From sequence record NC_054912.1: a stretch of 64,000 nucleotides of DNA. One strand, given 5' to 3'. Under the pieces are notes generated by a model. That model ran no database searches and was not told where the DNA came from. It was given only the letters and a program-made list of their open reading frames with translations. How positions within the stretch are numbered: position 1 is the stretch's first letter; each line of letters opens with the position of its first letter. A program made the translations under genes and the position numbers. The DNA is from Escherichia phage vB_EcoM_F1. Shown here one piece after another: positions 1-64,000 of the stretch.

Positions 1-2178
1 TTAGGCCGCAAGGGCCTTCATAGTTTTAGCGATTTGGGAAACTTCATCATCACTTAAAGAACTGCGATATCCGATGAAGTCGGAAACAATACGGAATTTC
101 TTGGTAAACTCAGCAACCATTTTATCACTGTTTTTTGAAGCATTATTTGATAATACACCAAAAAGATTAGTTACTGTCCAGATGTCATGACCGATGGTAT
201 CTCTTCCACCATTAAAATATACACCCTGTAATGAACTAACCATATTAGCGAGTCGTGTATATTCTTCAGAAACTTCATCTACACTGAAGTACTTCATCAT
301 AAAATCTAGCTCAGGATACTTGATAATTTTATCAATATATCGTTTAGCTGAACTTGAATAACCTACATACTTATCATAATCTACATCATCAAAAGCATCT
401 ACATATAAATCACGCAAAGCTTCAAAAATACATTGGCACTGACCGAGTTCTTTTACCTTTTTCTGTAAAAGCGGACGAATAACATAAAATTCATTAATGC
501 CAATAAGATTAGCCATACGAATCAAAATATTCATAGATGGATGACAAAGAGATGTAGTACCATCCATAGAGAAAATATCAGAACGATGCATATACGCTAC
601 ATAACCAGTAATTTCATCTGCTTCTGATGTGAGCGTAAATAATTCCTCTTTTTCCCAGCGCCCGTCTTTAATTTCAAACTTAAATGCTGTAGCAGCTTTA
701 GGACGAGGAGCTTTACTTTTAACTACCTTTGGAATATAACTTTTAACTAAAGCTTCAATTTCTGACAAATAATGAATGTTAACTTCATCACTTTCAAACA
801 TCGCCATAATATCAGGAAGCAAATCAATCTGCGATTCTACTTCCGGATTAATAAACAGAAGACGCTCATTATGATGAATATTCAAAGTGTTATTAAATTC
901 ACTATCATCTAACGCACGTGCTAATCCACGGATAATATTAACACGATTTTTAATATTATCAATAACAATATTAATTTTTGTTGTATTAATACCAAACAGA
1001 CGATAACTTGATGCAACGGCTGAAGTTTCATGACTTTGCTTAATGCGTTTCAGTCGAGGGTCAAGATTTACTTCATACACAACTCCTGCATTGCATAACT
1101 TACTGTCAGGTTCAAACATGCTCTGCATCTTTTTATATGACAGATTTTTAGTCGTGAATTTGACTGAATTACTAATCATATAATCTCGAGCAGAATACCC
1201 CATCTTCATCAATTCACGATATGTGTGACGAGGAGATGTAGATTCTTTAAATCGTTTTACATCTTCATTAAATGCTTTCTCACTGAGTTCTTTAACTCGT
1301 TCAATAATATTTTTACGAGTACGATCATCCAGTGAAAGAGCTTCACGTGATGGAGCAATATCAAGTGAACCCATTGGAAACTTAATGTAATTCACTTCAT
1401 TGCGAATGCTTAGCCAGTTACGGTCTCTAATAACACCATCGATAGGATAAACAATACCACCATAGATAGCATATAATCCACCACGATCTGGCCAGTATCT
1501 TTCTGGATTTACACCGTAATAATCATCAAAATCCGGAAAATAATCAATTTCGCGGTCAAGACCATTAATGATAGCCAAATCTTTGAACGGTCGCATGATA
1601 TAAGAAACTTCATAAGCAAAGTTTCTAAAGTCTTTTTCTTCAACTGGAACTACGATTTCAATACCAGTTTTATCATCTGGACCCATTTCTTTTACGAATG
1701 TAGGTTTAATCTGTGGTCCATCACCATCCATGTAAGCTACATAACCACGAATTTCACCTTTATGATACGAAGTAATACTAAACGTATCAGTATAACTAAA
1801 CGGAGATTTAGAACCTAAACCAAATCCGCCAATGAAATCGTTAGATTCAGCCTTAGATGAACTGAAGTATGAATTATATAGACCAGGAGAATTATCATCA
1901 CCCTGAATATCAAAATCACTCATACCCGGACCAAAATCTCGACAAACAAATCGTGGATCTAAACGTCCAGGAACTTGTATGATAAATTTTTCAGGATTTC
2001 CATTGAGTGCATGGGCATCAATCATGTTAGTAATCAATTCACGGACTACTGCGCGAATCTTGTTTGTATACAAATCAGATGACAGAATTTTAAATACTTT
2101 AGGAGATGCTGTGATGCTAAATGCTTTTGATTTAGAACCATTACCAAGAATTGTTTCTTTTTCAGTGGTGATAATCAT
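1..2178 (-). CDS. rIIA: rIIA protein (rapid-lysis / exclusion locus, GHKL-ATPase-like N-terminal region)
   Basis: 725-aa ORF with stop at 1-3; sequence recognised as T-even rIIA; 725 aa is the T4 rIIA length as I recall it. Confidence 0.9.
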
Positions 2179-2188
2179 AATTTCCTCA

Positions 2189-2392
2189 TTAATTCATATT
2201 ACGCTTAATAACTTCAGCAACTTCTAGTAGTTCATCTTTAGTTGCAGTGTCGGATTGAATTTTATCTCTAATATCCTTAAAGCGGTTTTTAAATTCTTCG
2301 GCTTCTCCCATATCGAAAAAGCGTTGAATGATTCTATATTCTCGATGAACTGCTTTATCAAAAAGTTCTAAATTTACTTTATATGATTTCAT
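2189..2392 (-). CDS. small hypothetical protein (rIIA.1 position)
   Basis: 67-aa ORF directly upstream of rIIA on the same strand. Confidence 0.5.
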
Positions 2393-2417
2393 TTCAATAT
2401 CCTCATTTGCCCAATTA

Positions 2418-2447
2418 ATTATACCACATCCTTGTGGTAAAGTAAAC
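2418..2447 (-). promoter_or_regulatory. T4-type early promoter (GTTTAC -35, TGGTATAAT -10) reading toward rIIA.1/rIIA
   Basis: minus strand reads GTTTACtttaccacaaggatgTGGTATAAT. Confidence 0.5.
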
Positions 2448-2547
2448 TACTGGCTCATCCATTCTTTACGAAGGTCAGGATTAAATGGGACTGCACGAGA
2501 TGGGATAAACATAACTTTCATAATTAAGCCTTATTAAAATTAAAATG

Positions 2548-2565
2548 AAGCTCCCGAAGGAGCTT
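2548..2565 (-). terminator. stem-loop with UUCG tetraloop followed by U-rich tract (intrinsic terminator-like)
   Basis: aagctcc-cgaa-ggagctt inverted repeat; minus-strand RNA continues cauuuuaauuuu. Confidence 0.5.
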
Positions 2566-3361
2566 AGGACATCCAACACATTTTATAACCTTTGCAGGTT
2601 CTGTTAGGATTATTTAATGCTTTCAATATATTAGAAGACCCTATATCTAAATACTCCCTTAATTCATAAAGATAGTTAAAATCAATAGTTTCACCTGTTT
2701 TTACACTTGTGATTCTTATAGGCCTTCTTTCATATTTAGATTTATACAACTCTCTAGTCTTAGCTTTAGTTTCTTCTGACCTAGGAGTGTATGGTTTAAA
2801 TCCTTTTGTTTTAAATGTTTCCATTCTTGATTTAGTTATTTTATCCTGGTGTTCTTTTGTTTTTACAGGTGCTTTTCGCCCATTCTCCCAAGATAACTTG
2901 TTGGCCTGTATTATTTTATCTATTGCTTCTTGCGTATGAGTTTTACCATAAAATGGATTTAATTCGCCTATACGTTGTGAAGCAATATGTGACATTAATT
3001 CTCTTGTTGCTTTAGTATGTTTTTTACCTTTAAATGGGTTGCCATTTTTAGCAATCCATTCTTTCATAAATCTAGAGTGCTCTTTAGAGAATTCTTGTTT
3101 AAGCCAATCATAATCTCTAGAATTTCTAGCTCCCATGTAAAAAGCTCTAATAGCCATAAGCATAGAACGGTTCTTATGAATTTTATAAAGCAATAAATGG
3201 GCGATAAAATGCTCTCTAGGGGTCATTTTAACTAGATTTGATTTAGCATTACTCCCGCCCATAGATTTAGGCAAAATATGGTGAGTTTCAGTATAATTAG
3301 GAATAGTGCTGCGGTTTTTAGCCGCAGCGATAAGTTTATCATAAATTTTACGATAATTCAT
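2564..3361 (-). CDS. HNH-family homing endonuclease-like protein
   Basis: 265-aa ORF with HHILPKSMGG..N motif typical of HNH nucleases; ATG overlaps gene 39 stop (TAATG); track start at 3376 is a TTG. Confidence 0.7.
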   Translation of the reverse strand: MNYRKIYDKLIAAAKNRSTIPNYTETHHILPKSMGGSNAKSNLVKMTPREHFIAHLLLYKIHKNRSMLMAIRAFYMGARNSRDYDWLKQEFSKEHSRFMKEWIAKNGNPFKGKKHTKATRELMSHIASQRIGELNPFYGKTHTQEAIDKIIQANKLSWENGRKAPVKTKEHQDKITKSRMETFKTKGFKPYTPRSEETKAKTRELYKSKYERRPIRITSVKTGETIDFNYLYELREYLDIGSSNILKALNNPNRTCKGYKMCWMS

Positions 3362-5178
3362 TATCCTAGCATCCAATCTTTACGGAGTTCAGGGTCGTTA
3401 CCCATGAGCATTTCAAATAGTTCTTTCCAATTTTCAGGAAGTTTAACTACGTCGTACACAGGGTTTTGAATCATTTCTTTATATTCATCCCGCTGAAGTG
3501 AGCCCAATCCCTTGATGTATCGAATACTATGCTTAGGCAGTGTATCTTTAGCTTCTTCATACTCAGCTACAGTATAAAACCATTTTTGAGTTTTGCCAAT
3601 TTGTGCAATAATTACAGGCGTTTTAACAAAGCGAATACGTCCTTGTTCAAACAATTCAGGCCAATTACTAAAGAAAGCAAGCAAAGCCGGATAAATACTT
3701 CCAAGACCGTCGTGATCTGCGTCAGTCATAATTGCAATATTACGATAGTTCGTATTCTCTGCCTTTTCACCAAGAACTAGACCAGTGATTGCGCAAATAT
3801 CAAATAGTTCTTTGTTTTTAAGCATATCAGCATATGACATACCCCAACTGTTGAGAACTTTACCACGTAATGGATAACCACCATGAAGTTCTTTATCACG
3901 AACATCAATAAGATATCCGATAGCAGAATCACCCTCAGTCAAGAAAAGAGTAGTGTCAGCATCTTTACCACAAAGATTCGCTTTGATATGTTTATGAACC
4001 TTAGCTTTAGAAGCCTTTTTAGCTGCTTTAGTTTCTGCTGCTTTTTCTGCCGCCAATTTACGAGCCAAAGCAGCTTCAATAATCGGCATTAGAATTGCTT
4101 CATTATTTAGAATAGCGCGTGAAATCTTTTTAGCATCAAGTTGAATATGACTACGAATTTCGCCAAATGGAGAAGTCAAACGCTCTTTAGTTTGAGAATC
4201 AAATCGCATGTTTTTCATATCACGAACAAACATGACGATAGTCAAACATTCTTTGACACGTGCTTTAGTTACATCAATTTTGAACTTACGTTTGATTTGT
4301 GGAATAAGGTCTTCACAAATATCATCCATAACACAGTCAATGTGATGGCCACCATTCTTAGTGTGAATGTTATTCACATAAGTTAATTGACGAAAACCAT
4401 CCGGTGAACGACCAACTGCAATAGAACAATTTTCTTGTTCTTGAACGATAGCATGCTCATCATATTGGCGTGCATATTTCTTAAAATTACCCTGAACCTT
4501 TTTACCATTAAAGGTAAATTGAATATCAGGATAAACAACAGCAAGTGTCTGGAGACGATCTAGTGTAATGTCAAGATAAACTTGGGACAGCTCATTAGTT
4601 TCAAATGACATAAAATCAGGAATGAAAGTAACACGAGTTCCTTTCCATTTTCCTGGAATAGTTTCCCATGATTTATTTTCCATGCCATTTGAACAACGAA
4701 CTACAATATTATTTTGACCATCGCCAGTTTCACCAACAAACATCACAGAAAAAATGTTAGTTAAACTAGAACCAACACCATTCATACCGCCAGTGACGCG
4801 TTCTTTATCATCACCGAAGTTACCACCTGCTTTTGGAATAGTCCATGCAGCAACAGGACCAGGAATTTCTTCACCGGTAGGTGTTTTAACCATAGCCTGT
4901 GGAATACCACGACCGTTATCTTCAACTGTTACTTGATTGTTTTTAATAGTAACATTAATTTTATTTGCGAATTTAAACTTAGTACGAATACCTTCATCTA
5001 CTGAGTTATCGATAATTTCATCAATAAGCTTAACAAGACCAGGTACATACTGAACACTTTCCCATTTACCAAACAGAAAGCGCTCATGCATTTCATTAGC
5101 AGAAGAGCCAATATACATGCCGCTACGCTTTTTGATATGTTCAATATCGCTCAGAATTTTAATTTCATTCTTAATCAT
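3361..5178 (-). CDS. 39: DNA topoisomerase II large subunit, unsplit form (gene 39)
   Basis: 605-aa product from the ATG at 5178 (track ORF starts one codon upstream at a GTG); GHKL ATPase and TOPRIM-like motifs; N-terminus MIKNEIKILSDIEHIKKRSGMYIGSS recognised. Confidence 0.9.
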   Translation of the reverse strand: MIKNEIKILSDIEHIKKRSGMYIGSSANEMHERFLFGKWESVQYVPGLVKLIDEIIDNSVDEGIRTKFKFANKINVTIKNNQVTVEDNGRGIPQAMVKTPTGEEIPGPVAAWTIPKAGGNFGDDKERVTGGMNGVGSSLTNIFSVMFVGETGDGQNNIVVRCSNGMENKSWETIPGKWKGTRVTFIPDFMSFETNELSQVYLDITLDRLQTLAVVYPDIQFTFNGKKVQGNFKKYARQYDEHAIVQEQENCSIAVGRSPDGFRQLTYVNNIHTKNGGHHIDCVMDDICEDLIPQIKRKFKIDVTKARVKECLTIVMFVRDMKNMRFDSQTKERLTSPFGEIRSHIQLDAKKISRAILNNEAILMPIIEAALARKLAAEKAAETKAAKKASKAKVHKHIKANLCGKDADTTLFLTEGDSAIGYLIDVRDKELHGGYPLRGKVLNSWGMSYADMLKNKELFDICAITGLVLGEKAENTNYRNIAIMTDADHDGLGSIYPALLAFFSNWPELFEQGRIRFVKTPVIIAQIGKTQKWFYTVAEYEEAKDTLPKHSIRYIKGLGSLQRDEYKEMIQNPVYDVVKLPENWKELFEMLMGNDPELRKDWMLG

Positions 5179-5230
5179 CACTTATCCTCGTTTGGTTTCG
5201 GGAATATTATACTCCAATAATCATAAAGCT

Positions 5231-5248
5231 AAAGGCCCGAAGGCCTTT
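5231..5248 (-). terminator. GC stem-loop (aaaggcc-cgaa-ggccttt), T-rich on both sides
   Basis: perfect 7-bp stem with CGAA/UUCG loop between gene 39 start and upstream gene end. Confidence 0.45.
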
Positions 5249-5508
5249 TATTTAAAACGAATAGTCGAATCCTTGAAGAATAGTCCAGAACATACTGTTC
5301 CTTCTACTTTCTGCCCAGTAGGTCCAATAGCACGAAATCCAGTATGCTGGAAATCATTTTCAGAGCAACCAAACCAATTGTATCCAGTGATTTCAATATT
5401 AGTAAACCCACTTGAAGACAAAACTTTGGTTGCATTATCAGCATCAGTACATCCTACTAAAGACACTGCTAATACTAATGCTGCAATAGAACGATTAACA
5501 TATTTCAT
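5248..5508 (-). CDS. predicted lipoprotein (signal peptide with LVGC lipobox)
   Basis: 86-aa ORF, N-terminus MKYVNRSIAALVLAVSLVGC. Confidence 0.6.
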   Translation of the reverse strand: MKYVNRSIAALVLAVSLVGCTDADNATKVLSSSGFTNIEITGYNWFGCSENDFQHTGFRAIGPTGQKVEGTVCSGLFFKDSTIRFK

Positions 5509-5510
5509 AA

Positions 5511-5687
5511 TTACCCTTTAAGTAAGTCGTAAAATCCACCGTTCACATGCTTAGGAGCGGAAACTAACCGAATAGCAATCCGATGACAATCAGGACATAC
5601 ATCAGTATCCCTTTCAGAAATTTTCTTGATTTTTTCATATTCTTTTGCGCAGTCTTTGGATTGACATTTATAATCATAAAGAGGCAT
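5511..5687 (-). CDS. small zinc-ribbon protein (CxxC..CxxC, FmdB-like)
   Basis: 58-aa ORF MPLYDYKCQSKDCAKEYEKI...CPDCH found by manual translation; below the 60-aa track cutoff. Confidence 0.5.
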   Translation of the reverse strand: MPLYDYKCQSKDCAKEYEKIKKISERDTDVCPDCHRIAIRLVSAPKHVNGGFYDLLKG

Positions 5688-5689
5688 AA

Positions 5690-6103
5690 TTATTCCTTAA
5701 AGTGAGCTTTCAACATCTGATACAAGGACCATGCCTGTTCATTATTTTCAATAGTAACTTTCATGATCGGGAATTCAGATGGTTCAGTTACTGGTGCAGG
5801 GTCTTCCTGCTCTTCAGCAGCCTGATATGGATTTTCCACTTCATTAAAGAACTCGGCTTCGTTGCTAGAAAGCCAGATAAAGTTTTCGTCAATGACTGTA
5901 CCTCGTGATGAATATCCAACTATGCCAGTAGATGTCACAATTTTAGTAGGACGCCCGTAATAGTCAACATCTAAAATTTTAAAAGGTTCCATACCTAAAC
6001 GCCGCGCATAGATTCCGTTATCAGTATGGTCTTTAATAAAATTTTCTTGAGCTTGTTTATTTTTGAATTGATACCATTTATTAACTTCAAATTTAATAGC
6101 CAT
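5690..6103 (-). CDS. hypothetical protein
   Basis: track ORF 5690..6121 trimmed to ATG at 6103 (track start is TTG); ATG overlaps upstream stop. Confidence 0.5.
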
Positions 6104-6321
6104 TAATAAATTTCCTTCCAATAAGTTGTGCCATTTTCAGTAATTTCACGAAATACACCATAAATTGGTTGTTTATCACCGACTTTCTCATACACATAAA
6201 CAGAAGTCAAGTGAGTAAACTTGCTAGTATGTTCCTTTTGAACTACTACCAAATCTGGATCGAATAATACATCTTCAAATTCATCATTAGTGCAATTCTG
6301 AACAATTTTACGTTTCATCAT
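6103..6321 (-). CDS. hypothetical protein (72 aa)
   Basis: ORF with ATG start; same strand, tightly packed. Confidence 0.5.
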
Positions 6322-6418
6322 AATTTCCTCATTAATTGAACATTGGAGCGATGCGTTTCAGAAGAGTATCAGCGCACCTTTAACGAATTTCCATTTTATT
6401 CTTCAAGTTGTTTTCTGT

Positions 6419-6461
6419 ATCAGTAGTTGATATTGATATAGTACCATAATCAACTACTGAT
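6419..6461 (-). repeat. 13-bp perfect inverted repeat (atcagtagttgat / atcaactactgat) flanking a TGGTACTATA -10-like element
   Basis: seen directly; arm sequence also recurs downstream of other early promoters. Confidence 0.5.
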
Positions 6462-6491
6462 GTATATAGTTTTATGAAAAAATTTTAAACT

Positions 6492-6989
6492 TTATGCATA
6501 GAGAGCATTGCTATAGTGTTTAATCCAACTTTCAGGAATGACTTTGTATGTTCCTAAAAATACCACATTGTACAGCTTAACACCATCTTCTACCCATTGA
6601 TCGGTAATGTATGCACACATAGCGCGAGTACGATGTTTTTGAACAACCCCTTCCTCATCTTCGGTAAATTCGAATTCATAAGGAGCAACGAACTTGATAG
6701 CTTGACCGAGTTTCCACTTAAAGTCTACACCTACATGCGAAGTATCAATCGTTTCAATTCCTTTAGCAGGAACAGCTTTCAAAAACACAGATTCAAGAAA
6801 TTTCGCGCGAACATAACCAAACTGGGGTTTAGACTTTCCATCTTTAGGAATGATACGCACTTTTACTTCAGAATCTTCATCTTTAACGCCATGTTTAAGC
6901 TGAATGCTTACAATTTCGACCAATTTTCCTGCTGCTTTAGAACGGGATTTATCAGATACACGAGCAATTTCACCAATATTAATAATCAT
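6492..6989 (-). CDS. hypothetical protein (165 aa), paralog of 7066..7611
   Basis: shares TDQW[VI]EDGV.L.NVV motif with the neighbouring ORF. Confidence 0.55.
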   Translation of the reverse strand: MIINIGEIARVSDKSRSKAAGKLVEIVSIQLKHGVKDEDSEVKVRIIPKDGKSKPQFGYVRAKFLESVFLKAVPAKGIETIDTSHVGVDFKWKLGQAIKFVAPYEFEFTEDEEGVVQKHRTRAMCAYITDQWVEDGVKLYNVVFLGTYKVIPESWIKHYSNALYA

Positions 6990-7065
6990 AGTTATCTCTC
7001 ACCTGTTAAAAAGATTTTATACTCCACAGGACCATTATACTCTGGTCCCAAGAGTTTGTAAACTA

Positions 7066-7611
7066 TTAATTCAAAATAGCTACCACCGCACTACGAGGTA
7101 CTACACTAAAATCTCCTACATGGACAACGTTCAGAAGCTCAACACCATCTTCAATCCACTGGTCTGTTACCCAACCACAGATAGGATTATCAAAAGGACG
7201 ACGGATAGACACAGCAGCACACAACAGGTCTGTAGGGTCTTGTTCTTCAACTTCTTGGAACAGGATGAACTCATCTTCATAAACCAGGTTTTTCTTTATT
7301 TTGTTATTATCTAACCGGCGACCGTGGATGACGTAAGATTTGTCAAACCACTCACTTTTGGCAAATTCTTCAACAATAAATTCGCCTTCGCCAAAAACAT
7401 CAGTCAGAGTTTTATGACCAGAAATCAAGGCATTAGTTTTAATTTTAGGTTCAACCAGTTTGTAGGTTTTGCCGATTTCAATAGCGGTAGTCATAGTAGG
7501 TTCCTTAATTTCCAGTGGTTTAACAGGGCATACATAAGTGCTTACAACATCAAAATCAATCAGTTTAGCTACCGGATTTGGTATGTATTCAGGATTATAA
7601 TTAAATTTCAT
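7066..7611 (-). CDS. hypothetical protein (181 aa), paralog of 6492..6989
   Basis: shared C-terminal motif with neighbour. Confidence 0.55.
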   Translation of the reverse strand: MKFNYNPEYIPNPVAKLIDFDVVSTYVCPVKPLEIKEPTMTTAIEIGKTYKLVEPKIKTNALISGHKTLTDVFGEGEFIVEEFAKSEWFDKSYVIHGRRLDNNKIKKNLVYEDEFILFQEVEEQDPTDLLCAAVSIRRPFDNPICGWVTDQWIEDGVELLNVVHVGDFSVVPRSAVVAILN

Positions 7612-7613
7612 AA

Positions 7614-8114
7614 TTATCTCATTTCAATAAAATCTACGAGTTCAGCATGCGATTTGCGGAACATTACTTGGTGCCCACCAATGATAACTTCATCTTCAGG
7701 AACTTCGTATACAGCGAGATAAAATCCTTTAGAAGATAATTCTTCCCGCTCTTCTCGTGTGAACCATCTCATCATATCATATTCGCTAGCGAAAGCAAAA
7801 TGATAAAGACCTATAAACCATCCTGGAATATGATATTCTACTCCAACATAATCTTTCTTGAACTTAGTATTAATTACTATATTAGCGTTTTTAACTAATA
7901 GTTTATCTTCGTGTGGTAAAGGAATTCTTTTATTATTATCGCTATGATGCATAAAATTAGGTCTGTCATAACCTACGTGTAATAGCCACTCTTCGCTCCA
8001 TGAATCTATTATACTCCTGTACGGCGTTATTTGAACACAAAGATTTCGACGTATTGTTATAGCATCTTCATTATTAAGAATACTAAAAGATGATTCAACA
8101 CGATAAATTTTCAT
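7614..8114 (-). CDS. hypothetical protein (166 aa)
   Basis: ORF with ATG; early promoter immediately upstream. Confidence 0.5.
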   Translation of the reverse strand: MKIYRVESSFSILNNEDAITIRRNLCVQITPYRSIIDSWSEEWLLHVGYDRPNFMHHSDNNKRIPLPHEDKLLVKNANIVINTKFKKDYVGVEYHIPGWFIGLYHFAFASEYDMMRWFTREEREELSSKGFYLAVYEVPEDEVIIGGHQVMFRKSHAELVDFIEMR

Positions 8115-8138
8115 TTTATTATCCTCAGTAGCTATGGT

Positions 8139-8171
8139 GTTATAATACCATAACTAACCGAGGAAGTAAAC
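8139..8171 (-). promoter_or_regulatory. T4-type early promoter
   Basis: minus strand GTTTACttcctcggttagttaTGGTATTATAAC upstream of 7614..8114. Confidence 0.45.
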
Positions 8172-8177
8172 AACTTT

Positions 8178-8861
8178 TTATCGTTTTGTTGGAAGAGACA
8201 GAGGATCGCACTCTTCCTCTGACGGAGCATCTTCAAGACCCATAGCGTATCGCAAAGCATACTTCATCATCAGGATGTCTTTCGCACAGTCATGAATAGA
8301 ATTATGCGCAACGAATCCATCTAAAGTTCCTTTTGGAAGAGGACACGTGGTCATATCACGAACAAGGAGAAGTGCTTCAATTCTAGTACGAATATCACGC
8401 TGATTCCAGAATTTACATGGTTCTAACTTAAATGTGTCAAGCTCATTCTCAGAAACGCCGTTAAGACGTTGAATATCACGAATGAGATCGACTAAAATTG
8501 GAAAATCAAACGACATTCCACGGCACCAGCCTTGAGATTTCCAAGGATCGATATTATGTGCATTGATGTAATCATTAAATTTTGCAATACCATCAATGGT
8601 GCTTACATCTTCATCTGATGGTGCAATATTTTTTCTAGCTTCAGGTGATTGATTTTTCCACCATTCGATAGTGCTTTTAGTAAAAAGACGATGTCCTTTT
8701 TGGCTTTTTAAATCAAATTTGATTTTAATGCCACGTGAAACTAGTTCATCGAATGTTTCAACTACTTCTGGATTAGGGTCAAAAGCAATTACAGCCAAAT
8801 CAATAACCGCTGCTTTTTCACCACTTCCCATTGTTTCAAAATCTATAATAAAATCAAACAT
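8178..8861 (-). CDS. dexA: exonuclease A (3'-5' DEDD-type exonuclease)
   Basis: 227-aa ORF, N-terminus MFDFIIDFETMG recognised as T4 DexA; length matches. Confidence 0.85.
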   Translation of the reverse strand: MFDFIIDFETMGSGEKAAVIDLAVIAFDPNPEVVETFDELVSRGIKIKFDLKSQKGHRLFTKSTIEWWKNQSPEARKNIAPSDEDVSTIDGIAKFNDYINAHNIDPWKSQGWCRGMSFDFPILVDLIRDIQRLNGVSENELDTFKLEPCKFWNQRDIRTRIEALLLVRDMTTCPLPKGTLDGFVAHNSIHDCAKDILMMKYALRYAMGLEDAPSEEECDPLSLPTKR

Positions 8862-9103
8862 TAAATTTTCCTTGCTAAATCGCGAATTTGACCTACAGTA
8901 TAGTCTTGAATATAAACTTTATTAATGGGCTCATCAATAAATTTTGCCACAGATTCAATATCTTTTTGTATTTCTTCAAGACTGTATACTATCTTTGAAG
9001 CTTTTTCGCGAATAGTAATATTTTCAGGACCTGGATTTTCTTCAATGACATCTTTAACACTTGTCATAAGAGATTTAAACTGCCACCAACTTAATTCAAT
9101 CAT
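8861..9103 (-). CDS. hypothetical protein
   Basis: track ORF 8861..9136; internal ATG at 9103 avoids long overlap with upstream gene; start uncertain. Confidence 0.4.
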   Translation of the reverse strand: MIELSWWQFKSLMTSVKDVIEENPGPENITIREKASKIVYSLEEIQKDIESVAKFIDEPINKVYIQDYTVGQIRDLARKI

Positions 9104-9356
9104 TAATAACCGCCTTATAAAGATGGCTAATTTCACCTAAAATGTAATCACTGATTGTAACAGTTTTTACTTCACCACAAAAGAATTCTAACGCAATCAA
9201 ATCTCGTTCAATTTCTTCCAATTGAAGCATTAACTTACTAGATTCAATTTTTACAGTTTTGCGATTTTTGCTATAAGCTATTTCATAAATTTCGCTTACT
9301 TTATCTTGAAGAAGATAAAACTGATCTTTAGTTATTTCCACGAATAGCTTCCTCAA
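9096..9356 (-). CDS. hypothetical protein (86 aa)
   Basis: ORF in track. Confidence 0.45.
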   Translation of the reverse strand: MRKLFVEITKDQFYLLQDKVSEIYEIAYSKNRKTVKIESSKLMLQLEEIERDLIALEFFCGEVKTVTISDYILGEISHLYKAVIND

Positions 9357-9362
9357 ATTTAA

Positions 9363-10682
9363 TCATACATAAAATACATCATAACGACCACGGGTAACAC
9401 CAACATAAAGAAGTTGTTGGGCCAATTCAGCGTCTGCATAATGAATACAAGGCGTATAAATGAAAGCACGGTCTACAGACATACCCTGTGCTTTATGGAA
9501 TGTTGATGCAGGAAGTGCTTTCACTTTATTAAACTGTGATTTAGCATCCCAAAAATCACTCCATGGAGCTTTTCCACCTTTGTTCCAATTTTTATAAGTT
9601 TCTGCTGTTTTACCTAAAAATAGGTTAAACTTATACAGCTCTTCATCAGATGAAATTATTTTAATCTTTTCACGATAATATTCATCATCGCCGTAAGTTT
9701 CTACTGTTAAATCCCAATGACGAATTAGATATTCTCCAGAAACACCACGAGCTTTAACAAACGTCGATGTATACTCTGCTTCTATAATACGAACTAACTG
9801 TCCGTTATTAAAAATAATTTCTGACACAGGCTTTCCATCAATTTTATATGTTTTAATTAATGGTTCCTGCATTACAATAATTTCACCAACAATAAAATCT
9901 TTATCAGTTTCAAAAATCTTTTTACGAATAATGCTATTTAACTTATCAACAGATTTATTCGTAAATGCCATTACGCGATTTTCAAACAAATCATCTAAAG
10001 ATTTGACGATTGAAAAATAATTTACCATAAAATCGCGTAAAGCGGTATCACCAGTAAATCCACGTACTCCATGCCCGTCAACAACTTTATCATAAATCCA
10101 CTTACCGTTACGAACGTCAGTAGCTACATCAATAATAGGAGCATTACTGCGTTTAACTTCAGTGAGTTCGCACTGATAAAAATCTTTATGTGTAAAGAAT
10201 GGACTGATATAAGCAGTGTTTTCTCCTGGGTCAACAGGTCTAATTTGCTTATTATCCCCTATTCCAATTATAGTACACCAAGGTGGAATAGTTGAAAGCA
10301 GAATTTTAAATAGCTTTCTATCATACATTGACACTTCATCGCAGATTAATACTCTGCATTTAGCTAAATCTGGTACTTCCTTCTGCTCAAAGAGGACATT
10401 TTCTTCATATGTTACTGGGTTAATTTTAAGAATGCTGTGAATAGTACTCGCTTCTTTCCCCGACAGTTTTGAAAGAATCTTTTTAGCTGCATGTGTAGGA
10501 GCTGCTAAAATAATACCAGTTTCACCCGTAGATATTAAAGCTTCAATGATGAACTTAGTAAGAGTAGTCTTACCAGTACCAGCAGGTCCATTAATAGTCA
10601 CATGATGTTTCTTTTCTTTGATAGCCCTCATAACAATGTTAAAGGCATTTTTCTGACCTTCGGTCAAATCATCAAATGTCAT
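9363..10682 (-). CDS. dda: Dda SF1B DNA helicase
   Basis: 439 aa; Walker A GPAGTGKT; sequence recognised as T4 Dda. Confidence 0.9.
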   Translation of the reverse strand: MTFDDLTEGQKNAFNIVMRAIKEKKHHVTINGPAGTGKTTLTKFIIEALISTGETGIILAAPTHAAKKILSKLSGKEASTIHSILKINPVTYEENVLFEQKEVPDLAKCRVLICDEVSMYDRKLFKILLSTIPPWCTIIGIGDNKQIRPVDPGENTAYISPFFTHKDFYQCELTEVKRSNAPIIDVATDVRNGKWIYDKVVDGHGVRGFTGDTALRDFMVNYFSIVKSLDDLFENRVMAFTNKSVDKLNSIIRKKIFETDKDFIVGEIIVMQEPLIKTYKIDGKPVSEIIFNNGQLVRIIEAEYTSTFVKARGVSGEYLIRHWDLTVETYGDDEYYREKIKIISSDEELYKFNLFLGKTAETYKNWNKGGKAPWSDFWDAKSQFNKVKALPASTFHKAQGMSVDRAFIYTPCIHYADAELAQQLLYVGVTRGRYDVFYV

Positions 10683-10990
10683 CGTAAATTCCCTGCAATT
10701 GGTATACTAACAATACGCCCAGTATCTAAAATTCGCCGATATAATCTTTGTGTGTCTACATCAGGCTTAACATGTTTAACTTCTATTTTATTAAACCAAA
10801 ACTTGCGTGGAGTCTCAACTAATCTCGGAATTCCCATACCTAAAGCTAGTCGATACTGCTCTTTAAGAGTGGTAAATACTTTATCAGCAATCTCCCTTTC
10901 AAAAAATACAGCAGGGCGATGTTCATCAAGAGGAACTGGCGCCGTAAATCCATCTTTATCTCTATAAACTATCGCATATACATAAACCAT
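10679..10990 (-). CDS. hypothetical protein (103 aa)
   Basis: ORF with ATGA overlap to dda. Confidence 0.5.
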   Translation of the reverse strand: MVYVYAIVYRDKDGFTAPVPLDEHRPAVFFEREIADKVFTTLKEQYRLALGMGIPRLVETPRKFWFNKIEVKHVKPDVDTQRLYRRILDTGRIVSIPIAGNLR

Positions 10991-10991
10991 A

Positions 10992-11738
10992 TTATCCTCG
11001 GATAAGTTTAAAAATTGAACAATCTAGCGGGTATCCTCTTTTTAATTTGAGTTTATCAATAAATGACAAGTTTTGAAACCGCTCTACACCTTGAATAATT
11101 TTATCACACATATCATATTGCATTTCTGCTTCTGACAACTTTTTCACAGTTTTCCAATCCGAGCCTTTAAGAAGAACGTTCAGTTTAACAACTTCAGCGC
11201 CTTCTGCTATGCGAGAACCATCAATACGAGCTTTAAGTGCTATAATCGTTAGCTTAACGTCAGAAGTTTGTTTTGATTTAGAAAGCTGAGAAATGTGCTC
11301 AATTCGGTTTTCACGTTTTTTCTGTATAGCTTTAATTTGATTATAAGTCTTTTTGATTTTAGCCCATTTCTTTTCATCTAAATTTAGTTTATGAACTTTT
11401 TTCGCAGATGAACGACCAATTCGCAGAGCAAATAAATCACGCTTTTCAATCAACTCCTCTAAAGTATAATCAGAACGAAATGTATTATACTTTTTCTTTA
11501 CTGCAATAACATTCCCTTTAATGTATCCAACGTTATTATCAAAACGTTCTAATGATAATTTCTCTCCTTCAATACGATTATCAAAAGGTTCTCCCGAGTA
11601 AGCACAAACTTTTTGGTCTAAAATGTTCTTAATGTAATTGAAGTCTAAGTTAAAATCTTTAGAACGTCTTTTTGCAGATGCCTGAGTATGCTCTAGACGA
11701 CGTTTAATTTTACGAATTTGATTATTAGACAGCTTCAT
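10992..11738 (-). CDS. Srd-like protein (candidate)
   Basis: 248-aa ORF in the T4 srd position between dda and modA; identity by synteny only. Confidence 0.45.
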   Translation of the reverse strand: MKLSNNQIRKIKRRLEHTQASAKRRSKDFNLDFNYIKNILDQKVCAYSGEPFDNRIEGEKLSLERFDNNVGYIKGNVIAVKKKYNTFRSDYTLEELIEKRDLFALRIGRSSAKKVHKLNLDEKKWAKIKKTYNQIKAIQKKRENRIEHISQLSKSKQTSDVKLTIIALKARIDGSRIAEGAEVVKLNVLLKGSDWKTVKKLSEAEMQYDMCDKIIQGVERFQNLSFIDKLKLKRGYPLDCSIFKLIRG

Positions 11739-11773
11739 ATTTTTCTCACATCTTACGGACGATTTAATACTTT

Positions 11774-11806
11774 ATTACTATAACATTTTTACCTTAACTT
11801 GTAAAC
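11774..11806 (-). promoter_or_regulatory. T4-type early promoter
   Basis: minus strand GTTTACaagttaaggtaaaaatgTTATAGTAAT upstream of srd-like gene. Confidence 0.4.
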
Positions 11807-11863
11807 AACTTTATGTAAAAATGCTTTAAAAATTTCATGGTATAATGAATCTAAGTCCTTCCA

Positions 11864-12406
11864 TTATAGATTAAATCCTTCAAAATCAAGAGTATAGATA
11901 GTGTATGTTGAATACTTTTTGTACTCATATCTATCTGCAATTCTAAATACACTTCCAGCTGGTATCATTACTTCTTGTTCATCTGAAACTAATTCCATAT
12001 TACGATAACGATGACTATCCGGAAACTTAAAGTTTGGATTGTATTCTTTACAGCGTAGAGCTTTTATAGCATACTCCTGGAAATTGAATATCATAGGAGC
12101 TTTGAATTCAAAAATAACTTGTGTGTTATACTCTAAACCGGAAGCAAAATGTAGAGCTATATTTTTATCATATGAAGCTGATACTACTTTATCAAATGTA
12201 ATAATATCAATTCCTTGATTTAACACCTGCTTAGTCTCAGCTGGAACACCTCTCCAAAGAGGTTTATCGTTTGGTTCCAAACGAGATTTGATTATTTCAT
12301 TTAACCAAGTATGGTCATCTGGTTTATTAGTAATACAATGCAATTTCAGATAAATTAAACCCTTCAGAAAGTAATTCTTCACGAATAGAAGCACGCACCG
12401 ATGCAT
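11864..12406 (-). CDS. modA: ModA-like ADP-ribosyltransferase; N-terminus appears frameshifted
   Basis: R-S-E ART motifs (LWRGVPA, VVSASYD, EQEVMIPAG); a 42-codon ORF starting at ATG 12455 (ATGA with modB stop) lies in another frame and terminates at 12327. Confidence 0.6.
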   Translation of the reverse strand: MHRCVLLFVKNYFLKGLIYLKLHCITNKPDDHTWLNEIIKSRLEPNDKPLWRGVPAETKQVLNQGIDIITFDKVVSASYDKNIALHFASGLEYNTQVIFEFKAPMIFNFQEYAIKALRCKEYNPNFKFPDSHRYRNMELVSDEQEVMIPAGSVFRIADRYEYKKYSTYTIYTLDFEGFNL

Positions 12407-12451
12407 CCATTGATTTTATTTTAAAATCTTTTAGTTGCATTACTGAGTATT

Positions 12452-13075
12452 TCATTCAACTACCTCAATATCATAAACTTTAAATGTTCCAAACGAATCG
12501 TGTAATTTTTCTTTTGAAATAGAAGTTATTCTATACTTTCCAATTGGAATCATCCATTCTTGTTCACGCACAATCATCATTAAGTTATCAGTACGCTCTG
12601 AATCTAGCCCATCAGTATCTTCATACGTGTACTTAAACTCAGTATTAGGAGAAGAAAGTATAATATCGCTGATATGGTCAGAATAATTAAAAGCTTTATC
12701 AGTTTTTAAGCGAAATATTATTTCAGTGAAATACTCAACATAAGAAAAACCACATGCTGTGTGCAAACTAGTAGTAAATGAATCTACCCTGTTCGTTGAA
12801 AACACTTCTCCAACTTGTAAATCTTTAATGAGTTCTTTTGTCGATTTTGATATACCACGATATAACTGATATGGTGATTTAGTTAAATGCTTTTTAACGA
12901 TTTTATTCAACTGCCGATGAAGAGCTTCATTCTTTTTGGCTTCCATACATTGCCAAAGAACAGACTGCTCAAAATCAGTAAATTTTTCACAGACCTTTTT
13001 ATACATATCATATTGAAAATCAACGCTTTCAGCTTTTATAGATAACTGTTCAACATCTGCAAGATTAATAATCAT
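12452..13075 (-). CDS. modB: ModB ADP-ribosyltransferase
   Basis: 207 aa, ART motifs LYRGISK / FSTNR / EQEWMIP. Confidence 0.75.
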   Translation of the reverse strand: MIINLADVEQLSIKAESVDFQYDMYKKVCEKFTDFEQSVLWQCMEAKKNEALHRQLNKIVKKHLTKSPYQLYRGISKSTKELIKDLQVGEVFSTNRVDSFTTSLHTACGFSYVEYFTEIIFRLKTDKAFNYSDHISDIILSSPNTEFKYTYEDTDGLDSERTDNLMMIVREQEWMIPIGKYRITSISKEKLHDSFGTFKVYDIEVVE

Positions 13076-13099
13076 GATAGCCTCCGTATACTTCAGAAG

Positions 13100-13131
13100 C
13101 TATCATATCATCGTTAGAAAGGAAAGTAAAC
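13100..13131 (-). promoter_or_regulatory. T4-type early promoter
   Basis: minus strand GTTTACtttcctttctaacgatgATATGATAG upstream of modB. Confidence 0.4.
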
Positions 13132-13142
13132 AACTTTTTGAA

Positions 13143-13325
13143 TTATTTTGCCCAGGGAGCCCAGGGCGGAGGGTCAAGATGGTATGAAGCTAGTTCTTCT
13201 AGAAGAGCATCTGGGGCTTCAATTCCATAATTCTGTAATACTATACGGTACTCTTTCTTATAATCACTAGAATCATTCTGGTTATTCGTAGAATGATTAT
13301 CTTCTAACATCTCAAATAAATCCAT
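13143..13325 (-). CDS. hypothetical protein (60 aa)
   Basis: track ORF. Confidence 0.4.
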   Translation of the reverse strand: MDLFEMLEDNHSTNNQNDSSDYKKEYRIVLQNYGIEAPDALLEELASYHLDPPPWAPWAK

Positions 13326-13333
13326 ATTAATTC

Positions 13334-13804
13334 CTAGCGATAAAAACCAAAATGACGATTAGCTTCAGCAATCTTTCTTTCTTCTTCGGACATTCTCCAG
13401 CGTAGTCCAACATCAAAATGAGCCCAGACCATCCTAACAAATGCATTTATATCTTTAATATCTTCAATAATGAATGTTTTACTTTTAGAAGGTTGACTCG
13501 CTAATTTAACTTTATCGTCTTCAAACATGTCAAAAAGACCATATTCATGAGCTCTTTTATAGCCTTTAATAGTTAAAGCTTCAGAAGAAGAAAACGGTGA
13601 ATCAGTATTCTGCAAAATATCTTCAGTATGCTTTATAATTAGAATAATATTTTCTGGATATTTTCTTTCTTTTATATCTTTAATTAAAATATCCGGATTT
13701 TCTGCTAAAGGAATAATTAATGAGCATTCTTTATCAAGCGTATTTACTGATTTACCTTCTTTAGACATAAATTCTATTGAATAATGTTTTGCTACTTCAA
13801 TCAT
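13334..13804 (-). CDS. hypothetical protein (156 aa)
   Basis: track ORF. Confidence 0.5.
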
Positions 13805-13957
13805 GTGATTTCCTTTTGCCTACTAATGGACCATCGGGAATTTTGTTTTCCTGGATATATTTCTCATTTTCTTCCATCATTTTACTGCCGATTTTAAGAA
13901 GCAAATCCAGTGCTTCATTTGCTTTTGCTTTAGCCTCTTCTAATGTCATATCTTTGT

Positions 13958-14161
13958 TCATGATTTATCCCCATAGATGTCTCTCATCAATTTAAGCGCT
14001 GAGCGCTCTAATTTCTTTTCTTTCTCAGCGCTAATCATTGATTTCATCCATTCTTCCGATTCGTTCTGCATTTCTTTATTTGCTTGTTCAACCCAACCAT
14101 CATCAATATACATTGAGTTTGGTCTATTAAACCATTCAAGTATTTTCTTCAGAACTTTCAT
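13958..14161 (-). CDS. hypothetical protein (67 aa)
   Basis: track ORF. Confidence 0.4.
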
Positions 14162-14633
14162 TTGTTTTACCTAAAACGACAGTAGGAGCATCGTCAAATT
14201 CATGAATTTTTAGCAAATTTGGATGTAAACTATTCCATACAGAAGAAATAAAGTATGATAAAGCGTCTTCACTCGCAATTATAAATTTATTTCCTTTATC
14301 TATTTTCCAACTATATAATGAATCGTACGAATAGAAAGATAAAGGTTTATCATTATATTGTTCTGCGCTAACATTAATGTATTCGGATTTAGTAAATGCT
14401 TCAATTGCTCTAAACGGAATATTTGGCACAGTTTCAATAATACCAATCTTTTTAAGTTTTATTTCAGCATCTTCTGGAACTGGCATTGAAACGAAATTTT
14501 CTACGAGATACATTGGGTCACAATAACCCTTATCAATCATTACTGCTACTGTAATTGGAACATCTTTAGCAAACGACATACTATTACTGCTAATATACAT
14601 TTCAAACAAAATAGCTTCCATAATTTTCCTCAA
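14136..14633 (-). CDS. hypothetical protein (165 aa)
   Basis: track ORF, ATGA overlap with upstream gene. Confidence 0.5.
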
Positions 14634-14965
14634 TCACAAGACGTAGATGAACAACTAGAATCACAAGAACTTCCACATGAATCGCCTGCCCATACATGAA
14701 CAGGAACATTCGTATCATATGAATCAGAACTAGACTGTGTATTAGATGGTGCAGACGTAGGTACTGACCAGCGCCAAGGATTTTTATAATATTCTTGGGC
14801 TTCTTCATAAGTCATAGTAACTGCTTCTACTGTTCCATCTCCCATATAAACATACTCAACTACAGTTAAAGGAAGGTAGTCATTTGAAATAGGAACTACA
14901 CCTTCTCCAGGAGTTGTAGAGAAAAAATCTGTGAACAAACTTTTAAACCAATTAAAGATAAACAT
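14630..14965 (-). CDS. hypothetical protein with Cys/Ser-rich C-terminal tail
   Basis: 111 aa ending [18 protein letters not shown]. Confidence 0.5.
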
Positions 14966-15177
14966 TACAAAAAGCCTCTTTGAAATTCGACTCTTTGAAA
15001 TCCACCCCAGTCAGTATATCGCATTTCAGCATTGAACTCGACTGAACCATCTGCATGCATCATGAATGAATGCGTGACGATATCACAATCCCAGCTTTTC
15101 ATACCCCATTTATCAGAGATAGCTTTATCAAGAACCTTCTGGAGGTCTTCATTTGGTTTAATCCAACGATTTAACAT
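14965..15177 (-). CDS. hypothetical protein (70 aa)
   Basis: track ORF downstream of an early promoter. Confidence 0.5.
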   Translation of the reverse strand: MLNRWIKPNEDLQKVLDKAISDKWGMKSWDCDIVTHSFMMHADGSVEFNAEMRYTDWGGFQRVEFQRGFL

Positions 15178-15203
15178 AGTGCTCTCCTCTATAAGATAAT
15201 TCT

Positions 15204-15233
15204 ATTATACCACACTCATTTTGATATGTAAAC
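15204..15233 (-). promoter_or_regulatory. T4-type early promoter
   Basis: minus strand GTTTACatatcaaaatgagtgTGGTATAAT. Confidence 0.5.
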
Positions 15234-15247
15234 TGCAAAAACGAAAA

Positions 15248-15269
15248 AAGGAACCCCGAAGGATTCCTT
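15248..15269 (-). terminator. stem-loop with U-run, likely terminator after soc
   Basis: aaggaacc-ccgaa-ggattcctt (one bulge); minus RNA followed by uuuuuucguuuuu. Confidence 0.5.
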
Positions 15270-15276
15270 AAATTAT

Positions 15277-15534
15277 TTAACCACCTACACCTGATGCAGG
15301 TGTAACAGTCCAAAGACCTTCATTTGCAGTAATCCAATCAGCACGCTGATTTTCTTCATATACTGTTGAATACGCTGCTTTTTCTGAAGGAAATGTCTGA
15401 TAATGGGCCCCAGAAATTTTGTGAACATCAGAATAAAGAGGGAAAGCTACAGAAATTTCTTTACCCTGAATTTTACCACCATCAACTACTTGGTCAAATG
15501 TTTTGATATTAACATAACCGCGAGTACTAGCCAT
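15277..15534 (-). CDS. soc: small outer capsid protein Soc
   Basis: MASTRGYVNIKTF...SVAFPLYSDVHKISGAHYQTFPSEKAAYSTVYEENQR recognised as T4 Soc. Confidence 0.9.
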   Translation of the reverse strand: MASTRGYVNIKTFDQVVDGGKIQGKEISVAFPLYSDVHKISGAHYQTFPSEKAAYSTVYEENQRADWITANEGLWTVTPASGVGG

Positions 15535-15564
15535 GTAATTCTCCTTTTATTTAAATTACATGAT

Positions 15565-15572
15565 TATTTATA
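15565..15572 (-). promoter_or_regulatory. T4 late promoter (TATAAATA) for soc
   Basis: exact TATAAATA on minus strand about 31 nt upstream of soc ATG. Confidence 0.6.
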
Positions 15573-16257
15573 CATCTTCTTTTCTGAATAAATAAATTAA
15601 ATTCTTAAGAGCTGAACTTGTTACATCATATTTTCCTTTAAGCGCCTTTACAACCGGGCCTGTTGCTGGTTTACCTAAAGAAACCCATAACTCATGTATT
15701 TCGCTTTTAAGCGGTTCATGCCAATGCGGCGCTTTTCTTTGCGCCCTTGAAGTTCCTTCTGAAATCTTTTTATTTCCGCCATTCGAATAAAACTTTTTCA
15801 TTACTTCAGATTGCCGAGCTTTTCGTTCTGCTCTATTTTGGGCTATACGTTGTGAATTCTTCATCCGAGTTTTTGTTTCAGGATTGTTTAATCTAAGTTT
15901 ATGTTCTAATCGTTGTTGCTCAGTCCATTTTCTTCCTTCTCCACCCTGACCACCAGGAGAAATATTAATGCAAGTATCTGGGTGTTTACGTTTTAATGCA
16001 GATATTAGCTCGCGTTCAACTTCATATGATTTTTCTCTAGAACCATGGCATTTTGACCAACGTATTTTATAATTAAAACCATACTTACGATATATGTTCC
16101 ATAGTATTTTGCCTGACCCCGGATATTTATCATCATATGGATTTACAATAAATGATTCATGTTTCCCAGCGTACCAAAAGACGCCTTTCGGCGTCCTAAC
16201 TTTTACTATATATGTTCTATAAAATTTTTGTTTAATACCCATTATCTTGACGTTCAA
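15568..16257 (-). CDS. segF: GIY-YIG homing endonuclease-like protein (SegF-like position between 56 and soc)
   Basis: 229-aa ORF, N-terminal YIVKV...FWYAGKH GIY-YIG-like motif, basic C-terminal region; position as in T4. Confidence 0.55.
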   Translation of the reverse strand: MNVKIMGIKQKFYRTYIVKVRTPKGVFWYAGKHESFIVNPYDDKYPGSGKILWNIYRKYGFNYKIRWSKCHGSREKSYEVERELISALKRKHPDTCINISPGGQGGEGRKWTEQQRLEHKLRLNNPETKTRMKNSQRIAQNRAERKARQSEVMKKFYSNGGNKKISEGTSRAQRKAPHWHEPLKSEIHELWVSLGKPATGPVVKALKGKYDVTSSALKNLIYLFRKEDV

Positions 16258-16747
16258 AATTATGTTTATTTTTCAAATAATAAAGTTTAAAGATTTCTTC
16301 CGCATTCATTCCAAGGCCAGCAAACATATTTAATACGAAATGAAATATATCCACAAGCTCAAATTTAATTTCGAGCTGATCTTCTGGGGACATTTCATCA
16401 ATGCGTTTTTCTTGCGCTTCAATATAACGTGCTTTCCATTTTTTCCAAACTGCCGATGCATCTTTTTCACCACGTGACATTTCACCAAGAGAAGTCAGAA
16501 GTTCGCGGAATTCATCATCAATACAGTCTTTTTGTTCACGCATCCAAGAAACAACATCACCGGCAGTTTCTAATTTATCTGGATGATAACAGTATTCGCG
16601 GTCATTTGCTAAACGAATCTGCAGAGATTTCTGCATGTCAAGCATTACCTGCAGCGGGTCTTTTTCATCACCGAGAATATCCCAGTATTCATTTTGAGCT
16701 TTATCAGCGCCTTCGATCAGTTGACTACATTCGTTAAAGTAAGCCAT
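16232..16747 (-). CDS. 56: dCTP pyrophosphatase (gene 56)
   Basis: 171 aa from ATG at 16747 (track ORF begins at an upstream start); MAYFNECSQLIEGADKAQNEYWDILG recognised. Confidence 0.85.
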   Translation of the reverse strand: MAYFNECSQLIEGADKAQNEYWDILGDEKDPLQVMLDMQKSLQIRLANDREYCYHPDKLETAGDVVSWMREQKDCIDDEFRELLTSLGEMSRGEKDASAVWKKWKARYIEAQEKRIDEMSPEDQLEIKFELVDIFHFVLNMFAGLGMNAEEIFKLYYLKNKHNFERQDNGY

Positions 16748-16807
16748 TATTTTTCCTTTCAATTCATTAATAAGTTAAATAATTATATCATTTGAATATG
16801 TAAGCAA

Positions 16808-17596
<789 letters not shown>

Positions 17597-17698
17597 TCAT
17601 TTATTGCAGCAAAAAACGAATTATATAATTCTTCATCATATGTATTTGATAGTAATACTAACACGTTTTGCGATAAATATTAATTTAAAGGAGGACAT

Positions 17699-17899
17699 AT
17701 GGTACAAAAATTAATGGCACTTGTTAATGCCATAAAAGGTAATAAGAAACGTATAGCTTTTACTATTTCTGCTATGATAGGAATTTTACTTTGGAATTTT
17801 GTTTTATCGCCAGTTGCTATTGCTCATGGCGTTAGTATTCCAGTAGTTACTCTTGATACATTCGTAGATTTAGCATTTGCTTTAGTTGGGTTAATTTAA
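17699..17899 (+). CDS. candidate small membrane protein (66 aa, two hydrophobic segments) on the opposite strand
   Basis: AAAGGAGGA Shine-Dalgarno about 4 nt before ATG; lies in the dam-61 intergenic gap; stop overlaps gene 61 stop. Confidence 0.45.
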   Translation: MVQKLMALVNAIKGNKKRIAFTISAMIGILLWNFVLSPVAIAHGVSIPVVTLDTFVDLAFALVGLI

Positions 17900-18924
17900 A
17901 TCTTAGCATATTTAGATAACCGCATTTTAGCCATCAACCCCTGGGCAATATTATTTTTCATATATTCCATAATTTGTTCAGGGGTTGCACCTTCCTTTCT
18001 AATCATATCATTAACATCTTTTGATTTCCAGGGAGATTTATCCCAAAACATAACCCTTTCTCCTGCATCAACTAATTTAGTCATTCGTTTGATAGTGTCA
18101 GGGTGACGAGGTTCATTATCTAAAACCCACACTCGTCTATCTTTAAATGGAACAACTTCTAGGTCTAATTGACCACCCGTAATAGCTATACCATTTTCAA
18201 TAAAAAGTGAATCTATAGGTCCTTCTAGAACATATACATCACCATCTTTAACCCGTTCGACTCCATAGATTTTTGTTGCCTCAGGATAAGCTTTGATGGT
18301 GATATATTTTTGAGGAGCATCTTTCTTTAATGCACGTCCTTGAAAAGACTCAGCTTTTCCATTAGCATTATAAATTGGAATAACAAGACGAGGCTCAGAA
18401 ATTTCCTTTTTATATGTTCCCGGTGCTATGCTATTAACTAATTTAGGCCATTCGGTTGTAAACCAAAGATATTTCCATTTATCCTTTGGAATACAACGAG
18501 CTTTTACATATTTTATAATTGGATGGTCTTCCGACAGTTTATCTAATCTAACACATGACGGAAGAGATTTAATTATTTTCTTCTCAGGTTGTTTAGGAAG
18601 TTCTTTAGGTTTTTCTACTGGACGACTTTTACCTTTTTCTTTTCTTATTTCAAAGATATACTCACGATATAAATCAGGTTCAAACTCCTTTAAATATATT
18701 CCGATTGGTGCATGATAGTTACAGTTATAACAATGAATATTTCCTTCATTATTATCGCCATAATACCATCCACGGGCTTTATTTTGATCGGTTTTTGAAT
18801 CTCCACAAACGGGACATCTAAACCGTAATTTAAAAGTTGAACTATTATTTACTTGTGCGAATTTAGGTAAATGAGCCAATGCACGGTATGCAAACTCATT
18901 ATCAATCCAAGGTATTGATGACAT
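17896..18924 (-). CDS. 61: DNA primase (gene 61)
   Basis: 342 aa; N-terminal zinc ribbon CPVCGD...CYNC; TOPRIM region; recognised as T4 gp61. Confidence 0.9.
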   Translation of the reverse strand: MSSIPWIDNEFAYRALAHLPKFAQVNNSSTFKLRFRCPVCGDSKTDQNKARGWYYGDNNEGNIHCYNCNYHAPIGIYLKEFEPDLYREYIFEIRKEKGKSRPVEKPKELPKQPEKKIIKSLPSCVRLDKLSEDHPIIKYVKARCIPKDKWKYLWFTTEWPKLVNSIAPGTYKKEISEPRLVIPIYNANGKAESFQGRALKKDAPQKYITIKAYPEATKIYGVERVKDGDVYVLEGPIDSLFIENGIAITGGQLDLEVVPFKDRRVWVLDNEPRHPDTIKRMTKLVDAGERVMFWDKSPWKSKDVNDMIRKEGATPEQIMEYMKNNIAQGLMAKMRLSKYAKI

Positions 18925-18926
18925 TT

Positions 18927-19091
18927 TTACTCTTCTTTTTCTTTAGATTCCTCTTTTTTCTTTTTAGGAATCTGTTCAGGACCTTTATTTACTACAGCAC
19001 CTGATGTTGTTCCAGTAGAGATATTTTCAGGATTACCACCTGAATCTCCAGCAACCATATCTTCTTTAATAAATTCTTTATATGTTTTCAT
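18927..19091 (-). CDS. small Lys/Glu-rich hypothetical protein (54 aa)
   Basis: manually translated MKTYKEFIKEDMVAGDSGGNPENIS...KEKEE; fills the gap upstream of gene 61. Confidence 0.4.
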   Translation of the reverse strand: MKTYKEFIKEDMVAGDSGGNPENISTGTTSGAVVNKGPEQIPKKKKEESKEKEE

Positions 19092-19137
19092 ATTAACCTC
19101 TATTCATAAAAGCATTAAAAATTTGGTCATCAATAGA
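19089..19137 (-). repeat. 49-bp direct repeat, copy 1 (spans stop of 19093..19449 and start of downstream ORF)
   Basis: catattaacctctattcataaaagcattaaaaatttggtcatcaataga; 46/49 identical to copy 2. Confidence 0.6.
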
Positions 19138-19449
19138 TGGAATAGCAACCTTTTCGGCATCATTTAGCAAATCATTAATTTCATCAGATAGCATAACACA
19201 TGTGCCTTTATTTCCTGTAATTGTTACTGCACAATTACGAACGTTTTCTTTATCAAATTTTAGGTTAATATTTTCGTAGTGAAAATCCTTTAATGCCGAA
19301 TATATCTTTAAAATGAAATTGTCTTTTACTACAATAAACCCAACCTCACTATTAAAACGTGGTTCATGGAAACTGTAATAAACCTTTTCATCTATAAAAT
19401 CGTATGAAATTTTTTCCATTTTTAAATATGAAAATTCAGAACTATACAT
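19093..19449 (-). CDS. hypothetical protein (118 aa) with one G.IFV.KDN.I domain
   Basis: shares domain motif and C-terminal tail SIDDQIFNAFMN with the next ORF. Confidence 0.55.
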   Translation of the reverse strand: MYSSEFSYLKMEKISYDFIDEKVYYSFHEPRFNSEVGFIVVKDNFILKIYSALKDFHYENINLKFDKENVRNCAVTITGNKGTCVMLSDEINDLLNDAEKVAIPSIDDQIFNAFMNRG

Positions 19450-19495
19450 ATTAACCTTTATTCATAAAAGCATTAAAAATTTGATCGTCAATAGA
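19447..19495 (-). repeat. 49-bp direct repeat, copy 2
   Basis: catattaacctttattcataaaagcattaaaaatttgatcgtcaataga. Confidence 0.6.
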
Positions 19496-20083
19496 AACTT
19501 TTACTTTAGGCTGTTCTTCAAACGTTAATTCATATCCACATATTACAATTTTGTGATCGATACCAAAATACACAGAAGCAATATTATTAATATTATTTTC
19601 AGTGAAATCTAAATCAACATCAATATCTTTTTGACTAACGCTCAAAGGATAATTAATACGAATAATTCGATTATCTTTAACAAAGATTCCACCGACATAC
19701 TCTGTGCTGCGTTTAAAGTTTACACGTTTCCTAAATGAAAAATATTCAGGCTCTTTATGGGCTCGACTCATAGGGCTTAAAGTGTATTCCGAATATGAAA
19801 TATCAAATCCTACACCTTCAATATGAGCCAAAGTGTCATGATTAAACCAATTATAATCGTATGCCAAATCCATTAAATTGTAATATGTGAAAGGCACCGG
19901 ATTAACATCATATGTTGTACCTTTAAAATCTGCCCAGGCAACGATTTCGTTATCTTTAACAATTACAAAAATTGTGCCAATAAGATATCCACGGTTATTT
20001 TCATCAGGCGTTATATTATAACATTGTGCATCAGGAAATTTACCGTATTTAAACGGTGGATTTTTGTGCATATAATAAATCAT
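19451..20083 (-). CDS. hypothetical protein (210 aa) with two G.IFV.KDN.I domains
   Basis: internal duplication; same C-terminal tail as 19093..19449. Confidence 0.55.
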   Translation of the reverse strand: MIYYMHKNPPFKYGKFPDAQCYNITPDENNRGYLIGTIFVIVKDNEIVAWADFKGTTYDVNPVPFTYYNLMDLAYDYNWFNHDTLAHIEGVGFDISYSEYTLSPMSRAHKEPEYFSFRKRVNFKRSTEYVGGIFVKDNRIIRINYPLSVSQKDIDVDLDFTENNINNIASVYFGIDHKIVICGYELTFEEQPKVKVSIDDQIFNAFMNKG

Positions 20084-20084
20084 A

Positions 20085-20378
20085 TTATTCGCCTGTGATT
20101 TCGGTTACGGTATTTTTGTTATTAAAGTTTTTATCGCAATACAGAACATAATTATACTGCATTACACCGCCAGACTTAAGTTGTTTTTGAACTTCGGCTT
20201 TCATTTCAGGACGATCACGCTCAACGATATTCATAATATCTGCTTCAATTTGAGTTTCAACCTCAGTCTGATCTGCAGTCATAGACCATTCGCACAAATC
20301 TTTATCATAACCTGCCATAGCAGGCTGAGCAGCGCAAGAAGCTAAAGCAAAAATTGTAGCAAAGATAAATTTTTTCAT
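20085..20378 (-). CDS. sp: Spackle periplasmic protein (superinfection/lysozyme inhibitor)
   Basis: 97 aa from ATG 20378 with GAGGAG RBS; signal peptide MKKFIFATIFALASCAAQPAMA; recognised as T4 Sp. Confidence 0.8.
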   Translation of the reverse strand: MKKFIFATIFALASCAAQPAMAGYDKDLCEWSMTADQTEVETQIEADIMNIVERDRPEMKAEVQKQLKSGGVMQYNYVLYCDKNFNNKNTVTEITGE

Positions 20379-20404
20379 GATTAATCTCCTCAGTAGTTTA
20401 TGTT

Positions 20405-20437
20405 TATATAGTATCTCAATTTCCAATAAAAGTAAAC
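20405..20437 (-). promoter_or_regulatory. T4-type early promoter upstream of sp
   Basis: minus strand GTTTACttttattggaaattgagaTACTATATA. Confidence 0.45.
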
Positions 20438-20439
20438 AG

Positions 20440-20697
20440 TTATTTTAAAACTTTTGCGTAATCACATGTTACAAACTGTTTCTCTAGCTTAACGATCTTA
20501 CGAAAATACCTTTTACACTGACGAATCTGTCGCTTCGTAGGGCGCACAGCAAACTTAATAAATTCTACTCGACCAAATGGAGGGCTTTCTTCCGCTGGAA
20601 TATCTAACACCAATTCCCACGTATCCGCAATAAGTGCCTTGAATTGAGTATTTTTCCTGACGTTATACGGAGTAGGTTTAAATAAAACAATATGCAT
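20440..20697 (-). CDS. hypothetical 85-aa protein in the 61.4 position (possibly TifA-like)
   Basis: ATG at 20697 one nt after dmd stop; track ORF extends to 20739; identity by position and length only. Confidence 0.45.
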   Translation of the reverse strand: MHIVLFKPTPYNVRKNTQFKALIADTWELVLDIPAEESPPFGRVEFIKFAVRPTKRQIRQCKRYFRKIVKLEKQFVTCDYAKVLK

Positions 20698-20698
20698 A

Positions 20699-20881
20699 TT
20701 ATCCTCGGCAATCCACTTCGCACACTTTCTTGTCATCAATGAAAGCTTTAACTAATGCTTTATTAACTTCAGCATACTGAGTAGTAGCCCATTGAACGTC
20801 ATCTTTCATCATTGTGGTTTCTTTAGTAAACATGCTTTCATTCTTAAACCACCCCATAAAAACTACCTTTACCAATTCCAT
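20699..20881 (-). CDS. dmd: Dmd, antitoxin against RnlA/LsoA RNase toxins
   Basis: 60 aa MELVKVVFMGWFKNESMFTKE... recognised as T4 Dmd. Confidence 0.85.
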   Translation of the reverse strand: MELVKVVFMGWFKNESMFTKETTMMKDDVQWATTQYAEVNKALVKAFIDDKKVCEVDCRG

Positions 20882-20910
20882 AACAATCTCCTCATTTAAC
20901 CAACAAGACT

Positions 20911-20940
20911 ACTATACCATAGTCTTGTCAGCTTGTAAAC
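20911..20940 (-). promoter_or_regulatory. T4-type early promoter upstream of dmd
   Basis: minus strand GTTTACaagctgacaagactaTGGTATAGT. Confidence 0.5.
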
Positions 20941-22367
20941 TAAAATTTTAATTCATTTGCCAAAGCATCTAACTGAGCTCGAGTCGATTCGTTTCTTTGA
21001 TAGCGATTCTGCTCAGCTTGTATCTGTTGTGAACCTGCTACCTCACTCACTTCAGTTGGAGTAGAATCTTGTTCAATTTCTACCCATTTCTGATTTCCTT
21101 TTTGAACACCCATCAAAAACTTATTCCATTTATTCTTATCACCATATCGTGATTTGATTTGCTTAATAAGTTGTTGCTCAGCAGCTGCTAACTCCTCAGT
21201 TTCAATGACCGCAAGCATAAAATCAGCTGTTGCTGGAAGACCAGCAGATTCTGCAATATCGCTCATGTTAACATCAGAAGAATCCCAAGCTTGTTTACCA
21301 ACCTGTGCTGCAGTCCAAAGAACAGTTTCGGTTTCAACAGCCAGAGCACGCAATTCCTCTGCAATAGCTTTAACAGTTGTGTAACTATTTTCTGAATAAA
21401 CTCTAATGCGGCAAGATTTACAAATACCTAGATAGTCAACAATAATGATTGTTGGAACAAAATTCTTCTTGAGCTTCAATTCGTTTAAAAGTGATCGAAA
21501 TGTATTAGCATCTGCCCCACCAGTAGGATACTGTTTAACGATTAAACGACCGAGAGTAGATTTCTCACGCCATTTTTCCATTTTTCCTTTATACTCAGCG
21601 TAAGAAATATGTCCATCATCAATATCGTCAAGAGAAACATCGAGCATGTTAGCATCAATACGTTTAGCACAGACTTCTTCTGCCATTTCCATGGAAATGT
21701 AAAGAACATTATGTCCGAGCTGTAAATAATCTGCTGCCAATGAACACAGACCTAATGACTTACCAACGTTAACGCCAGCCATTAAAACGTTCAGTGTTCC
21801 AGTCTCAGCTCCGCCTTTAGTAATTTTGTTTAGAATTCTGAGTTTAAATGGAACCTTGCGAGCTTTATTCATATAAGATAGCCAACGTGCTTCGTAGTCA
21901 TCCATCCAATCATGACCAACGTAGCTATCAAATGAAATTGATAATGCTTGGCGCATGATGTCAGGAATAGCACCAACATCCGGCAATTTCTTATTTCGTT
22001 TTTCCGGAGGAAGTTCAGCATTAGTTTGAATTTCGATTATTTTAGACGTAGCATTAAACATCGCCCTTTGCTGAACATATTTTTCTGTTTCTTTTACTAA
22101 CCAACTGTGGTCTTCTGGAGAATCAGCTAGTTTTGAAATAAGTGTTTTTACACCAGAATATTCTGTTTCAGTAAATGAACTATTTTCTAATGCAACATTT
22201 AACGCATTAATAGATGGAACGCTATGATACTCATTAACATGGGATTTAATTAATTTGAATGTATTTTTAGCTGGACCACTTTCAAAATATTCTGAATCCA
22301 TATATGGCCAAACTTTTGAAAAATAAGCTTGATCAAATATGAGATGAGAAAGAATAATTTCTACCAC
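20940..22367 (-). CDS. 41: replicative DnaB-like helicase (gene 41)
   Basis: 475 aa; Walker A GVNVGKS; recognised as T4 gp41. Confidence 0.9.
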   Translation of the reverse strand: MVEIILSHLIFDQAYFSKVWPYMDSEYFESGPAKNTFKLIKSHVNEYHSVPSINALNVALENSSFTETEYSGVKTLISKLADSPEDHSWLVKETEKYVQQRAMFNATSKIIEIQTNAELPPEKRNKKLPDVGAIPDIMRQALSISFDSYVGHDWMDDYEARWLSYMNKARKVPFKLRILNKITKGGAETGTLNVLMAGVNVGKSLGLCSLAADYLQLGHNVLYISMEMAEEVCAKRIDANMLDVSLDDIDDGHISYAEYKGKMEKWREKSTLGRLIVKQYPTGGADANTFRSLLNELKLKKNFVPTIIIVDYLGICKSCRIRVYSENSYTTVKAIAEELRALAVETETVLWTAAQVGKQAWDSSDVNMSDIAESAGLPATADFMLAVIETEELAAAEQQLIKQIKSRYGDKNKWNKFLMGVQKGNQKWVEIEQDSTPTEVSEVAGSQQIQAEQNRYQRNESTRAQLDALANELKF

Positions 22368-22376
22368 ACTTACTCC

Positions 22377-22739
22377 TTAAAAGAATTTAAACTTTTTCTT
22401 TGATCTTTTATTAAATGCATCTTGTAGTTGCATTGTAATACATTTTTCTACATGAGGAGCTAACTCAGCTTTTCTTTCTTGGTCAAGAACAGCAAAGTCC
22501 ATTACGACTTTTCCATCAACCCAATCTAATTTTGTCACATACACAATGTGTGTAGAACCATCTTCTAGTTTAATAACAATCTCCTGGATAACATTTTCCA
22601 TGGCAGATTTAATTATCTTAAGAGATTCATTAAAAAGACGTTCTTTTCTTTCTTCTTCCCCCTCCGAAGAGGGGGATTCGTCGATAATTTCTAGATCTAA
22701 ATCTAAATCATCTTTATTCATTAAATTCTTCCATATCAC
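22377..22739 (-). CDS. 40: gene 40 head-assembly protein (candidate)
   Basis: 120-aa acidic protein between 41 and uvsX as in T4. Confidence 0.55.
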   Translation of the reverse strand: MIWKNLMNKDDLDLDLEIIDESPSSEGEEERKERLFNESLKIIKSAMENVIQEIVIKLEDGSTHIVYVTKLDWVDGKVVMDFAVLDQERKAELAPHVEKCITMQLQDAFNKRSKKKFKFF

Positions 22740-23895
22740 TTAGCTGATCTAGGTCAGTTTCTAAATCAGCCGCTGATTTACTTTTACTTTCTGGAGATTT
22801 AAATTTTTCAACCTTTGAGTTAATCAATTCATCAACTTCAGCTTCAACAATTTCATTACTATCAATAGCACCTAACTGATAAGCACGTTTAATAGCATCT
22901 CGGAATGGTTGATGCTTAAATAAAGGACCCCAGAATGTAGTGCAGTTGGTATCTTTTGCACGCCAAGATTTTTCTTCGCGAATCATCTCGCCGGTTTCTT
23001 CATCAAGAAATTCACGAGCATACCAGCCATTTTTTGGTTTTACTACAAATCCTAATTCTAGAGCCATATCTAACAATCCAGAATAAGGATCGATACCACC
23101 GTCAAATTTAACATCAATAAAGAATTTACTTTTTTCTTTAACGGTACGAGATTTTTCTACATTTAGAACAAATTGATACCCCTGAAGATCAGAACCATCT
23201 TTAATCTGACGTTTACCGATAATGAATACGGTATCAGCCGAATACATTACGCCTGTACCACCTGTCATCACGGTTTTACTAAACATTTCAATTGTTTCAA
23301 TTGTATGGTTAACCGCAACACATGGAATATTTTTAATGCTAAAATAAGGAGTAACAATACGGAATAATGACTTCAGTGATTTAGCACGAGTCATATCTGC
23401 CACAGATTTTTCATTCAAGGCATCTTCCGTTTCTTTCTTAGAAGCCATATTACCGATTGAGTCGATGAATACAATAACCTTTTCACCACGCTCAATAGCT
23501 TCAAGCTGGTTCACCATATCAATTTTCAGCTGTTCAACTGACTGGATTGGCGTATGAATTACTCGTTCCGGATCAACTCCCATGGATCGCAAATAAGCTG
23601 GAGTAATACCAAATTCGCTATCATAGAATAGACAAACCGCGTCAGGATATTTGTTCAAATATGCCGCAACCATAGTCAAAGACATATTTGATTTAAAGTG
23701 TTTAGAAGGCCCTGCAAAAATAGTTAAACCAGACTGCATACCGCCATCAATCGCACCAGAAATAGCGATATTAAGCATTGGAATTTTTGTACGAATTACA
23801 TCCTTTTCATTAAAGAATTTAGATGTAGTCAGTTCAGCAGTCATTTTAGAAGTGGAAGCTTTAATCAAACGGGATTTTAAATCTGCAATAGACAT
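22714..23895 (-). CDS. uvsX: UvsX RecA-like recombinase
   Basis: 393 aa; Walker A GPSKHFKS; recognised as T4 UvsX. Confidence 0.9.
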   Translation of the reverse strand: MSIADLKSRLIKASTSKMTAELTTSKFFNEKDVIRTKIPMLNIAISGAIDGGMQSGLTIFAGPSKHFKSNMSLTMVAAYLNKYPDAVCLFYDSEFGITPAYLRSMGVDPERVIHTPIQSVEQLKIDMVNQLEAIERGEKVIVFIDSIGNMASKKETEDALNEKSVADMTRAKSLKSLFRIVTPYFSIKNIPCVAVNHTIETIEMFSKTVMTGGTGVMYSADTVFIIGKRQIKDGSDLQGYQFVLNVEKSRTVKEKSKFFIDVKFDGGIDPYSGLLDMALELGFVVKPKNGWYAREFLDEETGEMIREEKSWRAKDTNCTTFWGPLFKHQPFRDAIKRAYQLGAIDSNEIVEAEVDELINSKVEKFKSPESKSKSAADLETDLDQLSDMEEFNE

Positions 23896-23972
23896 TCATT
23901 TTTTCCATAGGCATCATTATATTTTCCTCACTGGTTAAAGATAGAGTAATTATAACACAATAAATTTAGGCA

Positions 23973-24821
23973 TTAATCAACTGCTATTGGATGAATAGCA
24001 TTAAACTTATGAAATGCTTCTGATTTTTCTTTACGCGAAACACACATGCGAAGAACCTTTAATGGCTCGTCTTCTTCACCCAACGATTTTCGTTTTTCAA
24101 TATTCGATGTTTTCCAACGAGCTTGCTCTGGAAACTCTCTATTGATTTGCTCAAGCGCTCTATTGTGTTTAGAATTACTACGAATTGAACTACACCCACC
24201 GGGAGCGTGTGATTTTCCAGATACAACTAGATATTTGAACAAGGCCAAATGCGGATAACCTTGATTAATTAAATTGAGAAATGCATACATATCTTCGCAT
24301 AAATCAATTTTTCCATACCCAATTTGTTCTGTCGTAAGTTTTCCGAGGTCATACCACGTATTCGTGAATCCATATGAATTTTCACGATAATTACCCCAAG
24401 ATGAAGTAATTTTAAAAATTGGTAGACGAGCATGGCCATGATAATACCCACAATCCATGGCATCCTCAACGTATTGAATCAATTCATAGAACTGTTCACG
24501 AGTTAATTGATTAATTTTATCTACGCGCCGTTTATCGTCTCTCTTTCGTATTGAACTCATACGGATAGTAGTATCATCGTCAATCATCCAGATTCGTTGA
24601 CCTGCATACATATCAGTAATTGCTTTACGAGTTCCGGCAATTCCGTTTACATCATCAGGAATAGTTACAATTTTAGCTCTAGACCCATAAGCATCATAAT
24701 AAGCTTTTTCTTCGTGTTCACGCACTACAATATGGGGTTCATAATCAGTCGGAAACATATCAAGGGCAGAAACTGCCCCTACACGCTGATAACTTGGAAT
24801 TACGAATTGAATCATTTCCAC
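23973..24821 (-). CDS. predicted DNA-modifying glycosyltransferase (not T4 beta-gt; possibly T2/T6-type beta-alpha-gt)
   Basis: 282 aa at the beta-gt position between uvsX and 42; DxD-like IWMIDDDTTI motif; no resemblance to T4 beta-gt as I recall it. Confidence 0.5.
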   Translation of the reverse strand: MEMIQFVIPSYQRVGAVSALDMFPTDYEPHIVVREHEEKAYYDAYGSRAKIVTIPDDVNGIAGTRKAITDMYAGQRIWMIDDDTTIRMSSIRKRDDKRRVDKINQLTREQFYELIQYVEDAMDCGYYHGHARLPIFKITSSWGNYRENSYGFTNTWYDLGKLTTEQIGYGKIDLCEDMYAFLNLINQGYPHLALFKYLVVSGKSHAPGGCSSIRSNSKHNRALEQINREFPEQARWKTSNIEKRKSLGEEDEPLKVLRMCVSRKEKSEAFHKFNAIHPIAVD

Positions 24822-25552
24822 TCACCGTTATAATCTTTTTTCACAATATGAGTTTCGCCAGTATTCCACCAATGATCAACCAAGTAAAAATGACGAGAAT
24901 ATACATGAAGACTTCCAACATTCCATATAATAGAACCTGCTTTATACTGACGAGTTGAATCGCCTGCATTCAAATCAGATACTAATTTATCTAATACGTA
25001 TTTTTGCCATGCATAATCATTACGGAATCCGAAGACCACGTCATTTGAGCGCATGCTTACTACTGCATTGACTTTCTTATCACGAATCAGGTACTGTACT
25101 GTATTAGTACACATGAAATCTGACATACCATCTTTATTGTAGTCAAATTGCATGGATGGACGAGTATAAATCATGATACCACGTCGAGAATCAGGATTTT
25201 GACCAAGTTCAGCTAAACACATATCATACTGGGCATAGTTATCTTCTGACCAGATAGCCCAACCATAATTTGAGTTAATTTCACCTTTAGAAGATGCTAC
25301 TTGTTGCCAAATCTTTGGTGTTTCACCTGGAATATCTTTAACAAACAGACTTTGAGACTTATACCATTCAAGTTCACGCTGAATGTATTCATCATTAAGA
25401 GCGCCAAAAATAAACGGTTCATCTGCTACAAATGATGCGCCAATAATTTCAATAGTTTTAACGCCAGTTTTATCAACTACGAAATCTTTTTCTTTTAATG
25501 CAAGCCCCAAATGAAGACGGATTTCTTCAACTGTCATAGAATCACTAATCAT
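24812..25552 (-). CDS. 42: dCMP hydroxymethylase (gene 42)
   Basis: 246 aa; thymidylate-synthase-like fold motifs; recognised as T4 gp42. Confidence 0.9.
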   Translation of the reverse strand: MISDSMTVEEIRLHLGLALKEKDFVVDKTGVKTIEIIGASFVADEPFIFGALNDEYIQRELEWYKSQSLFVKDIPGETPKIWQQVASSKGEINSNYGWAIWSEDNYAQYDMCLAELGQNPDSRRGIMIYTRPSMQFDYNKDGMSDFMCTNTVQYLIRDKKVNAVVSMRSNDVVFGFRNDYAWQKYVLDKLVSDLNAGDSTRQYKAGSIIWNVGSLHVYSRHFYLVDHWWNTGETHIVKKDYNGEWK

Positions 25553-25705
25553 TTAAACCTCAATTGATACATTCATATTTAACTTGTAACAGTAATAAAC
25601 CCCAACCTAAAATAATAGTTGGAATCATAAGAGGAACCGTTACACTATAGTATATACTTATTATAATCATCAAGATTAAAAGCAATGCTGCTATAATTTT
25701 GCTTT

Positions 25706-25957
25706 TCATTCCTTCTCTCTGATGATAATTACTTGATTTGGCTGTGCAGACTTTTTAGTTTCACCCGCAATTGACCAAATAAATGTAATAAACCAACCAA
25801 TAATTGACCAGTTAAACAGTAAAGATGTGAAAAAGATTCCTACTGTCGATTTTGACCCACGCATCAAGGCGATAAACCATGGAAGCATGTATATAATAAT
25901 AGCCAACACGCCTGAAACTAAAACCATAAAAATTGAACCTGCTACTAAAGTTTCCAT
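25706..25957 (-). CDS. imm: immunity protein Imm (membrane, superinfection exclusion)
   Basis: 83 aa, two hydrophobic helices, downstream of 43 as in T4. Confidence 0.6.
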   Translation of the reverse strand: METLVAGSIFMVLVSGVLAIIIYMLPWFIALMRGSKSTVGIFFTSLLFNWSIIGWFITFIWSIAGETKKSAQPNQVIIIREKE

Positions 25958-25964
25958 GTTTTCC

Positions 25965-26345
25965 TCACTTAGTCAAATTTTTTACACATGAATTATAAGA
26001 ATTCACTACATACTCCATCGGAGCATTTTTACCTGTACGCCATTGGTAATTATTAGCCCAATTTGCCCAAAGTTCTGCACAGTAGTTTTCAATTTTTTCT
26101 TCGCGTGTAATTACATCCGAATTACGATATGCTTGAGCAGATTCATCTGGACGAATAGCTTCGTCAAAATTCGCCTGCATTTGTTCTACTGTCTGTTTTG
26201 GAGCTTCTTTATAACACTTGACATTAGGATTATAAAACTTGCTTGAACAGTTTACAATTTTTCCTACATCAGACTGATTTACTACCGGTCCTTGAGCTAC
26301 ACAACCAGTAAGACCTAATGCAATAACCAAAATAGCGATTTTCAT
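25965..26345 (-). CDS. predicted lipoprotein (126 aa)
   Basis: signal peptide MKIAILVIALGLTGC with lipobox. Confidence 0.55.
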   Translation of the reverse strand: MKIAILVIALGLTGCVAQGPVVNQSDVGKIVNCSSKFYNPNVKCYKEAPKQTVEQMQANFDEAIRPDESAQAYRNSDVITREEKIENYCAELWANWANNYQWRTGKNAPMEYVVNSYNSCVKNLTK

Positions 26346-26355
26346 AATAATTTCC

Positions 26356-26592
26356 TCAAATGCAAGTAGTAATTACTCCAGTAGTGCTTATGCAGGTATT
26401 ACCCATTTGCACACCTAAAGATCCATTTGTATTCACATGAAGATTATCATCAATTTTAACTGATATTTTACCATTAGTGTGAATAACGGTGCTAGATTTA
26501 ATCACAGGTTGAGTATCATTTTCAACACTAACAAATGGAACTGCTACTAATGCAACTAAACACACTGCTAAGCAACCATAAACAATTTTCAT
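26356..26592 (-). CDS. small secreted protein (78 aa)
   Basis: ATG at 26592 with GGAG RBS and signal peptide MKIVYGCLAVCLVALVAVPFVSV; track ORF extends upstream through a promoter. Confidence 0.5.
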   Translation of the reverse strand: MKIVYGCLAVCLVALVAVPFVSVENDTQPVIKSSTVIHTNGKISVKIDDNLHVNTNGSLGVQMGNTCISTTGVITTCI

Positions 26593-26627
26593 TTCATTCT
26601 CCAAATCCGTATCAGTAGTTGATAGTT

Positions 26628-26659
26628 GTATAGTACCATAGAAGAACAGGGATGTAAAC
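26628..26659 (-). promoter_or_regulatory. T4-type early promoter (TGGTACTATAC variant)
   Basis: minus strand GTTTACatccctgttcttctaTGGTACTATACaactatcaactac. Confidence 0.45.
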
Positions 26660-26748
26660 CGTTTTGTGAAAAAAATTTTTAGGGAATCCAAAGGGTCCAG
26701 AATCATCTCTTTTTCATAAGTATAGATTTATATTACTTGTATGAAAAA

Positions 26749-26764
26749 GGGACCTGGAGGTCCC
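26749..26764 (-). terminator. stem-loop plus U-run after gene 43
   Basis: gggacc-tgga-ggtccc; minus RNA followed by uuuuucau. Confidence 0.55.
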
Positions 26765-26777
26765 TAGATTTATTCTA

Positions 26778-29474
26778 TCAGCCAAACAGGAAGTCTAACG
26801 AAGCTTTTTCTTCATAGTCCATACCAGCCGATTCACACATGCCTGCAAGCGGTTTAACAAACGATTTTTGGAACAAAGTTGAGTGGTCAATCCAAGATAG
26901 TACGTCAGAACGAATTTCTTTTGGAAGTTCTGTACCCGATGGCCAAGCAATACACTTGTCACCAAATGGATTTCCTTCACGCAATGGAAGAACCATTACC
27001 TTATTTCCATCCAAAATTGGAGCTACACCCAGACCACTAACAGCTCGACGATAAGTTAGCACCCCACGAATGTGGAACGGGCATTTAAATCCTGGCCAAC
27101 CTTTATCATCATATTTCGCTATATCGTTCGCAGTTTTTACTTCAGCAATAACTTTATAGTCAAGTTGACGATATTCTTTCTCGAAGTTCTTGTAATATTC
27201 TTGGACAGACTCTTCACCTTCCTGAAGAATACGACGAATACTTTCTTCGAGAGCTTCTTGTACTGCTTTTGGTGTTGAACTCTGTTGAGTTTCCATACCC
27301 ATGATTTTTAGATGCGGTTCAGCAAATCGCTTATCTTCCATATCATAAACGTTCAGAGCATAACGCTTTTTCGCTTTCCAAAATCCACCAACACCCTTTG
27401 AACCAAGTGGAGGGCAAGAAATAGCTTCACGGTCCATATGCATCAGATGCTCGCGGTTATTCATATAATCACATAACTCACGATATGCAACATCAATCAT
27501 AGGTTCCATCTTTTTCTTACCGAACTGATTCATGAATTCAACCAAATCGTTCTGCTCTTTGAATCGGTCAAGACCAACTTTTTCAATAACTTTATCTACA
27601 CAAACATATACCGAATCAGTATCACCTGCTGCGATAAAATCTTCACCATTAGTTCCGCATACTTTATTCAGATATTCATTGATTTTACGAGCAATCCACT
27701 GAATACCGACTTGGCCAAAAATTGTGATAGCAGTAGCATTTCGCAAATCATAGTAACGGAAATGAATATTACCAAGAGCACCATAAAGACTGTTAATGAG
27801 AATTTTACGGTTCAGCTGATTTGTGTTAGCAAGTGTAGCAGCTTTTTCACATTCCTCAATCAGACTATTGAGAACAGATTCAGTATAATTCGACAGTTCA
27901 TTTAAGAAATCATCACTGAACTTAACATATCGTTCAACTTCTGGTTTAGTTGAACAAGACCCTGCGCCTTTCATAATAATCTTTTTAATAGCTTCGGCAT
28001 TCATTTCTTCAGCGAACATTTTCTTTTTCCAGTCTTTACGCTGGAAAAATACTTTAGCGATTTCCTTTGGAATGATACCTTCTTGATGCTTATCATACAT
28101 CCATCCATTCGGAGAACAAGAATATTCTTCACTTGGCTTAGGAGCTGTTCCTGCGATATATTCATGGATTGGATGAACTTTAAATTGTCCACGAATAGTC
28201 TCAGGACTAATGTTAACCTGACGAATAATGCTCGGATACAGAGACGTCAAGTCAAAACTCATAATATATCGACGAGCAATTGGTTTAGGTTCAAACACAA
28301 ATGCACCCGGAAAACTCTGTTTAACGTGCGAACCTTGTTGAGGAATAACCTTATGTTCACCTTTCAATGAGTTAAAAATAATAGCATCCCAAGTTTTAAT
28401 AGGACTCATTACACCAGAAAAAGGCATTTTAGCATAATAAGACATACTTAAAACTAGATCGATAAACCCGCGAATTTTATCAATTGCTTGAACTGATTCT
28501 ACGTCAATGATGTTATAACTAATGTATCGTTGATGATTAGTCTCACGAAGTTTATTAATAGGACCGTCGTATGGTAATTTACCTTTTTTGGTTTCATGTT
28601 GAGCAACTGATTCCAAAGAGAATGACGGCAAATTAGTAAATGCGAATTTCTTGTACAAATCTAAATAATCAAGAATAGATACGCCATCAATAGAATAAAT
28701 TTCTTTGCTACCGTACACATTTTGAATTAGTTTAGATTTTACCCGACCGATTGGAGAGAAACGTTTCATACTGCGTTCACCGAGAACCATTTTAACGCGA
28801 TTCATGATATATGGAACGTCAAACCCCTCAATATTCCAACCAGTAAAAATAGCAGGTCGTTTCTGTTCCCAGAGATTGATATATTCCATGAGCATATCAC
28901 GCTCATTATCGAATGGCATATAAATTACTCGGTCAAGAATTTCTTGAGGAACTTCATCACCACCTTCACAGTCAAGCTTAGCAGCTAACTTTGCATCCCA
29001 TTTTGATACTGAACCGTACATTGAATTCAAAAGGTCGAAAACATAAAAACGATCGTCAATTGAATCGTAATGAGTGATAGCATCAATTTCATATTCTGCT
29101 TTCATTGGGTCAGGAAATTTATCACCAGTAACCTCAATATCACAGTTAGCTATACGAACAAATTTTCGGTCATAAACAATTTCTGAACCATATGTATCAC
29201 TGATATAAGCGAGTTTAAAATCGTTCATACCGAGAGCTTCGAGACCGATGTCTTCCATTCGCTTCATCCAATCTCGAGCATCTTTCATTGATGGAAATTT
29301 TTGAGGAGCGCAGTTTTTACCGTAAATGTCTTTGTATTTTGATTCTTCCTTACAGTGTCTAAACATAGTTGGAAGATATTCTACTTCACGAGTACGTTCC
29401 TTTCCGTTTTCATCAATATAACGTTCAACAATGTTATTTCCGACTGTTTCGATAGAGATATAAAATTCTTTCAT
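26778..29474 (-). CDS. 43: family B DNA polymerase with 3'-5' exonuclease (gene 43)
   Basis: 898 aa; exo and polymerase motifs (FDIE, YGDTDS); recognised as T4 gp43. Confidence 0.95.
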   Translation of the reverse strand: MKEFYISIETVGNNIVERYIDENGKERTREVEYLPTMFRHCKEESKYKDIYGKNCAPQKFPSMKDARDWMKRMEDIGLEALGMNDFKLAYISDTYGSEIVYDRKFVRIANCDIEVTGDKFPDPMKAEYEIDAITHYDSIDDRFYVFDLLNSMYGSVSKWDAKLAAKLDCEGGDEVPQEILDRVIYMPFDNERDMLMEYINLWEQKRPAIFTGWNIEGFDVPYIMNRVKMVLGERSMKRFSPIGRVKSKLIQNVYGSKEIYSIDGVSILDYLDLYKKFAFTNLPSFSLESVAQHETKKGKLPYDGPINKLRETNHQRYISYNIIDVESVQAIDKIRGFIDLVLSMSYYAKMPFSGVMSPIKTWDAIIFNSLKGEHKVIPQQGSHVKQSFPGAFVFEPKPIARRYIMSFDLTSLYPSIIRQVNISPETIRGQFKVHPIHEYIAGTAPKPSEEYSCSPNGWMYDKHQEGIIPKEIAKVFFQRKDWKKKMFAEEMNAEAIKKIIMKGAGSCSTKPEVERYVKFSDDFLNELSNYTESVLNSLIEECEKAATLANTNQLNRKILINSLYGALGNIHFRYYDLRNATAITIFGQVGIQWIARKINEYLNKVCGTNGEDFIAAGDTDSVYVCVDKVIEKVGLDRFKEQNDLVEFMNQFGKKKMEPMIDVAYRELCDYMNNREHLMHMDREAISCPPLGSKGVGGFWKAKKRYALNVYDMEDKRFAEPHLKIMGMETQQSSTPKAVQEALEESIRRILQEGEESVQEYYKNFEKEYRQLDYKVIAEVKTANDIAKYDDKGWPGFKCPFHIRGVLTYRRAVSGLGVAPILDGNKVMVLPLREGNPFGDKCIAWPSGTELPKEIRSDVLSWIDHSTLFQKSFVKPLAGMCESAGMDYEEKASLDFLFG

Positions 29475-29532
29475 AGATATTCCTTAGTTTATAGCCCGAG
29501 TTATTAGGCTCTTGATATATTATACTCCAAAT

Positions 29533-29550
29533 AAGGGGCCGAAGCCCCTT
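29533..29550 (-). terminator. stem-loop aaggggc-cgaa-gcccctt downstream of regA
   Basis: perfect 7-bp GC stem with UUCG loop on minus RNA. Confidence 0.5.
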
Positions 29551-29552
29551 GC

Positions 29553-29921
29553 TTAATTACCAATCGTATATTTAGGAACGAGTTTCCATTCATGTTTTTG
29601 TTTAAAAGAAATAACTCGGAAGTTATTAGTTAAATCTTTCATAAAAGTTCTTTGACCAGGAACGATTTCAATCAGTCCCCAATCTTCTAATAGCCATGCA
29701 ATCGAATCGCGACGAACTTCATCTTCTTCTGTCATTTCAACTTGACGACCATCCATACGAAGCATTTCTTTAAAATGAACGATATAGTATAGTCCTTTTT
29801 TCTGAAGAATATGACAGGACTGATACAGAACTTTATCTTTATTATTAGCAATTCCCATACGAGTCAAAGTTTCTTTTACTTTCAGAAAATCTTCAGGTTT
29901 TTTAAGAGTAATTTCAATCAT
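29553..29921 (-). CDS. regA: translational repressor RegA
   Basis: 122 aa MIEITLKKPEDFLKVKETLTRMGIANN recognised as T4 RegA. Confidence 0.85.
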   Translation of the reverse strand: MIEITLKKPEDFLKVKETLTRMGIANNKDKVLYQSCHILQKKGLYYIVHFKEMLRMDGRQVEMTEEDEVRRDSIAWLLEDWGLIEIVPGQRTFMKDLTNNFRVISFKQKHEWKLVPKYTIGN

Positions 29922-29922
29922 T

Positions 29923-30486
29923 TTACCATTCCAATGCTAGTTTTTTGAGTTGTTTCTGTTCTTTTACGTTCTTAGTCACTTCTTTCAAAAAATCATCCGT
30001 GACTAAACCTTTTAGTTCTTTTAATACTAAAGGAAGTTTTCCATTTTTAGTAAGAATTGATTTATAGTTAATTGCATCATTTGTATTAACTTGATACCGC
30101 TTAGCAAGTAACTTAATAATCAATACTTCGGTAGAATCTTCAACCAGTTTTGCCCATTTACCATATCTTTTACCCCGAGGAACAGCAGCCATTAGATAAT
30201 TAAAATGAGCTTCATCACTTAATCCAGAACCGATTAAATTCATTGCATATACAGCTGGCATGCACTCTGGAAATTGTGATAATGCATTTTCAACCATGAA
30301 TTTTGAATAATCTTTTTGGGCAATTGAGCATTTAGTTTTATTATTAATAGCTCCAATTATTTCAAAAAACTCATTTTCAGCTTTTTCTTTAAAAGAATCA
30401 GCAGCGGATTGGACAGCTGTCCAATCTTTAGAATACCAAGCAACTTGATGCTCGTTTAATTGAATATCATCTTCAAATAAGCTCAT
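29923..30486 (-). CDS. 62: clamp-loader small subunit (gene 62)
   Basis: 187 aa from ATG 30486 ([14 protein letters not shown]); track start is further upstream. Confidence 0.85.
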
Positions 30487-30487
30487 A

Positions 30488-31447
30488 TCACTTCCACTGC
30501 ATTTCACATGCTAATTGAATGAAAAGATAAGCTAAATGTAATTCAGTATTAGCCGCAATTCCATGATACTGGTTATTTTCACCAACAATTTCGTACATAC
30601 GAATAATACTTTGCGGAGTTACACGTGAATAGATTTCTTCGGCAAGTTTACCCACGAACCACGAATAATCAGCTGCATATTTTGGTGCTAAAGCTCTGAG
30701 CTGTTTAACATCTTTATTTTTGAGAGACTCAAGAACATCATCAATAGCACCACGATCGTTAGTAACCAGTGATAAAATACCAGCATCCAAAACACCTTTA
30801 GATGAATAACTATCGAGCTCGCCAATAGTTTTACGAAAATCAGGAAAATTCTTTTTAACCAAAGCTGCTACAACTTTCATATCAGCTATAGCAATTCCTT
30901 CATGCTTACAGATTTCAGTCAATCGACGAATCATCTGCTTCATCATTTCAATTTTATCTTCATCGGTCGGTTGACCGAATGTAATAACTCGACAGCGTGA
31001 CTGAAGTGGTTTAATAATACCATCAATATTGTTAGCAGTAATAATAATACTACAGTTTGAACTATAAGCTTCCATAAAGGAACGAAGATGTCGCTGAGAC
31101 TCTGCTAACCCTGAGCGGTCAAATTCATCAATAACGATTACTTTTTGACGACCATCAAATGAAGCGGCGCTGGCAAAATTAGTCAAAGGACCACGAACGA
31201 AATCAATTTTACAATCTGACCCATTCACAAACATCATATCAGCATTTACATCATGACACAATGCTTTTGCTACAGTTGTTTTACCTGTTCCTGGAGAAGG
31301 AGAATGAAGAATAATATGTGGAATCTTACCTTTACTTGTAATAGATTTAAAGGTTTCTTTATCAAAGGCGGGAAGAATACATTCATCGATAGTAGATGGA
31401 CGATATTTCTGTTCAAGAATGTGTTCTTTTTCATTTACGGTAATCAT
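30488..31447 (-). CDS. 44: clamp-loader AAA+ ATPase subunit (gene 44)
   Basis: 319 aa from ATG 31447; Walker A GTGKTT, SRC motif. Confidence 0.9.
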
Positions 31448-31481
31448 AATTTCCTCATTCAAGTTTTAGTGTAAATTATAA

Positions 31482-31495
31482 AGGGCCGAAGCCCT
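31482..31495 (-). terminator. stem-loop agggc-cgaa-gccct downstream of gene 45
   Basis: GC hairpin with UUCG loop. Confidence 0.45.
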
Positions 31496-31498
31496 CTA

Positions 31499-32185
31499 TT
31501 AAAAATCGTGGGTGGAATCAGCTTCAAGAGCTACCACATAATTCGCGTGTTCACCTTCAAATTTAGCAGCACCTTGTTTACCTTTTGCCCAGAGCAGAAG
31601 TTTATAATTTCCTGGTTGCATTTTCATATTTGCCATGTTGATAATGAAATTAAATGTATTTTCACCATCATAATCACCAAGAGTCAAAGAATATTTAACA
31701 CGGGTCAGAGCAGAATCTTCTACTTTATTAAAACCGTTAATTACGATTTTACCTTCTTTTACCGTGATAGCAATTGTATCAATTTGCAGACCACGAGATA
31801 CACGCAACAGTTGTTGAAGGTCTTCAGCTTTAATTTCAGTAACAACAGATGCTACCGGGAATGGAATTGGTTTATTAGGAGCAACTACTGTACTCGGATC
31901 GGCTGCTGGCCAAAAAATTGTTGAGCGGGCATCAGCAATTTTAATATTTCCATCTTCTGACTGGGAAATTTCTGCATCATCATTAACTAGAGACAGAATA
32001 CCGAGAAAACCGTTCAAATCGTAAATTGCTACATCAAAATCAATAACGTCAGAAATATTTGCTTCCGCATAAGTTGTACCATTAACTGCGCGAGTCATAA
32101 TAAATTGACCTGATTTAAGCATAATACCGGAGTTAATGGTAGCGAAATTTTTCAAAATATTCAGTGTATCTTTAGACAGTTTCAT
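31499..32185 (-). CDS. 45: sliding clamp (gene 45)
   Basis: 228 aa MKLSKDTLNILKNFATINSGIMLK recognised as T4 gp45. Confidence 0.9.
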   Translation of the reverse strand: MKLSKDTLNILKNFATINSGIMLKSGQFIMTRAVNGTTYAEANISDVIDFDVAIYDLNGFLGILSLVNDDAEISQSEDGNIKIADARSTIFWPAADPSTVVAPNKPIPFPVASVVTEIKAEDLQQLLRVSRGLQIDTIAITVKEGKIVINGFNKVEDSALTRVKYSLTLGDYDGENTFNFIINMANMKMQPGNYKLLLWAKGKQGAAKFEGEHANYVVALEADSTHDF

Positions 32186-32240
32186 GTAATTTCCTTCAAT
32201 TCAAATGAGATTTAATTTTATAACTAATTTAATAAAGCAA

Positions 32241-32630
32241 TTAACGATTAAAATCAGCCGCAATTGTTTCCGCAATAATTTGAGCAGCAACAATTAGACG
32301 TTCATCTGCATTACCACAATAATCATCTTCAAGGCGTTCACCACATGAAGTCATAATAAATTTAGCACCGGCGTTTAGGGATTCTGCAGTATGTTTGCGC
32401 ATTAGTTCAATCCATTTATTACTTACTTCACGATCGATAGCTTCATAATACGCATGACGAGCAGGTGCAGATTTAATTTTGTTCTGAATAACTTCCATTG
32501 CGTTATCAGAAAGAGACAAAACCCATGCTCGGCGAATTTTATTTTGGTTTTGCGGATTTGAGTCAGAACGCACGTGTTTTGGCTGAATATCTTTTACATC
32601 AACAGTATAATTCACAGTAATTTTAGTCAT
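32241..32630 (-). CDS. rpbA: RpbA-like RNA polymerase-binding protein (candidate)
   Basis: 129 aa, position immediately upstream of 45 as in T4. Confidence 0.5.
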
Positions 32631-32639
32631 AATACACCT

Positions 32640-32828
32640 TTAGTCATAATAATCAGTAACAGTCCAAGCTTCATTTCTGTTGGACATTATTTTTGTATAT
32701 TCTGATTTAAATGCATTCTTAAGCATAGATTCAGTAACTATATGCTCTTCATTAGAAAAATTATTTCTCAGAATATATCGTTTTATTTCAGGAAAAGTTA
32801 ATAAATGCTGTCCAGTTGAATATTCCAT
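32640..32828 (-). CDS. hypothetical protein (62 aa)
   Basis: track ORF. Confidence 0.45.
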   Translation of the reverse strand: MEYSTGQHLLTFPEIKRYILRNNFSNEEHIVTESMLKNAFKSEYTKIMSNRNEAWTVTDYYD

Positions 32829-32883
32829 GTTTTTCCTCCATAGAGATTATACTCTAATAAATTAAAGCATAATCTCTTATAAA

Positions 32884-34566
32884 TTAAACCATTACAGTAA
32901 ATCGACCGACTTTCTTCATTTGAAGATGCTGACCATATTCTTGCGGGTCATGGTCTTTATGTGAAATTATAAAAACATTAGTGTTTTTCATTGAATTTAT
33001 AATATTAGCTACACCTTTAATACCTTCGGCATCAAATGACCCGTCAAACACTTCATCGAGTATTAATGTACTAATACTAACACCAGATACAATAGAAGCA
33101 ATATCACGCCAAGTAAATAAAAGAGCAATATCAATTCTTGCTTTTTCGCCTTCACTAAATGAAGCATAACTAAAATCTTCACGACCACGGGATTTAATTG
33201 TCTCATTAAATTCTTCATCTAATGTAAACACATAATCCGCTTCCATTATTTTAAGATAATGGTTAATCTGCTTATTAAATAATGGAATGTACTTTTTAAT
33301 AATAGCACCTTTAATACCAGAATCTTTGAGCATATCAGTCAAAATTCCTCGGTGATATTTTTCCATTACTAAATTAGTTTTTGTCTTAACAATTTTATCA
33401 AGTTCTTCTTGAAGCAGTGCTATTTCGTCAGCATGGTCAATAAACTCAGAAGATGCTTTTTCTATAGCCGCTTTAACCTTTTTAGCTTTATCTACCGTCG
33501 TGATTAGAGATTGCTTTTTATTGCGAATATCATTTGCCAACGACTGTTGGGTTTTAATATTATCTCGGTATTCATCAACAAGAACTTTTAAATTATCACG
33601 GTGTGTTGAAAGCTGTTCAAACGAATGCGTACATTCAGAAACTTTATCTTTAATTTTAGAAACAACTTTATCACCGGAACTCAATTGTGACAAACAGGTT
33701 GGACATAATCCACCTTCGTGATACATATTAATGACTTTATTATACGAGTCAATTTTTGATTTAATTAAAAATGCTTCTTGACCGATTTTATTAAATGCAT
33801 CAGTTGGGTCTTCGTCTAAAACAATATTAACTAATCTTTCATTAGCTTCTTCTATTTCCGATTTTAGCGTTCTAGCTTCTTTTGCCAAATCATCATACAT
33901 ATTTTGTAGACGAGTAAGGTTGTCACCAGTTAATTTTTTCTGGCGTTCAACGTTATCATTATATATTTTAATTTGTTGGATAATACTATCTTTTTTAACA
34001 TCAAGCACTTGGTTCTGCGAATTTAATTCACGTATTAGTGCTTTATTAAGCTTATCCATTTCAGCTAATGTTCCTACCTCAAGCAGGTCTTCCACAAGCT
34101 TTCTTCGTGCAGGGGTCGACAAACCCATGAAAGGGGTATACCCTGCTGTACCAAGGACAACAATCTGCTTGAAACTGGCATATGACATTCCGATAAGCTG
34201 TTCAAATTCTGCTTGGAAATCTTTACTGCTGGCAGATTCATTAAGACGTGTACCGTTAACGGTGATTTCGAAAACGTTTGGTTTTTGTCCTCTTTTGATA
34301 TAATACTTTTTCTCATCATATTCCATCCACAGTTCAACTAAAAGTTCTTTCTTATTTGTGCTGTTTATTAATTGACCTTTCTTTACATCACGAAATGGCT
34401 TGCCAAAAAGCCCAAACGTGATGGCTTCTAGCATAGTAGACTTACCACCGCCATTTCGTCCAGTAATAAGAGTTTTTTGAACCTTATCTAGTTGAATGTC
34501 AATAGGATTTCCACCTACTGACATTATATTTTGATACCTAACTCGGTTTAGTTTAAAATTCTTCAC
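32884..34566 (-). CDS. 46: Rad50-like recombination ATPase (gene 46)
   Basis: 560 aa; Walker A GRNGGGKST, zinc hook CPTC, Walker B/D-loop LILDEVFDGSFD; start codon is GTG. Confidence 0.9.
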   Translation of the reverse strand: MKNFKLNRVRYQNIMSVGGNPIDIQLDKVQKTLITGRNGGGKSTMLEAITFGLFGKPFRDVKKGQLINSTNKKELLVELWMEYDEKKYYIKRGQKPNVFEITVNGTRLNESASSKDFQAEFEQLIGMSYASFKQIVVLGTAGYTPFMGLSTPARRKLVEDLLEVGTLAEMDKLNKALIRELNSQNQVLDVKKDSIIQQIKIYNDNVERQKKLTGDNLTRLQNMYDDLAKEARTLKSEIEEANERLVNIVLDEDPTDAFNKIGQEAFLIKSKIDSYNKVINMYHEGGLCPTCLSQLSSGDKVVSKIKDKVSECTHSFEQLSTHRDNLKVLVDEYRDNIKTQQSLANDIRNKKQSLITTVDKAKKVKAAIEKASSEFIDHADEIALLQEELDKIVKTKTNLVMEKYHRGILTDMLKDSGIKGAIIKKYIPLFNKQINHYLKIMEADYVFTLDEEFNETIKSRGREDFSYASFSEGEKARIDIALLFTWRDIASIVSGVSISTLILDEVFDGSFDAEGIKGVANIINSMKNTNVFIISHKDHDPQEYGQHLQMKKVGRFTVMV

Positions 34567-34826
34567 AAAAGATTCCTTTTAATGTATCTTTTAGACCATT
34601 CTATCATATCATCATAATCTAAAAAGTATTCATCAAATTCAGCCATGCAAACAACACCTTGTGCTGCTTTTGATGTGATATAAATTATTCCAACATATCT
34701 AGAATCTTCTTCGGTATAATCAATATTTGCTATGAATTCATCATTAATGTCAAATGTCGAAAACTTCACAATACGCATCCTTAATACAAGATACAGCCAT
34801 ATCTCGTAATGATTTAGGTGTGTCAT
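34563..34826 (-). CDS. hypothetical protein (87 aa)
   Basis: track ORF; start uncertain (overlaps upstream ORF by 77 nt). Confidence 0.4.
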   Translation of the reverse strand: MTHLNHYEIWLYLVLRMRIVKFSTFDINDEFIANIDYTEEDSRYVGIIYITSKAAQGVVCMAEFDEYFLDYDDMIEWSKRYIKRNLL

Positions 34827-35013
34827 TATCTAAAATGTTGAAGTTAAAAGATACAGCCCAGTCAGTGCAGACAGTAACCTTTTTAATACAATTATCTTCA
34901 ACCTCTAACGGTTCAAACCAATATTCAATAATTTCTTTATGCCCAATATCATCTTTTACTTCGCATTCAAAATGCTGACTCATCATAACATTTTTAAATT
35001 CATCAAAAGTCAT
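34750..35013 (-). CDS. hypothetical protein (87 aa)
   Basis: ATGA overlap with gene 47 stop. Confidence 0.5.
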   Translation of the reverse strand: MTFDEFKNVMMSQHFECEVKDDIGHKEIIEYWFEPLEVEDNCIKKVTVCTDWAVSFNFNILDNDTPKSLRDMAVSCIKDAYCEVFDI

Positions 35014-36029
35014 TGTGTTGCCTCTACATATAGCTGATTTGCATATTGAATAAGTGCTTCACGGTCAGAATCAGTGATGTCTGGAATTGCATTAATATAC
35101 TCTTCCATCAACGTCTGAAGCGATTGAACTTCAACTTCTTCACTGTCATCTGACTCGACAGAGTTATCAATTTTTGACACAACTCGTAATGAATGCACAA
35201 CTTTTTCTAGTTCAGATTCGAACTTCGTTAGATTTTTGTCTACTTCAGTTACTATAACACGTACTGATAGATTTGTAAAATCTTTATAGTCAATTTTTCC
35301 TTTAAATGGATAATGAATTCTACGATGCCAGGTAGTATTGTTTGGAATAAATTCCATTCGTTCTGTTTCTGTATCAAACATCCAGAACCCACGAGGGTCA
35401 TTCTCGTCACCTGCAGTTAGTGTCCATGGTGTCCCAATATATCTGACGTTTGCAGCCTCAGAGATAGTATGGAAGTGACCAGACCACACTTCTTTATAAG
35501 TCTTAAGGAAATCAGGTTCAAGACCGTGAGATTTCATTCCTTTATAAAAATAAAATCCATTCAGTTCCCAGTGACCAACACAAAAAGAAGCAGATGAAGT
35601 TTTGATATGCTCAAGAATTTCACCAGTATTTTCTTCACACATCCAAGGAATTAAATCAATCAAACATCCGTCAAAATCTACTGTAGTAGGCTTATCATAT
35701 ACTTTAACATTAGGATATTTAGCCAAAAGCTCAGTAGAGGCATTTGGATGCATTACATTTTTATAGTGGAGATCGTGATTTCCTACAATAGTGTGTAATG
35801 TAATTCCAGCATCATCAAGCGTTTGAACTATTTCACGAGCGAACTCCATAGTTTTATGTGTGATTGCTTTTCGCACATCAAAAATATCACCGTATTGAAT
35901 CCAGGTAGTAATTCCATTTTTCTTAGAATATTCTATTGCTTGTTTAATTCCATCAATTTGAATACCGCGAATCCACTCATCATCGGCTTTAACGCCTAAA
36001 TGCCAATCACCTAAATTTAAAATTTTCAT
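35010..36029 (-). CDS. 47: Mre11-like recombination nuclease (gene 47)
   Basis: 339 aa; phosphoesterase motifs GDWH, GNHD, GHxH. Confidence 0.9.
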   Translation of the reverse strand: MKILNLGDWHLGVKADDEWIRGIQIDGIKQAIEYSKKNGITTWIQYGDIFDVRKAITHKTMEFAREIVQTLDDAGITLHTIVGNHDLHYKNVMHPNASTELLAKYPNVKVYDKPTTVDFDGCLIDLIPWMCEENTGEILEHIKTSSASFCVGHWELNGFYFYKGMKSHGLEPDFLKTYKEVWSGHFHTISEAANVRYIGTPWTLTAGDENDPRGFWMFDTETERMEFIPNNTTWHRRIHYPFKGKIDYKDFTNLSVRVIVTEVDKNLTKFESELEKVVHSLRVVSKIDNSVESDDSEEVEVQSLQTLMEEYINAIPDITDSDREALIQYANQLYVEATQ

Positions 36030-36166
36030 ATATCAAGAACCGTCATTGAAATGCAAAATAAAATTATTGAAATAAATCCATCTGGAGTGCTAAAGAACCC
36101 AATCCAACATGCTCTAGTGAATAGATAAAATGCAAGAAAAAGTATCACATATCCAAGAAATATCAT
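36026..36166 (-). CDS. small hydrophobic peptide (46 aa)
   Basis: manually translated MIFLGYVILFLAFYLFTRACWIGFF...; stop overlaps gene 47 ATG. Confidence 0.35.
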   Translation of the reverse strand: MIFLGYVILFLAFYLFTRACWIGFFSTPDGFISIILFCISMTVLDI

Positions 36167-36190
36167 TATATCAAACTCCGTATAAAGCTA

Positions 36191-36206
36191 AAGGGCCGAA
36201 GCCCTT
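36191..36206 (-). terminator. stem-loop aagggc-cgaa-gccctt at the 3' end of the alpha-gt gene
   Basis: GC hairpin with UUCG loop. Confidence 0.45.
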
Positions 36207-37408
36207 TATTTTGTAATAATGTCAAACTGTTCTTTAAAGCAGAAGCTTGAATCTTGATGCTGATACAAAAATTCATATGCTTTTTCACGTTCACGGTCAT
36301 AAAGAGCTCGGTCAGATGACAGTTCTTTAATACGCTCGAATGTTGATTCCATGTCATTTTCATCAAACCAAATGATACCGCTATCATGTGAGGTCAAAGG
36401 AGTATTATCAACACGGAATTTTAAATTTTCGCCAGTAGATTTCCAGAAAACAGGAATTGTTCCACATGCACCAAGCTCGAGATGAGTATATTCGAGTGAG
36501 CGTTGTAAGTATTTCTGGTTAAGTTTACTCAACTGATATCCAAAGCCAGATTTACTCATTCGTTCAAGCATTTCACTATTAATATAACAATCTAGGATTT
36601 GTGCCGGTTGATTCGGCGCGAGATTCATTTTATCAATCTCACGATTACCGTAATATTCATACGGAATACCTTTTTCCTTAATTGCAATAAAAGCAGGGGA
36701 ACGTTCAAGACCTTCCATTACAGTGGATTTACCAGCAGGTTTTAAGAATTTTTCATGAAAATCAAACATCTGATAAAAACCTTTCCATGTAGTCGTACGA
36801 CCAATCCAACGGTTGATGTTCATGTTAATTTCAGAAACATCTTTCCAATAAGTTGACCGAACCTTCGCAATATCCATAGGAGGCTGAAAATTATATACTG
36901 TTGGTGCTTCTTCAATATCATCAAACAGAGAAACAGTTTCTGGATACCATTCTTTCATCAGAACTTTATTAAAATCGCCATTATCAGAATGACTAAAAAT
37001 AACATCAGCTCGACGAACAGTTTCTTCTAATCCCAAATTTCGACGCAAAGAAAGAACAGAATGATCATGCTGATAAACTACAACACGAATAGAAGGTTTA
37101 ATATTATCTAAAAGTTTTTTATAGTTATTAATCGTGGCTTCTTGAACGGAAGTAGCAGGAACAGAATTAATAATTAGAATATCACAATCATTTACCAGCT
37201 TAAGTGTTTTATCGTATTCTTTAGCTAAAATAACTGGAATTGAAAATGATTTGTGGTCATGAGAACTTGTACGAGTAAATGATTTATCTTTAGCATAAAC
37301 CAAAGTTACTTCATGACCATTTTTAATAAACCAATCACGCTGCTCAAGAGAAAATTTAGTTACACCGCAACCTTCAAGACCCCGAGCCAGAAAAATGCAT
37401 ACTTTCAT
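36206..37408 (-). CDS. agt: DNA alpha-glucosyltransferase
   Basis: 400 aa, MKVCIFLARGLEGCGVTKFSLEQRDWFIKNGHEVTLVYAKDK recognised as T4 AGT. Confidence 0.85.
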   Translation of the reverse strand: MKVCIFLARGLEGCGVTKFSLEQRDWFIKNGHEVTLVYAKDKSFTRTSSHDHKSFSIPVILAKEYDKTLKLVNDCDILIINSVPATSVQEATINNYKKLLDNIKPSIRVVVYQHDHSVLSLRRNLGLEETVRRADVIFSHSDNGDFNKVLMKEWYPETVSLFDDIEEAPTVYNFQPPMDIAKVRSTYWKDVSEINMNINRWIGRTTTWKGFYQMFDFHEKFLKPAGKSTVMEGLERSPAFIAIKEKGIPYEYYGNREIDKMNLAPNQPAQILDCYINSEMLERMSKSGFGYQLSKLNQKYLQRSLEYTHLELGACGTIPVFWKSTGENLKFRVDNTPLTSHDSGIIWFDENDMESTFERIKELSSDRALYDREREKAYEFLYQHQDSSFCFKEQFDIITK

Positions 37409-37462
37409 TTAATATCCTCTTTGTTTTGGTTTATTTTATCAAAAAATTTATAAAGCAATATA

Positions 37463-37478
37463 GGAGCCGAAGCTCCTA
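37463..37478 (-). terminator. stem-loop aggagc-cgaa-gctcct
   Basis: GC hairpin with UUCG loop upstream of agt. Confidence 0.4.
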
Positions 37479-37515
37479 TCCACATAATACGCCATACAGA
37501 GGCTCATTAGAACTT

Positions 37516-37656
37516 TTAAATTTTTATGCGCCTATATGTTATAGTTCCTTCTGCTTTAGCGTTATCATGAGACTCTTTAAAGCGTCTCATCATTTCCTCT
37601 TTAGAGGAACGAATTTTATTATAATCTATTTCAGAAGTCTGGTGTTCATCTTTCAT
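37516..37656 (-). CDS. small hypothetical protein (46 aa)
   Basis: manually translated MKDEHQTSEIDYNKIRSSKEEMMRRFKESH...; ATGA overlap with upstream ORF. Confidence 0.35.
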   Translation of the reverse strand: MKDEHQTSEIDYNKIRSSKEEMMRRFKESHDNAKAEGTITYRRIKI

Positions 37657-37859
37657 AACTGCCACCATTTTTTGACTTGATAAGAATCAACCCACACTTT
37701 CATATTAGGGTCTGCTCTTACAATAGGAGGATTAACTTCTTTAATTGAACTATCATGGTATTCTTTTTCAGAAATTTTCACACAAAGATGACCATTCAAA
37801 GATTCAGTAAATCCTGCATTAATTTTAAGACGCTTGAATTTTACGTGTGTAAGCATCAA
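37653..37859 (-). CDS. hypothetical protein (68 aa)
   Basis: track ORF. Confidence 0.45.
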   Translation of the reverse strand: MMLTHVKFKRLKINAGFTESLNGHLCVKISEKEYHDSSIKEVNPPIVRADPNMKVWVDSYQVKKWWQL

Positions 37860-38142
37860 TCATATCCTCAATCTGCGATCTAGTAGTCTTCCAAAGAATA
37901 CTAATGAGTTCATCGTTATATGGCTGTTTTAGAATATCCCGACTTTTCTTGATAGCATATTCGTATTGAGCAAAATTATTATTTTCAGCCGCAATCTGAG
38001 CATGCTTATAAAGACGATTCAGTTCGCGTTTGTTTTTAGACAATAACTTATTTGCTTTTCTTTCTGCTTCAAGACGGTTCTTTTCTTCAATAGAAGAAAT
38101 AAGCTTTTCCACTTCATCATTAATTTCGGGTTTATCAGTCAT
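37825..38142 (-). CDS. hypothetical protein (105 aa)
   Basis: track ORF. Confidence 0.45.
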   Translation of the reverse strand: MTDKPEINDEVEKLISSIEEKNRLEAERKANKLLSKNKRELNRLYKHAQIAAENNNFAQYEYAIKKSRDILKQPYNDELISILWKTTRSQIEDMIDAYTRKIQAS

Positions 38143-38143
38143 A

Positions 38144-38362
38144 TTATTTCTCTAATATAAAATAAAAATCATCATCTGTTAAATGATACCGATAGTTTAA
38201 TTCTACACCATTAGATTTAAAAGCGGTATCATACGGATTTTCTGGGTCAATATCAATGTCAAGAGCTAAAACTTCCCTGAGATACATTTTAAGTAAATAG
38301 GGAATAGCTTCAACTTCAGGTATTTCTTCCAAGAATCCGGAGAGGTTAATCGTTAGCCTCAT
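38144..38362 (-). CDS. hypothetical protein (72 aa)
   Basis: track ORF. Confidence 0.45.
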
Positions 38363-38903
38363 ATAAAAAATCCAAACTAGGAGAATCGTCTACAACACTT
38401 TTCTTTTCAGCCCCCGGTGTTCTATAGGTTGATTCTTCGTAATGCGTCATTTTATCGTAGATGTCTTGAATAAAAGTTTCATCTACTAACGCAACCATAT
38501 CGTCGTCACGACTGTCATAGACATTGTGAACGAAGTAACTATATTTCTTTGCAACTTCCTTACGTTCTTTTTTAATACGTTGGACGAATGCATTAAAACA
38601 AGCTTGAGTTATATATGCATGTGGGTTTTTATATTTCGTTTCATCAAAATTATGAAGCCCCTTAATAGAAGCTTCTATACCATCTGCAATCATTTCTTGT
38701 TTCCAAGACTGGGTGTATCCTGAAAAGTTGAAACGTTTAGATAAGCCTTCTGCAATAAGCATAATGGCTAATCCGATAGTATCATTCTGACGAACTACTT
38801 TATTTGGGTCTTTATTATTTTCTAATTCTGTTTTCCAATCAATAATAGCTTGTAAAAGCTCTTTATTGTTTACGTAATTATATTTAGGCTTAGTTTCTGA
38901 CAT
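38346..38903 (-). CDS. 55: late-transcription sigma factor (gene 55)
   Basis: 185 aa from ATG 38903 ([23 protein letters not shown]); track start is GTG two codons upstream. Confidence 0.85.
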
Positions 38904-38981
38904 TTTCACCTCTTAGCTCAATTCATAGATCTATTATATCATAATATTTGAAGATCTATCTTAAAGCATAGAGGATATCAG

Positions 38982-39251
38982 TTATCTAAGTAAACAGTAT
39001 GCTTGGAATACTTTCTCCATCATCTTTTTAAATTCATGAATATCTATGTAATGACTAGTTAAATCAGCATGATATAAAAAGTCTAAAAACTTTTCATGTG
39101 TACTAACATATTCACTTTCATTTAATTCAGAAACATGACTTTCCCAATATCCAACACCAGTCTTATTTGGGAAAAATGAAATTTTCATGTATTGGTCAAC
39201 ATAGAAAATGCCATAATTTTCAATAGTAATAGAAATATTAATAAATTTCAT
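38982..39251 (-). CDS. hypothetical protein (89 aa)
   Basis: track ORF. Confidence 0.45.
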   Translation of the reverse strand: MKFINISITIENYGIFYVDQYMKISFFPNKTGVGYWESHVSELNESEYVSTHEKFLDFLYHADLTSHYIDIHEFKKMMEKVFQAYCLLR

Positions 39252-39463
39252 ACATTCATCAACTTAGCCGCTTCAAGAGCTGCATCTAGTGAATCAAATT
39301 GGTCAACATATTCAATCAATTCGCCGTAATTGGCATATAACCACCATTGGCTAAATTCATACTCAAGGATGAATCCATTTCCTTCAATTTGAGTTAAACC
39401 AATGCCATTTGTATTTACTTCATACCCAGCAAGACGTAAATCGTTAATAAGAGCTTCGTTCAT
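39248..39463 (-). CDS. hypothetical protein (71 aa)
   Basis: track ORF, ATGA overlap. Confidence 0.45.
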   Translation of the reverse strand: MNEALINDLRLAGYEVNTNGIGLTQIEGNGFILEYEFSQWWLYANYGELIEYVDQFDSLDAALEAAKLMNV

Positions 39464-39465
39464 AA

Positions 39466-39792
39466 TTATACCTTAGTAATTTTCAGGTCTGCAAATTTTT
39501 TCTTGCGTTGATTTTTCATGCGACGAATAGTTTTATCGGAAATTTCATGCTTTTGATAAGCTTTAGATTCTACACCAAAAGCTTTAACATCAAATTCTGA
39601 CAAGATATATTGAACCAACAATTCACGGACAGTATTGCGTCCAATCTTCTGATCATTCTGTTTCATCATCTGATGAAGCTCTTTTTCCCATTTATCCAAA
39701 ATTTGAGGAGTTACAATATCGCCTTTTTCTAGCAAAGAAACTACTTTATCATATGCGTAAGAATTAATGACGTTTTTAATCTGAATAGTCAT
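39466..39792 (-). CDS. hypothetical protein (108 aa)
   Basis: track ORF. Confidence 0.45.
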   Translation of the reverse strand: MTIQIKNVINSYAYDKVVSLLEKGDIVTPQILDKWEKELHQMMKQNDQKIGRNTVRELLVQYILSEFDVKAFGVESKAYQKHEISDKTIRRMKNQRKKKFADLKITKV

Positions 39793-39831
39793 ACATTATC
39801 CTCAATTACGTTAAAATTTTATTATCCAAAA

Positions 39832-39847
39832 AAGGGCCGAAGCCCTT
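39832..39847 (-). terminator. stem-loop aagggc-cgaa-gccctt
   Basis: GC hairpin with UUCG loop. Confidence 0.45.
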
Positions 39848-40046
39848 AGCTAAACTTTTTGGCACCCTTCCAGCCTTCGTACATCATTGCTACTGACAAT
39901 GACAAAGCTCCTTCACATGCTGCATACTTATTATTCCAGAACCAATTTAGAAAAACTTCATCCTCAATACCATTGTGTTTCATGTTCTGGAAAAATTTGG
40001 CGCGTTCTTCAGCAATTCGCTGCGATAATTTAGATTCAGGATTCAT
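39846..40046 (-). CDS. hypothetical protein (66 aa)
   Basis: track ORF. Confidence 0.45.
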   Translation of the reverse strand: MNPESKLSQRIAEERAKFFQNMKHNGIEDEVFLNWFWNNKYAACEGALSLSVAMMYEGWKGAKKFS

Positions 40047-40055
40047 TTAAATTTT

Positions 40056-40178
40056 TCAGTTACCGTTTTCATCAATAAATTTAATCCAGTCATTTACTGA
40101 CCACTTAGTTGTATCGCCTTTTGGAGTAACATTTAAAGTGTATAACCCTTGTTTAAAAAGCATTCGTTTGATATTCAT
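40056..40178 (-). CDS. small hypothetical protein (40 aa)
   Basis: track ORF 40056..40262 trimmed to ATG at 40178 preceded by GAGGAA RBS. Confidence 0.35.
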   Translation of the reverse strand: MNIKRMLFKQGLYTLNVTPKGDTTKWSVNDWIKFIDENGN

Positions 40179-40185
40179 ATTTTCC

Positions 40186-40479
40186 TCAGCTGTAACGATA
40201 GCACTCGTTTGATTTACGCTTAGCAACTCGTTGAGAAGTATTATAATCAAAATCATCGTCAATGTAAACTGATTTTTTCAACTTTCTTACTTCACCGCGT
40301 AATTGACGATTTAACTCATCTTTAACTTCTGAATCAATACCTTTCATTCTACGCCATTTATCTGAGCGAAAAATGTTTTCAACCATATCTTTATGATTTA
40401 CACCATCAGGAGCTTTACGCTTTCCGAAATAGTCATAATCACGCACTTTTAAGTCTTTACGACGATACGTTTTACCCAT
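40186..40479 (-). CDS. hypothetical basic protein
   Basis: track ORF 40186..40524; internal ATG at 40479 chosen to limit overlap; start uncertain. Confidence 0.4.
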   Translation of the reverse strand: MGKTYRRKDLKVRDYDYFGKRKAPDGVNHKDMVENIFRSDKWRRMKGIDSEVKDELNRQLRGEVRKLKKSVYIDDDFDYNTSQRVAKRKSNECYRYS

Positions 40480-40654
40480 GGAGTTTAATTTCCTTAGCAA
40501 CTGAACTAAATACAGCACGGTCACAAATCATCTGTTTATGTAACTTGAGTATAAGATAATAAACTTCAAAACCGTTTACATAAGTAACACGAACAACATT
40601 ACCATTAATAAAATAATACTGTCCCTTTTTAATTTCTTTATCAACCACAACCAT
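40472..40654 (-). CDS. hypothetical protein (60 aa)
   Basis: track ORF directly downstream of an early promoter. Confidence 0.45.
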   Translation of the reverse strand: MVVVDKEIKKGQYYFINGNVVRVTYVNGFEVYYLILKLHKQMICDRAVFSSVAKEIKLHG

Positions 40655-40684
40655 ATCAATTCCTCAAAGGCAATTCATATGTTA

Positions 40685-40714
40685 ATAATACCACAGTTTG
40701 AACTTCTTGTAAAC
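40685..40714 (-). promoter_or_regulatory. T4-type early promoter
   Basis: minus strand GTTTACaagaagttcaaactgTGGTATTAT. Confidence 0.45.
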
Positions 40715-40812
40715 AACTTTGTGAAAAATATTTTAGGGAATGACAAGAAGGGAACGATAGCTTAGAATGGTAATATACAGAATGTGAGAAAGAAAGGCCC
40801 AGAGGGCCCGCC

Positions 40813-41136
40813 TTAGTCTTCTATGATATCTCTATCATATCCAAGTGAAATGAGAGTTTCTTTGAAGTGTTTAATGTTCTTTTGTCTAGAATCATTGATG
40901 AAAATGACTGGATAACGAATGTTAAGAGATGTGAATCCAGCGCGTTTAGCAAGAGATACAATCAGTGGACGATCATACTCAATCTTACCATTATTTGTAA
41001 GAACTTTATAGAAAGTAAAAGGAGCATTAAGCTCCTTTAGAAGTTTTGTAACTGATTGACATCCAGGACAACGACCTACTTCATCTGGAATTCCATAGAC
41101 TTCAATCTTATTCTTTAAGTTCGAGTTTTGTTCCAC
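40813..41136 (-). CDS. nrdH: NrdH-like glutaredoxin
   Basis: CPGC redox motif; no in-frame ATG in the conserved region, so start is uncertain (GTG at 41136 proposed). Confidence 0.55.
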   Translation of the reverse strand: MEQNSNLKNKIEVYGIPDEVGRCPGCQSVTKLLKELNAPFTFYKVLTNNGKIEYDRPLIVSLAKRAGFTSLNIRYPVIFINDSRQKNIKHFKETLISLGYDRDIIED

Positions 41137-41419
41137 GAGAAATAATTCCTTGGTAAGCCCAATAAGGAGGATTAACAGAATCCTCACCAGAGTTTTCTTC
41201 AGGAAAATAAACCTGGATAACGAAACCGGATTCATCAAAGGTAAAATAAACCGTAGGCAGTTCACCTAACAAATCGGCACGAGCGTTGATTTCTTCGAGG
41301 TCTTGTTCACGTCCAGCCCAGAAGCTTGGGTTCAGACTACATTCATAGAAATAATAGTCATTACCGAACATATCAAAACCATTCCAACTCTCTACTACAT
41401 ATCGCTCAAAACTAATCAT
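41108..41419 (-). CDS. hypothetical protein (103 aa)
   Basis: track ORF. Confidence 0.45.
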   Translation of the reverse strand: MISFERYVVESWNGFDMFGNDYYFYECSLNPSFWAGREQDLEEINARADLLGELPTVYFTFDESGFVIQVYFPEENSGEDSVNPPYWAYQGIISRGTKLELKE

Positions 41420-41421
41420 AA

Positions 41422-41637
41422 TTATTCCTTTTTATCAAGAACCGCATTCAGCTTGTTAGTAATTTTATCCAGACGCTCACTGAACTCACTTGAAGATAAG
41501 CCCTTTTCTGGAGAAATTAAACTAATCACGAAAAATATAGCAATAAAAGGAATAAGGAAAATAGCTCCAACTGCCATAAACAGAAAGAATGTTACAGTTG
41601 TAAGAAAATCAGCTAAACCTTTACGAAATTTATACAT
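41422..41637 (-). CDS. small membrane protein (71 aa)
   Basis: hydrophobic core FLTTVTFFLFMAVGAIFLIPFIAIFFVISLI. Confidence 0.45.
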   Translation of the reverse strand: MYKFRKGLADFLTTVTFFLFMAVGAIFLIPFIAIFFVISLISPEKGLSSSEFSERLDKITNKLNAVLDKKE

Positions 41638-41752
41638 ATTTTACCCTTAATTGATTAACCAAGCATTGATAAGCACTAAACTATATTGCGAATAAAATTC
41701 TGGACCAAAATGAAAAATCATATCATTTATAGTATCCATAATATAATTCAAT

Positions 41753-42223
41753 TTAATCATGTTTCCACACCCCATCGGTATTTGACCAAAGTCGCTGATT
41801 ATCTGATCCTCGCCACAGCTTTTTAGTCGGAAGATTTTTCTCATACTTCCCATCAATAATAACATCAACATATTTAAGCATTTCTAGTTGTTTAATATCT
41901 TCAAACTTATATCCTGTCCACAACCAAATGCTTTTATTGGGATAAAGATTTTTTACTGTTTGAACGATGCAATGAATCACGTCTCTGTTATCAGGATAAA
42001 GAGGGTCACCTCCGGTTATAGTTAATCCTTCTATATAATCATTATTCAAACATTCAATTAATTGTTCTAGTGTTTCACCAGTGAATGGAATACCATTTCT
42101 AGCATTCCATGTTGATTTATTATAACACCCTTCGCATTTATGCAAACAACCTGTAACGAAAAGAACGGTCCTGCATCCAGGGCCATTCACAAAATCGCAA
42201 GGATAAAATCTATCATAATTCAT
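41753..42223 (-). CDS. nrdG: anaerobic ribonucleotide reductase activating protein (radical SAM)
   Basis: 156 aa; CxxxCxxC radical-SAM motif GCLHKCEGC. Confidence 0.85.
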   Translation of the reverse strand: MNYDRFYPCDFVNGPGCRTVLFVTGCLHKCEGCYNKSTWNARNGIPFTGETLEQLIECLNNDYIEGLTITGGDPLYPDNRDVIHCIVQTVKNLYPNKSIWLWTGYKFEDIKQLEMLKYVDVIIDGKYEKNLPTKKLWRGSDNQRLWSNTDGVWKHD

Positions 42224-43499
42224 TGGTGTTTAACCCTATGCATGATTTCTTTATTTTTACCGAGATTAAATCCGCGTTCGTTCGGATTTCCCAAATAACC
42301 ACATGTTCTTCTTATGGTATTCATCTTTTTAGGATCAGTTTCTCCACAAATAGAACAAACAAATCCGTTTTCAGTAGGAGTCATTTCATGGGTACTTCCA
42401 CATGTAAAACATTTATCTACTGGCATATTAACACCAAAATAATCTAAATGTTGTGCAGCATAATCCCACACGGCCTCAAGACCCTTTAAGTTATTTTTCA
42501 TATCAGGAAGTTCAACATAAGAAATGTGACCACCTGTCGCAATGAAATGATATGGCGCTTCACGAGAAATCTTTTCAAACGGAGTAATATTTTCTTCTAC
42601 TGAAACATGGAAACTGTTAGTGTACCAACCTTTATCAGTAACATCCTTTACACTTCCATATTTTTCTGTATCGAGTTTACAGAAGCGATAACAAAGGTTT
42701 TCAGCAGGAGTAGAATATAAACTAAAAGCAAAACCGGTTCTTTCAGTCCACTGTTTAAGATGAGCATTCATTTTAGTTAAAATTTCTCGTCCAATATCAC
42801 GACCGACAAGAATATTCAATTCGTGAATACCAATGTATCCTAGGGACACTGAACTTCTACCGTTTTTAAATAACTCAATTATGTCGTCATCAGGTTTAAG
42901 ACGAACCCCGAATGCACCTTCTTGGTAAAGAATAGGAGCAACAGTAGCTTTAACTCCTTTTAAGGAACTAATTCTACACATCAAGGCTTCAAAACATAAA
43001 TCCATTCGCTCATTGAATAATTCAGTAAATTTCTGTTCATTGAGCTGTGTTCCAATATAAGAATCTAACGCGATACGAGGAAGATTCAGTGTTACAACAC
43101 CAAGATTATTACGTCCATCAAGAATTTCATTACCAGTCGAATCTTTCCATACGCTCAAGAAACTACGGCAACCCATTGGAGAAACAGGAATAGATGAACC
43201 AGTGATAGCTTTATTGTTCTTAGCTGAAATAATATCAGGATACATTCTTTTGCTTGCACACTCTAGAGCAAGCTGCTTAATATCATAGTTCGGATCGTCT
43301 TTATAAAGATTAACACCTTCTTCAACAAACATAACAAGCTTAGGGAAAATAGGAGTTATCCCATCACGACCAAGACCTTTAATACGATTTTTCAGAATTG
43401 CTTTCTGAATCATTCGTTCAGTCCAGTCAGTTCCCGTACCAAATGTAATTGTTACAAAAGGCGTTTGCCCATTAGAGCTGAAAAGTGTATTTACTTCAT
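42220..43499 (-). CDS. nrdD: anaerobic ribonucleotide reductase NrdD, exon 2
   Basis: C-terminal glycyl-radical motif RRTCGYLG and Zn-ribbon CFTCG..CSICG; exon start inferred at 43499 (after intron terminal G). Confidence 0.75.
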
Positions 43500-43727
43500 C
43501 ATTATATTCAGCATGAGTCGCAAATTCATGCCCGTTTATATGAAACAACAAAATTTGGATAGTCCATAGATATGCAACGTTCTTTTATAGTGCTAGGATG
43601 AAAATTTAGCGCTTTAGCTGCTTCTATATAAGACGTATACTTAATACCGTCAACAACCACATATTCAGGAACTTTATGAATAGTAGTCTTAATACTCAAA
43701 ACAAGAGGATGAGTTTCGACTTCACTT

Positions 43728-44297
43728 TCAGTGCAATTTAAATATTCCGCTGCTTTTTTTAAAACTTCTAAAAGTTTTATTTTTAAGCTTTATCGATACT
43801 TGTTTTTTACTTTTTCGACTATTGATATTATTTTGCACATGTTCCTTAGATCTTCCGTTTTTAGCATAATATTCAGCTATAGAAGATTTTATATTGTTTT
43901 TATGAGATTCGGATAACACTTTACCCTTATGAGCATCTCTTAATTTTTGAATATGTTCTTCAGTATCCGGATGCTTATAAAACTTTTTACCGCCTATGGA
44001 TTTATTTAAACATTTTTTGCTATAAAAATGTTTACGTATGACCTCTTCTTCATGTTTTAATGCATCTTTATAACTATCAAATGTTTTTAAAATTATCCAT
44101 TTAGTAGGTGTATCAGTTTTTAAGCGTTCATTTATATACTTAGATGACGTTGTGTAAGTTTTCCAGTTTGTGGGCTTGTTTTTAATTGTTCTAAATTTTT
44201 TATAACCGATATAAATGTCGCCGTTAGAAAACTTAACTAAGTATGTAAATGCGTCTTTATCTTTTATTTTAGTACAACGTCTTTTTATCCATTTCAT
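43728..44297 (-). CDS. intron-encoded GIY-YIG homing endonuclease (I-TevII-like), apparently truncated by a frameshift
   Basis: 189-aa ORF with GDIYIGY motif; a further open stretch ending at 43526 in another frame encodes a NUMOD-like DNA-binding segment (YTSYIEAAKALNFHPSTIKERC); A7 run at 43754-43760. Confidence 0.65.
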   Translation of the reverse strand: MKWIKRRCTKIKDKDAFTYLVKFSNGDIYIGYKKFRTIKNKPTNWKTYTTSSKYINERLKTDTPTKWIILKTFDSYKDALKHEEEVIRKHFYSKKCLNKSIGGKKFYKHPDTEEHIQKLRDAHKGKVLSESHKNNIKSSIAEYYAKNGRSKEHVQNNINSRKSKKQVSIKLKNKTFRSFKKSSGIFKLH

Positions 44298-44326
44298 TGT
44301 TTCACCTCGTATTCATAAGATAATCT

Positions 44327-44334
44327 TATTTATA
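44327..44334 (-). promoter_or_regulatory. T4 late promoter (TATAAATA) inside the intron upstream of the endonuclease ORF
   Basis: exact TATAAATA on minus strand about 30 nt upstream of the ATG at 44297. Confidence 0.5.
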
Positions 44335-44545
44335 CAAGATGACTGCTGCATGTCGCCATGCAGATTAGACTATATCTTCATCTTTCGATGCCGGCCGTTT
44401 CGAATAGCATTAGCTTCTATTCTACACCGCTACATTCATCACGGTTAGTCGTTAGGCATTTAGTTCAAAAGAACATTTAGCACGGGATTGTCTACTAGAG
44501 AGGTTCCCCGTTTAGACCGGTTTTACATGAGCCTGAATTAAATTA

Positions 44546-45083
44546 ACTCATACGCCTGGAACGCGTCATAGACATCTTTTTCTGTTTTAGATTGAGCATA
44601 ATTCAATGCATCAGCGATTTGCCATTTTTCTGCATCCTCAATATGTTTTGCATAGGTGCGTTTAACATAAGGAGAAAGTACTTTATCTACATTCGCAAAA
44701 GTCGTTCCGCCATATTGATGGGAAGCAACCTGTGCAGTAATTTGTGCCATAATTGCAGTAGCAACACCGATTGATTTAGGAGTTTCAATCTGTGCATTAC
44801 CAAGCTTAAATCCATTCTCAAGCATTCCTTTTAAATCTACTAAACAGCAATTAGTAAATGGAAGAGCAGGGGAATAATCAATATCGTGGAAATGAATAAT
44901 TCCGCTTTCATGCGCTTTCATAATAAAAGACGGGACCATATTTTTGGCAATGTGTTTAGACACAATACCAGCCATAAGGTCCCGTTGAGTTGGAAAAACA
45001 CGAGAATCTTTATTAGCATTCTCGTTTAAAAGGTCTTTATTAGTTTTATGAATCAATCCTTCAATTTCTTTTTCAATTGTCAT
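44546..45083 (-). CDS. nrdD: anaerobic ribonucleotide reductase NrdD, exon 1
   Basis: N-terminal 179 codons; track ORF continues 2 codons into the intron before a stop at 44538. Confidence 0.75.
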
Positions 45084-45553
45084 TTTAAACTCTTTCTAAG
45101 CTGCTTCTTAAATGAAGCTATTAACTGTGTTTTGGTGTCAGATTCATTATATTCAAATCCTCTTTGAAGCATCTCAGCCATCATTTCCTCTTTTCCTAAA
45201 CGAGAAAATTCCTTTGATTTATCTCCAACAAAGTTAGGGTGAATATTATTTTGGGTGTAATCGGATTTTAAATAAGTAAGTAAATTTTCTAACCATTCAA
45301 GATAATCAACACCTTGTCCCTTTAAGCCAGAACGATTAAATTTATGCTTCATTTGACCTTCTGCAGCATTGCAGAGATTACAAAGCAATCCACGTACCTT
45401 TCCTGCTTTTGGTCCATTTAATTCATGGTCATGGTCGAGGTGATTAGCTTGAACATCAGGATTTAGTTCTCGTTGGCAAATTAAGCATTTACCGTTTTGT
45501 GCATCATAAAATTTCTGTTTTTCTTCTTTGTATAATTTGCCAGTCAATAACAT
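45080..45553 (-). CDS. 49: endonuclease VII, Holliday junction resolvase (gene 49)
   Basis: 157 aa; Cys-rich Zn site CLICQ...CNLC; recognised as T4 endo VII. Confidence 0.85.
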   Translation of the reverse strand: MLLTGKLYKEEKQKFYDAQNGKCLICQRELNPDVQANHLDHDHELNGPKAGKVRGLLCNLCNAAEGQMKHKFNRSGLKGQGVDYLEWLENLLTYLKSDYTQNNIHPNFVGDKSKEFSRLGKEEMMAEMLQRGFEYNESDTKTQLIASFKKQLRKSLK

Positions 45554-45595
45554 AATAAAACCCTTACCTTAAATAGATAAGGGTATTTATTATTT

Positions 45596-45772
45596 TTAAG
45601 TATTGTAAAACATTCGATGCAATCGTTTATACTGTCGAATCATCTTTTTAGTAGGACGAGAATAGGTTCCTACGCAAGTGGTCATATGAGGGTCCGTAGA
45701 ATGTCCTTTAATAAAAAGTTTCCAAACCTTACCGCCATTTAACTTTTCAGTATAAACCAATTCGGTTTTCAT
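45596..45772 (-). CDS. small hypothetical protein (58 aa) whose C-terminus duplicates the Pin C-terminus
   Basis: manually translated; ends KKMIRQYKRLHRMFYNT versus Pin QKIRQYKRLNQMFYNT. Confidence 0.4.
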   Translation of the reverse strand: MKTELVYTEKLNGGKVWKLFIKGHSTDPHMTTCVGTYSRPTKKMIRQYKRLHRMFYNT

Positions 45773-45807
45773 TAAAATGCCCTGTCAGAAAAAGAATTTT
45801 GAGTTTT

Positions 45808-46293
45808 TCAAGTATTATAAAACATTTGATTCAATCGCTTATATTGCCGAATCTTTTGGTCAGAAAAAGAAATTTGGGTTTCAAGCCATTCAATATATTC
45901 TGCCGCAGCTTGCATCAAATTTCCTTCATAGCCATCGTTATTTTCTTGTGCAGCTAATTTAGCTAATGCGTATGAAATACGTTCACCTTGAAAACCGGCT
46001 TTAGGTTTATGAATAGCTTGATCAACTCGTTCTACAACTTCTTCAATTTCGCCGTTTTCGACTGATTCAGTATTCCACAAACACCAATACGTAATTGGCT
46101 TATCATAGATGTTAATAATCTTTCCGTCGGAAAGTTCAATTTCAATAATTCCAGTATCAGGTTCTATATCATCTTCACATTCTTTTGCAAGTTCACGAAC
46201 TTTAAAGACAGTACCTGCACTAAGTTCCGGCCAGTAATTACATAGCCCTGTATCAGCACGATTAATTCTAAACCACTTATCTACTGTAATCAT
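45808..46293 (-). CDS. pin: Pin, inhibitor of host Lon protease
   Basis: 161 aa from ATG 46293 (MITVDKWFRINRADTGLCNYWPEL); recognised as T4 Pin. Confidence 0.7.
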   Translation of the reverse strand: MITVDKWFRINRADTGLCNYWPELSAGTVFKVRELAKECEDDIEPDTGIIEIELSDGKIINIYDKPITYWCLWNTESVENGEIEEVVERVDQAIHKPKAGFQGERISYALAKLAAQENNDGYEGNLMQAAAEYIEWLETQISFSDQKIRQYKRLNQMFYNT

Positions 46294-46415
46294 GTCCCAT
46301 CTCCATATCAATTAAGTCATTTATCGTTGGTTCATTATATACTGTTTCTTCATCAGTGTAAACCGGTTCTTCCGGCTCTGGCTCTACAGTTTCCCATCTA
46401 GCCGCCCACCAAGGT

Positions 46416-46586
46416 TTAACCCCGAAGCTTATTAAGTTCTTCATAACCAATCCAGGATTCTAATCCTGATGGCAGGTCACATTCAATTTCCCAAAGAAGT
46501 TCTTCAATTTTATGAAGACGATCTAATTCTTCAGCTGGAATAGTAACCATTGATGGAGTTATTGATACACTAATATCGTAAATCAT
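46416..46586 (-). CDS. small hypothetical protein (56 aa)
   Basis: track ORF 46416..46625 trimmed to ATG at 46586 just after upstream stop. Confidence 0.4.
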   Translation of the reverse strand: MIYDISVSITPSMVTIPAEELDRLHKIEELLWEIECDLPSGLESWIGYEELNKLRG

Positions 46587-46588
46587 AT

Positions 46589-46804
46589 TTACCCCAGTTT
46601 GACCATGCAATCGCCGTATTTCCACTTAGAAATAGACTTTTCGCCATTAGAATAATAAACTTCGAGTTTAGCACGATTATTTTTAATTTGAATAACCTTT
46701 GCTGTCATCAAAGTTCCATACCCATAATAAACTGCAACTTCATCACCTACATATACCGCGCTTCCGCGGTAATCGTGAATATAGTCAGTTCCTTCGATCA
46801 TCAT
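46589..46804 (-). CDS. hypothetical protein (71 aa)
   Basis: ATGA overlap with nrdC stop. Confidence 0.45.
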   Translation of the reverse strand: MMIEGTDYIHDYRGSAVYVGDEVAVYYGYGTLMTAKVIQIKNNRAKLEVYYSNGEKSISKWKYGDCMVKLG

Positions 46805-47064
46805 TTAAAATATTCTCGCAGTTGGTCAAATCCACCAATATGACTTCCATCAGGAGCAAATACCTGGGGCATTGTCAAGCCAATTTGAGTATCACGACCT
46901 AGTTTAGTCAGAATCTCAGCGATTTTCTCATCATCAAAAACACCTTTTTCCGGCATAATGTTGATAAATTCAAACGGCTGTTTCTTCACGGTCAAAAGAC
47001 GTTTTGCATTATCGCAATACACACATTTATGAATGTTGCTATCATAACCATATACTTTAAACAT
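46801..47064 (-). CDS. nrdC: glutaredoxin/thioredoxin NrdC
   Basis: 87 aa MFKVYGYDSNIHKCVYCDNAKRLL, CVYC redox motif; recognised as T4 NrdC. Confidence 0.85.
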   Translation of the reverse strand: MFKVYGYDSNIHKCVYCDNAKRLLTVKKQPFEFINIMPEKGVFDDEKIAEILTKLGRDTQIGLTMPQVFAPDGSHIGGFDQLREYFK

Positions 47065-47065
47065 A

Positions 47066-47308
47066 TTATTCCTTAATTCCTAGTACTTGTTTAAAAGTCT
47101 CGTCGTAATCAAGACTTTGGCCCGTTTGTTCTTTATGTTTGTATATAATATCACTTACTTCTGATAGCATATTTTTATATGAACGAGTTAAAGCAGATTT
47201 AAGCACGCTGTATCTATCAGGAAATTTACCATGTTCATTATAATAAGCTATTGCTAATTCACGGACTGCCTTTTCAGCAGCCTCCATATATTCTTTACGC
47301 TTGGTCAT
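47066..47308 (-). CDS. hypothetical protein
   Basis: track ORF 47066..47449 trimmed to internal ATG ([13 protein letters not shown]); start uncertain. Confidence 0.4.
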
Positions 47309-47609
47309 TTTCTTCTCGGTCAAATCGGTGTTTACAATGGCGACATTTATAACGAAGATTACTAGTCTGCCAATGGACCAATTGCACCTGTTCAGTTCCA
47401 CATTCAGGGCAATTAGGAACGTTTTTAGAAGCCCTTTCACGACGTTCAACCATGACCATTACAGAATCCCAATTAATAGGAGGGCTATAATCATCACAAC
47501 CATGAATCTTTCCACGCATTTCCAAATCGTCTTCTTCACCAGCCATAATAATTTTAATTAGACTAGAATTACTTGAAGCTGCAATGTCTTCTAATAAACG
47601 CTTTTTCAT
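47295..47609 (-). CDS. zinc-ribbon protein (104 aa)
   Basis: CPECG...CRHCKH four-Cys motif. Confidence 0.5.
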
Positions 47610-48532
47610 TTCAATACCTCAATAGCATTACGTAAACCATTTGCTTTGGAGGTTAAAGCCTTAAGAACTTTAGTATGCTCTTCAATTTGTTTTTCAACTT
47701 CAGCCAAACGGGCATTGAGATATTCGCGTTCTTCTTTCATAGTATCATTCCCATGATTGGGTTTTGGTGCAGATTTAAATTCACTAGGGTCCTTTAACTT
47801 AATAACAAATTTAGTTTCAAACAGTGAAAGACCATAATTCGTATTATCATCAAAGGATTTAACTACATCCATATTAGATAATAACTCATGCAAATTATAA
47901 GACAAAGAACTAATAGTTTCATTGTGTTTATTAGCTTCGCGTGGTTTCATATACGGAAGATTTTTATATATCTCATGCGGAGCGCAAACGATAATTGACA
48001 ATTCAAATTGTCCATTCTGGGACGATGGAATGAATTTAGCCGTAACCCAGTCTTTTACATTCACATTAATAGTACGGTTATCACCATGACAAAACAGTCT
48101 ACGAGAATGCTTAAAAAGCATATTCACGTTATTATTGAATTCGTGTGAAAATTCACTAGCAAATTTTTCTTTACTATCTTTAGAAAACCATTCTTCTAAA
48201 TAAGTTCTTTTCACGTCGTTAATAATATTAAATGTAACAACACTAGCATTTGATACATTAGTCTCAATGTAGCTTGGATACATAAATTTTTTAACATTAT
48301 TAACAGCTATCACAGAAGATAGTAATCGGGAACGTTTGAACCACTCGAGCAAAGAACCAAGAGAATGTGAATACGCATTTTGTGTATCTTTACAAATATG
48401 GTTTTCCCATCCAATATAGTCTAAAAAATCACGAAGAATATTATTGATTACTGCTCTGTGTCCGATCTGATAATTACGGTGTTTAGTAATAAGACTGTCA
48501 AAATAATCAATATAATGTTTACGAGTTTTCAT
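47606..48532 (-). CDS. coiled-coil family protein, paralog 1 of 4 (308 aa)
   Basis: C-terminal heptad-rich segment; W..F...Q.L..AS+L core motif shared with the next three genes. Confidence 0.6.
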   Translation of the reverse strand: MKTRKHYIDYFDSLITKHRNYQIGHRAVINNILRDFLDYIGWENHICKDTQNAYSHSLGSLLEWFKRSRLLSSVIAVNNVKKFMYPSYIETNVSNASVVTFNIINDVKRTYLEEWFSKDSKEKFASEFSHEFNNNVNMLFKHSRRLFCHGDNRTINVNVKDWVTAKFIPSSQNGQFELSIIVCAPHEIYKNLPYMKPREANKHNETISSLSYNLHELLSNMDVVKSFDDNTNYGLSLFETKFVIKLKDPSEFKSAPKPNHGNDTMKEEREYLNARLAEVEKQIEEHTKVLKALTSKANGLRNAIEVLK

Positions 48533-48586
48533 GTTCTTCTCACTTGGTTAATGATTTATGCTCCGAGCCATCCTTGGCTTTAAATT

Positions 48587-49588
48587 TTACTTAATTAACT
48601 GTAAAGCTTGTTCAAGACGATCAAGGCGATTAACAGATTCTTCCCAAATCCTTTTAGCCTGCTCATATTCTTTGTGCGCTTTATTAGAAATTTCTAGAAC
48701 TTCTTTATAAGCTTTTTCTAATGCAATAACTTCTGGACGAATTTCTACCGGTTCAGGTGAATCATCAAGATTATCCATTAGTTCCTCAAGAGTAGTTTCT
48801 TCTTTAGGAGTATTCACAATTTCATCACATTTTTGTTGATAAATTTCTTTACTAGTAGGTGAATAAGTACATTTCACTTCACGAAGACTAACTACAATTT
48901 TATATCCTTCCCAACCACACAGATTTTTGAAAGGATATGTATGAATACTTTTTACAGTTTTCATACAGCCCAAAGCCGCCTCTAATTGATGAGTTGTGGT
49001 TCTAGCAATTGAGAAAAATTTATTAATATTCTTTTGGTTAGTTTCTGGTGTAAAAAATCTGTAATTAATAAAAATAGCTACTTTGTTTTTATCAAGCTCA
49101 TATTCTTCTGCTATAATCATATCATCAGCTAAGGGATGAATTTGACGATAATCGCCATAACATAATTTAGAAGCTGATTTTAGAATTTGCTTCGTAAAAC
49201 TCCTAAATTCACTAACCCAACGACGAGTAAAAATATTCTCAGGGTCTTCTTTATTATTAAGATGATAAGAATTAACATCACCGAACCAATTATATCCTAC
49301 TACATCTTTGGTTCGTTTAATTTCTTTCCCAAAATTACCAAGAATATCCCGATTAACCAAATATGAAAGAAGACGAGACTCTTTAAAAGTTTTCTTGATA
49401 ACATCTTTATCTACACGGCTAGAAATTTTACGAATTTCATGAATAAATTTAGTAGAAGAAACAATACTTGCATCAACACTATTGAGCCATTGATTGATAA
49501 TAGAAAGAACGATATTTTGACCAAACATCGGTATAGCTTTATCATCAATAACTCTATTGAATGATTTGATATATTCGTTACGAGTCAT
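48587..49588 (-). CDS. coiled-coil family protein, paralog 2 of 4 (333 aa)
   Basis: ATG at 49588 with GAGGAG RBS directly downstream of an early promoter; track ORF extends to 49639. Confidence 0.6.
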   Translation of the reverse strand: MTRNEYIKSFNRVIDDKAIPMFGQNIVLSIINQWLNSVDASIVSSTKFIHEIRKISSRVDKDVIKKTFKESRLLSYLVNRDILGNFGKEIKRTKDVVGYNWFGDVNSYHLNNKEDPENIFTRRWVSEFRSFTKQILKSASKLCYGDYRQIHPLADDMIIAEEYELDKNKVAIFINYRFFTPETNQKNINKFFSIARTTTHQLEAALGCMKTVKSIHTYPFKNLCGWEGYKIVVSLREVKCTYSPTSKEIYQQKCDEIVNTPKEETTLEELMDNLDDSPEPVEIRPEVIALEKAYKEVLEISNKAHKEYEQAKRIWEESVNRLDRLEQALQLIK

Positions 49589-49616
49589 AATAATCTCCTC
49601 AGTAGAAAGTAAGAAC

Positions 49617-49646
49617 ATTATACCACATCCTTGTGGCAAAGTAAAC
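49617..49646 (-). promoter_or_regulatory. T4-type early promoter
   Basis: minus strand GTTTACtttgccacaaggatgTGGTATAAT. Confidence 0.5.
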
Positions 49647-50671
49647 TAGTTCAGTGCATTTAGTGCATTGTTCAGTTTAGAACGTTGCTTTGTCAGATTT
49701 TGAACCCTTGACTGAGCTTGTTCTAACGCCTTTTCAGCTTCTAGCACTTCATTGGTCGCTTTAACGAGTTCATCATCTACTGCCTTAAGAGACTTCTCAA
49801 TCGCGTCAGCGTGCCATTTTTCTACAGGTTTAAAATTTGAATTTTCAGTAGGAAGAAAACTCACTTTATTAAGTTTACATGCATCTATATTGCTTGAGCT
49901 ATACATCCAAAATTTAGGATCGTTTGATAAGTAATTGGATAAATTTAAATTTAAGTTATCTTGTACTTCCTGCTTTTTCTCTTGCGTGACTTCGTCCTTT
50001 CTCAAAAAATCGTATTTAAATGAAACGATCATATCAAGTTCATACGTTGTTGTGTCTAACTTAAATCGTTCAAAACGAGGTAAAATCTTAGATTGAACAG
50101 CAGCAACAACATCCATATACTTAAATGCTTCTGTCAACTGTGATTTAAGGCATTCACAAATTGAAAGAGAATTTTTTGTATTAGGTTTAAAGCTAATTCG
50201 CGCAGTTCTATTATTTTCTTTTAATGGTCTTACTTCCATTTGAAGAGTATAACCATCAAATTTCAGATTCTTTAAGTTAATATCAGAACCTTTTAATCGA
50301 CTAGCAGTAGACAAAATTTGCTTTAATTGTCTACGGAACAGAGCAATAAATCTCCATTCAATACGATAATGATTTGGATTGAAAAATCCAGATGATAAAT
50401 CGACCTTACTCTGACCAACGCCTTGAACAAATAGAGGATTTTTATAATCAATAGTTTTACAGAAATCGGTGAGCTGTTCACGAGCAGTCATTTGTGTAAT
50501 ATATCCAGCTTTATCAAAATGACGTAACCATTCACTGCTATTCATATACTTAAAGTGAATATCACGATTAACTTTATCAGGGTCTAAATTATTTTGGCAC
50601 AAAAATGTCATAACATCACGAGTATAGCTGGCATTACGAACCATATCTTCAATTTGAGAACGAGTTTTCAT
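49646..50671 (-). CDS. coiled-coil family protein, paralog 3 of 4 (341 aa)
   Basis: motif YRIEWRFIALFRRQLKQILSTASRL aligns with paralog 2 RRWVSEFRSFTKQILKSASKL. Confidence 0.6.
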   Translation of the reverse strand: MKTRSQIEDMVRNASYTRDVMTFLCQNNLDPDKVNRDIHFKYMNSSEWLRHFDKAGYITQMTAREQLTDFCKTIDYKNPLFVQGVGQSKVDLSSGFFNPNHYRIEWRFIALFRRQLKQILSTASRLKGSDINLKNLKFDGYTLQMEVRPLKENNRTARISFKPNTKNSLSICECLKSQLTEAFKYMDVVAAVQSKILPRFERFKLDTTTYELDMIVSFKYDFLRKDEVTQEKKQEVQDNLNLNLSNYLSNDPKFWMYSSSNIDACKLNKVSFLPTENSNFKPVEKWHADAIEKSLKAVDDELVKATNEVLEAEKALEQAQSRVQNLTKQRSKLNNALNALN

Positions 50672-50679
50672 AGTGTTCC

Positions 50680-51588
50680 TTAAGATTTAAGTAAATCAAC
50701 AATTTTAATTAATTTTTCACGCTCAGATTTAGCTTTACTACTCAATCCAGATAGTCTGAAAATTTCATCGTCATACTGTTGAATAGAAATATTCAGCTCT
50801 TCAATTTGCTTATTAAAATAATCAATTTGTTCAGAATGTTTTTCGTTACTACGAACTGGTACAGGTTTTGTAGGTAATTTAGATGAACTGGATTCATCCG
50901 GGCGATAAATTAAAATACAACTTGAACCAATAGGGCATTTTGCACCAGATGAATATTCTAATGTTCCGGCTTCTTTTAAAACTTCAAAAGCTAAACAGAG
51001 ATGATGCCCCATATTAACATAATCAGTAGAGCGAGCTCTGATATAATAATCATCGCCGCGAATACTAAATTTAAAGCATTTAAGGTCTTCTGTATTATTG
51101 GTCTTAAAAATCATTTGTTTATCTAGACCTTTAGCTAATCGAGCGCCTAATGCTAATAATCGTCGTTGATTTTCCCACAAATCCGCAATCATTTGATCAA
51201 ATGATAATTTCGGCATTAGTCGACCATAAAGGTCGTATCCTTTATTATAATTGCGAAGGATTTCACTCGCATTAATACGAGACAATGCTCCAATTTTATT
51301 AAGGGCTTTCATGATGCGATTAGATAAACCCATTCCAGACCCATTTGTTCGTTGTAAATGTTTATCTAATCCAAACCCAATATCAACTTTAAATTTATCT
51401 AAAATTTCAGCATGAACATCTCTGTCAATAACATTCAAATCCAAAGTTGGGTTAAATCTATGAAAAAATTTATCTGGCTCTCCACGACGAAGTACAGTCC
51501 ATTCATTCAATTTTTTATTAACTAAAGATTTAATTACTGCATTGACATTATTAATTACGACTGACATATTTTCCTCACTCAATTTCAA
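50680..51588 (-). CDS. coiled-coil family protein, paralog 4 of 4 (302 aa)
   Basis: more divergent; retains W.NQRRLLALGARLAKGL core and C-terminal coiled coil. Confidence 0.55.
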   Translation of the reverse strand: MKLSEENMSVVINNVNAVIKSLVNKKLNEWTVLRRGEPDKFFHRFNPTLDLNVIDRDVHAEILDKFKVDIGFGLDKHLQRTNGSGMGLSNRIMKALNKIGALSRINASEILRNYNKGYDLYGRLMPKLSFDQMIADLWENQRRLLALGARLAKGLDKQMIFKTNNTEDLKCFKFSIRGDDYYIRARSTDYVNMGHHLCLAFEVLKEAGTLEYSSGAKCPIGSSCILIYRPDESSSSKLPTKPVPVRSNEKHSEQIDYFNKQIEELNISIQQYDDEIFRLSGLSSKAKSEREKLIKIVDLLKS

Positions 51589-51982
51589 TTTTACTAAATA
51601 CGCAGAATATGATGGAAAAGACTATATAAGCACCACACACAGATTGAACTAATACCATTCCAAAGAACCAAACAATATTATCAAACAATGTCTGTTTTAC
51701 GTCGAAAGGACGTAAACTTACAGTAATATTATCGCCTTTTTCTATTGATGAATACATCTCTGGGGAAATATATTCGCTAAATCTATAACCGTCATTGAGT
51801 TCATATACAGCAATAAACGATAAACTAGATCCCTTTCCTTGAGTTCCTGTAAGGGTATTAACTACAGTAACATCATAATCTTTATAATGCATATAATCAT
51901 TAATTGCGTAATAACCATATGCAATTACTATACATAAACAACATATCAATAAATTCAATCTTTTAATTATCAACTGTTTCAT
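51575..51982 (-). CDS. membrane protein (135 aa, N- and C-terminal hydrophobic helices)
   Basis: LLICCLCIVIAYGYYAI and IVWFFGMVLVQSVCGAYIVFSIIFCVF segments. Confidence 0.5.
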   Translation of the reverse strand: MKQLIIKRLNLLICCLCIVIAYGYYAINDYMHYKDYDVTVVNTLTGTQGKGSSLSFIAVYELNDGYRFSEYISPEMYSSIEKGDNITVSLRPFDVKQTLFDNIVWFFGMVLVQSVCGAYIVFSIIFCVFSKIEIE

Positions 51983-52037
51983 AATAATCTCAGTTAAAAG
52001 GGCTTAGAACCATTATACCATCCTTGGTATAAAGCGG

Positions 52038-52565
52038 TTATGCGAGTACCGTCTTTAACCGTTCTTCAAACTTCCGAAGAGTATTCTGGCGTTCAGCTCT
52101 TTGCTTTTTGTAAGTTTCAATACGCTCTGAAATGAGAGTGTATCGTTCATTTACTGATTCTTTCATAAAATCAGGAATTTCACGAGAAGATTTAATCTCG
52201 TCAAATTTATCAATAACAGCTTGCTCTTCAGCAATTAAGTTATCATACATCAAAATATCTTTCTTGATGAACTCAATATCTTCTTGAGTTACACGAGATA
52301 ATTTAGATGCTTTATCCTTTTTGTACTGTTCATTAGTATCACGAGACCAGTGTAATGTACGATTTTTATTCGTATTTTTGTAAATTTCTACAATACCGAT
52401 CTCATCAATAATAACGATCCAATTCCAACGAGATTTGTAAATTTGCCCTCCATCAACCGTGATTTCACCTCCGATTGAGATGTCATTAAAGAACTTGCTT
52501 TGTGCTTCAGATTTAAATTTACCATCATTGTAGTTTACCAAGTTGAAAATATCTTTAGCATTCAT
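52038..52565 (-). CDS. hypothetical protein (175 aa)
   Basis: ATG at 52565 with GGAGGA RBS downstream of an early promoter; track ORF extends through the promoter. Confidence 0.5.
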   Translation of the reverse strand: MNAKDIFNLVNYNDGKFKSEAQSKFFNDISIGGEITVDGGQIYKSRWNWIVIIDEIGIVEIYKNTNKNRTLHWSRDTNEQYKKDKASKLSRVTQEDIEFIKKDILMYDNLIAEEQAVIDKFDEIKSSREIPDFMKESVNERYTLISERIETYKKQRAERQNTLRKFEERLKTVLA

Positions 52566-52591
52566 TTTCTGTTCCTCCGTAGTTGATAGTT

Positions 52592-52623
52592 GTATAGTAC
52601 CACAGAGGAACGGTCTTGTAAAC
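52592..52623 (-). promoter_or_regulatory. T4-type early promoter (TGGTACTATAC variant)
   Basis: minus strand GTTTACaagaccgttcctctgTGGTACTATACaactatcaactac. Confidence 0.45.
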
Positions 52624-52625
52624 AA

Positions 52626-52940
52626 CTAAAAGAAACTTCTTTCACAATTTTTTCCACTGAACCACGCGCTCACTGCTTTCTTAGTCTCAGGAGCAGTGTT
52701 ATCCATAAACCATTCAAAGGCAGCCTTTTTATGATTCTGGAGAGCTTCTCGGGCTTTAATCTGCTCACGGTCTATTAACACTAACATATGAGCCTTTCTT
52801 GTCACCAAGGGCTTCTTATGATTCTTGGAGTATTCCCAGTCATTTGTCCAACGCATTGTCGTTGCGAACTGAAATACTGCTTCTTTAATTTTAGTTTCGT
52901 AAATTTCACGAGCCTTTGAGTATAACATCATTACCTCCAT
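52626..52940 (-). CDS. hypothetical protein (104 aa)
   Basis: track ORF. Confidence 0.45.
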   Translation of the reverse strand: MEVMMLYSKAREIYETKIKEAVFQFATTMRWTNDWEYSKNHKKPLVTRKAHMLVLIDREQIKAREALQNHKKAAFEWFMDNTAPETKKAVSAWFSGKNCERSFF

Positions 52941-53029
52941 TTACCAGTTTAATTCTAGTCATCTTTTTGATGGCAGTCCATATAATCTATTTCTGAACTG
53001 CCTTTTTGTCATAGAAGGCCTCTTATGAA

Positions 53030-53998
53030 TTATTTCAGAAGAGTAACCTCAGCAATTTCTTCCCAACCATTTTTGTCGGTCATAATAAAGTCAGCAAGAT
53101 AAAGAGCAGTACGCAGTGAAACATTGCGTAAACGATTAACATTGACTTTCATCCATGATAATGCTTTATAAGTTTCTTCATCAGAAAGACCGCGCTTTTG
53201 CATCATGTCAGTTGAAAGAATAACATCTTCAACCCTGACCATAATTTCTTCATTAGTGTGAACACCCAAATCCAAATAAACCGAGCGGGACACTAATGCT
53301 TGTAAATGTGGAGCAAGTTTAGTACCACGGTCTAATTCGCGGTCAATGTCAACGTTTGTGATAAAAACAATCGTTCCTTTAAATTCAAACTCACGCTCAA
53401 TGCCTTTTTCTTCTAAGTAAGAAGATGCAGTGCTCCAGCAGACTTTACGGGTCTCTCCAGTGTCCAGAGCAGCTTTCAGAAGATTAAGAATGTCCATATC
53501 AGAGAAAACATCCACATCATCAATCAAAAGGACAGAATTCTCTTCACGATTATTCCAAAGCTGTTCATAAAGACCGATACCAGAGATTTTACCATTAATG
53601 CTTTTATACTCAATGTATCCAATGTCATTTGCTTTATTTAAAGCTTTATCTAAAGAATACGTTTTACCAATACCCGCCGCACCAGAGATAATTAATGAAC
53701 GAATGTTTCCGTTAATAATACCATTCGTCATCATTCCCATAACATTAAATCTTTTATTAATGCGGGTTTTCATATCTTCATATGATTCTTTAACTTCTTC
53801 AACTTTTACACCATCATATGAAATGTCTGATTTGTAAACCCAAACACCGCGACGCTTACCGTCAATTTCAACAAAAACTTTACCATCTCCTTGTGCATCT
53901 ACCGGAGCATTATCTGGGAACCATTCACCTAAGAGCTCAAAAGTTCCAGAGATTTCTTTACCGAAGTAGATACCCTTATTGATAGTTACAGTTTTCAT
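53030..53998 (-). CDS. P-loop AAA+-type ATPase (322 aa)
   Basis: Walker A GAAGIGKT, Walker B LLIDDVD, sensor-like FITN; ATG at 53998 with GGAGAA RBS (track start is GTG). Confidence 0.6.
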   Translation of the reverse strand: MKTVTINKGIYFGKEISGTFELLGEWFPDNAPVDAQGDGKVFVEIDGKRRGVWVYKSDISYDGVKVEEVKESYEDMKTRINKRFNVMGMMTNGIINGNIRSLIISGAAGIGKTYSLDKALNKANDIGYIEYKSINGKISGIGLYEQLWNNREENSVLLIDDVDVFSDMDILNLLKAALDTGETRKVCWSTASSYLEEKGIEREFEFKGTIVFITNVDIDRELDRGTKLAPHLQALVSRSVYLDLGVHTNEEIMVRVEDVILSTDMMQKRGLSDEETYKALSWMKVNVNRLRNVSLRTALYLADFIMTDKNGWEEIAEVTLLK

Positions 53999-54033
53999 TT
54001 TATTCTCCAATCTCACATTTGTTTTGATAGGGT

Positions 54034-54064
54034 AATAGTATCACACTACTACCCTTCTGTAAAC
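54034..54064 (-). promoter_or_regulatory. T4-type early promoter
   Basis: minus strand GTTTACagaagggtagtagtgTGATACTATTACC. Confidence 0.4.
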
Positions 54065-54067
54065 AAT

Positions 54068-54331
54068 TTATTTTAACGTTCGCCAAATTTTTACTGCTTC
54101 ACGGCGAGATACTTCTACAGCTCCAAGTTCTACAGCTTTTTGGCGTCGCCGAGCGTGTAAGTCATAATGTTTAATGCGTTTATCTTGAAACCAAGAACGT
54201 TTCATTCCTATTGCTTCTGCCATTTCGTGAAGCTCTTCAATATCTCCATCAGTGAACATATGACAATTTTTAGTTGGATGACCGCGAAGTTTCCATCCAT
54301 GATTCATTAAAACATCTACGTAAACTGTCAT
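54068..54331 (-). CDS. hypothetical protein (87 aa)
   Basis: track ORF. Confidence 0.45.
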   Translation of the reverse strand: MTVYVDVLMNHGWKLRGHPTKNCHMFTDGDIEELHEMAEAIGMKRSWFQDKRIKHYDLHARRRQKAVELGAVEVSRREAVKIWRTLK

Positions 54332-54477
54332 TGATTCTTCTCCAAATAAGTTTCGATAATTTTCTGGGCGAGATAAACCGCGTTATCTTCAGTTGCGTCT
54401 TCTAAGAAACTTTCAAAACACTCTGAAATTTCTTCTGTATCAATCAACTTTTTTACTTCAATTGGTGTAATTTTCAT
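54328..54477 (-). CDS. small acidic hypothetical protein (49 aa)
   Basis: manually translated MKITPIEVKKLIDTEEISECFESFLEDATEDNAVYLAQKIIETYLEKNQ; ATGA overlap with downstream gene. Confidence 0.35.
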   Translation of the reverse strand: MKITPIEVKKLIDTEEISECFESFLEDATEDNAVYLAQKIIETYLEKNQ

Positions 54478-54511
54478 TTTGTTTTCCGTTTAAGTGTTTG
54501 TTTTGATAGTT

Positions 54512-54543
54512 GTATAGTACCATAAAGCTTTATGCTTGTAAAC
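54512..54543 (-). promoter_or_regulatory. T4-type early promoter (TGGTACTATAC variant)
   Basis: minus strand GTTTACaagcataaagctttaTGGTACTATACaactatcaaaac. Confidence 0.45.
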
Positions 54544-54573
54544 AACTTTGTGAAAAATTTTTGAAATAAAAAA

Positions 54574-54591
54574 GGGAGCCCGAAGGCTCCC
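54574..54591 (-). terminator. strong stem-loop gggagcc-cgaa-ggctccc with U-run
   Basis: 7-bp GC stem, UUCG loop, minus RNA followed by uuuuuuauuuc. Confidence 0.6.
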
Positions 54592-54593
54592 TA

Positions 54594-55607
54594 TCATTTA
54601 TAATAACTTCGGTGGTTTTCAAGATAGACCTTCTCAAGGAAGTCATCCCAGAAACCCATGTCTACTTTTTGCTGCATACCGTTCTTAGAAGCTTCAGTAG
54701 ATGCTGCTTCTACTTGATCGACCACATCTTCCAAAAACTCTTGAACTGTTTTAAATGGATGCTTACCCAACTTCACGTCGAGAATAAATGGAGCATCTTG
54801 GAGTGGATAAACCAAGTCACCAGTTTTGTAAATTTCCAATAGTTGGAGTCCACCACGGCAAGCATGACTCAGAGCTTTCCAGTCAATACCTTCATTGGCT
54901 TCGGCCTTACGAGCGCGTTCACCATATTCAGCATCTAATTTGTTCAGTGACTGCTTAAGCTCAATAAGAGAAAGAGTTGTCTGATATTTACGACCCAACA
55001 CTGTGTAAAACGTCTGTGGGCCTGTTTTCTCATGATTATGGAACACCCATTCACAGAATTCGTTTTCTGGAAGACGATGCTTAATATCTTCAACTTTAGT
55101 ACGACGCTGCTTAATGGAACCGTCTTCTTGGTAATCAACCCATTGCTCAGGGATTTGATTAACTACTTTCAATACATCGCGTAATGCAGCCAAACGAGAA
55201 CCCTTAACGCCGTATTTAGAAGCTTGCTTACGGACATATCCTAAATATGATTTCATGTTAGTCGTATAAAAACGAGAACGGTTGTCTTGAATAAACTTCC
55301 ATACATCAGGCAAATCAGATTTAACCACTAGTTCAGGCGGAGTGTGAAGCATATCCAATGCTACAGTTTCACCATCTGCCGCTAATTTAAAGAAATACTT
55401 AAGACTGTATAGTTCATGGTCAATATCATCTTTAGTGTTTTTAGATGATGTGTTGTTAGTGTTTTTGCTCATATGCTCTTTAACATTTCCGATAAGAATA
55501 TCGCGAGCAGGAGGAACAAAAATTTCTTTAAAATCTACATCAGATTCTGGAGTAGAAGTTCCATAAAGATGACTACCAAAATAGCTTTTCATTACTGTTT
55601 TCATCAT
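54594..55607 (-). CDS. Pol-beta-superfamily nucleotidyltransferase-fold protein (337 aa)
   Basis: GS(x10)DVD motif FGSHLYGTSTPESDVDF plus downstream acidic residue (ALDML), followed by helical C-terminal domain. Confidence 0.55.
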   Translation of the reverse strand: MMKTVMKSYFGSHLYGTSTPESDVDFKEIFVPPARDILIGNVKEHMSKNTNNTSSKNTKDDIDHELYSLKYFFKLAADGETVALDMLHTPPELVVKSDLPDVWKFIQDNRSRFYTTNMKSYLGYVRKQASKYGVKGSRLAALRDVLKVVNQIPEQWVDYQEDGSIKQRRTKVEDIKHRLPENEFCEWVFHNHEKTGPQTFYTVLGRKYQTTLSLIELKQSLNKLDAEYGERARKAEANEGIDWKALSHACRGGLQLLEIYKTGDLVYPLQDAPFILDVKLGKHPFKTVQEFLEDVVDQVEAASTEASKNGMQQKVDMGFWDDFLEKVYLENHRSYYK

Positions 55608-56065
55608 TCAGCCTTATATTCAATAACAGGACATACTTTAGCTTTACGAGCTTTTAAAAATTCAACGATAATCGATTTCTTGGGTTGAATAGGAGGTAAA
55701 CCTTTATTTTTCCTATCAATGTTTTCTACGTGTAAAGCATAATCCTTTTTCCATTTATAATCTTTATATTTTTCACGCAAATGTACAGGAATAACAAATG
55801 AACCAATAATAAGTAAAACAAGCAAAATGGCAAGTATAAATGCTGATGGAAGCAAAGTCCATAAACTACCGAAAATAAGCCATCGTTGTAAGCTTTCTGC
55901 ACAAATAATTGTTAGCCCTACGAGTATAGCACACCCAAAAATAGAAACGAAAAATGTAGGGATAACAATAGACCAAAAATATGCGCATAGTGTCTTAGGT
56001 CGTTGCCATTCATCGTTAAACAATTTGAATAATTTATAGTGCCAAGAGTTTTCATTAATAATCAT
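55604..56065 (-). CDS. polytopic membrane protein (153 aa)
   Basis: three to four hydrophobic helices; ATGA overlap with upstream stop. Confidence 0.5.
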   Translation of the reverse strand: MIINENSWHYKLFKLFNDEWQRPKTLCAYFWSIVIPTFFVSIFGCAILVGLTIICAESLQRWLIFGSLWTLLPSAFILAILLVLLIIGSFVIPVHLREKYKDYKWKKDYALHVENIDRKNKGLPPIQPKKSIIVEFLKARKAKVCPVIEYKAE

Positions 56066-56067
56066 AA

Positions 56068-56589
56068 CTATCCTTTCATTGAAGGCGTAACAGTTGTTAA
56101 ATACTTAATCATAGCTTCAGCTTCTGATTTTGATAGTGAAATTTCTCCATTGTTTTGACGAATAGAAATAAAATCCGGATGACGGTCACCACCAGCTTTT
56201 AAAACACACATATAAGTATCAGTTTCATCTTCAATATCTGAAATGATTGAAGCAGTTCCACATGAATGTGGTTTTTGATAAATCAATACAGCTTTTCTTC
56301 CACCGTTTGACTGTTCATAAACTTTTAACACATCAAACAAATCGCTTCTTTTATCAATAGCTAAGATGTTGTTTTCATCTTCAATATTAAATCCTTCGGA
56401 TACTTCATAAAGTGTCACCCATAAATCACCAATATCAATAACAGCGTTCACTTTTCCATGACTTTCAAGAGCATTACAAATTTTCTTAATTTCATCATAA
56501 CTCATTTTAATAATATCATCTCCTTGAATAAGGAAGATGTCATTTTTAAATTCAACACGAATTAAACCACTTCCACTTGAAATAAACAT
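56068..56589 (-). CDS. hypothetical protein (173 aa), paralog of 56596..57129
   Basis: shared C-terminal segment (EAEAMIKYLTTVTPSM vs DEAIALKTYLDSVIPTM). Confidence 0.5.
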   Translation of the reverse strand: MFISSGSGLIRVEFKNDIFLIQGDDIIKMSYDEIKKICNALESHGKVNAVIDIGDLWVTLYEVSEGFNIEDENNILAIDKRSDLFDVLKVYEQSNGGRKAVLIYQKPHSCGTASIISDIEDETDTYMCVLKAGGDRHPDFISIRQNNGEISLSKSEAEAMIKYLTTVTPSMKG

Positions 56590-56595
56590 ATTTCC

Positions 56596-57129
56596 TCACT
56601 TTGAAATCATAGTTGGAATGACAGAATCGAGATAAGTCTTTAGCGCAATAGCTTCGTCTTTGGTAAATGTGACAATATACGATCGAAAATCATCAATTTG
56701 ACGAATAGTTAAGACATCACCATCTTCATAGCATTTTGATACGTTTAAAACAGTTTCATCATTCTGATTGCAAGCGTTAGTAATAATAGCATTGCAATTT
56801 TTGAGCCATTTTAAACTATGTTTTCTTTCATTAGAATAATAAAAATATTTAATCTTATCTATAAAACTATCCCAATGGATAACTGATAAACACATTGACT
56901 CACTTTTAATATTAAATCCTGGGCATGAAGAATAAAAATGAATTTTGTGCTCATCATTGATGCTTACTATTTTATCAGTATAAGGATATTCAATTTGGGT
57001 TAAATGAATGATTTCACTAGGCGTAAAATATAGCATATCGTCTTCTTGTGTCAAACGATACATATTATTTACTTTTTCTATAGCTAATTCACCAAAAAGC
57101 GGACTAACTTCTAATACTAATCGTTTCAT
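56596..57129 (-). CDS. hypothetical protein (177 aa), paralog of 56068..56589
   Basis: ATG at 57129 with AAGGA RBS; track ORF extends to 57150. Confidence 0.5.
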   Translation of the reverse strand: MKRLVLEVSPLFGELAIEKVNNMYRLTQEDDMLYFTPSEIIHLTQIEYPYTDKIVSINDEHKIHFYSSCPGFNIKSESMCLSVIHWDSFIDKIKYFYYSNERKHSLKWLKNCNAIITNACNQNDETVLNVSKCYEDGDVLTIRQIDDFRSYIVTFTKDEAIALKTYLDSVIPTMISK

Positions 57130-57130
57130 A

Positions 57131-57397
57131 TTAATCCTTTTTATTGGCACGAATTTGTTCTAAAATTTTAGAATATTCCTTTGTATCAGATTTACGTACA
57201 ATTGATACACTATAAGGCATACTATCGGTGTCTTTTATAAAGCGTTCCAAATGACACTCTAACAAAATTTCTGGATTATAAATCGTGTACATCAAATTAC
57301 CTGTTGCTCCACGATATTGGCAGATTTCTACTGATTGAACACCATTCCATAATTTTGTTAAAACTAAATCACCTACTTCTAATTTAGGAAAGCCCAT
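57131..57397 (-). CDS. hypothetical protein (88 aa)
   Basis: track ORF 57131..57409 trimmed to ATG at 57397. Confidence 0.4.
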   Translation of the reverse strand: MGFPKLEVGDLVLTKLWNGVQSVEICQYRGATGNLMYTIYNPEILLECHLERFIKDTDSMPYSVSIVRKSDTKEYSKILEQIRANKKD

Positions 57398-57398
57398 G

Positions 57399-57584
57399 TT
57401 ATTCACCAATTAAAGTTTCAATATAAGAATCAAGATTTACTTTAGCTTCTTCCATAAGAGTTTTGTATTTAATCTTGTTAGCATGTCCGGAGAAAGCTGA
57501 TTCATCAATAACTGTTGCTGTATGAACAGCTTTGCTATATGTTTCAATTAATTCTTTTAATTTAAAAGCCTGCTCACTTGTCAT
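57399..57584 (-). CDS. small helical protein (61 aa), member of a short-protein family
   Basis: N-terminus MTSEQAFKLKELIETY resembles 57912..58106, 58109..58300 and 60108..60293. Confidence 0.45.
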   Translation of the reverse strand: MTSEQAFKLKELIETYSKAVHTATVIDESAFSGHANKIKYKTLMEEAKVNLDSYIETLIGE

Positions 57585-57713
57585 TACATACTCCTTTGAA
57601 TAATATCAATAATGTTGTTCACCAGATTATAAGTAAACATTGGGTAATTATATTGAATCATCACATACACAACAAACAAAACTTTCATTCTCTTCTCCTT
57701 GGCAGTTGACAAG

Positions 57714-57746
57714 ATTACTATACCATAACCTTGCCAACTTGTAAAC
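57714..57746 (-). promoter_or_regulatory. T4-type early promoter
   Basis: minus strand GTTTACaagttggcaaggttaTGGTATAGTAAT. Confidence 0.45.
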
Positions 57747-57911
57747 CATTAAATGACGTTTTCAATAAAATTCTGAAGCTTTGTATGAGCATCAACCATG
57801 ATTTTCAATTCTTCTTTAGCGAAAGCTGTACCTCTTTCACGAGAAGAACATTCATAGTCAGAAACTGCATTAGCATATTCTTCAATTAGCTTCATTAAAA
57901 ACATCTGCTTT

Positions 57912-58106
57912 TCAGTTTTCATTATTCCACCTAATCATTTCAAGATATTGAACTAACTTAGCTTTGGATTTATCCAAATCCTTTTTAGCTGCTTCTATAC
58001 CGTCGTATGAATATCCTTCACAATGCTCAACTGCTAATTGGTATGAATCTATTTCAATATCACGTGCTAATTTAATGATTTTTTCAAACTGTTCACGTGT
58101 TAGCAT
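57912..58106 (-). CDS. small helical protein (64 aa)
   Basis: MLTREQFEKIIKLARDIEID... Confidence 0.45.
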   Translation of the reverse strand: MLTREQFEKIIKLARDIEIDSYQLAVEHCEGYSYDGIEAAKKDLDKSKAKLVQYLEMIRWNNEN

Positions 58107-58108
58107 AC

Positions 58109-58300
58109 TTACACTCTCGTATTATGATCGATAATTTCATCAAGAAACATATCTAACGCTTCTACAGCATTATTAAATTTAGCTTCAAATTCTTCAATAC
58201 CTGATAAACCTGATAAGGCAAAGTTAATGCGTTCCTCATCTGCTTTACGAATTGAAGCCACTAATTCCTTGATTTTATCCGCTTGCTCTACACTAATCAT
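58109..58300 (-). CDS. small helical protein (63 aa)
   Basis: ATG at 58300 ([17 protein letters not shown]); track ORF extends to 58336. Confidence 0.45.
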   Translation of the reverse strand: MISVEQADKIKELVASIRKADEERINFALSGLSGIEEFEAKFNNAVEALDMFLDEIIDHNTRV

Positions 58301-58488
58301 TATTCCACCACATATGAAAGAGAGAATATTGCACACGCCATGTGAGTTGCAACTTCATCACACATATCATAACGTTTCTTAAGAAGTTCTACAAGTTCTT
58401 CACTAGTGACTTCATCCATGTCGACGAAAAAATCACCATTAATGATGACATAGATATTTCCTTCTTGATTAAGTGCTTCAATTTTCAT
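58300..58488 (-). CDS. small hypothetical protein (62 aa)
   Basis: ATG at 58488 with GAGGAG RBS downstream of an early promoter; track start is TTG at 58533. Confidence 0.45.
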
Positions 58489-58514
58489 GATGTTCTCCTC
58501 TTTATCCGATGGTT

Positions 58515-58546
58515 GTATAGTATCACAGCTCAAATGGAAAGTAAAC
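58515..58546 (-). promoter_or_regulatory. T4-type early promoter
   Basis: minus strand GTTTACtttccatttgagctgTGATACTATAC. Confidence 0.45.
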
Positions 58547-58561
58547 CGGTAAAATGAAAAA

Positions 58562-58579
58562 AGTCTCCCGAAGGAGACT
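58562..58579 (-). terminator. stem-loop agtctcc-cgaa-ggagact with U-run
   Basis: 7-bp stem, UUCG loop, minus RNA followed by uuuuucauuuu. Confidence 0.55.
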
Positions 58580-58583
58580 AATG

Positions 58584-58859
58584 TTATTCGAGGGAAAGAA
58601 GATACTTACTCTGGTAAAACATTCCAGTAATATCATCTATCGTGCTTTGGATGGCTGGAGGCATTTCTTTATAAATGCTGTTAGATTGGTCTAGTATGCG
58701 ATCAATCATTTTAATTGTGTCGGTAGGAAGTTTACTAGCATCTGGAATTGAAGGTGTGTATTTTCTACCAGAATACCCCAAATATTGCTCACCAAATTTA
58801 TCAATCAAATCTGGCAACTCGGAGAAAATAAAATCGTCTAGCATAACTTTTAGTTTCAA
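58584..58859 (-). CDS. hypothetical protein (91 aa)
   Basis: track ORF. Confidence 0.45.
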
Positions 58860-58955
58860 AATGCGCAGAATGAAAATAAGCTTGTGCAGCCATTAATAAA
58901 CCTAAGTATTCATCTGCCTTTGAAGGTTTTCCACTTTGTGAAAAGTCGCTGAATT

Positions 58956-59249
58956 TCATTCAGTCTCCAATTTAATGTTCATAATTCTAGCGTATGATTG
59001 TGCCATCTCCGCGCCTCGCTCTATACATTCAAAATCGGAAGAGCACGGGTCATTTTTATAAGTCGTTCGCATAAAACTATAGAACTGTTCAGATGATTCT
59101 ACGCTTTTATTTTCAAAAAGCATATAAACGTGTCTAATACCAGATTCCATAAATTTATCAAAATGAGGATCGACATTCGCTTCAATTGGTGGAGATAAAG
59201 CAAACGCTAATCCTAGCATGGCAAATAGTGCCGTTGCTTTTAAGGCCAT
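58956..59249 (-). CDS. rI: lysis-inhibition regulator rI (periplasmic antiholin)
   Basis: 97 aa with N-terminal signal-anchor MALKATALFAMLGLAFALSP; recognised as T4 RI. Confidence 0.8.
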   Translation of the reverse strand: MALKATALFAMLGLAFALSPPIEANVDPHFDKFMESGIRHVYMLFENKSVESSEQFYSFMRTTYKNDPCSSDFECIERGAEMAQSYARIMNIKLETE

Positions 59250-59261
59250 AAAGGCCTCCTA

Positions 59262-59474
59262 TCATTTTTGTCCTGTATTTACTTTATGCCGATGCACGGC
59301 CTTAACTTTATCAAGGTATTTTTCAAAATTTCGCAATCTAGTATAGTCTGCCGGAGATTGGTTGAGTGATACTTCTCGACGCAAAGCTGAAATGATATTT
59401 CCAACTTCCCTACGAATTTCATCTAATTGAAGAACAGTAAGATTGCAAAGTTGCTTTTCAGTTAATTGTAGCAT
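59262..59474 (-). CDS. hypothetical protein (70 aa)
   Basis: track ORF. Confidence 0.45.
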
Positions 59475-59516
59475 ATATACCCCTTTAGTTAGATAAACCT
59501 ATTTATAACTTTTGCA

Positions 59517-60098
59517 CTAACCGAGCTTTTTAGTTAATTCGTTCCAATGTTTTCTACACAAAGAAACATAAATTTCATCACCAATACAGATTTGATTACC
59601 TTCTTTAACTGGTGTTCCATCTTCCATTAATCGAGCTGTCATAATAGCTTTTTTACCACAATGACAAACTGCCTTTAGTTCAATAAGTTTATCTGCAATC
59701 GCCAAAAGTTCTTTAGAACCTTCAAATAATTTTCCAGCGAAATCAGTCCTTAATCCATAAGCCATAACAGGAACATTATATGTATCAACAATTCGGCTTA
59801 ATTGATGCACTTGTTCAGTTTTTAAAAACTGAGCTTCATCTACAAATACGCAATGAATATCTTTTTGTGCTTCAGCCCATTTATAGAACTCGAAAATATC
59901 CATATCATCTGTAATAATATTCGCTTCCTGCTTAATTCCAATGCGAGAAACGACTTCACAGACAGAATCGCGAGTATCAATAGCGGGTTTAAGAACTAAT
60001 ACACTCATTCCACGTTCTTTATAATTATGTGCGGCAGTCAAAAGAGAAGCAGATTTTCCAGCATTCATTGCTGCATAAGTAAAAATTAAACTCGCCAT
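59517..60098 (-). CDS. tk: thymidine kinase
   Basis: 193 aa; P-loop AAMNAGKS; C-terminal Zn site CHCG...C; recognised as T4 Tk. Confidence 0.9.
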   Translation of the reverse strand: MASLIFTYAAMNAGKSASLLTAAHNYKERGMSVLVLKPAIDTRDSVCEVVSRIGIKQEANIITDDMDIFEFYKWAEAQKDIHCVFVDEAQFLKTEQVHQLSRIVDTYNVPVMAYGLRTDFAGKLFEGSKELLAIADKLIELKAVCHCGKKAIMTARLMEDGTPVKEGNQICIGDEIYVSLCRKHWNELTKKLG

Positions 60099-60107
60099 AT
60101 CACCTTC

Positions 60108-60293
60108 TTAAAGCGTATTCACATAAGCTATTAATTCATTTTCTTTCTTATCAAACCGATCAGCAAATTCTTCCTGCTGTTCGGGAGATAACGGGCCGTA
60201 TTCATCATAAAAGGTGTTTGCTTCTGTATGCTCATCTAGAAGTTCATGGATAAGCTCAAATAATTTATCTTTTTGTTCTTTACTCAGACTCAT
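60108..60293 (-). CDS. small helical protein (61 aa)
   Basis: MSLSKEQKDKLFELIHELL..., same short-protein family as 57399..58300. Confidence 0.45.
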   Translation of the reverse strand: MSLSKEQKDKLFELIHELLDEHTEANTFYDEYGPLSPEQQEEFADRFDKKENELIAYVNTL

Positions 60294-60459
60294 ATATTAA
60301 TTTCCAGGAGTTTTAAAATAATTCGCTTTTGCTTAAATATTTCCATAGTTAAATGACCAGTATCTTTTTGACCGATTCCAATGGCAAAACCTTTATTAAC
60401 AGCGAGTTCAATTAAATTATCAAGCTCACGTAACACTTCGTATTGTAACTCAAAACTAT

Positions 60460-60666
60460 TCATTTTGGTTTACCTTCTTTAACGAAATCTGGATAAGGAT
60501 AAAATCCCGAATAAAATCCTTCACCTTTATGATTGATACATCCTTTATTAGAACAATAGCACCAATAATCGAAATCACAAGCCATTTCATCGTTGCATAA
60601 AGCAAAAACAACCGGCCACTTACACTTTTCACAATGGGCATTTTTAAGAATACTAGTTTGGCTCAT
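60460..60666 (-). CDS. Cys-rich small protein (probable Zn-binding)
   Basis: CEKC...C...C.C..C motif; ATG at 60666 overlapping upstream stop (ATGA); track ORF extends to 60687. Confidence 0.45.
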   Translation of the reverse strand: MSQTSILKNAHCEKCKWPVVFALCNDEMACDFDYWCYCSNKGCINHKGEGFYSGFYPYPDFVKEGKPK

Positions 60667-60875
60667 AACCATGTCACCTTCAAGCAATATTCTTCTACGT
60701 GCTGTTTGCGACCTTTCTTATCAATAAAGGTATATTCAACGAATGTTCCAATGTAGTCTTTATCTACATCATGTAGACTATTAATTGGGCATTTAGTACG
60801 GCAAATGCGTTCCCATTGACGAATAATTTCTGCTTTGTTTTTAGGATCAAACGGATGCGGGTAATGCACTTTCAT
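60663..60875 (-). CDS. hypothetical protein (70 aa)
   Basis: track ORF. Confidence 0.45.
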   Translation of the reverse strand: MKVHYPHPFDPKNKAEIIRQWERICRTKCPINSLHDVDKDYIGTFVEYTFIDKKGRKQHVEEYCLKVTWL

Positions 60876-61326
60876 AATCCACCACTATTAAATCAATATC
60901 AGGAGTAAACATGTCGATTAATTTAGAAACCTTATCCCAATCACCGCCAGCAATACCACAACCTATGCGTGGAATGTAAATTACTGGTTTAAACAAAAGG
61001 GTTTCTGCCTGTAGATTTAATTCTATCATGCAGTTTACTAAAGCACCATAATCAAGATTAGGACCTGGTTCGTATTGCGTATACAAGTTATAACATATGC
61101 CAAAACCATTAGGTTTATGTTTAAAAACAATAGACATATCACCGAGTTTTTCACGCGAACCATATTCAGTAGTAGTTTTATCTATTTCTAAAATTTTAGG
61201 ATAGGCCCTTGCTAATTGACCAGCTACACCACTGCCCATTGTATGAAAACAATTGCATCCATGCGCAATATTTTTACCTTCAGCGAAAAGGGCGACAATA
61301 TCGCCCTTGATATATTTTACAATCAT
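60847..61326 (-). CDS. macro-domain protein (predicted ADP-ribose binding/hydrolase)
   Basis: 159 aa with HGCNC...GSGVAG and GCGIAGGDW glycine-rich loops typical of macro domains. Confidence 0.6.
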   Translation of the reverse strand: MIVKYIKGDIVALFAEGKNIAHGCNCFHTMGSGVAGQLARAYPKILEIDKTTTEYGSREKLGDMSIVFKHKPNGFGICYNLYTQYEPGPNLDYGALVNCMIELNLQAETLLFKPVIYIPRIGCGIAGGDWDKVSKLIDMFTPDIDLIVVDYESALPASV

Positions 61327-61670
61327 CTAGTACTCAATCCTCGATTATAAGAATCTACCAAACGGTCAACCATTGAATGACAAGCGGCTTTATCTTTCTC
61401 CTCCGCAACTGAACATTCTAAGGTATTCCACTTTTTAGCATATCGTTTTAATAATGTATCGTTTTTGTATCTGCTTGATTTATCTCTTTCTCCGTCTTTA
61501 TATGCATATATTAATTTCTGTGCAAATTCAGCTTGGCATGCTTTATTTTTCCCACAATAATCTGCCGCAGTGCGGTTTACATATTCTCTAATTTCAGTAT
61601 ATGATGTATCTGCTGACGCAGAAGCAGAAAATGAAATTAATCCTATACATAAAACCAAAATTTTAGTCAT
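61323..61670 (-). CDS. secreted Cys-containing protein (115 aa)
   Basis: signal peptide MTKILVLCIGLISFSASASA. Confidence 0.5.
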   Translation of the reverse strand: MTKILVLCIGLISFSASASADTSYTEIREYVNRTAADYCGKNKACQAEFAQKLIYAYKDGERDKSSRYKNDTLLKRYAKKWNTLECSVAEEKDKAACHSMVDRLVDSYNRGLSTR

Positions 61671-62208
61671 TTACTATTTCCAAAAGTTTATTATTTTTAA
61701 GGTAATTAGCCTTTTCTAGGACTTCAGAAGCATATTTAGAACCTGCTTTAACATTCCATCCCGAATTATAAGAGGATATTGCTTTTCTTATATCGCCCTT
61801 ATGTATATTTAACCAATAAGAAAGTTCAATGTACGCCCAGGAAGCTGAATTGGATCGTTTATTCAACATTCTTTTTATTTCAGCATCGGTCATATTATAA
61901 CCAAGTTCCTTAACTCTTGCTCGCATAGTAGGCAAATAATTTTGGAACATTCCATAAGCGTGATGCTTTGGTTTAGATTTTAAATTAACTCCGCCAGAGC
62001 TTTCTTGCCATAAAATAGCAGCCATTATATGACCTAATCCGCTCTTGTGGATATTTTTATGTGTTTTATATTTTCCATCCTTAGAAAATTGTTCCCCGAA
62101 TTGATACGCGTAACGCATGTTATCGAGTTGGACATTACTGAAAGTATGCTCGGAGCTATGTGCCATCATTGAAATGGCCAATAGACCAGCGAGTAGTGCT
62201 TTTCTCAT
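61663..62208 (-). CDS. secreted lytic-transglycosylase-like (SLT domain) protein
   Basis: signal peptide MRKALLAGLLAISMMAHS; ILWQESSGG and SSYNSGWN motifs. Confidence 0.55.
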   Translation of the reverse strand: MRKALLAGLLAISMMAHSSEHTFSNVQLDNMRYAYQFGEQFSKDGKYKTHKNIHKSGLGHIMAAILWQESSGGVNLKSKPKHHAYGMFQNYLPTMRARVKELGYNMTDAEIKRMLNKRSNSASWAYIELSYWLNIHKGDIRKAISSYNSGWNVKAGSKYASEVLEKANYLKNNKLLEIVND

Positions 62209-62215
62209 GCTTACC

Positions 62216-62677
62216 TCATTGAGTTTTAATTACTGCTTTAGAAGCCTTTCCTGGTAAACGACGACTGTTAATAATTGCCATCCTACATTGAAGTGACGGG
62301 TCTTTGAACTTCGCATTAGGTTTACAAACTGTAAATCCAAGCCAAAGATTTCCATCTGTGATTTCTAAACGTCCAGGACGATATTCAACCCCATCAATAA
62401 AATCCTCGTCAATGTCAGGACGCGGAGGCATACTCAGGAATTCATTAACTTCTAAAACATGGTCTTTTATTTTATGGAATAATTCAAAAACGTATGTCTC
62501 ATCAATCTCCCGTTGAATTGCGCGATCAAGAAGATGTTGAGAATATTTTAGATGAAACGATGAGACCCCTGCTGCTTTTGATGCCTCACGAATCTCATTG
62601 TTAATTTGACGAAACTCCGACTCAAAGTGACGACGAAGCTTATTTCGACGGATAAAAACTTCTGTATTGATAGTCAT
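62216..62677 (-). CDS. regB: RegB sequence-specific endoribonuclease
   Basis: 153 aa MTINTEVFIRRNKLRRHFESEF; recognised as T4 RegB; early promoter upstream. Confidence 0.75.
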   Translation of the reverse strand: MTINTEVFIRRNKLRRHFESEFRQINNEIREASKAAGVSSFHLKYSQHLLDRAIQREIDETYVFELFHKIKDHVLEVNEFLSMPPRPDIDEDFIDGVEYRPGRLEITDGNLWLGFTVCKPNAKFKDPSLQCRMAIINSRRLPGKASKAVIKTQ

Positions 62678-62704
62678 GTTATTCTCCTCTTAACTGATAG
62701 AAAA

Positions 62705-62734
62705 ATTATACCACAGTCAAGAGGAAAAGTAAAC
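62705..62734 (-). promoter_or_regulatory. T4-type early promoter upstream of regB
   Basis: minus strand GTTTACttttcctcttgactgTGGTATAAT. Confidence 0.5.
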
Positions 62735-62736
62735 AG

Positions 62737-63015
62737 TTATTCTTTAAATCTAATCAATTTATTCATAGACTTTGAAACTTCTGCACGAACCTCATGTAGA
62801 TTTTTGAGCTGTTCAAGACGCTGCTCATAGTAAGCAATTTCATCTTCTTCGAGACAGTCCTGTGAATCTTCTTTAAGATAACGTGCATAGTCCTGAAAAG
62901 CGTTACGAACTACTTCCTGGAAATCATCAAGACTTTGAATTTTCTTAGGAGCAGCAGATACACGACGAGGGGCAGTATAATACTCATAACCAAACCCTGC
63001 GCTTAATTGAGCCAT
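62737..63015 (-). CDS. hypothetical protein (92 aa)
   Basis: ATG at 63015 with GAGGAA RBS; track ORF extends to 63057. Confidence 0.45.
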
Positions 63016-63281
63016 TAGTATTTTTCCTCTGGTTGGAACACAGCACGGCAAGCCCACATACTGGCTTCTTTGAGTTTCGTTTTAGCAATAGTTAACTGAT
63101 CGAGGCTTTCGGCGTAATTCTTCGCGAGTTCATCATCTTCACAGCTATCAAATGCTTCCCAAAATTCATCGTATAAAGCATCAAAGATAAGTCCTAAACG
63201 AACTTCAGCGTCTTTGATAGCATTCACTTTACCGATTTTCTCTTCAGTATGTGGTTTATAACCTTTAATATCTTCAATCAT
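63015..63281 (-). CDS. hypothetical protein (88 aa)
   Basis: ATG at 63281 with GAGGAA RBS; track ORF extends to 63317. Confidence 0.4.
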
Positions 63282-63495
63282 ATTTGACTTCCTCACCAGT
63301 ACATAAATCATATTCAACTAAACGAATAGGTTCATGAATGCCATATCCTTGAACAGAAATTTCTGTAGTAGGATAAATTCCATTAATATCACCCATGTTC
63401 CATGCTTCGTTAAATTGCTGTTCGCCTGAATTACTAAACCATTCGGCGAAAGCATTTAACACATCTTCAGAACCTTCAATAATTATCTTTGCCAT
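63274..63495 (-). CDS. hypothetical protein (73 aa)
   Basis: track ORF. Confidence 0.45.
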   Translation of the reverse strand: MAKIIIEGSEDVLNAFAEWFSNSGEQQFNEAWNMGDINGIYPTTEISVQGYGIHEPIRLVEYDLCTGEEVKYD

Positions 63496-63857
63496 TACAA
63501 ACTCTCGGTAAAGGTACGAGCGATAACGTCGCGCTGCTGTTCCGGAGTCAGAGAGTTAAAGCGAACTGCATAACCGGATACACGGATGGTCAGCTGTGGA
63601 TATTTTTCCGGATGCTTAACTGCATCTTCCAGAGTTTCACGACGCAGAACGTTAACGTTCAGGTGTTGACCACCTTCAATTTTAACTGTAGGCTGTTGCT
63701 CAATTTCAATTTCACGGGCATGCAAACCATAGAAAATTTCTGGGTCTACAAAAGAGTCCTCTTTAAAGGTTTTAGAGACAATAATTCGCGCTTGAATACC
63801 ATCTTCAAAATAAATAGTACCTTTATGTGTGCCTTCAAGAATTTGATATGCTTTCAT
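63495..63857 (-). CDS. autonomous glycyl-radical cofactor (GrcA/YfiD-like)
   Basis: 120 aa ending with glycyl-radical signature [17 protein letters not shown]. Confidence 0.75.
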
Positions 63858-64000
63858 ATAAACCTCAATTAGAAAATAAATTTATCCAAGATTGTTCTTT
63901 AATTAAAAATGGCTCAGAATCATATGCCATTAAACTCTGTGTGATTAGTCCTTTAAAAGGCCCATCAATAAATTCCATGGTAAAATATGGAATTTTATTC

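What the first reader, a model, noticed from the sequence alone, without database searches (positions are those of the whole stretch)
17687..17899. Plus-strand small membrane-protein ORF between dam and gene 61 in an otherwise minus-strand block
A 66-codon ORF on the opposite strand sits in the 310-bp gap between dam and gene 61. It has a near-consensus Shine-Dalgarno (AAAGGAGGA), encodes two hydrophobic helices, and its stop overlaps the gene 61 stop in a palindromic TTTAAA. I do not recall a T4 gene here. Convergent small membrane proteins in phages are often superinfection-exclusion or host-takeover factors.
Basis: seen in the sequence. Interest (0 to 1): 0.55.

Follow-up and report, generated by a model that had tools for sequence, protein, structure and literature searches.

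The report
Conserved late small membrane-protein gene
The small opposite-strand ORF next to the T4-type primase gene is a real, conserved gene for a 66-residue membrane protein that is probably made late in infection. It is missing from the T4 reference annotation but is already listed as a hypothetical protein in hundreds of related phages, and its function is unknown.

Summary
The ORF (17699..17899, +) is exactly as described. The window is Escherichia phage vB_EcoM_FN (MZ170041.1), where the ORF is already annotated as hypothetical protein FN1NEW_0032.

- **Known family.** It belongs to PHROG 2024 (function unknown). It is RB69ORF029w / RB32ORF030w / VR7ORF033w. T4 itself has it at 94% identity, unannotated.
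- **Real coding gene.** dN/dS is 0.11-0.49, codon-position differences are about 31/12/44, indels come in multiples of three, and Gaprivervirus carries a tandem paralogue. In eight T4-like genera a homologue sits convergent to the gene 61 stop, usually with a 4-nt stop overlap.
- **Probably late.** In 13 of 14 loci a late-promoter core NATAAATA ends 13-22 nt before the start codon. That heptamer occurs only 4 times on the window's + strand, against about 16.5 expected. All T4 early and middle transcription runs the other way.
- **Membrane protein.** It has a basic N-terminus, one strong TM helix (about 19-42) and a marginal C-terminal acidic amphipathic helix. W32, N33, P38, G44, P48 and V50 are invariant.

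The idea of early superinfection exclusion or host takeover is not supported. The function remains unknown, and the finding is of modest interest.

The parts
17672..17679 (+). GATAAATA, a variant T4 late-promoter box (consensus TATAAATA at -13..-6). The predicted transcription start is near 17685.
   Evidence: NATAAATA ends 13-22 nt upstream of the start codon in 13 of 14 homologous loci from 8 genera, despite divergent flanks. ATAAATA occurs only 4 times on the + strand of the 64-kb window, against 16.5 +/- 4 expected. The same 8-mer is annotated as a promoter in phage Lutter. Variation at -13 is common in T4-like late promoters (PMC2988020; PMC1524935). No transcript data were available.
17687..17695 (+). 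Shine-Dalgarno sequence AAAGGAGGA
   Evidence: Read directly from the sequence. A GGAGG or AGGAG core is kept upstream of the start in all homologous loci.
17699..17899 (+). 66-codon gene for a small inner-membrane protein (PHROG 2024; RB69ORF029w family). It has a basic N-terminal helix (2-14), a TM helix (about 19-42, with invariant W32 and N33), a conserved loop (G44, P48, V50) and a C-terminal acidic amphipathic helix (52-63).
   Evidence: ORF; annotated as FN1NEW_0032; phrog_2024 E=8e-31; dN/dS 0.11-0.49 and codon-position bias; invariant residues; hydropathy; AF2 model, pLDDT 72.6.
17896..17899 (.). TTAA, where the converging stop codons of the small gene (+) and gene 61 primase (-) overlap
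   Evidence: The same 4-nt overlap is present in 11 of the 15 family ORFs listed, including the unannotated PEi20 ORF (L016).
17714..17733 (-). Terminator-like hairpin followed by a T-run on the minus strand, inside codons 6-12 of the small gene. It is a candidate terminator for gene 61 transcripts.
   Evidence: A terminator is annotated at the equivalent place in phage fPS-65. It was not found in RB69 or WG01, so it is lineage-specific and does not explain conservation of the ORF.
17896..18924 (-). Gene 61 (DNA primase), the convergent neighbour. A late plus-strand transcript would run antisense into it.
   Evidence: ORF and annotation. No plus-strand intrinsic terminator was found between 17900 and 22454. 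The antisense read-through is inferred, not shown.

Best explanation
This is a genuine, vertically inherited gene of enterobacterial T4-like phages. It belongs to PHROG 2024 and is the orthologue of RB69ORF029w. It encodes a 66-residue inner-membrane protein expressed late in infection.

**Proposed course of events (inferred).**
1. After replication begins, gp55/gp33/gp45-directed RNA polymerase starts at the variant late promoter GATAAATA (17672-17679).
2. This gives an mRNA with a leader of about 14 nt and a strong Shine-Dalgarno sequence.
3. The product inserts N-in, guided by five Lys/Arg before the TM helix.
4. That places the invariant W32-N33 and the P38-x-A40-x3-G44-x3-P48-x-V50 segment in the periplasmic leaflet and juxtamembrane loop.
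5. A short acidic amphipathic helix lies at or beyond the periplasmic face.

**Most likely mode of action (inferred).** The protein binds a membrane partner helix-to-helix. An invariant Asn within a TM helix is a classic driver of TM-helix association. The target would be a late envelope process. Lysis timing or control (holin T, RI, spanin) or membrane integrity are my leading guesses, at about 20%.

**Possible secondary effect.** No terminator follows the gene, so the late transcript should continue antisense into gene 61.

**What is shown.** The ORF is protein-coding, conserved, syntenic, and has the promoter motif and hydrophobic architecture described.

**What is inferred.** Late transcription, topology, the partner and the function.
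For: **Identity.** The window matches MZ170041.1 at 100%, and the ORF is annotated there.

**Family.**
- phrog_2024, E=8e-31, full length.
- The divergent 'type B' proteins hit the same PHROG.
- tblastn finds the ORF in 691 phage records: about 500 at 80% identity or more, and 190 below 60%.

**Coding selection.**
- Pairwise dN/dS is 0.11-0.49.
- Differences by codon position are, for example, 31/12/44 (chi-square p=1.3e-4).
- Indels are 3 or 9 nt.
- There is a tandem paralogue in Gaprivervirus at 45% identity, E=2e-10.

**Synteny.** The gene is convergent to the gene 61 stop in eight genera, while its upstream neighbour varies. The genera are Tequatro-, Mosig-, Gapriver-, Dhaka-, Marfa-, Mosuguk-, Gelderland- and Kanagawavirus.

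**Late promoter.**
- NATAAATA is present in 13 of 14 loci, ending 13-22 nt before the start codon.
- The heptamer is strongly depleted elsewhere: 4 observed against 16.5 expected on the + strand.
- On the minus strand, four of its five copies are followed within about 35 nt by an SD-like purine run and an ATG, including the one upstream of soc.
- T4 early and middle transcripts are all counterclockwise, whereas late transcripts can have either polarity (PMC2988020).

**Membrane character.** Hydropathy and charge distribution, the AF2 helices and the invariant residues.
Against: - I could obtain no transcript, ribosome-footprint or mass-spectrometry evidence. The T4 dRNA-seq TSS table of bioRxiv 10.1101/2024.04.04.588121 is not held.
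- The first promoter base is G, A or C rather than T in most lineages, so the promoter may be weak. CGG4-1 has only ATTAAATA.
- T6 and PST carry ATT in place of the ATG. A few genomes have frameshifts. The gene is therefore probably dispensable under some conditions.
- The topology of the C-terminal helix is ambiguous.
- The AF2 model has only moderate confidence and rests on 5 sequences.
- Nothing ties the protein to lysis or to any specific partner. That part is a guess.
Confidence: 0.75

Rival explanations
1. The element's main function is RNA-level. A late convergent promoter drives antisense transcription, or transcriptional interference, into gene 61 to shut down primase synthesis late. 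On this view the small peptide is secondary.
For: The stop-to-stop overlap leaves no intergenic space. No plus-strand terminator was found for about 4.5 kb. The convergent junction with gene 61 is kept in eight genera while the upstream side is rearranged. T4 is known to transcribe both strands at several sites at different times (PMC2988020).
Against: Amino-acid-level purifying selection, invariant residues and a retained paralogue show that the protein itself is selected. A promoter alone would not require a 66-codon ORF with a strong SD. The two roles are not mutually exclusive.
Confidence: 0.1
2. This is the first reader's reading: an early-acting superinfection-exclusion or host-takeover membrane factor, analogous to Imm.
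For: It is a small membrane protein in an early-gene neighbourhood that also holds sp (spackle) about 2 kb away. Small phage membrane proteins often have such roles (general knowledge).
Against: The strand is wrong for T4 early or middle transcription (PMC2988020). No plus-strand sigma-70-like promoter lies upstream. The conserved upstream element is a late-promoter core. There is no similarity to Imm, Sp or any PHROG, Pfam, NCBIfam or PADLOC family with a known function.
Confidence: 0.06
3. It is a holin or pinholin-like, or antiholin-like, lysis protein, as one UniProt entry labels a family member.
For: Its small size, TM helix and predicted late timing fit. UniProt names the OE5505 homologue 'Holin'. 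The invariant polar Asn in the TM could mediate oligomerisation (inference).
Against: It has no charged hydrophilic C-terminus; the protein ends in ...ALVGLI. It matches no holin Pfam or PHROG. T4-like phages already have holin T with RI and RIII. The 'Holin' name appears to be an automatic label; other family members carry obviously wrong transferred names such as 'DNA packaging ATPase' and 'dCTP pyrophosphatase'.
Confidence: 0.06
4. It is a spurious ORF. On this view the conservation reflects non-coding functions of the gene 61 3' region, the dam promoter region or a terminator.
For: The ORF is absent from the curated T4 reference annotation. A minus-strand terminator-like hairpin lies within it. 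Chance plus-strand ORFs of 95-102 aa occur nearby.
Against: Substitutions have three-base periodicity, dN/dS is well below 1, and indels preserve the frame. The protein is recognisable at 20-27% identity across genera, with six invariant residues besides the initiator Met. The hairpin is not conserved outside Tequatrovirus. The ORF persists whether or not dam is present.
Confidence: 0.03

Closest known systems
PHROG 2024 / RB69ORF029w, RB32ORF030w, VR7ORF033w (hypothetical proteins of T4-like phages)
   Same: Full-length HMM match (E=8e-31). It has 48-54% identity to the VR7 and RB69 proteins. Position and orientation are the same: plus strand, convergent on the gene 61 stop.
   Different: Nothing material; it is a member. 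The family has no assigned function and I found no publication on it.
T4 Imm (immunity protein; small inner-membrane superinfection-exclusion factor)
   Same: Both are small phage-encoded inner-membrane proteins of T-even phages with hydrophobic helices (general knowledge).
   Different: Imm is an early, counterclockwise gene. This ORF is clockwise with a late-promoter core. No sequence relationship was detected: phrog_2024 was the only significant PHROG hit.
Class II holins and pinholins (e.g. phage 21 S21 68, about 70 aa with 2 TMDs) and the T4 holin/antiholin set (T, RI, RIII)
   Same: The size class, membrane location and predicted late timing are shared. An invariant polar residue within the TM helix could support oligomerisation.
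   Different: It lacks the charged C-terminal tail typical of holins. The second hydrophobic helix is marginal, and non-hydrophobic in type B relatives. It has no sequence or fold match to holin families. T4 already has a complete lysis cassette.
T4 late genes embedded in the early region (e.g. soc, with a TATAAATA promoter)
   Same: There is a short leader, a strong SD and an ATAAATA box about 20 nt upstream of the ATG. The soc promoter in this window looks the same.
   Different: soc is counterclockwise with a perfect TATAAATA. This gene is clockwise and has G, A or C at -13 in most lineages.

Membership tests
PHROG 2024 (RB69ORF029w family) | Significant full-length match to the family HMM | tested here: met
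   E=8.1e-31, residues 2-66 against profile positions 1-65 of 65. Type B relatives also hit it.
PHROG 2024 (RB69ORF029w family) | Conserved genomic position: plus strand, convergent with the 3' end of gene 61 | tested here: met
   This arrangement holds in all 14 loci examined. The 4-nt stop overlap is present in 11 of the 15 family ORFs listed.
T4 late gene | TATAAATA-type box about 1 helical turn upstream of the start site, with no -35 element | tested here: met
   GATAAATA (7 of 8) at 17672-17679. NATAAATA is conserved in 13 of 14 loci, and the motif is depleted elsewhere. Variation at -13 is documented.
T4 late gene | gp55/gp33/gp45-dependent transcript appearing after replication starts | not testable with these tools
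   The T4 TSS tables are not held.
Holin (class II / pinholin-like) | Highly charged hydrophilic C-terminal domain | tested here: not met
   The C-terminus is ...DLAFALVGLI, with no basic or hydrophilic tail.
Holin (class II / pinholin-like) | Two bona fide transmembrane domains | tested here: inconclusive
   TM1 is strong. The second helix is marginal in type A (Hessa sum about 6.5) and clearly non-TM in type B (about 13).
Holin (class II / pinholin-like) | Sequence or fold similarity to a described holin family | tested here: not met
   No Pfam hit. The only significant PHROG is phrog_2024. There was no PDB fold hit, and the only supported BFVD hits (ranks 1-3) are family members.
Holin (class II / pinholin-like) | Lethal membrane-hole formation that releases endolysin | not testable with these tools
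   Requires expression and lysis assays.
Superinfection-exclusion factors of T4 (Imm, Sp) | Early expression from sigma-70 or MotA promoters, counterclockwise | tested here: not met
   The orientation is clockwise. No plus-strand sigma-70-like site lies upstream. All early and middle transcripts are counterclockwise (PMC2988020).
Superinfection-exclusion factors of T4 (Imm, Sp) | Sequence similarity to Imm or Sp | tested here: not met
   No PHROG other than 2024 scored significantly. The profile found no paralogue among all the window's ORFs.
Sec signal peptide (cleaved secreted peptide) | Basic n-region, 7-15-residue h-region, and an AXA site after a helix breaker | tested here: inconclusive
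   There is a basic n-region and a P38...A40-I-A42|H43 site in type A. However, the h-region is about 22 residues, and AXA is not conserved in type B (AATQ, AASQ). An anchor is more likely than a cleaved signal.

The most novel reading that the evidence does not exclude
T4 and its enterobacterial relatives carry a previously unstudied late microprotein, absent from the T4 reference gene list. In this reading it is a functional component of late envelope control, for example a TM-level modulator of holin T or lysis inhibition, or a blocker of a membrane-acting abortive-infection effector. In addition, its unterminated convergent late transcript acts as an antisense switch that turns off primase (gene 61) expression. 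One compact cassette would then couple a protein function and an RNA function.
Probability: 0.1. Interest if true: 0.6.

Novelty: already known. Interest (0 to 1): 0.3.

Why it matters
T4 is the reference for this whole phage group, and omics and knock-down screens that use its reference gene list will miss this gene. RB69ORF029w carries no T4-similarity note in its record, and T4's records annotate no gene at this site. A conserved, probably late, membrane microprotein in a very well-studied phage is a cheap and well-defined target for deletion and tagging experiments. Adding it to the T4 annotation would correct comparative-genomic counts. Beyond that, nothing here points to a new kind of system.

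Tried and rejected
- **Family libraries.** Pfam, NCBIfam and PADLOC scans gave no hits.
- **Structure databases.**
  - The PDB sequence-profile search gave only an insignificant membrane-protein hit (E=0.56).
  - The Foldseek search against PDB found nothing.
  - The search against BFVD found only family members, one of them auto-named 'Holin'.
- **Wider homologue searches.**
  - The profile search of 1.84 billion cluster representatives found only 6 clusters, all in this family.
  - The profile search with types A and B combined found 116 proteins of about 41-74 aa (most 62-74). The named ones come from T4-like phages or from host-genome assemblies, and none has a credible functional name.
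- **Literature.**
  - Searches for the ORF names, accessions or PHROG id returned nothing.
  - Searches for T4 Ribo-seq or small-protein work returned nothing relevant.
  - A check of whether an unmapped r or star lysis locus might correspond showed only that rIV = sp.
- **T4 TSS data.** The data in bioRxiv 10.1101/2024.04.04.588121 could not be read because the supplementary tables are not held. Miller et al. 2003 (PMC150520) is also not held.
- **Rejected: the minus-strand hairpin explains conservation of the ORF.** The hairpin is absent in RB69 and WG01.
- **Rejected: the ATT start in T6 is typical.** It occurs in only 5 of 465 records, all T6 or PST.
- **Paralogues in the window.** An HMM search of all six-frame ORFs found none.

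Full report
**What is there.**
- The window is identical to Escherichia phage vB_EcoM_FN (MZ170041.1, Tequatrovirus), with the same coordinates.
- The ORF runs from ATG 17699 to TAA 17897-17899 on the + strand and has 66 codons.
- AAAGGAGGA lies at 17687-17695.
- The ORF sits in the 308-bp gap between dam (16808-17587, -) and gene 61 (17896-18924, -).
- The two stop codons share TTAA at 17896-17899.
- The phage's own GenBank record already annotates the ORF as hypothetical protein FN1NEW_0032.

**Is it known?**
- The T4 reference records AF158101.6 and NC_000866.4 list nothing between dam and gene 61.
- T4 nevertheless encodes the same protein at 17738-17935, at 94% identity.
- tblastn finds it in 691 phage records.
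- It is annotated as RB69ORF029w (54% identity), as VR7ORF033w (48% identity, 'similar to RB32 ORF030w'), and as 'hypothetical protein' in hundreds of Tequatrovirus genomes.
- It matches PHROG 2024 (unknown function) over its full length, E=8e-31.
- Pfam, NCBIfam and PADLOC have nothing.
- No paper mentions it under any of its names or accessions.
- RB69ORF029w carries no 'similar to T4' note in the RB69 record, and T4's own records have no gene there.

**Is it a real coding gene?** Yes.
- I compared nine orthologues from Tequatrovirus, Mosigvirus and Gaprivervirus.
- Pairwise Nei-Gojobori dN/dS is 0.11-0.49.
- In the deep comparisons, synonymous sites are near or at saturation while about half the residues are kept.
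- Differences fall 31/12/44 on codon positions 1/2/3 for window against RB69 (chi-square p=1.3e-4).
- The indels are 3 nt (RB69, VR7) and 9 nt (OE5505).
- Gaprivervirus UPEC01 carries a second, tandem copy at 45% identity over the core, E=2e-10.

**The paralogous 'type B' form is widespread.**
- It is the only copy in each of these:
  - Dhakavirus (WG01)
  - Marfavirus (Marfa)
  - Mosugukvirus (PM2)
  - Gelderlandvirus (CGG4-1)
  - Kanagawavirus (CIP9; PEi20, where it is unannotated)
- It is always on the strand opposite gene 61 and abuts the gene 61 stop.
- Both types hit PHROG 2024.
- Across the superfamily, W32, N33, P38, G44, P48 and V50 are invariant. K16, A40 and G64 are nearly so.
- Profile searches of the large protein collections find only proteins of about 41-74 aa (most 62-74). 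Those with source names are from T4-like phages or host-genome assemblies.

**When is it expressed?**
- The upstream neighbour varies: dam in T4, a 186-aa ORF in Lutter and OE5505, gene 56 in RB69, T6 and VR7, and other small ORFs in Marfa and CIP9.
- Even so, 13 of 14 loci keep NATAAATA ending 13-22 nt before the start codon. Marfa and CIP9 have a perfect TATAAATA.
- This is the T4 late-promoter box. The review of T4 late transcription states three relevant points (PMC2988020):
  - the box sits at about -10, and A at -13 and other single deviations occur among the 50 listed T4 sites;
  - variant promoters are used;
  - all early and middle transcripts are counterclockwise, while late transcripts have either polarity.
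- In other T4-like phages the T at -13 is poorly conserved (PMC1524935).
- The motif is informative in this genome. ATAAATA occurs 4 times on the + strand and 5 times on the - strand of the 64-kb window. A first-order Markov model expects 16.5 +/- 4, with a minimum of 6 in 200 simulations.
- Four of the five minus-strand copies are followed within about 35 nt by an SD-like purine run and an ATG, including the one upstream of soc.
- No sigma-70-like promoter lies upstream on the + strand.
- One annotator has already marked this 8-mer as a promoter, in phage Lutter.
- I therefore infer a late gene with a transcription start near 17685 and a leader of about 14 nt.
- This remains an inference. The T4 dRNA-seq TSS table that could settle it is not held.

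**What kind of protein is it?**
- Five Lys/Arg lie in residues 4-18.
- A strong hydrophobic segment covers residues 19-42.
- The loop HGVSIP follows.
- Residues 48-66 are hydrophobic by Kyte-Doolittle but carry D53 and D57, one helical turn apart. Type B has E, H and S at the corresponding positions.
- The simple Hessa sum for residues 48-66 is about 6.5 kcal/mol in type A and about 13 in type B.
- AlphaFold2 gives helices 2-14, 16-42 and 52-63 (5-sequence alignment, mean pLDDT 72.6).
- The positive-inside rule puts the N-terminus in the cytoplasm.
- The most conserved positions (W32, N33, P38, A40, G44, P48, V50) then sit in the outer leaflet and the periplasmic juxtamembrane turn.
- The C-terminal helix is more likely interfacial or periplasmic than a second TM span, so 'two hydrophobic helices' is only partly right.
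- An A-I-A|H site after P38 resembles a signal-peptidase site. However, the h-region is too long and the site is not conserved in type B.

**How it probably works.**
- *Shown:* it is a conserved, selected, membrane-type microprotein with a late-promoter motif, locked to the 3' end of gene 61.
- *Inferred, late membrane action:* it acts late in the inner membrane, probably by TM-helix association through the invariant Trp-Asn and the juxtamembrane turn.
- *Inferred, partner:* a role in lysis timing or envelope integrity is my leading guess, at roughly 20%. Nothing in the data singles out a partner.
- *Inferred, antisense RNA:* no plus-strand intrinsic terminator follows the gene for about 4.5 kb, so a late transcript would run antisense into gene 61. 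That could add an RNA-level effect on primase expression.
- *Dispensability:* the gene looks dispensable in some lineages.
  - T6 and PST carry ATT in place of ATG; this is seen in 5 of 465 records.
  - Occasional frameshifted copies exist.

- The existence, membrane nature and protein-level conservation of the ORF are supported.
- The suggested early roles (superinfection exclusion, host takeover) conflict with the gene's polarity and its promoter signal.
- They also have no support from homology.

**Verdict.**
- This is a real but already-catalogued hypothetical gene (PHROG 2024).
- The new points are three:
  - its omission from the T4 reference annotation;
  - the conserved late-promoter signal;
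  - the eight-genus synteny with two paralogous types.
- Interest is modest.

Noticed in passing
window 17714-17733 (- strand): A terminator-like hairpin (ATGGCATTAACAAGTGCCAT followed by TAATTTTTGT) lies on the minus strand inside codons 6-12 of the small gene, about 160 nt downstream of the gene 61 stop. A terminator is annotated at the same place in phage fPS-65. No equivalent was found in RB69 or WG01.
   Followed up: partly
L008 (UPEC01) 1701-1901; L004 (VR7) about 2200-2470: Gaprivervirus phages carry two tandem paralogues of the small membrane protein, type A then type B. In VR7 the second copy is unannotated, and its reading frame runs on about 70 nt into gene 61 antisense. This may be a frameshift or a sequencing error. 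In UPEC01 the second copy is mis-named 'DNA packaging ATPase'.
   Followed up: partly
L016 (Edwardsiella phage PEi20) 1486-1671: An unannotated 61-aa family member has CATAAATA 15 nt upstream and a 4-nt stop overlap with gene 61.
   Followed up: yes
L003 (T6) 1501-1503; Yersinia phage PST: The start codon is ATT instead of ATG in T6 (three independent records) and in PST. The T6 annotation instead starts at Met6, which has no SD. Either a rare AUU start is used or expression has been lost in this lineage.
   Followed up: partly
whole window, both strands: The heptamer ATAAATA is strongly depleted: 4 copies on + and 5 on -, against about 16.5 expected per strand. Most surviving copies sit just upstream of an SD and ATG. 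This suggests selection against stray late promoters in the early region.
   Followed up: partly
window 19093-19449 and 19451-20083 (- strand): Two adjacent ORFs of 118 aa and 210 aa end in nearly the same C-terminal motif (SIDDQIFNAFMNRG and SIDDQIFNAFMNKG). T4 has a single gene 61.2 here, so this looks like a partial duplication or an extra 61.2-like gene.
   Followed up: no
between gene 56/dam and the small gene: L001, L002, L003, L004, L005, L011, L013, L017: The DNA upstream of the small gene's promoter is an indel hotspot. It holds dam in T4 and FN, dam plus a 186-aa ORF in Lutter and OE5505, nothing in RB69, T6 and VR7, and other small ORFs in Marfa and CIP9. The junction with gene 61 stays fixed throughout.
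   Followed up: partly
public annotations of family members: PHROG 2024 members carry several clearly wrong transferred names: 'putative head morphogenesis protein' (T6), 'DNA packaging ATPase', 'dCTP pyrophosphatase', 'thymidylate synthase' and 'Holin'.
   Followed up: no
L009 (ECCR664) 1457-1653: The family member is split by a 1-nt change in an A-run (aataaaagaaaac, against aataaaaagaaaac in RB69). The record is a 134-kb assembly, so this is probably a homopolymer sequencing error.
   Followed up: partly

What the first reader, a model, noticed from the sequence alone, without database searches (positions are those of the whole stretch)
19089..20083. Domain duplication with a 49-bp direct repeat carrying a shared C-terminal tail
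Two adjacent genes (118 aa and 210 aa) both end with SIDDQIFNAFMN[RK]G, and the DNA spanning their stops and the following start is a 46/49-identical direct repeat (19089-19137 and 19447-19495). The 210-aa protein has two copies of a G.IFV.KDN.I domain and the 118-aa protein has one. This looks like a recent duplication or deletion by recombination between the repeats.
Basis: seen in the sequence. Interest (0 to 1): 0.5.

Follow-up and report, generated by a model that had tools for sequence, protein, structure and literature searches.

The report
AdfA paralogue pair sharing promoter-bearing tail
Two neighbouring T4-like phage genes, the anti-DarT factor AdfA and an old half-size relative of it, end in the same 14 amino acids, and the 49 bases involved also match a mapped T4 promoter for the DNA primase gene and mark the edges of a gene module that related phages carry or lack.

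Summary
The 49-nt direct repeat (19089-19137 and 19447-19495) is 46/49 identical, and both ORFs end in SIDDQIFNAFMN[RK]G.

The window is Escherichia phage vB_EcoM_FN, a Tequatrovirus. The 210-aa gene is adfA (T4 gene 61.2, anti-DarT factor A). The 118-aa gene is a single-domain paralogue of its C-terminal half.

This is not a recent duplication. Outside the tail the two genes share 35% amino-acid and 46% nucleotide identity. The short gene is under purifying selection.

The repeat is a composite. It holds the conserved C-terminal peptide, a Shine-Dalgarno site and a TAATATG stop/start overlap. It also matches the mapped T4 MotA-dependent middle promoter P61; copy 1 is base-for-base identical to T4.

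T4 lacks exactly 358 bp, which is one repeat plus the short gene. All four combinations occur in GenBank phages:
- both genes: about 156 records
- adfA only: about 184
- short gene only, including T2: 141
- neither: about 27

Alleles of the two genes are reassorted between phages, so recombination happens at or near this junction.

The short gene's function is untested. I infer a DarT-type inhibitor with a different specificity.

The parts
19451..20083 (-). adfA (T4 gene 61.2), anti-DarT factor A, 210 aa
   Evidence: Pfam PF23813 AdfA, E = 4.7e-138, full length 1-210. phrog_3781. Orthologous position to T4 61.2 between sp and 61.1.
19093..19449 (-). 118-aa single-domain paralogue of the AdfA C-terminal half (annotated RB32ORF033c, 'similar to gp61.2', in RB51)
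   Evidence: BLASTP to AdfA residues 111-210: 38% identity, E = 6e-12. Pfam AdfA 34.1 bits against a cut-off of 27, profile positions 113-211. phrog_4122 E = 6.7e-73. RB51 annotation. dN/dS 0.04-0.33. AlphaFold pLDDT 80.5.
19089..19137 (-). Repeat copy 1: last 14 codons and stop of the 118-aa gene, a P61-type middle promoter, the Shine-Dalgarno GAGG, and the ATG of 61.1
   Evidence: Identical over all 49 nt to the single copy in T4.
19447..19495 (-). Repeat copy 2: last 14 codons and stop of adfA, a second P61-type promoter sequence, the Shine-Dalgarno AAGG, and the ATG of the 118-aa gene
   Evidence: Its 3 differences from copy 1 (GAC GAT for GAT GAC, AAA for AGA) lie outside the MotA box and the -10 element.
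19108..19117 (-). MotA box of promoter copy 1 (TAATGCTTTT)
   Evidence: Motif scan. Homologous to T4 P61.
19090..19095 (-). -10 element TAATAT of promoter copy 1. It overlaps the stop TAA of the 118-aa gene and the ATG of 61.1. The predicted transcription start is at 19083.
   Evidence: The T4 P61 start site 19122 lies 7 nt after the same hexamer. The window sequence is identical.
19466..19475 (-). MotA box of promoter copy 2
   Evidence: The corresponding site is annotated 'promoter' in phage Lutter, MT682714.
19448..19453 (-). -10 element TAATAT of promoter copy 2. The predicted start at about 19441-19443 falls inside codons 2-3 of the 118-aa gene.
   Evidence: The position is inferred by analogy with T4 P61.
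18927..19091 (-). gene 61.1 (54 aa), downstream of repeat copy 1
17896..18924 (-). gene 61, DNA primase, the gene after which P61 is named
20085..20378 (-). sp (spackle), upstream neighbour. Its stop overlaps the adfA start in the same TAATATG arrangement.
   Evidence: Pfam T4_Spackle E = 8.4e-45. Sequence.
20440..20881 (-). 61.4 (tifA, 20440-20697) and dmd (20699-20881), the rest of the published anti-toxin-antitoxin island
   Evidence: ORFs. T4 annotation. Island concept in PMC9391042.

Best explanation
The locus is the anti-toxin-antitoxin island of a T4-like phage, in the order dmd - tifA - sp - adfA - 118-aa gene - 61.1 - primase. The 210-aa gene is adfA, the published inhibitor of the DNA ADP-ribosylating toxin DarT1. 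The 118-aa gene is an old, selectively maintained, single-domain paralogue of the AdfA C-terminal half. That half carries the residue that sets DarT1 specificity in RB69 AdfA.

All members of this small family end in the peptide DDQIFNAFM. In Tequatrovirus the DNA for that peptide also matches the mapped MotA-dependent middle promoter P61, the Shine-Dalgarno site and the overlapping stop/start of the next gene. Peptide selection, regulatory constraint and codon bias together keep the 49 nt nearly invariant while the gene bodies diverge. This is why it appears as a high-identity direct repeat.

Shown: the repeat delimits a 358-bp module that is precisely present or absent among related phages, and alleles of the adfA and 118-aa modules are reassorted between phages.

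Inferred: homologous recombination within or next to the cassette deletes, inserts and swaps modules. Phage FN has two tandem P61-type promoters pointing at 61.1 and the primase gene. The 118-aa protein is translated from upstream read-through mRNA by coupling to adfA, and it inhibits a DarT-type toxin of a different specificity from AdfA.
For: Identity of the genes. AdfA function, and the R164H specificity site lying in the C-terminal half: PMC11257639, with my alignment.

Age of the paralogy: body identity is 34.6% amino acid and 45.7% nucleotide, against 92.9% in the tail. dN/dS is 0.04-0.33.

Tail under protein-level selection: it is invariant in all AdfA and 118-aa homologues and in metagenomic and other-genus members. 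In the core DDQIFNAFM, all variation across genera is at third codon positions: 6 of 9 third positions vary and 0 of 18 first or second positions do.

Promoter: Hinton 2010 Table 1 lists P61 with start site 19122. That base lies 7 nt after TAATAT, with a 12-bp spacer to tAATGCTTTt. The sequence is identical in window copy 1. Both copies are annotated 'promoter' in MT682714. The motif gives 9 hits in 64 kb against 0.65 expected.

Exact indel: T4 lacks 358 bp.

Population: the 118-aa gene is in 297 records. The adfA-to-118-aa junction is in 156 and the sp-to-118-aa junction in 141, including T2. Loss of both is seen in RB3.

Reassortment: adfA alleles more than 99% identical pair with 118-aa alleles only 81% identical. 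T4-type adfA alleles (94-99.7% identical) occur both with and without the 118-aa gene.

Ongoing rearrangement at the cassette: phage CP has a perfect 60-bp tandem duplication of it.

T4 is known to delete and amplify this very island by recombination at short homologies (PMC9391042).
Against: No crossover has been mapped inside the 49 nt. All six single-copy Tequatrovirus loci I read carry the tail variant that is identical to the 118-aa gene's tail, and no chimeric tail was seen, so gain and loss cannot be told apart.

The excess of nucleotide identity over what the shared peptide and codon bias give is modest (P = 0.03).

Activity of promoter copy 2 is unmeasured. A transcript starting there would lack the start codon of the 118-aa gene.

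Function: T2 carries the 118-aa gene but no adfA, and T2 lacking adfN is sensitive to DarTG1. The 118-aa protein therefore does not neutralise that DarT1 in that setting. Neither FN AdfA nor the 118-aa protein has the histidine that confers DarT1 neutralisation.

The apparent two-copy amplification in Yersinia phage phiD1 sits in N-rich sequence and may be a misassembly.
Confidence: 0.78

Rival explanations
1. Recent tandem duplication, or ongoing copy-number change, of part of adfA. On this reading the 49-bp repeat is what remains of near-identical copies.
For: The two genes are paralogous and adjacent. The repeat is 94% identical. T4 differs by exactly one unit. Phage CP has a fresh 60-bp duplication of the cassette. 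The phiD1 record shows two copies of the 118-aa gene.
Against: The bodies are 45.7% identical in nucleotides and 34.6% in amino acids. The 118-aa family has its own deep alleles 81% identical to each other and more divergent members in other genera and in metagenomes. It is under purifying selection. The phiD1 junction is full of N.
Confidence: 0.07
2. The repeat is only a by-product of an invariant C-terminal peptide plus the strong A/T codon bias of T4-like phages. On this reading it has no role in recombination, and the promoter overlap is incidental.
For: In the core peptide, variation across genera is purely synonymous. The codon-usage null gives only P = 0.03. The RB69-like and VR7 tails keep the peptide while changing the MotA-box core: GCT becomes GCA or GCC.
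Against: The indel boundaries coincide exactly with the repeat. Module alleles on the two sides of it are reassorted. A mapped promoter start site corresponds to this sequence in T4. Within Tequatrovirus the 49 nt stay identical even where the adfA body is only 66-75% identical (L012).
Confidence: 0.15
3. The 118-aa ORF is a decaying remnant of a broken adfA copy with no function of its own.
For: Broken adfA genes do arise. Shigella phage CT01 has internal deletions that leave a 101-aa ORF equal to the AdfA C-terminal half.
Against: The ORF is intact, at 118-119 aa, in all 13 carrier loci whose sequence was read. Its body is matched over at least 80% of its length in 297 records, at 95-100% nucleotide identity in 292 of them. 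dN/dS is 0.04-0.33. The AlphaFold model is confident and compact, with pLDDT 80.5. It is retained in 141 records that have lost adfA itself.
Confidence: 0.04
4. Assembly artefact caused by a repeat.
For: Repeats can cause misjoins. The phiD1 record looks like one.
Against: The same junction is found in 156 records from many laboratories and platforms, and in metagenome contigs.
Confidence: 0.01

Closest known systems
AdfA, anti-DarT factor A (T4 gene 61.2; Pfam PF23813), described by LeRoux et al. 2022 as cited in PMC11257639 and PMC9391042
   Same: The 210-aa gene is a full-length member at the orthologous position. The 118-aa gene matches the C-terminal half of the profile above the curated cut-off. 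It includes the region of the R164H specificity residue and the invariant tail.
   Different: The 118-aa protein has one domain instead of two. It has never been tested. It is also present in T2, which the literature treats as lacking adfA. FN AdfA has Asn at the specificity position, where the DarT1-neutralising alleles have His.
T4 middle promoter P61 (start site 19122; Marshall, Sharma and Hinton 1999, listed in Hinton 2010, PMC2988021)
   Same: Window copy 1 is base-for-base identical to the T4 sequence around that start site. It has a MotA box, a 12-bp spacer and a TAATAT -10 element.
   Different: I found no paper noting that this promoter is written inside the last codons of adfA. FN-type phages carry a second copy 358 bp upstream, which T4 lacks.
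[quoted passage not shown] 2010, PMC2839356; Comeau et al. 2014, PMC4122927)
   Same: Both are short repeated regulatory sequences that flank non-essential ORFs in a variable region and coincide with insertion, deletion and replacement boundaries. Recombination between two direct copies would release a small circle, here 358 bp.
   Different: Here the promoter is of the middle (MotA) class, not the early sigma-70 class. There is no stem-loop terminator. The cassette lies inside coding sequence and encodes a conserved peptide. No circles have been observed.
Anti-toxin-antitoxin island of T4, and amplification or deletion driven by short homologies (Srikant et al. 2022, PMC9391042)
   Same: It is the same genomic island (dmd, tifA, adfA). 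Recombination between short direct homologies was shown experimentally to amplify or delete segments of it.
   Different: Those laboratory events used 6-10 bp microhomologies around dmd-tifA. Here a 49-bp natural repeat bounds a standing polymorphism at adfA.

Membership tests
AdfA (Pfam PF23813) | Sequence match to the family profile above the curated cut-off | tested here: met
   210-aa protein: 457.9 bits over the full length. 118-aa protein: 34.1 bits against a cut-off of 27, but only profile positions 113-211.
AdfA (Pfam PF23813) | Full-length architecture of about 210 aa | tested here: not met
   This applies to the 118-aa protein. It aligns only to AdfA residues 111-210 and its model is a single domain. 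The 210-aa protein meets this feature.
AdfA (Pfam PF23813) | Position between sp and 61.1 in Tevenvirinae | tested here: met
AdfA (Pfam PF23813) | His at the position of RB69 AdfA residue 164, the DarT1-neutralising allele | tested here: not met
   FN AdfA has Asn (INNI) and the 118-aa protein has Asn (VRNC). RB51 and T4 have His, and the divergent 118-aa allele P0005 has His.
AdfA (Pfam PF23813) | Binds and neutralises DarT1 | not testable with these tools
   Indirect evidence only. T2 carries only the 118-aa gene, and T2 lacking adfN is DarTG1-sensitive.
T4 MotA-dependent middle promoter | MotA box (a/t)(a/t)(a/t)TGCTTtA placed 12 +/- 1 bp upstream of a TAnnnT -10 element | tested here: met
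   Both copies read TAATGCTTTT, then 12 bp, then TAATAT. There is one mismatch at the last box position.
T4 MotA-dependent middle promoter | Experimentally mapped start site | tested here: inconclusive
   The start was mapped in T4 (P61, start 19122). Window copy 1 is identical in sequence. Nothing has been measured in phage FN, or for copy 2.
PeSL cassette | Strong sigma-70-type early promoter plus a stem-loop terminator | tested here: not met
   No terminator-like site in 18800-21000, and no sigma-70-type hit in the repeat.
PeSL cassette | Repeated copies coincide with the boundaries of gene gain, loss or replacement | tested here: met
Recent tandem segmental duplication | High identity along the whole duplicated unit | tested here: not met
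   45.7% nucleotide identity in the body.

The most novel reading that the evidence does not exclude
The 49-bp sequence is a working exchange cassette that combines a conserved C-terminal peptide, the P61 promoter, a Shine-Dalgarno site and a stop/start overlap. T-even phages would use it to plug toxin-inhibitor modules in and out, possibly through 358-bp circles as described for PeSL cassettes. The single-domain 118-aa protein would be an autonomous inhibitor of a DarT-type (or other ADP-ribosyltransferase) toxin with a specificity different from AdfA. The shared tail would be the common docking helix, and the variable body would set specificity.
Probability: 0.25. Interest if true: 0.65.

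Novelty: new variant of a known kind. Interest (0 to 1): 0.45.

Why it matters
AdfA is one of the few characterised phage inhibitors of DNA ADP-ribosylating toxins. Published surveys score phages only as adfA-positive or adfA-negative. A half-size paralogue is present in about 297 sequenced T-even-like phages. About 141 of those, including the classical phage T2, have no adfA. This paralogue is an obvious untested candidate for the unexplained part of T-even resistance to DarTG systems.

The locus is also a clear natural case of one short sequence serving as protein tail, promoter, ribosome-binding site and module boundary at once. That overlap would explain why the sequence is frozen while its neighbours evolve fast. 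It also gives a concrete site at which to test how counter-defence modules are shuffled.

Tried and rejected
- **Internal duplication of AdfA by sequence.** The profile comparison was weak: 28% probability over 15 columns. Only the order of secondary-structure elements agrees.
- **IMG/VR scan for the repeat.** Only 5 loci were found, too few for population work, so I used GenBank phages instead.
- **Junction count with a T4 query.** This count is confounded because the tool joins the two pieces in two-copy genomes. I replaced it with junction-specific queries. The adfA-only number (about 184) is therefore obtained by subtraction.
- **phiD1 as evidence of amplification.** Rejected because the junction is N-rich.
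- **Gene conversion between the two tails.** The tail variants do not co-vary within genomes, except in phage CP, so there is no clear support.
- **'Portable tail on unrelated bodies'.** This idea weakened. The 145-146-aa tail-bearing proteins of Dhakavirus and Gaprivervirus look like divergent homologues (hhalign 97%; Foldseek E = 1.2e-4).
- **Literature search for RB32ORF033c.** No paper was found.

Full report
**Where the window comes from.** The region 18900-20450 is 100% identical to Escherichia phage vB_EcoM_FN (MZ170041), a Tequatrovirus. It matches 663 T4-like phage records in all. The genes lie on the minus strand in the T4 order:
- gene 41 helicase (20940-22367)
- dmd (20699-20881)
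- 61.4, also called tifA (20440-20697)
- sp (20085-20378)
- a 210-aa gene (19451-20083)
- a 118-aa gene (19093-19449)
- 61.1 (18927-19091)
- gene 61 primase (17896-18924)

Srikant et al. called this stretch an anti-toxin-antitoxin island (PMC9391042).

**Checking the observation.** Both ORFs and their shared ending are as described. The repeat at 19089-19137 and 19447-19495 is 49 nt and 46/49 identical, with copies 358 nt apart. Shuffles of the surrounding 1.3 kb never exceed 33/49. In gene orientation the repeat reads TCT ATT GA[T/C] GA[C/T] CAA ATT TTT AAT GCT TTT ATG AAT A[G/A]A GGT TAA TATG. That is the last 14 codons, the stop, and the overlapping ATG of the next gene. The G.IFV..KDN.I motif is present twice in the long protein and once in the short one.

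**What the genes are.** The 210-aa protein is a full-length match to Pfam AdfA, anti-DarT factor A (E = 4.7e-138). This is T4 gene 61.2. AdfA blocks the DNA ADP-ribosyltransferase toxin DarT1. In RB69 a single change, R164H, switches neutralisation and DarT1 binding on (PMC11257639).

The 118-aa protein aligns with AdfA residues 111-210 at 38% identity (E = 6e-12). It hits the AdfA profile at positions 113-211 with 34.1 bits, above the cut-off of 27. It forms its own PHROG family, phrog_4122. The RB51 record has annotated it as RB32ORF033c, 'similar to gp61.2'. I found no paper that mentions it.

The RB69 R164 position lies in the shared half. It is Asn in FN AdfA, His in RB51 and T4 AdfA, Asn in the FN 118-aa protein, and His in a divergent 118-aa allele.

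**Structure.** The 118-aa protein gives a confident compact single-domain model: five strands, then a helix, a strand, and two helices (pLDDT 80.5). Its element order matches the AdfA C-terminal half. At the level of secondary structure it also matches the N-terminal half (pLDDT 69). The sequence test for an internal duplication in AdfA is weak. No solved structure gives a convincing match.

**How widespread the family is.** The family is tiny, with only 10 clusters among 1.84 billion representative proteins. Four of them are single-domain forms with the same tail.

**Not a recent duplication.** Outside the tail the paralogues are 34.6% identical in amino acids and 45.7% in nucleotides. In the tail they are 92.9% identical. 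The 118-aa gene has deep alleles of its own, with the FN type and the Sf21 type 81% identical. Its dN/dS is 0.04-0.33, so it is a maintained gene and not debris.

**Why the tail is frozen.** Two layers of constraint act on it.

The first is the peptide. S[IV]DDQIFNAFM[NK][RK][GD] is conserved in every AdfA and every single-domain homologue found:
- the other AdfA and 118-aa homologues from the protein search
- an RB69-like contig
- the Gaprivervirus VR7 pair, of 145-157 aa and 119 aa
- a Dhakavirus 146-aa protein
- metagenomic proteins of 120 and 125 aa

In the core DDQIFNAFM, six of nine third codon positions vary across these sequences, and none of the 18 first or second positions do. That is the signature of selection on the protein. 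The 145-146-aa proteins appear to be very divergent homologues rather than unrelated bodies.

The second layer is regulation. Hinton's review lists an identified T4 middle promoter, P61, with start site 19122. The original source is Marshall, Sharma and Hinton 1999. In the T4 sequence that base is the A of ATGAAAAC[A] in gene 61.1. The hexamer TAATAT then occupies -12 to -7, and tAATGCTTTt sits 12 bp upstream. This fits the consensus (a/t)(a/t)(a/t)TGCTTtA, N12+/-1, TAtaaT. The stop TAA of adfA and the ATG of 61.1 lie inside the -10 hexamer, and the MotA box is the codons AAT GCT TTT.

Window copy 1 is identical to T4 over all 49 nt. Copy 2 differs at three positions, all outside the box and the -10 element. 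The annotators of phage Lutter marked both copies as promoters. In the 64-kb window this motif occurs 9 times, against 0.65 expected.

With the peptide held fixed, the two copies show 2 synonymous differences where codon usage alone predicts 6.0 (P = 0.03). Within Tequatrovirus the 49 nt remain identical even next to an adfA body that is only 66-75% identical (L012).

**The repeat as a module boundary.** T4 lacks exactly 358 bp, which is one repeat copy plus the body of the 118-aa gene, and it retains one copy. All four combinations exist among GenBank phages:

| Arrangement | Examples | Records |
|---|---|---|
| adfA + 118-aa gene | FN, RB51, Lutter, Sf21, slur11 | 156 |
| 118-aa gene only, directly after sp | Shigella phage A2, phage T2 | 141 |
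| neither gene | RB3 | about 27 |
| adfA only | T4 | about 184, by subtraction |

Where adfA is absent, a 15-nt remnant, TTAGAGG(T/C)T(A/G)ATATG, links sp to the next gene.

Alleles are reassorted. adfA bodies more than 99% identical (FN, Sf21, L011) sit next to 118-aa bodies only about 81% identical. 118-aa bodies 99% identical (FN, slur11) sit next to adfA bodies only 80% identical. Closely related T4-type adfA alleles occur both with and without the 118-aa gene. Exchange must therefore take place between the two bodies, which means in or beside the shared tail.

Phage CP carries a perfect 60-bp tandem duplication of the cassette. CT01 has an adfA broken by short-homology deletions. The repeat occurs at 905 places in 708 records. 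The apparent double copy of the 118-aa gene in Yersinia phage phiD1 lies in N-rich sequence and I do not rely on it.

**How it most likely works.**

Shown:
- the gene identities
- the composite content of the repeat
- the exact indel
- the four-way polymorphism
- the reassortment of alleles

Inferred:
- Homologous recombination at the cassette deletes or inserts the 358-bp module. T4 is known to rearrange this same island through even shorter homologies.
- Excision would give a circle in which the cassette sits in front of the 118-aa body, analogous to PeSL mini-circles (PMC2839356).
- FN-type phages have two tandem P61-type promoters aimed at 61.1 and the primase gene.
- A transcript from the upstream copy would begin inside codons 2-3 of the 118-aa gene. 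That gene must therefore be translated from read-through mRNA, by coupling to adfA through the AAGG Shine-Dalgarno site and the TAATATG overlap.
- The 118-aa protein is a toxin inhibitor of the AdfA type with a different specificity.

Against that function, T2 has only the 118-aa gene, yet it becomes DarTG1-sensitive when adfN is deleted. If the protein is an inhibitor, its target is not that particular DarT1.

The genes belong to a known family and the promoter is a known one. What I could not find described is:
- the single-domain paralogue as a widespread entity, including in phages scored as lacking adfA
- the fact that the AdfA tail and P61 are the same DNA
- the use of this cassette as a module boundary

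I rate this a new variant of a known kind, of moderate interest.

Noticed in passing
window 19583-19585 (-), AdfA residue 167 counted from the first Met: FN AdfA has Asn (INNI) at the position equivalent to RB69 AdfA R164, where the DarT1-neutralising alleles have His (T4, RB51: INHI). This is a third state at the published specificity switch. The 118-aa paralogue also toggles between Asn and His at the aligned position in different alleles.
   Followed up: partly
L024 (phage T2, PV958097) 1505-1861: T2, described in PMC11257639 as naturally lacking an adfA homologue, carries the 118-aa AdfA-like gene directly after sp. About 141 GenBank phages share this arrangement.
   Followed up: yes
L019 (phage vB_Eco_CP, OZ034683) about 1684-1743: A perfect 60-bp tandem duplication of the tail cassette (TGCTGCACCT plus the 49-nt repeat) lies between the 118-aa gene and 61.1. 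This gives the locus three repeat copies and a 6-codon mini-ORF.
   Followed up: partly
L017 (Yersinia phage phiD1, NC_027353) 1454-2412: The locus has four copies of the 49-nt repeat and two copies of the 118-aa gene that are 100% identical over the 300 nt compared. The junction between them is full of ambiguous bases, so this is probably a misassembly or a mixed population at the repeat.
   Followed up: partly
L022 (Shigella phage CT01, OK018184) 1160-1722: adfA is broken by two short internal deletions. This leaves a 72-aa N-terminal ORF and a 101-aa ORF that equals the AdfA C-terminal half plus the tail. It illustrates how a single-domain form could arise.
   Followed up: partly
L025 (VR7, Gaprivervirus) 2505-3303; L015 (IME341, Dhakavirus) 2005-2445: Other genera carry different tail-bearing genes in the same slot. 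These are a 145-157-aa protein (phrog_8539) alone, or followed by a 119-aa single-domain gene. The gene after the tail is a TifA-like DUF7279 protein instead of 61.1.
   Followed up: partly
L014 3370-3837 (RB69-like metagenome contig): A 155-aa protein (phrog_2086) has a C-terminal third that matches the whole of gp61.1 (phrog_1823). gp61.1 therefore also exists as the end of a longer protein in related phages.
   Followed up: no
window 20083-20089 and 19447-19453 / 19089-19095: The same TAATATG stop/start overlap joins sp to adfA, adfA to the 118-aa gene, and the 118-aa gene to 61.1. This suggests serial translational coupling along the island, and a 7-nt microhomology at every module boundary.
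   Followed up: no
window 19537-19551 and 19875-19889: A perfect 15-nt inverted repeat (CACATATTACAATTT / AAATTGTAATATGTG) lies inside adfA, with arms 323 nt apart. I did not examine it and it may be chance.
   Followed up: no
(GenBank phages): The 118-aa gene body is 95-100% identical in 292 of 297 records. The adfA body is only 80-90% identical to FN in 385 of 485 records, and its first 200 nt or so are the most variable part. The two neighbouring paralogues therefore show very different levels of diversity.
   Followed up: partly

Follow-up and report, generated by a model that had tools for sequence, protein, structure and literature searches.

Dmd, TifA and Spackle orthologues in two predicted early transcription units between genes 41 and 61 of Escherichia phage vB_EcoM_F1

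The small genes between helicase gene 41 and primase gene 61 of Escherichia phage vB_EcoM_F1 raise the question of whether sp, an 85-aa ORF and dmd make up a compact counter-defence island, every gene being driven by a separate early promoter, as a first-pass annotation of this DNA had proposed. We examined the locus in a window comprising the whole 64,000-nucleotide stretch analysed (record NC_054912.1). Very probably, the three genes are divided between two early transcription units in the variable region that this T4-type phage has between genes 41 and 61, and their functions are assigned by orthology. The activities given below would follow those of the tested T4, T2 and RB69 proteins.

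Every gene of the 41–61 region lies on the minus strand, both in the ORF map and in the source record. In the direction of transcription, the gene map runs from gene 41 (20940-22367) through dmd (61.5; 60 aa; 20699-20881), the 85-aa ORF in the 61.4 position (20440-20697), sp (61.3; 97 aa; 20085-20378), adfA (61.2; 210 aa; 19451-20083), an adfA-like ORF of 118 aa (19093-19449) and 61.1 (18927-19091) to gene 61 (17896-18924). The three adjacent ORFs are present where the first-pass annotation had placed them. Each starts at an ATG with a GAGG-type Shine-Dalgarno sequence in front of it, and the Pfam matches of Sp, the 85-aa protein and Dmd all exceed the curated cut-offs. Longer TTG-initiated versions in the mechanical ORF list were rejected as the genes.

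Protein identities to T4 refer to NC_000866 throughout. The GenBank source record labels every small gene here ‘hypothetical protein’, and an Rfam search of 17500-23000 at a permissive E-value returned no match. A 1-kb query around the locus also matches some 600 further T4-like phages at 60–99%, and the phage is one that we take to belong to the genus Tequatrovirus. Between dam and gene 61, a small plus-strand ORF (17699-17899) is annotated that opposes local transcription and shares 4 nt with the 3′ end of gene 61. The Lutter record annotates this ORF too, and RB69 has a comparable annotated one.

The gaps between these genes, read from gene 41 down to gene 61, are 58, 1, 61, 1, 1, 1 and 2 nt, and two early promoters occupy the only two spacers (58 and 61 nt). 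The dmd-tifA promoter (20911-20940, minus strand) consists of TTTACA preceded by G, a 17-nt spacer and a TG-extended −10 element, TATAGT. The sp promoter (20408-20437, minus strand) consists of TTTACT, likewise preceded by G, a 17-nt spacer and the −10 element TACTAT, a variant seen six more times in the window. Compared with the T4-type early promoter consensus TTTACW-N17-TAYWAT (PMC4122927), the sp promoter fits exactly and the dmd promoter has one mismatch, in TATAGT, together with its extended TG.

The dmd promoter is identical in T4 and T2, and its position after gene 41 is conserved in T4, T2, RB69, mar005P1, IME341 and Q7622. For the sp promoter, position is conserved in T4, T2, RB69, mar005P1 and IME341 while the surrounding bases diverge. 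Its equivalent lies 2–4 nt past the tifA stop codon in T4, T2, RB69 and IME341 even where a different gene follows, as in RB69, which keeps a promoter after tifA though the next gene is imm.1 and not sp. In the Lutter record, both places carry promoter annotations; the T4 records AF158101 and NC_000866 carry no promoter features in this region. The late promoter motif TATAAATA is absent from the region, with only three occurrences in the window, below the chance expectation. The earlier placement of two early promoters near 20405-20437 and 20911-20940 therefore holds, on consensus match, positional conservation and the Lutter annotation.

The companion claim, that each gene has an early promoter of its own, does not hold, because dmd and tifA form one operon behind one promoter, leaving two promoters for three genes. 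A single nucleotide separates the dmd stop codon from the tifA ATG, and no promoter match precedes that ATG or falls inside dmd. In T4, dmd and 61.4 are a two-gene operon behind an early promoter, and early-gene status has been reported for T4 dmd (PMC9391042) and sp (PMC7677548). The dmd-tifA adjacency is common to T4, T2, RB69 and mar005P1; in IME341 a 47-aa ORF lies between the two genes. From spacing and promoter consensus, we infer the units P-dmd-tifA and P-sp-adfA-118-aa ORF-61.1-61, with transcription predicted to start around minus-strand positions 20904 and 20401.

A MotA-box-like sequence, TGCTTTGG...TAAAAT, is also found at 20945-20967 (minus strand), where it occupies the 3′ end of gene 41 and lies a short distance upstream of the dmd promoter. 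Such a site could give dmd-tifA middle-mode expression. We do not claim a MotA-type promoter there, the pattern being only two-fold enriched.

The sp product is 94% identical to T4 Spackle (91/97 residues) and matches Pfam T4_Spackle (PF25676) at 8e-45, in agreement with its first-pass identification. PDB entries 6x6o and 7cn6 match it, the mature chain of 7cn6 aligning to residues 23-97. The T4 signal peptide is reproduced exactly in residues 1-22, leaving a mature part of 75 aa. Both Cys29 and Cys81 are present, the pair that forms a disulfide in the helical bundle of mature Spackle (PMC7677548). The six substitutions relative to T4 are K53E, I90T, I91V, A92T, V94I and V95T. Five of these fall within the last eight residues (20085-20111, minus strand), and the Lutter protein has the same five.

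T4 Spackle, made early and located in the periplasm, inhibits the tail lysozyme gp5 of T-even phages that superinfect the cell; its inhibition of the gp5 lysozyme domain is stoichiometric (PMC7677548). By orthology, the window protein would inhibit gp5 lysozyme and serve in superinfection exclusion. Spackle is a superinfection-exclusion factor, not a counter-defence factor directed against the host.

This bears directly on the reading of the three genes as one self-contained counter-defence island of independently promoted cassettes. In its favour, these are small early genes lying side by side, two of which encode anti-toxin factors. Furthermore, in RB69 imm.1, imm and sp each stand behind their own GTTTAC promoter. 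Against this, tifA has no promoter and begins 1 nt after dmd, sp is tightly joined to adfA and onwards to the essential primase gene, Spackle acts on other phages and not on host defence (PMC7677548), and in RB69 imm.1 and imm lie between tifA and sp. We consider the self-contained island highly unlikely, and independently promoted cassettes are already contradicted by the gene spacing. What survives of the label is that dmd and tifA are anti-toxin genes. The part that fails is its coverage: sp targets superinfecting phages, and adfA (19451-20083) lies outside the interval that the label was given to.

In the two Mosigvirus records, RB69 (3449-4256) and mar005P1 (2774-3515), an insertion of the superinfection genes imm.1 and imm separates tifA from sp, an arrangement seen in RB69-type phages. 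Each of RB69 imm.1, imm and sp follows its own GTTTAC...TA(C/T)(T/A)(A/G)T promoter, as does mar005P1 sp, resembling modular promoter-plus-gene cassettes. Given the imm.1/imm insertion, the role of Spackle and the gene spacing, the 41–61 interval is most aptly viewed as a variable region containing both anti-toxin and superinfection-exclusion cassettes, and not as a single-purpose unit.

A second alternative concerns the promoters themselves, which could be chance matches in AT-rich DNA, with transcription supplied only by read-through from upstream of gene 41. A generic sigma-70 scan would allow this reading, since it gave 18 sites against 16.2 expected from shuffled sequence and so no enrichment in this AT-rich DNA. 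That scan found the dmd promoter (at 20939-20911; 10/12 plus TG) and missed the sp promoter (8/12). For both reasons the generic sigma-70/terminator scan was replaced by a phage-specific pattern. With 24 occurrences in the window and 2.4 expected, the phage-specific pattern, GTTTAC-N17-19-TANNNT, is roughly ten-fold enriched; 21 of the 24 matches are on the minus strand, and both promoter sites are among them. The sites also fall in the only two intergenic gaps of the region and keep their position across genera despite divergence of the flanking bases. Coincidence is thus a very improbable account, more so even than the self-contained island, and two genuine early promoters remain the preferred reading.

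The first gene of the upstream unit encodes a protein identical to T4 Dmd at 59 of 60 residues (98%), the sole substitution being I22T. Pfam Dmd (PF17587) covers residues 1-60 of 60 (1.8e-45, 153.5 bits), PDB 5hy3_B ‘Antitoxin Dmd’ matches at 1e-36, and the product falls in PHROG 2102, all in keeping with the name first given to this gene. By orthology, it would act as an antitoxin-like inhibitor of the host RnlA and LsoA endoribonuclease toxins, an activity of Dmd described in literature cited in PMC3014915.

The second gene of the unit, the 85-aa ORF, had been proposed as a TifA-like toxin inhibitor. Aligned with T4 gp61.4, as had been suggested, its product is identical at 83 of 85 residues (98%), differing only by E82K and I83V in the C-terminal extension. 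It is identical at all 85 residues (100%) to the T2 protein of record LC348380.1, from which the laboratory T2 stock of the 2022 study (PMC9391042) may differ. Pfam DUF7279, the TifA family, matches the ORF at 2.3e-20 (72.7 bits against a cut-off of 24.5). F41, P53, T54, K55, R56 and R59 are all retained, and the stretch PTKRQIRQ is invariant over six homologues (including that of the window); homologues from four genera share it though otherwise only 36–57% identical. The proposal was correct, though it had been said to rest on position and length only; sequence identity and the kept functional residues support it as well.

That the ORF merely occupies the 61.4 position, as an unrelated or non-functional small protein, might be read from its bare ‘hypothetical protein’ label, the unknown-function status of its family in Pfam and PHROGs and the lack of any solved relative in a PDB sequence search, yet the chance of this is vanishingly small given the T2 and T4 identities, the retention of every functionally tested residue and a family conserved in 674 phage records. 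The alignment with TifA refutes an unrelated protein. We conclude that the 85-aa ORF is the TifA orthologue, a protein whose function and mechanism are published.

Gene 61.4 of T4 was renamed tifA in 2022, when T4 was found to escape toxIN, a type III toxin-antitoxin system, by amplification of the dmd-tifA locus, and when ToxN was neutralised by each of the T4, T2, T6 and RB69 TifA proteins (Srikant et al. 2022, PMC9391042). ToxN is an endoribonuclease, and TifA inhibits it by means of a basic helix that binds RNA (Guegler et al. 2023, PMC10853763). This helix, capped by Pro-Thr (P53, T54) and carrying K55, R56 and R59, is needed for both RNA binding and ToxN neutralisation, and the potency of the protein is set by residue 41, at which the F of T4 is weak and S or H is stronger (PMC10853763). 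For T4, T2, T6 and RB69, TifA has been reported to bind both ToxN and RNA and to restore phage growth on hosts carrying toxIN (PMC9391042, PMC10853763). The alignment and ToxIN-rescue tests suggested earlier have therefore already been published for those four phages.

From the complete identity to the T2 protein, the window TifA would likewise bind and inhibit ToxN. Because its TifA is identical to that of T2 and keeps F41, the phage is predicted to behave like T2 and T4, being protected from ToxIN at chromosomal level and restricted by plasmid-borne (high-copy) ToxIN.

Downstream of sp, adfA starts 1 nt after the sp stop codon. Pfam AdfA (PF23813) covers residues 1-210 of the product (4.7e-138, 457.9 bits), which is 72% identical to T4 gp61.2 and is a homologue of anti-DarT factor A. 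A His at the equivalent of RB69 residue 164 has been reported to enable DarT1 neutralisation, and T4 AdfA has no detectable phenotype against DarTG1 (PMC11257639). We checked the ‘164’ numbering against the primer-defined start in PMC11257639. In that column T4 has His, RB69 has Arg (R164) and the window protein has Asn (within NNINNIAS) in place of the His. This Asn, residue 167 of the window AdfA (163 when counted from the MHKN start), matches neither described allele. The activity of the window AdfA is uncertain because T4 AdfA has no DarTG1 phenotype and because of the Asn in this column.

The neighbouring 118-aa ORF encodes a single-domain paralogue of the AdfA C-terminal half, 38% identical to residues 111-210. 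It matches Pfam AdfA at 2.3e-8, has its own PHROG (4122) and occurs in 331 phage records. Among the phages compared, the long gene stands alone in T4 and the 118-aa form alone in T2, and the window phage and Lutter have both. T2 has been described as having no adfA (PMC11257639).

Two copies of a 49-nt direct repeat (19089-19137 and 19447-19495), 94% identical and spaced 358 nt apart, bracket exactly this ORF. The repeat encodes a shared protein tail, SIDDQIFNAFMN[KR]G, followed by the stop codon and the next ATG. Both copies contain a MotA-box-like TGCTTTTA-N12-TAATAT (19090-19114 and 19448-19472, minus strand) overlapping the stop and start codons; this pattern is only two-fold enriched in the window. 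The Lutter record annotates promoters at the equivalents of both copies. The repeat might hold a middle promoter within coding sequence, which could account for the near-identical conserved tails.

A further, doubtful suggestion is that the 118-aa ORF is a mobile single-domain AdfA derivative, gained or lost by recombination between repeats that would serve as both coding tail and MotA-type promoter, and that it could neutralise a toxin that full-length AdfA does not (another DarT or TA toxin). Were this so, an AdfA-family factor would be present even in phages said to be ‘lacking adfA’, T2 among them. As a side observation, the repeat-bracketed half-size paralogue is mildly new.

The dmd promoter coincides with a hairpin. 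A 15-bp stem at 20898-20933 (minus strand), directly after the gene 41 stop codon, is formed by the palindromic promoter spacer and −10 element. RNA folding gave −21.3 kcal/mol (z = −4.2), and none of 200 shuffles folded as well. The hairpin would fold only in RNA that reads through from gene 41. RB69, mar005P1, IME341 and Q7622 instead have a separate GGAGnCTTCGGnCTCC (UUCG-loop) terminator hairpin before the promoter. In the tifA-sp spacer, RNA folding detected no significant hairpin (z = +1.25), and that spacer is therefore not a hairpin-plus-promoter cassette. The palindromic promoter spacer is, again as a side observation, mildly new.

Taken together, the proposed sequence of events would begin at the early promoter at 20911-20940, which would drive dmd and tifA and yield their products within minutes of infection. 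Each product would neutralise a different host endoribonuclease toxin of toxin-antitoxin defence. Dmd would bind RnlA or LsoA directly. TifA would bind ToxN and RNA via its basic C-terminal helix (PT cap, K55, R56 and R59), so that ToxN would be trapped in an inactive ribonucleoprotein complex and phage transcripts would stay uncut. From the early promoter at 20408-20437, the second unit would express sp, adfA, the 118-aa adfA-like ORF, 61.1 and 61, separated by 1–2 nt. Spackle would be exported to the periplasm, where it would inhibit the gp5 tail lysozyme of later-arriving T-even phages and so exclude superinfection, while AdfA would contribute a homologue of the factor that counters DarT.

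TifA, Dmd, Spackle and the concept of an anti-TA island are all already known, and the discovery value of the locus is small, as the exact TifA sequence is that of T2, whose homologue has been tested. Its practical value lies in annotation: these small genes stand as ‘hypothetical protein’ in GenBank, and the TifA family is still of ‘unknown function’ in Pfam and PHROGs. The comparison also supports a host-range prediction, in that the weak F41 allele leads us to expect a block by high-copy ToxIN. In addition, the AdfA half-paralogue and hairpin-folding promoter spacers could help to explain how accessory cassettes are shuffled among T-even phages.

Set against known systems, the individual proteins resemble their T4 counterparts closely. 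Like T4 Dmd (gp61.5, PDB 5HY3), the window Dmd has 60 aa and opens the equivalent operon, differing by I22T. As in T4 and T2, TifA has 85 aa, lies directly downstream of dmd behind an equal promoter sequence and carries both the F41 loop residue and the PT-capped basic helix; RB69 TifA has H41 and the Thu1 and R2 proteins S41, so that the window phage carries the weaker F41 allele. Spackle shares with T4 gp61.3 (PDB 6X6O, 6XC0 and 7CN6) its length of 97 aa, an identical signal peptide, Cys29/Cys81 and an early promoter of its own, and differs by six substitutions, five of them C-terminal.

At the level of the locus, the closest precedent is the ‘anti-TA island’ of T4-like phages (dmd, tifA and 61.2 = adfA) proposed in 2022 (PMC9391042). 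The window has these three genes too, likewise between genes 41 and 61 and in unchanged order. The window differs in adding the 118-aa AdfA paralogue, which T4 does not have, and in the AdfA Asn where T4 has His and RB69 Arg.

The promoter regions recall the PeSL cassettes, short intergenic elements in which a stem-loop terminator stands immediately before a T4-type early promoter at variable small genes (Arbiol 2010, PMC2839356; Comeau 2014, PMC4122927). As in those cassettes, the window elements are short, intergenic, equipped with a T4-type early promoter and bordered by variable small genes, and in the RB69-like relatives the element downstream of gene 41 consists of a hairpin and then a promoter. 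In the window, by contrast, the hairpin overlaps the promoter, using its spacer and −10 element, rather than preceding it, and 20898-20933 may be a compressed, PeSL-like terminator/promoter element.

What the first reader, a model, noticed from the sequence alone, without database searches (positions are those of the whole stretch)
23973..24821. Non-T4 glycosyltransferase at the beta-gt locus
The gene between uvsX and 42 encodes 282 aa with a DxD-like motif (IWMIDDDTTI) and does not resemble T4 beta-glucosyltransferase as I recall it, while the alpha-gt gene is T4-like. This suggests a different hydroxymethylcytosine glucosylation pattern, which affects sensitivity to host restriction systems.
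Basis: partly seen in the sequence, partly recalled or inferred. Interest (0 to 1): 0.45.

Follow-up and report, generated by a model that had tools for sequence, protein, structure and literature searches.

The report
T2/T6-type second glucosyltransferase, already known
The gene between uvsX and gene 42 is the well-known T2/T6-type enzyme that adds a second glucose to already alpha-glucosylated hydroxymethylcytosine in phage DNA; most T4-like coliphages carry it here, so the finding is correct but ordinary.

Summary
The window is Escherichia phage vB_EcoM_FN (MZ170041.1). An intact minus-strand gene lies between uvsX and gene 42. The likely start is the ATG at 24815, giving 280 aa rather than 282. 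It carries the IWMIDDDTTI motif and shows no similarity to T4 beta-glucosyltransferase.

It is the orthologue of the T2/T6 beta-glucosyl-HMC-alpha-glucosyltransferase (ba-gt, g-gt, "TAGT", Pfam PF20691). Identity is 96.8% to T2 and 96.1% to T6, and PHROG 842 matches at E 4e-88. An AlphaFold2 model (pLDDT 94.9) matches only GT-A fold glycosyltransferases, whereas T4 alpha- and beta-gt are GT-B.

The window also encodes an alpha-gt 98.75% identical to T4's. The whole genome has no beta-gt homologue. The expected DNA therefore carries free 5hmC, alpha-glucosyl-5hmC and gentiobiosyl-5hmC, with no beta-glucosyl-5hmC.

The protein is 100% identical to that of phage vB_Eco_EL. EL DNA was measured by HPLC/MS at about 1:2:2 (5hmC : alpha-glucosyl : gentiobiosyl).

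Published surveys show alpha-gt plus TAGT is the common arrangement, and T4's alpha plus beta pair is the rare one. Novelty: already known. Interest: low.

Side observations: ba-gt alleles track the extent of gentiobiosylation, and T2 alone has His at an otherwise invariant Arg11.

The parts
23973..24815 (-). ba-gt / TAGT gene (beta-glucosyl-HMC-alpha-glucosyltransferase), 280 aa plus TAA stop
   Evidence: ORF. 96.8% identical to T2 and 96.1% to T6. 100% identical to phages EL, Geo and BGP. PHROG 842 at E 4e-88. Pfam PF20691 at 39.1 bits against a 27.5 cut-off. GT-A model with pLDDT 94.9.
24819..24821 (-).
   Evidence: the ORF listing takes the farthest start. Homologues are annotated as 843-nt CDSs starting at the ATG.
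24573..24581 (-). DxD motif D79-D80-D81, directly after strand beta4 (residues 74-78); inferred metal and UDP-sugar binding site
   Evidence: D80 is invariant and D79 and D81 are at least 90% conserved in 70 homologues down to about 20% identity. Position relative to the strands from the model. Codons checked.
24291..24296 (-). E174-D175 at the N-terminus of helix 174-184; D175 is the inferred catalytic base of an inverting GT-A enzyme
   Evidence: D175 is invariant in 70 homologues and starts a helix in the model. The catalytic role is an inference by analogy with the GT2 'xED' motif and was not tested.
24783..24785 (-). Codon for Arg11, invariant in the family; His in phage T2 only
24207..24668 (-). 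Span holding the seven residues that define the FN/EL/Geo/BGP allele (V50, I89, K95, R97, I101, S202, H203) against the T6/T2/TB37/CP/Some/EH2 allele (I, M, R, C, V, A, Q)
24812..25552 (-). Gene 42, dCMP hydroxymethylase (makes the 5hmC precursor); its stop overlaps the ba-gt start (ATGA)
   Evidence: 96.7% identical to T4 gp42. Pfam thymidylate synthase family. Overlap shown.
22714..23895 (-). uvsX recombinase, downstream neighbour; 77-bp spacer to ba-gt, with no segA homing endonuclease gene (T4 has one here)
36206..37408 (-). alpha-glucosyltransferase (a-gt), which makes the alpha-glucosyl-5hmC substrate of ba-gt
   Evidence: 98.75% identical to T4 a-gt. Pfam PF11440 at 858 bits. It is the T4/T6 type: 4-5 differences, against 33 from the T2 type.
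16232..16762 (-). Gene 56-like dCTPase ORF (excludes dCTP so that 5hmdCTP is incorporated); part of the same modification pathway
   Evidence: Pfam dUTPase_2 at 26.2 bits. EL annotates a dCTP pyrophosphatase at the syntenic place. The start codon was not refined.

Best explanation
The gene is the T2/T6-type beta-glucosyl-HMC-alpha-glucosyltransferase, also called ba-gt, g-gt or TAGT. It is a GT-A fold, DxD-type glycosyltransferase.

The pathway runs as follows. Gene 42 and the dCTPase cause 5-hydroxymethylcytosine to replace cytosine in phage DNA. The alpha-glucosyltransferase then puts an alpha-linked glucose on about three quarters of those bases. This enzyme then uses UDP-glucose to add a second glucose in beta-1,6 linkage to the first, giving gentiobiosyl-5hmC.

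The genome has no T4-type beta-gt, so the sites that alpha-gt skips stay as bare 5hmC. The protein is identical to that of phage vB_Eco_EL, so the most likely pattern for this phage is roughly 1:2:2 (5hmC : alpha-glucosyl-5hmC : gentiobiosyl-5hmC).

Basis of each step:
- Shown here: orthology, synteny, fold, conserved motifs, presence of alpha-gt and absence of beta-gt.
- Taken from published work on T2, T6 and EL: the chemistry of the product and its effects on defence.
- Inferred: the roles of D79-D81 (metal and UDP binding) and D175 (catalytic base of an inverting mechanism).
For: - Identity of the window: 100% to MZ170041.1 at the same coordinates.
- Orthology: 280/280 aa aligned, 96.8% to T2 and 96.1% to T6. 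PHROG 842 'beta-glucosyl-HMC-alpha-glucosyltransferase' at E 4e-88. Pfam PF20691 TAGT above its gathering score. The same position between gene 42 and uvsX as in T2 and T6.
- Conserved residues: R11, D80, D175 and G207 are invariant; D79, D81, R63, G206 and R212 are at least 90% conserved.
- Partner enzyme: alpha-gt is present.
- No beta-gt: tblastn of T4 beta-gt against the whole 168,411-bp genome gives a best E of 0.49.
- Function in relatives: deleting ba-gt in T6 removes gentiobiosyl-5hmC and leaves alpha-glucosyl-5hmC (PMC11078745; bioRxiv 10.64898/2026.02.25.707755).
- Chemistry in a phage with the identical protein: HPLC/MS of EL, Geo and BGP DNA gives 5hmdC: alpha-glc: alpha-gent of about 1:2:2, with no beta-glucosyl form (PMC13390438).
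Against: - Nothing contradicts the assignment.
- No experiment exists on this phage itself.
- The extent of gentiobiosylation varies from 5% to 72% among phages whose ba-gt proteins differ by only 2-11 residues. The ratio predicted here rests on identity with EL, Geo and BGP only, and could also depend on expression level or other genes.
- The catalytic roles of individual residues are inferred. No member of the family has a solved structure detectable by sequence.
Confidence: 0.95

Rival explanations
1. It is a highly diverged homologue of T4 beta-glucosyltransferase that puts a single beta-glucose directly on 5hmC.
For: It occupies the same locus as T4 b-gt, between gene 42 and uvsX. Some database records label homologues 'b-gt' (RB10, RB27, PP01).
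Against: There is no sequence similarity (E 4.1). The predicted fold is GT-A, while T4 beta-gt is GT-B (PMC13216743). No beta-glucosyl-5hmdC was detected in EL, Geo or BGP, which encode the identical protein (PMC13390438).
Confidence: 0.01
2. It is a TAGT-family enzyme with a different specificity from T2/T6 ba-gt, either a different sugar or direct action on 5hmC. Some distant TAGTs occur without an alpha- or beta-gt partner.
For: The family is diverse: 367 representatives at E<=1e-3. PMC13216743 reports 288 of 753 phage genomes with solitary TAGT homologues of unknown activity.
Against: This protein is not a distant member. It is 96-97% identical to the genetically characterised T2 and T6 enzymes, and 100% identical to that of phages with measured gentiobiosyl-5hmC (PMC13390438). 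Its alpha-gt partner is present.
Confidence: 0.03
3. The gene is present but weakly active or poorly expressed, as appears to be the case in T2 (5% gentiobiosyl), so the DNA is essentially alpha-glucosyl-5hmC plus 5hmC.
For: T2 has an intact, 97%-identical gene yet only about 5% gentiobiosyl-5hmC (PMC6024577). A terminator-like hairpin lies inside codons 12-18.
Against: The window protein keeps the invariant Arg11 that T2 has lost. It is identical to the EL/Geo/BGP protein, which gives about 40% gentiobiosylation (PMC13390438). The same terminator-like scan finds about one such site per region by chance (1 found, 1.1 expected). Its first bases are the same in T6, which gentiobiosylates 72%.
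Confidence: 0.08

Closest known systems
Phage T2 and T6 beta-glucosyl-HMC-alpha-glucosyltransferase (ba-gt / g-gt; UniProt Q06717 and Q06718 as cited in PMC6024577; from memory, cloned by Winkler and Rueger 1993)
   Same: Same length (280 aa), 96-97% identity, same locus between gene 42 and uvsX, same partner alpha-gt, and no beta-gt.
   Different: There are 9 substitutions against T2 and 11 against the T6 record. Seven of them (V50, I89, K95, R97, I101, S202, H203) form a distinct allele shared with EL, Geo and BGP.
ba-gt of Durham Collection phages vB_Eco_EL, Geo and BGP (PMC13390438)
   Same: The protein is 100% identical. The alpha-gt differs by 2-3 residues. The locus is 98.2% identical to EL at the nucleotide level. 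Their DNA chemistry was measured at 5hmdC: alpha-glc: alpha-gent of about 1:2:2.
   Different: They are different isolates, and the rest of the genome was not compared here.
Pfam PF20691 TAGT (TET-associated glycosyltransferase) family, GT-A fold, sister to GT2
   Same: Scores above the gathering cut-off over the full profile (positions 2-205 of 205). GT-A fold and DxD motif.
   Different: Here the 5hmC comes from a nucleotide-level dCMP hydroxymethylase (gene 42), not from a TET/JBP dioxygenase acting on DNA. The acceptor is a sugar already on the base.
T4 beta-glucosyltransferase (GT-B fold, PF09198)
   Same: Same genomic position. Also a UDP-glucose-dependent enzyme that makes a beta linkage on phage DNA.
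   Different: Unrelated sequence and a different fold (GT-A against GT-B). The acceptor is alpha-glucosyl-5hmC rather than 5hmC, so it does not fill the sites left bare by alpha-gt.

Membership tests
T2/T6 ba-gt orthologous group | Full-length, high sequence identity to T2/T6 ba-gt | tested here: met
   96.8% (T2) and 96.1% (T6) over 280/280 aa. PHROG 842 at E 4e-88.
T2/T6 ba-gt orthologous group | Located between gene 42 and uvsX, replacing T4 b-gt | tested here: met
T2/T6 ba-gt orthologous group | Co-occurs with an alpha-gt that supplies the acceptor, in a genome without beta-gt | tested here: met
   alpha-gt at 36206..37408. No beta-gt in the whole 168-kb genome.
T2/T6 ba-gt orthologous group | Transfers glucose from UDP-glucose in beta-1,6 linkage to alpha-glucosyl-5hmC in DNA | not testable with these tools
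   Supported indirectly. Phages with the identical protein contain alpha-gentiobiosyl-5hmdC (PMC13390438). T6 delta-ba-gt loses it (PMC11078745).
Pfam PF20691 TAGT | Score above the Pfam gathering threshold | tested here: met
   39.1 bits against 27.5, covering the whole profile.
GT-A fold glycosyltransferases | Single Rossmann-like alpha/beta/alpha domain with a DxD motif after beta4 | tested here: met
GT-A fold glycosyltransferases | Divalent-metal dependence and an inverting mechanism with an Asp/Glu base | not testable with these tools
   Inferred from the invariant D80 and D175 and from the beta linkage of the known product.
T4 beta-glucosyltransferase family (PF09198, GT-B) | Sequence similarity to T4 b-gt, or a GT-B two-domain fold | tested here: not met
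   BLASTP E 4.1. No PF09198 hit. The fold is GT-A.

The most novel reading that the evidence does not exclude
The extent of gentiobiosylation in T-even phages may be set by the ba-gt allele. The FN/EL/Geo/BGP allele has seven substitutions. Four lie in the basic loop at residues 89-101, and two lie next to the conserved GG motif at 206-207. This allele would be a partial-activity variant giving about 40% gentiobiosyl-5hmC, while the T6/TB37 allele gives about 70%. Separately, T2's notoriously low 5% would be due to its private Arg11-to-His change at an otherwise invariant residue. This would give a simple genetic explanation for the long-known T2/T6 difference, and a way to predict the modification pattern from sequence.
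Probability: 0.3. Interest if true: 0.3.

Novelty: already known. Interest (0 to 1): 0.1.

Why it matters
The sugar pattern on 5hmC decides which host defences can attack a T-even phage.

- Gentiobiosyl-5hmC resists the Brig1 glycosylase in vitro and resists the BapA deglucosylase.
- The bare 5hmC left in the absence of a beta-gt is a target for Brig3-type glycosylases.
- All forms are cut by the GmrSD/BrxU type IV enzymes (PMC11078745; bioRxiv 10.64898/2026.02.25.707755; PMC13390438; PMC13216743).

For this window the practical value is annotation. The GenBank record calls the gene 'hypothetical protein', but it can safely be named ba-gt/TAGT. The phage's DNA chemistry can be predicted from an identical protein in a chemically characterised relative. 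None of this is new biology.

Tried and rejected
- T4 beta-gt homology: BLASTP and tblastn on the window and on the whole genome found nothing.
- Solved structures by sequence: single sequence and a 70-sequence profile gave only chance hits at E >= 0.18. No experimental structure of the family could be used to verify the catalytic residues.
- Promoter and terminator scan of 23600..26000: the counts equal the shuffled expectation, so no regulatory claim is made.
- Two blind fetches of Durham phages QOTSP and NR1 missed the locus because those records start elsewhere. Those two phages, and Solly, were left out of the allele table.
- A weak tblastn hit of T4 alpha-gt to genome position 126554..126982, outside the window (23% identity, E 0.029), was not pursued and is probably chance.
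- A literature search for the 1993 cloning paper did not find it in the held library. That citation rests on memory.

Full report
**What is there.** The window is identical, at the same coordinates, to Escherichia phage vB_EcoM_FN (MZ170041.1), a Tequatrovirus from poultry sewage. On the minus strand an ORF runs from 24821 to 23973 (282 aa from a GTG). It lies between gene 42 (24812..25552, 96.7% identical to T4 dCMP hydroxymethylase) and uvsX (22714..23895, 90.3% identical to T4 UvsX).

The real start is most likely the ATG at 24815. It overlaps the gene 42 stop as ATGA and is preceded by GGTGAG. It gives the 280 aa annotated for the homologues in T2, EL, TB37, fPS-65 and others, which is also the published length of T2 ba-gt (PMC6024577, Table 1). 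The IWMIDDDTTI motif is present, with D79-D80-D81 at 24573..24581.

**What it is.** The protein is 96.8% identical to the phage T2 protein at the same locus and 96.1% to the T6 gene annotated 'ggt, beta-glucosyl-HMC-alpha-glucosyl-transferase', over all 280 residues.
- It matches PHROG 842 (that same name) at E 4e-88.
- It matches Pfam PF20691, TET-associated glycosyltransferase (TAGT), at 39.1 bits against a cut-off of 27.5.
- tblastn finds a homologue in 687 phage records. Of these, 473 are at least 90% identical, almost all Escherichia, Shigella, Yersinia or Salmonella T4-like phages. About 200 more are 60-80% identical, in Klebsiella and Enterobacter T4-like phages.

Against T4 beta-glucosyltransferase there is no similarity (best BLASTP E 4.1).

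Across homologues down to about 20% identity, R11, D80, D175 and G207 are invariant. I6, P7, R63, D79, D81, G186, G206, R212 and P229 are at least 90% conserved. The DDD triplet sits directly after strand 74-78, the canonical GT-A DxD position. E174-D175 opens helix 174-184. I infer metal and UDP binding for the DxD, and a catalytic-base role for D175, as in inverting GT2 enzymes. This was not tested, and no family member has a solved structure detectable by sequence.

**Context and pathway.** The window also encodes:
- an alpha-glucosyltransferase at 36206..37408 (-), 98.75% identical to T4's, with Pfam PF11440 at 858 bits;
- a gene 56-type dCTPase ORF at 16232..16762;
- a Dam-type methyltransferase at 16808..17587.

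I assembled the whole 168,411-bp genome from the window plus three fetched stretches. It has no homologue of T4 beta-gt (best E 0.49). The enzyme set is therefore the T2/T6 set: gene 42, alpha-gt and ba-gt.

**How it works, from the literature on the orthologues.** In T2 and T6, alpha-gt glucosylates about 75% of 5hmC. ba-gt then adds a second glucose, beta-1,6-linked to the first, to give gentiobiosyl-5hmC. About 25% stays as bare 5hmC because there is no beta-gt to fill the remaining sites (PMC6024577; bioRxiv 10.64898/2026.02.25.707755). Deleting ba-gt in T6 converts the DNA to alpha-glucosyl-5hmC only and increases sensitivity to the Brig1 glycosylase. Gentiobiosyl DNA resists Brig1 in vitro and resists the BapA deglucosylase (PMC11078745; bioRxiv 10.64898/2026.02.25.707755). 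GmrSD-family enzymes such as BrxU cut all of these forms (PMC13390438; PMC13216743).

**Prediction for this phage.** The window's ba-gt protein is 100% identical to that of the Durham Collection phages vB_Eco_EL, Geo and BGP. Its alpha-gt differs from EL and Geo by 3 and 2 residues. HPLC/MS of those three phages gave 5hmdC: alpha-glucosyl: alpha-gentiobiosyl of about 1:2:2, with no beta-glucosyl form (PMC13390438). That is the best available estimate for vB_EcoM_FN.

**How ordinary it is.**
- Thomas et al. found that 12 of 15 sequenced 'RB' phages have alpha-gt plus ba-gt, and only two have T4's alpha plus beta pair (PMC6024577).
- The 2026 NAR survey found alpha plus beta in only 6 of 753 phage genomes, with alpha-gt or beta-gt plus TAGT as the common arrangement (PMC13216743).

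So the 'non-T4' enzyme is the rule and T4 is the exception. The only practical gain is annotation, because MZ170041.1 labels the gene 'hypothetical protein'.

**Side observation 1: ba-gt alleles.** I compared ba-gt from phages with known chemistry.
- EL, Geo and BGP (about 40% gentiobiosyl) share one allele: V50, I89, K95, R97, I101, S202, H203. The window carries the same allele.
- TB37, CP, Some and EH2 (about two thirds gentiobiosyl) and T6 (72%) share the other: I, M, R, C, V, A, Q.

The alpha-gt type does not track the phenotype. T6 has the T4-type alpha-gt and TB37 has the T2-type, yet both are high. The association is confounded by phylogeny: three close relatives on one side, five phages on the other.

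**Side observation 2: T2's Arg11.** T2 (5% gentiobiosyl) differs from TB37 at only two residues, H11 and S251. R11 is invariant in the 70-sequence family alignment. The T2 sequence of this 90-nt stretch is found in only 8 of 417 phage records, seven of them T2 and one SV76. A hypomorphic R11H would explain T2's low gentiobiosylation. This is a hypothesis and was not tested.

**Side observation 3: the T6 record.** The T6 record MH550421 carries a TAG at codon 10 of ba-gt and is annotated from a later start.

Noticed in passing
window 24783..24785 (codon 11 of ba-gt); L004 (T2, AP018813) 3031..3033: Arg11 is invariant in 70 diverse family members, but it is His in phage T2. The T2 sequence of this 90-nt stretch occurs in only 8 of 417 phage records, seven T2 and one SV76. 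T2's ba-gt differs from that of TB37 (about 2/3 gentiobiosyl) at only H11 and S251. This could explain T2's low (5%) gentiobiosylation.
   Followed up: partly
window 24207..24668 (-); L005, L013, L014, L006, L017, L020, L021: Two ba-gt alleles differ at seven residues (50, 89, 95, 97, 101, 202, 203). They separate the Durham phages with a 1:2:2 pattern (EL, Geo, BGP and this window) from those with about 2/3 gentiobiosyl (TB37, CP, Some, EH2) and from T6. The alpha-gt type does not track the phenotype. The association is confounded by phylogeny.
   Followed up: partly
L003 (T6, MH550421.1) 3028..3030: The deposited T6 genome has a TAG stop at codon 10 of ba-gt (CAG in all others), and the gene is annotated from a downstream start. 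This is either a mutant stock or a sequencing error, and it is odd for the phage with the highest gentiobiosylation.
   Followed up: no
window 24761..24781 (-): A G+C-rich hairpin (GGGGCAG TTT CTGCCC) lies inside codons 12-18 of ba-gt, just after the gene 42 stop. It is annotated as a 'terminator' at the same place in Yersinia phage fPS-65. The scan count equals chance. It could attenuate read-through from gene 42 into ba-gt.
   Followed up: partly
window 23896..23972: Only a 77-bp spacer separates ba-gt from uvsX. T4 has the GIY-YIG homing endonuclease gene segA between b-gt and uvsX. This genome instead has a segA-like sequence elsewhere (genome position 71667..71936, 54% identity).
   Followed up: no
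window 15568..16257 (-): A 229-aa ORF next to the dCTPase gene has weak similarity to the N-terminal (GIY-YIG) part of T4 SegA (27.5% over 98 aa, E 8e-5) and no Pfam hit. It is possibly a seg-type homing endonuclease gene.
   Followed up: no
window 3038..3361 (-): A stretch is 45% identical to the N-terminal 116 aa of the T4 MobB HNH homing endonuclease (E 4e-24). T4's own mobB sits next to a-gt, where this window has none.
   Followed up: no
window 16808..17587 (-): A Dam-type N6-adenine methyltransferase (Pfam PF02086, 174 bits). [quoted passage not shown] This is consistent with the window belonging to that subgroup.
   Followed up: partly
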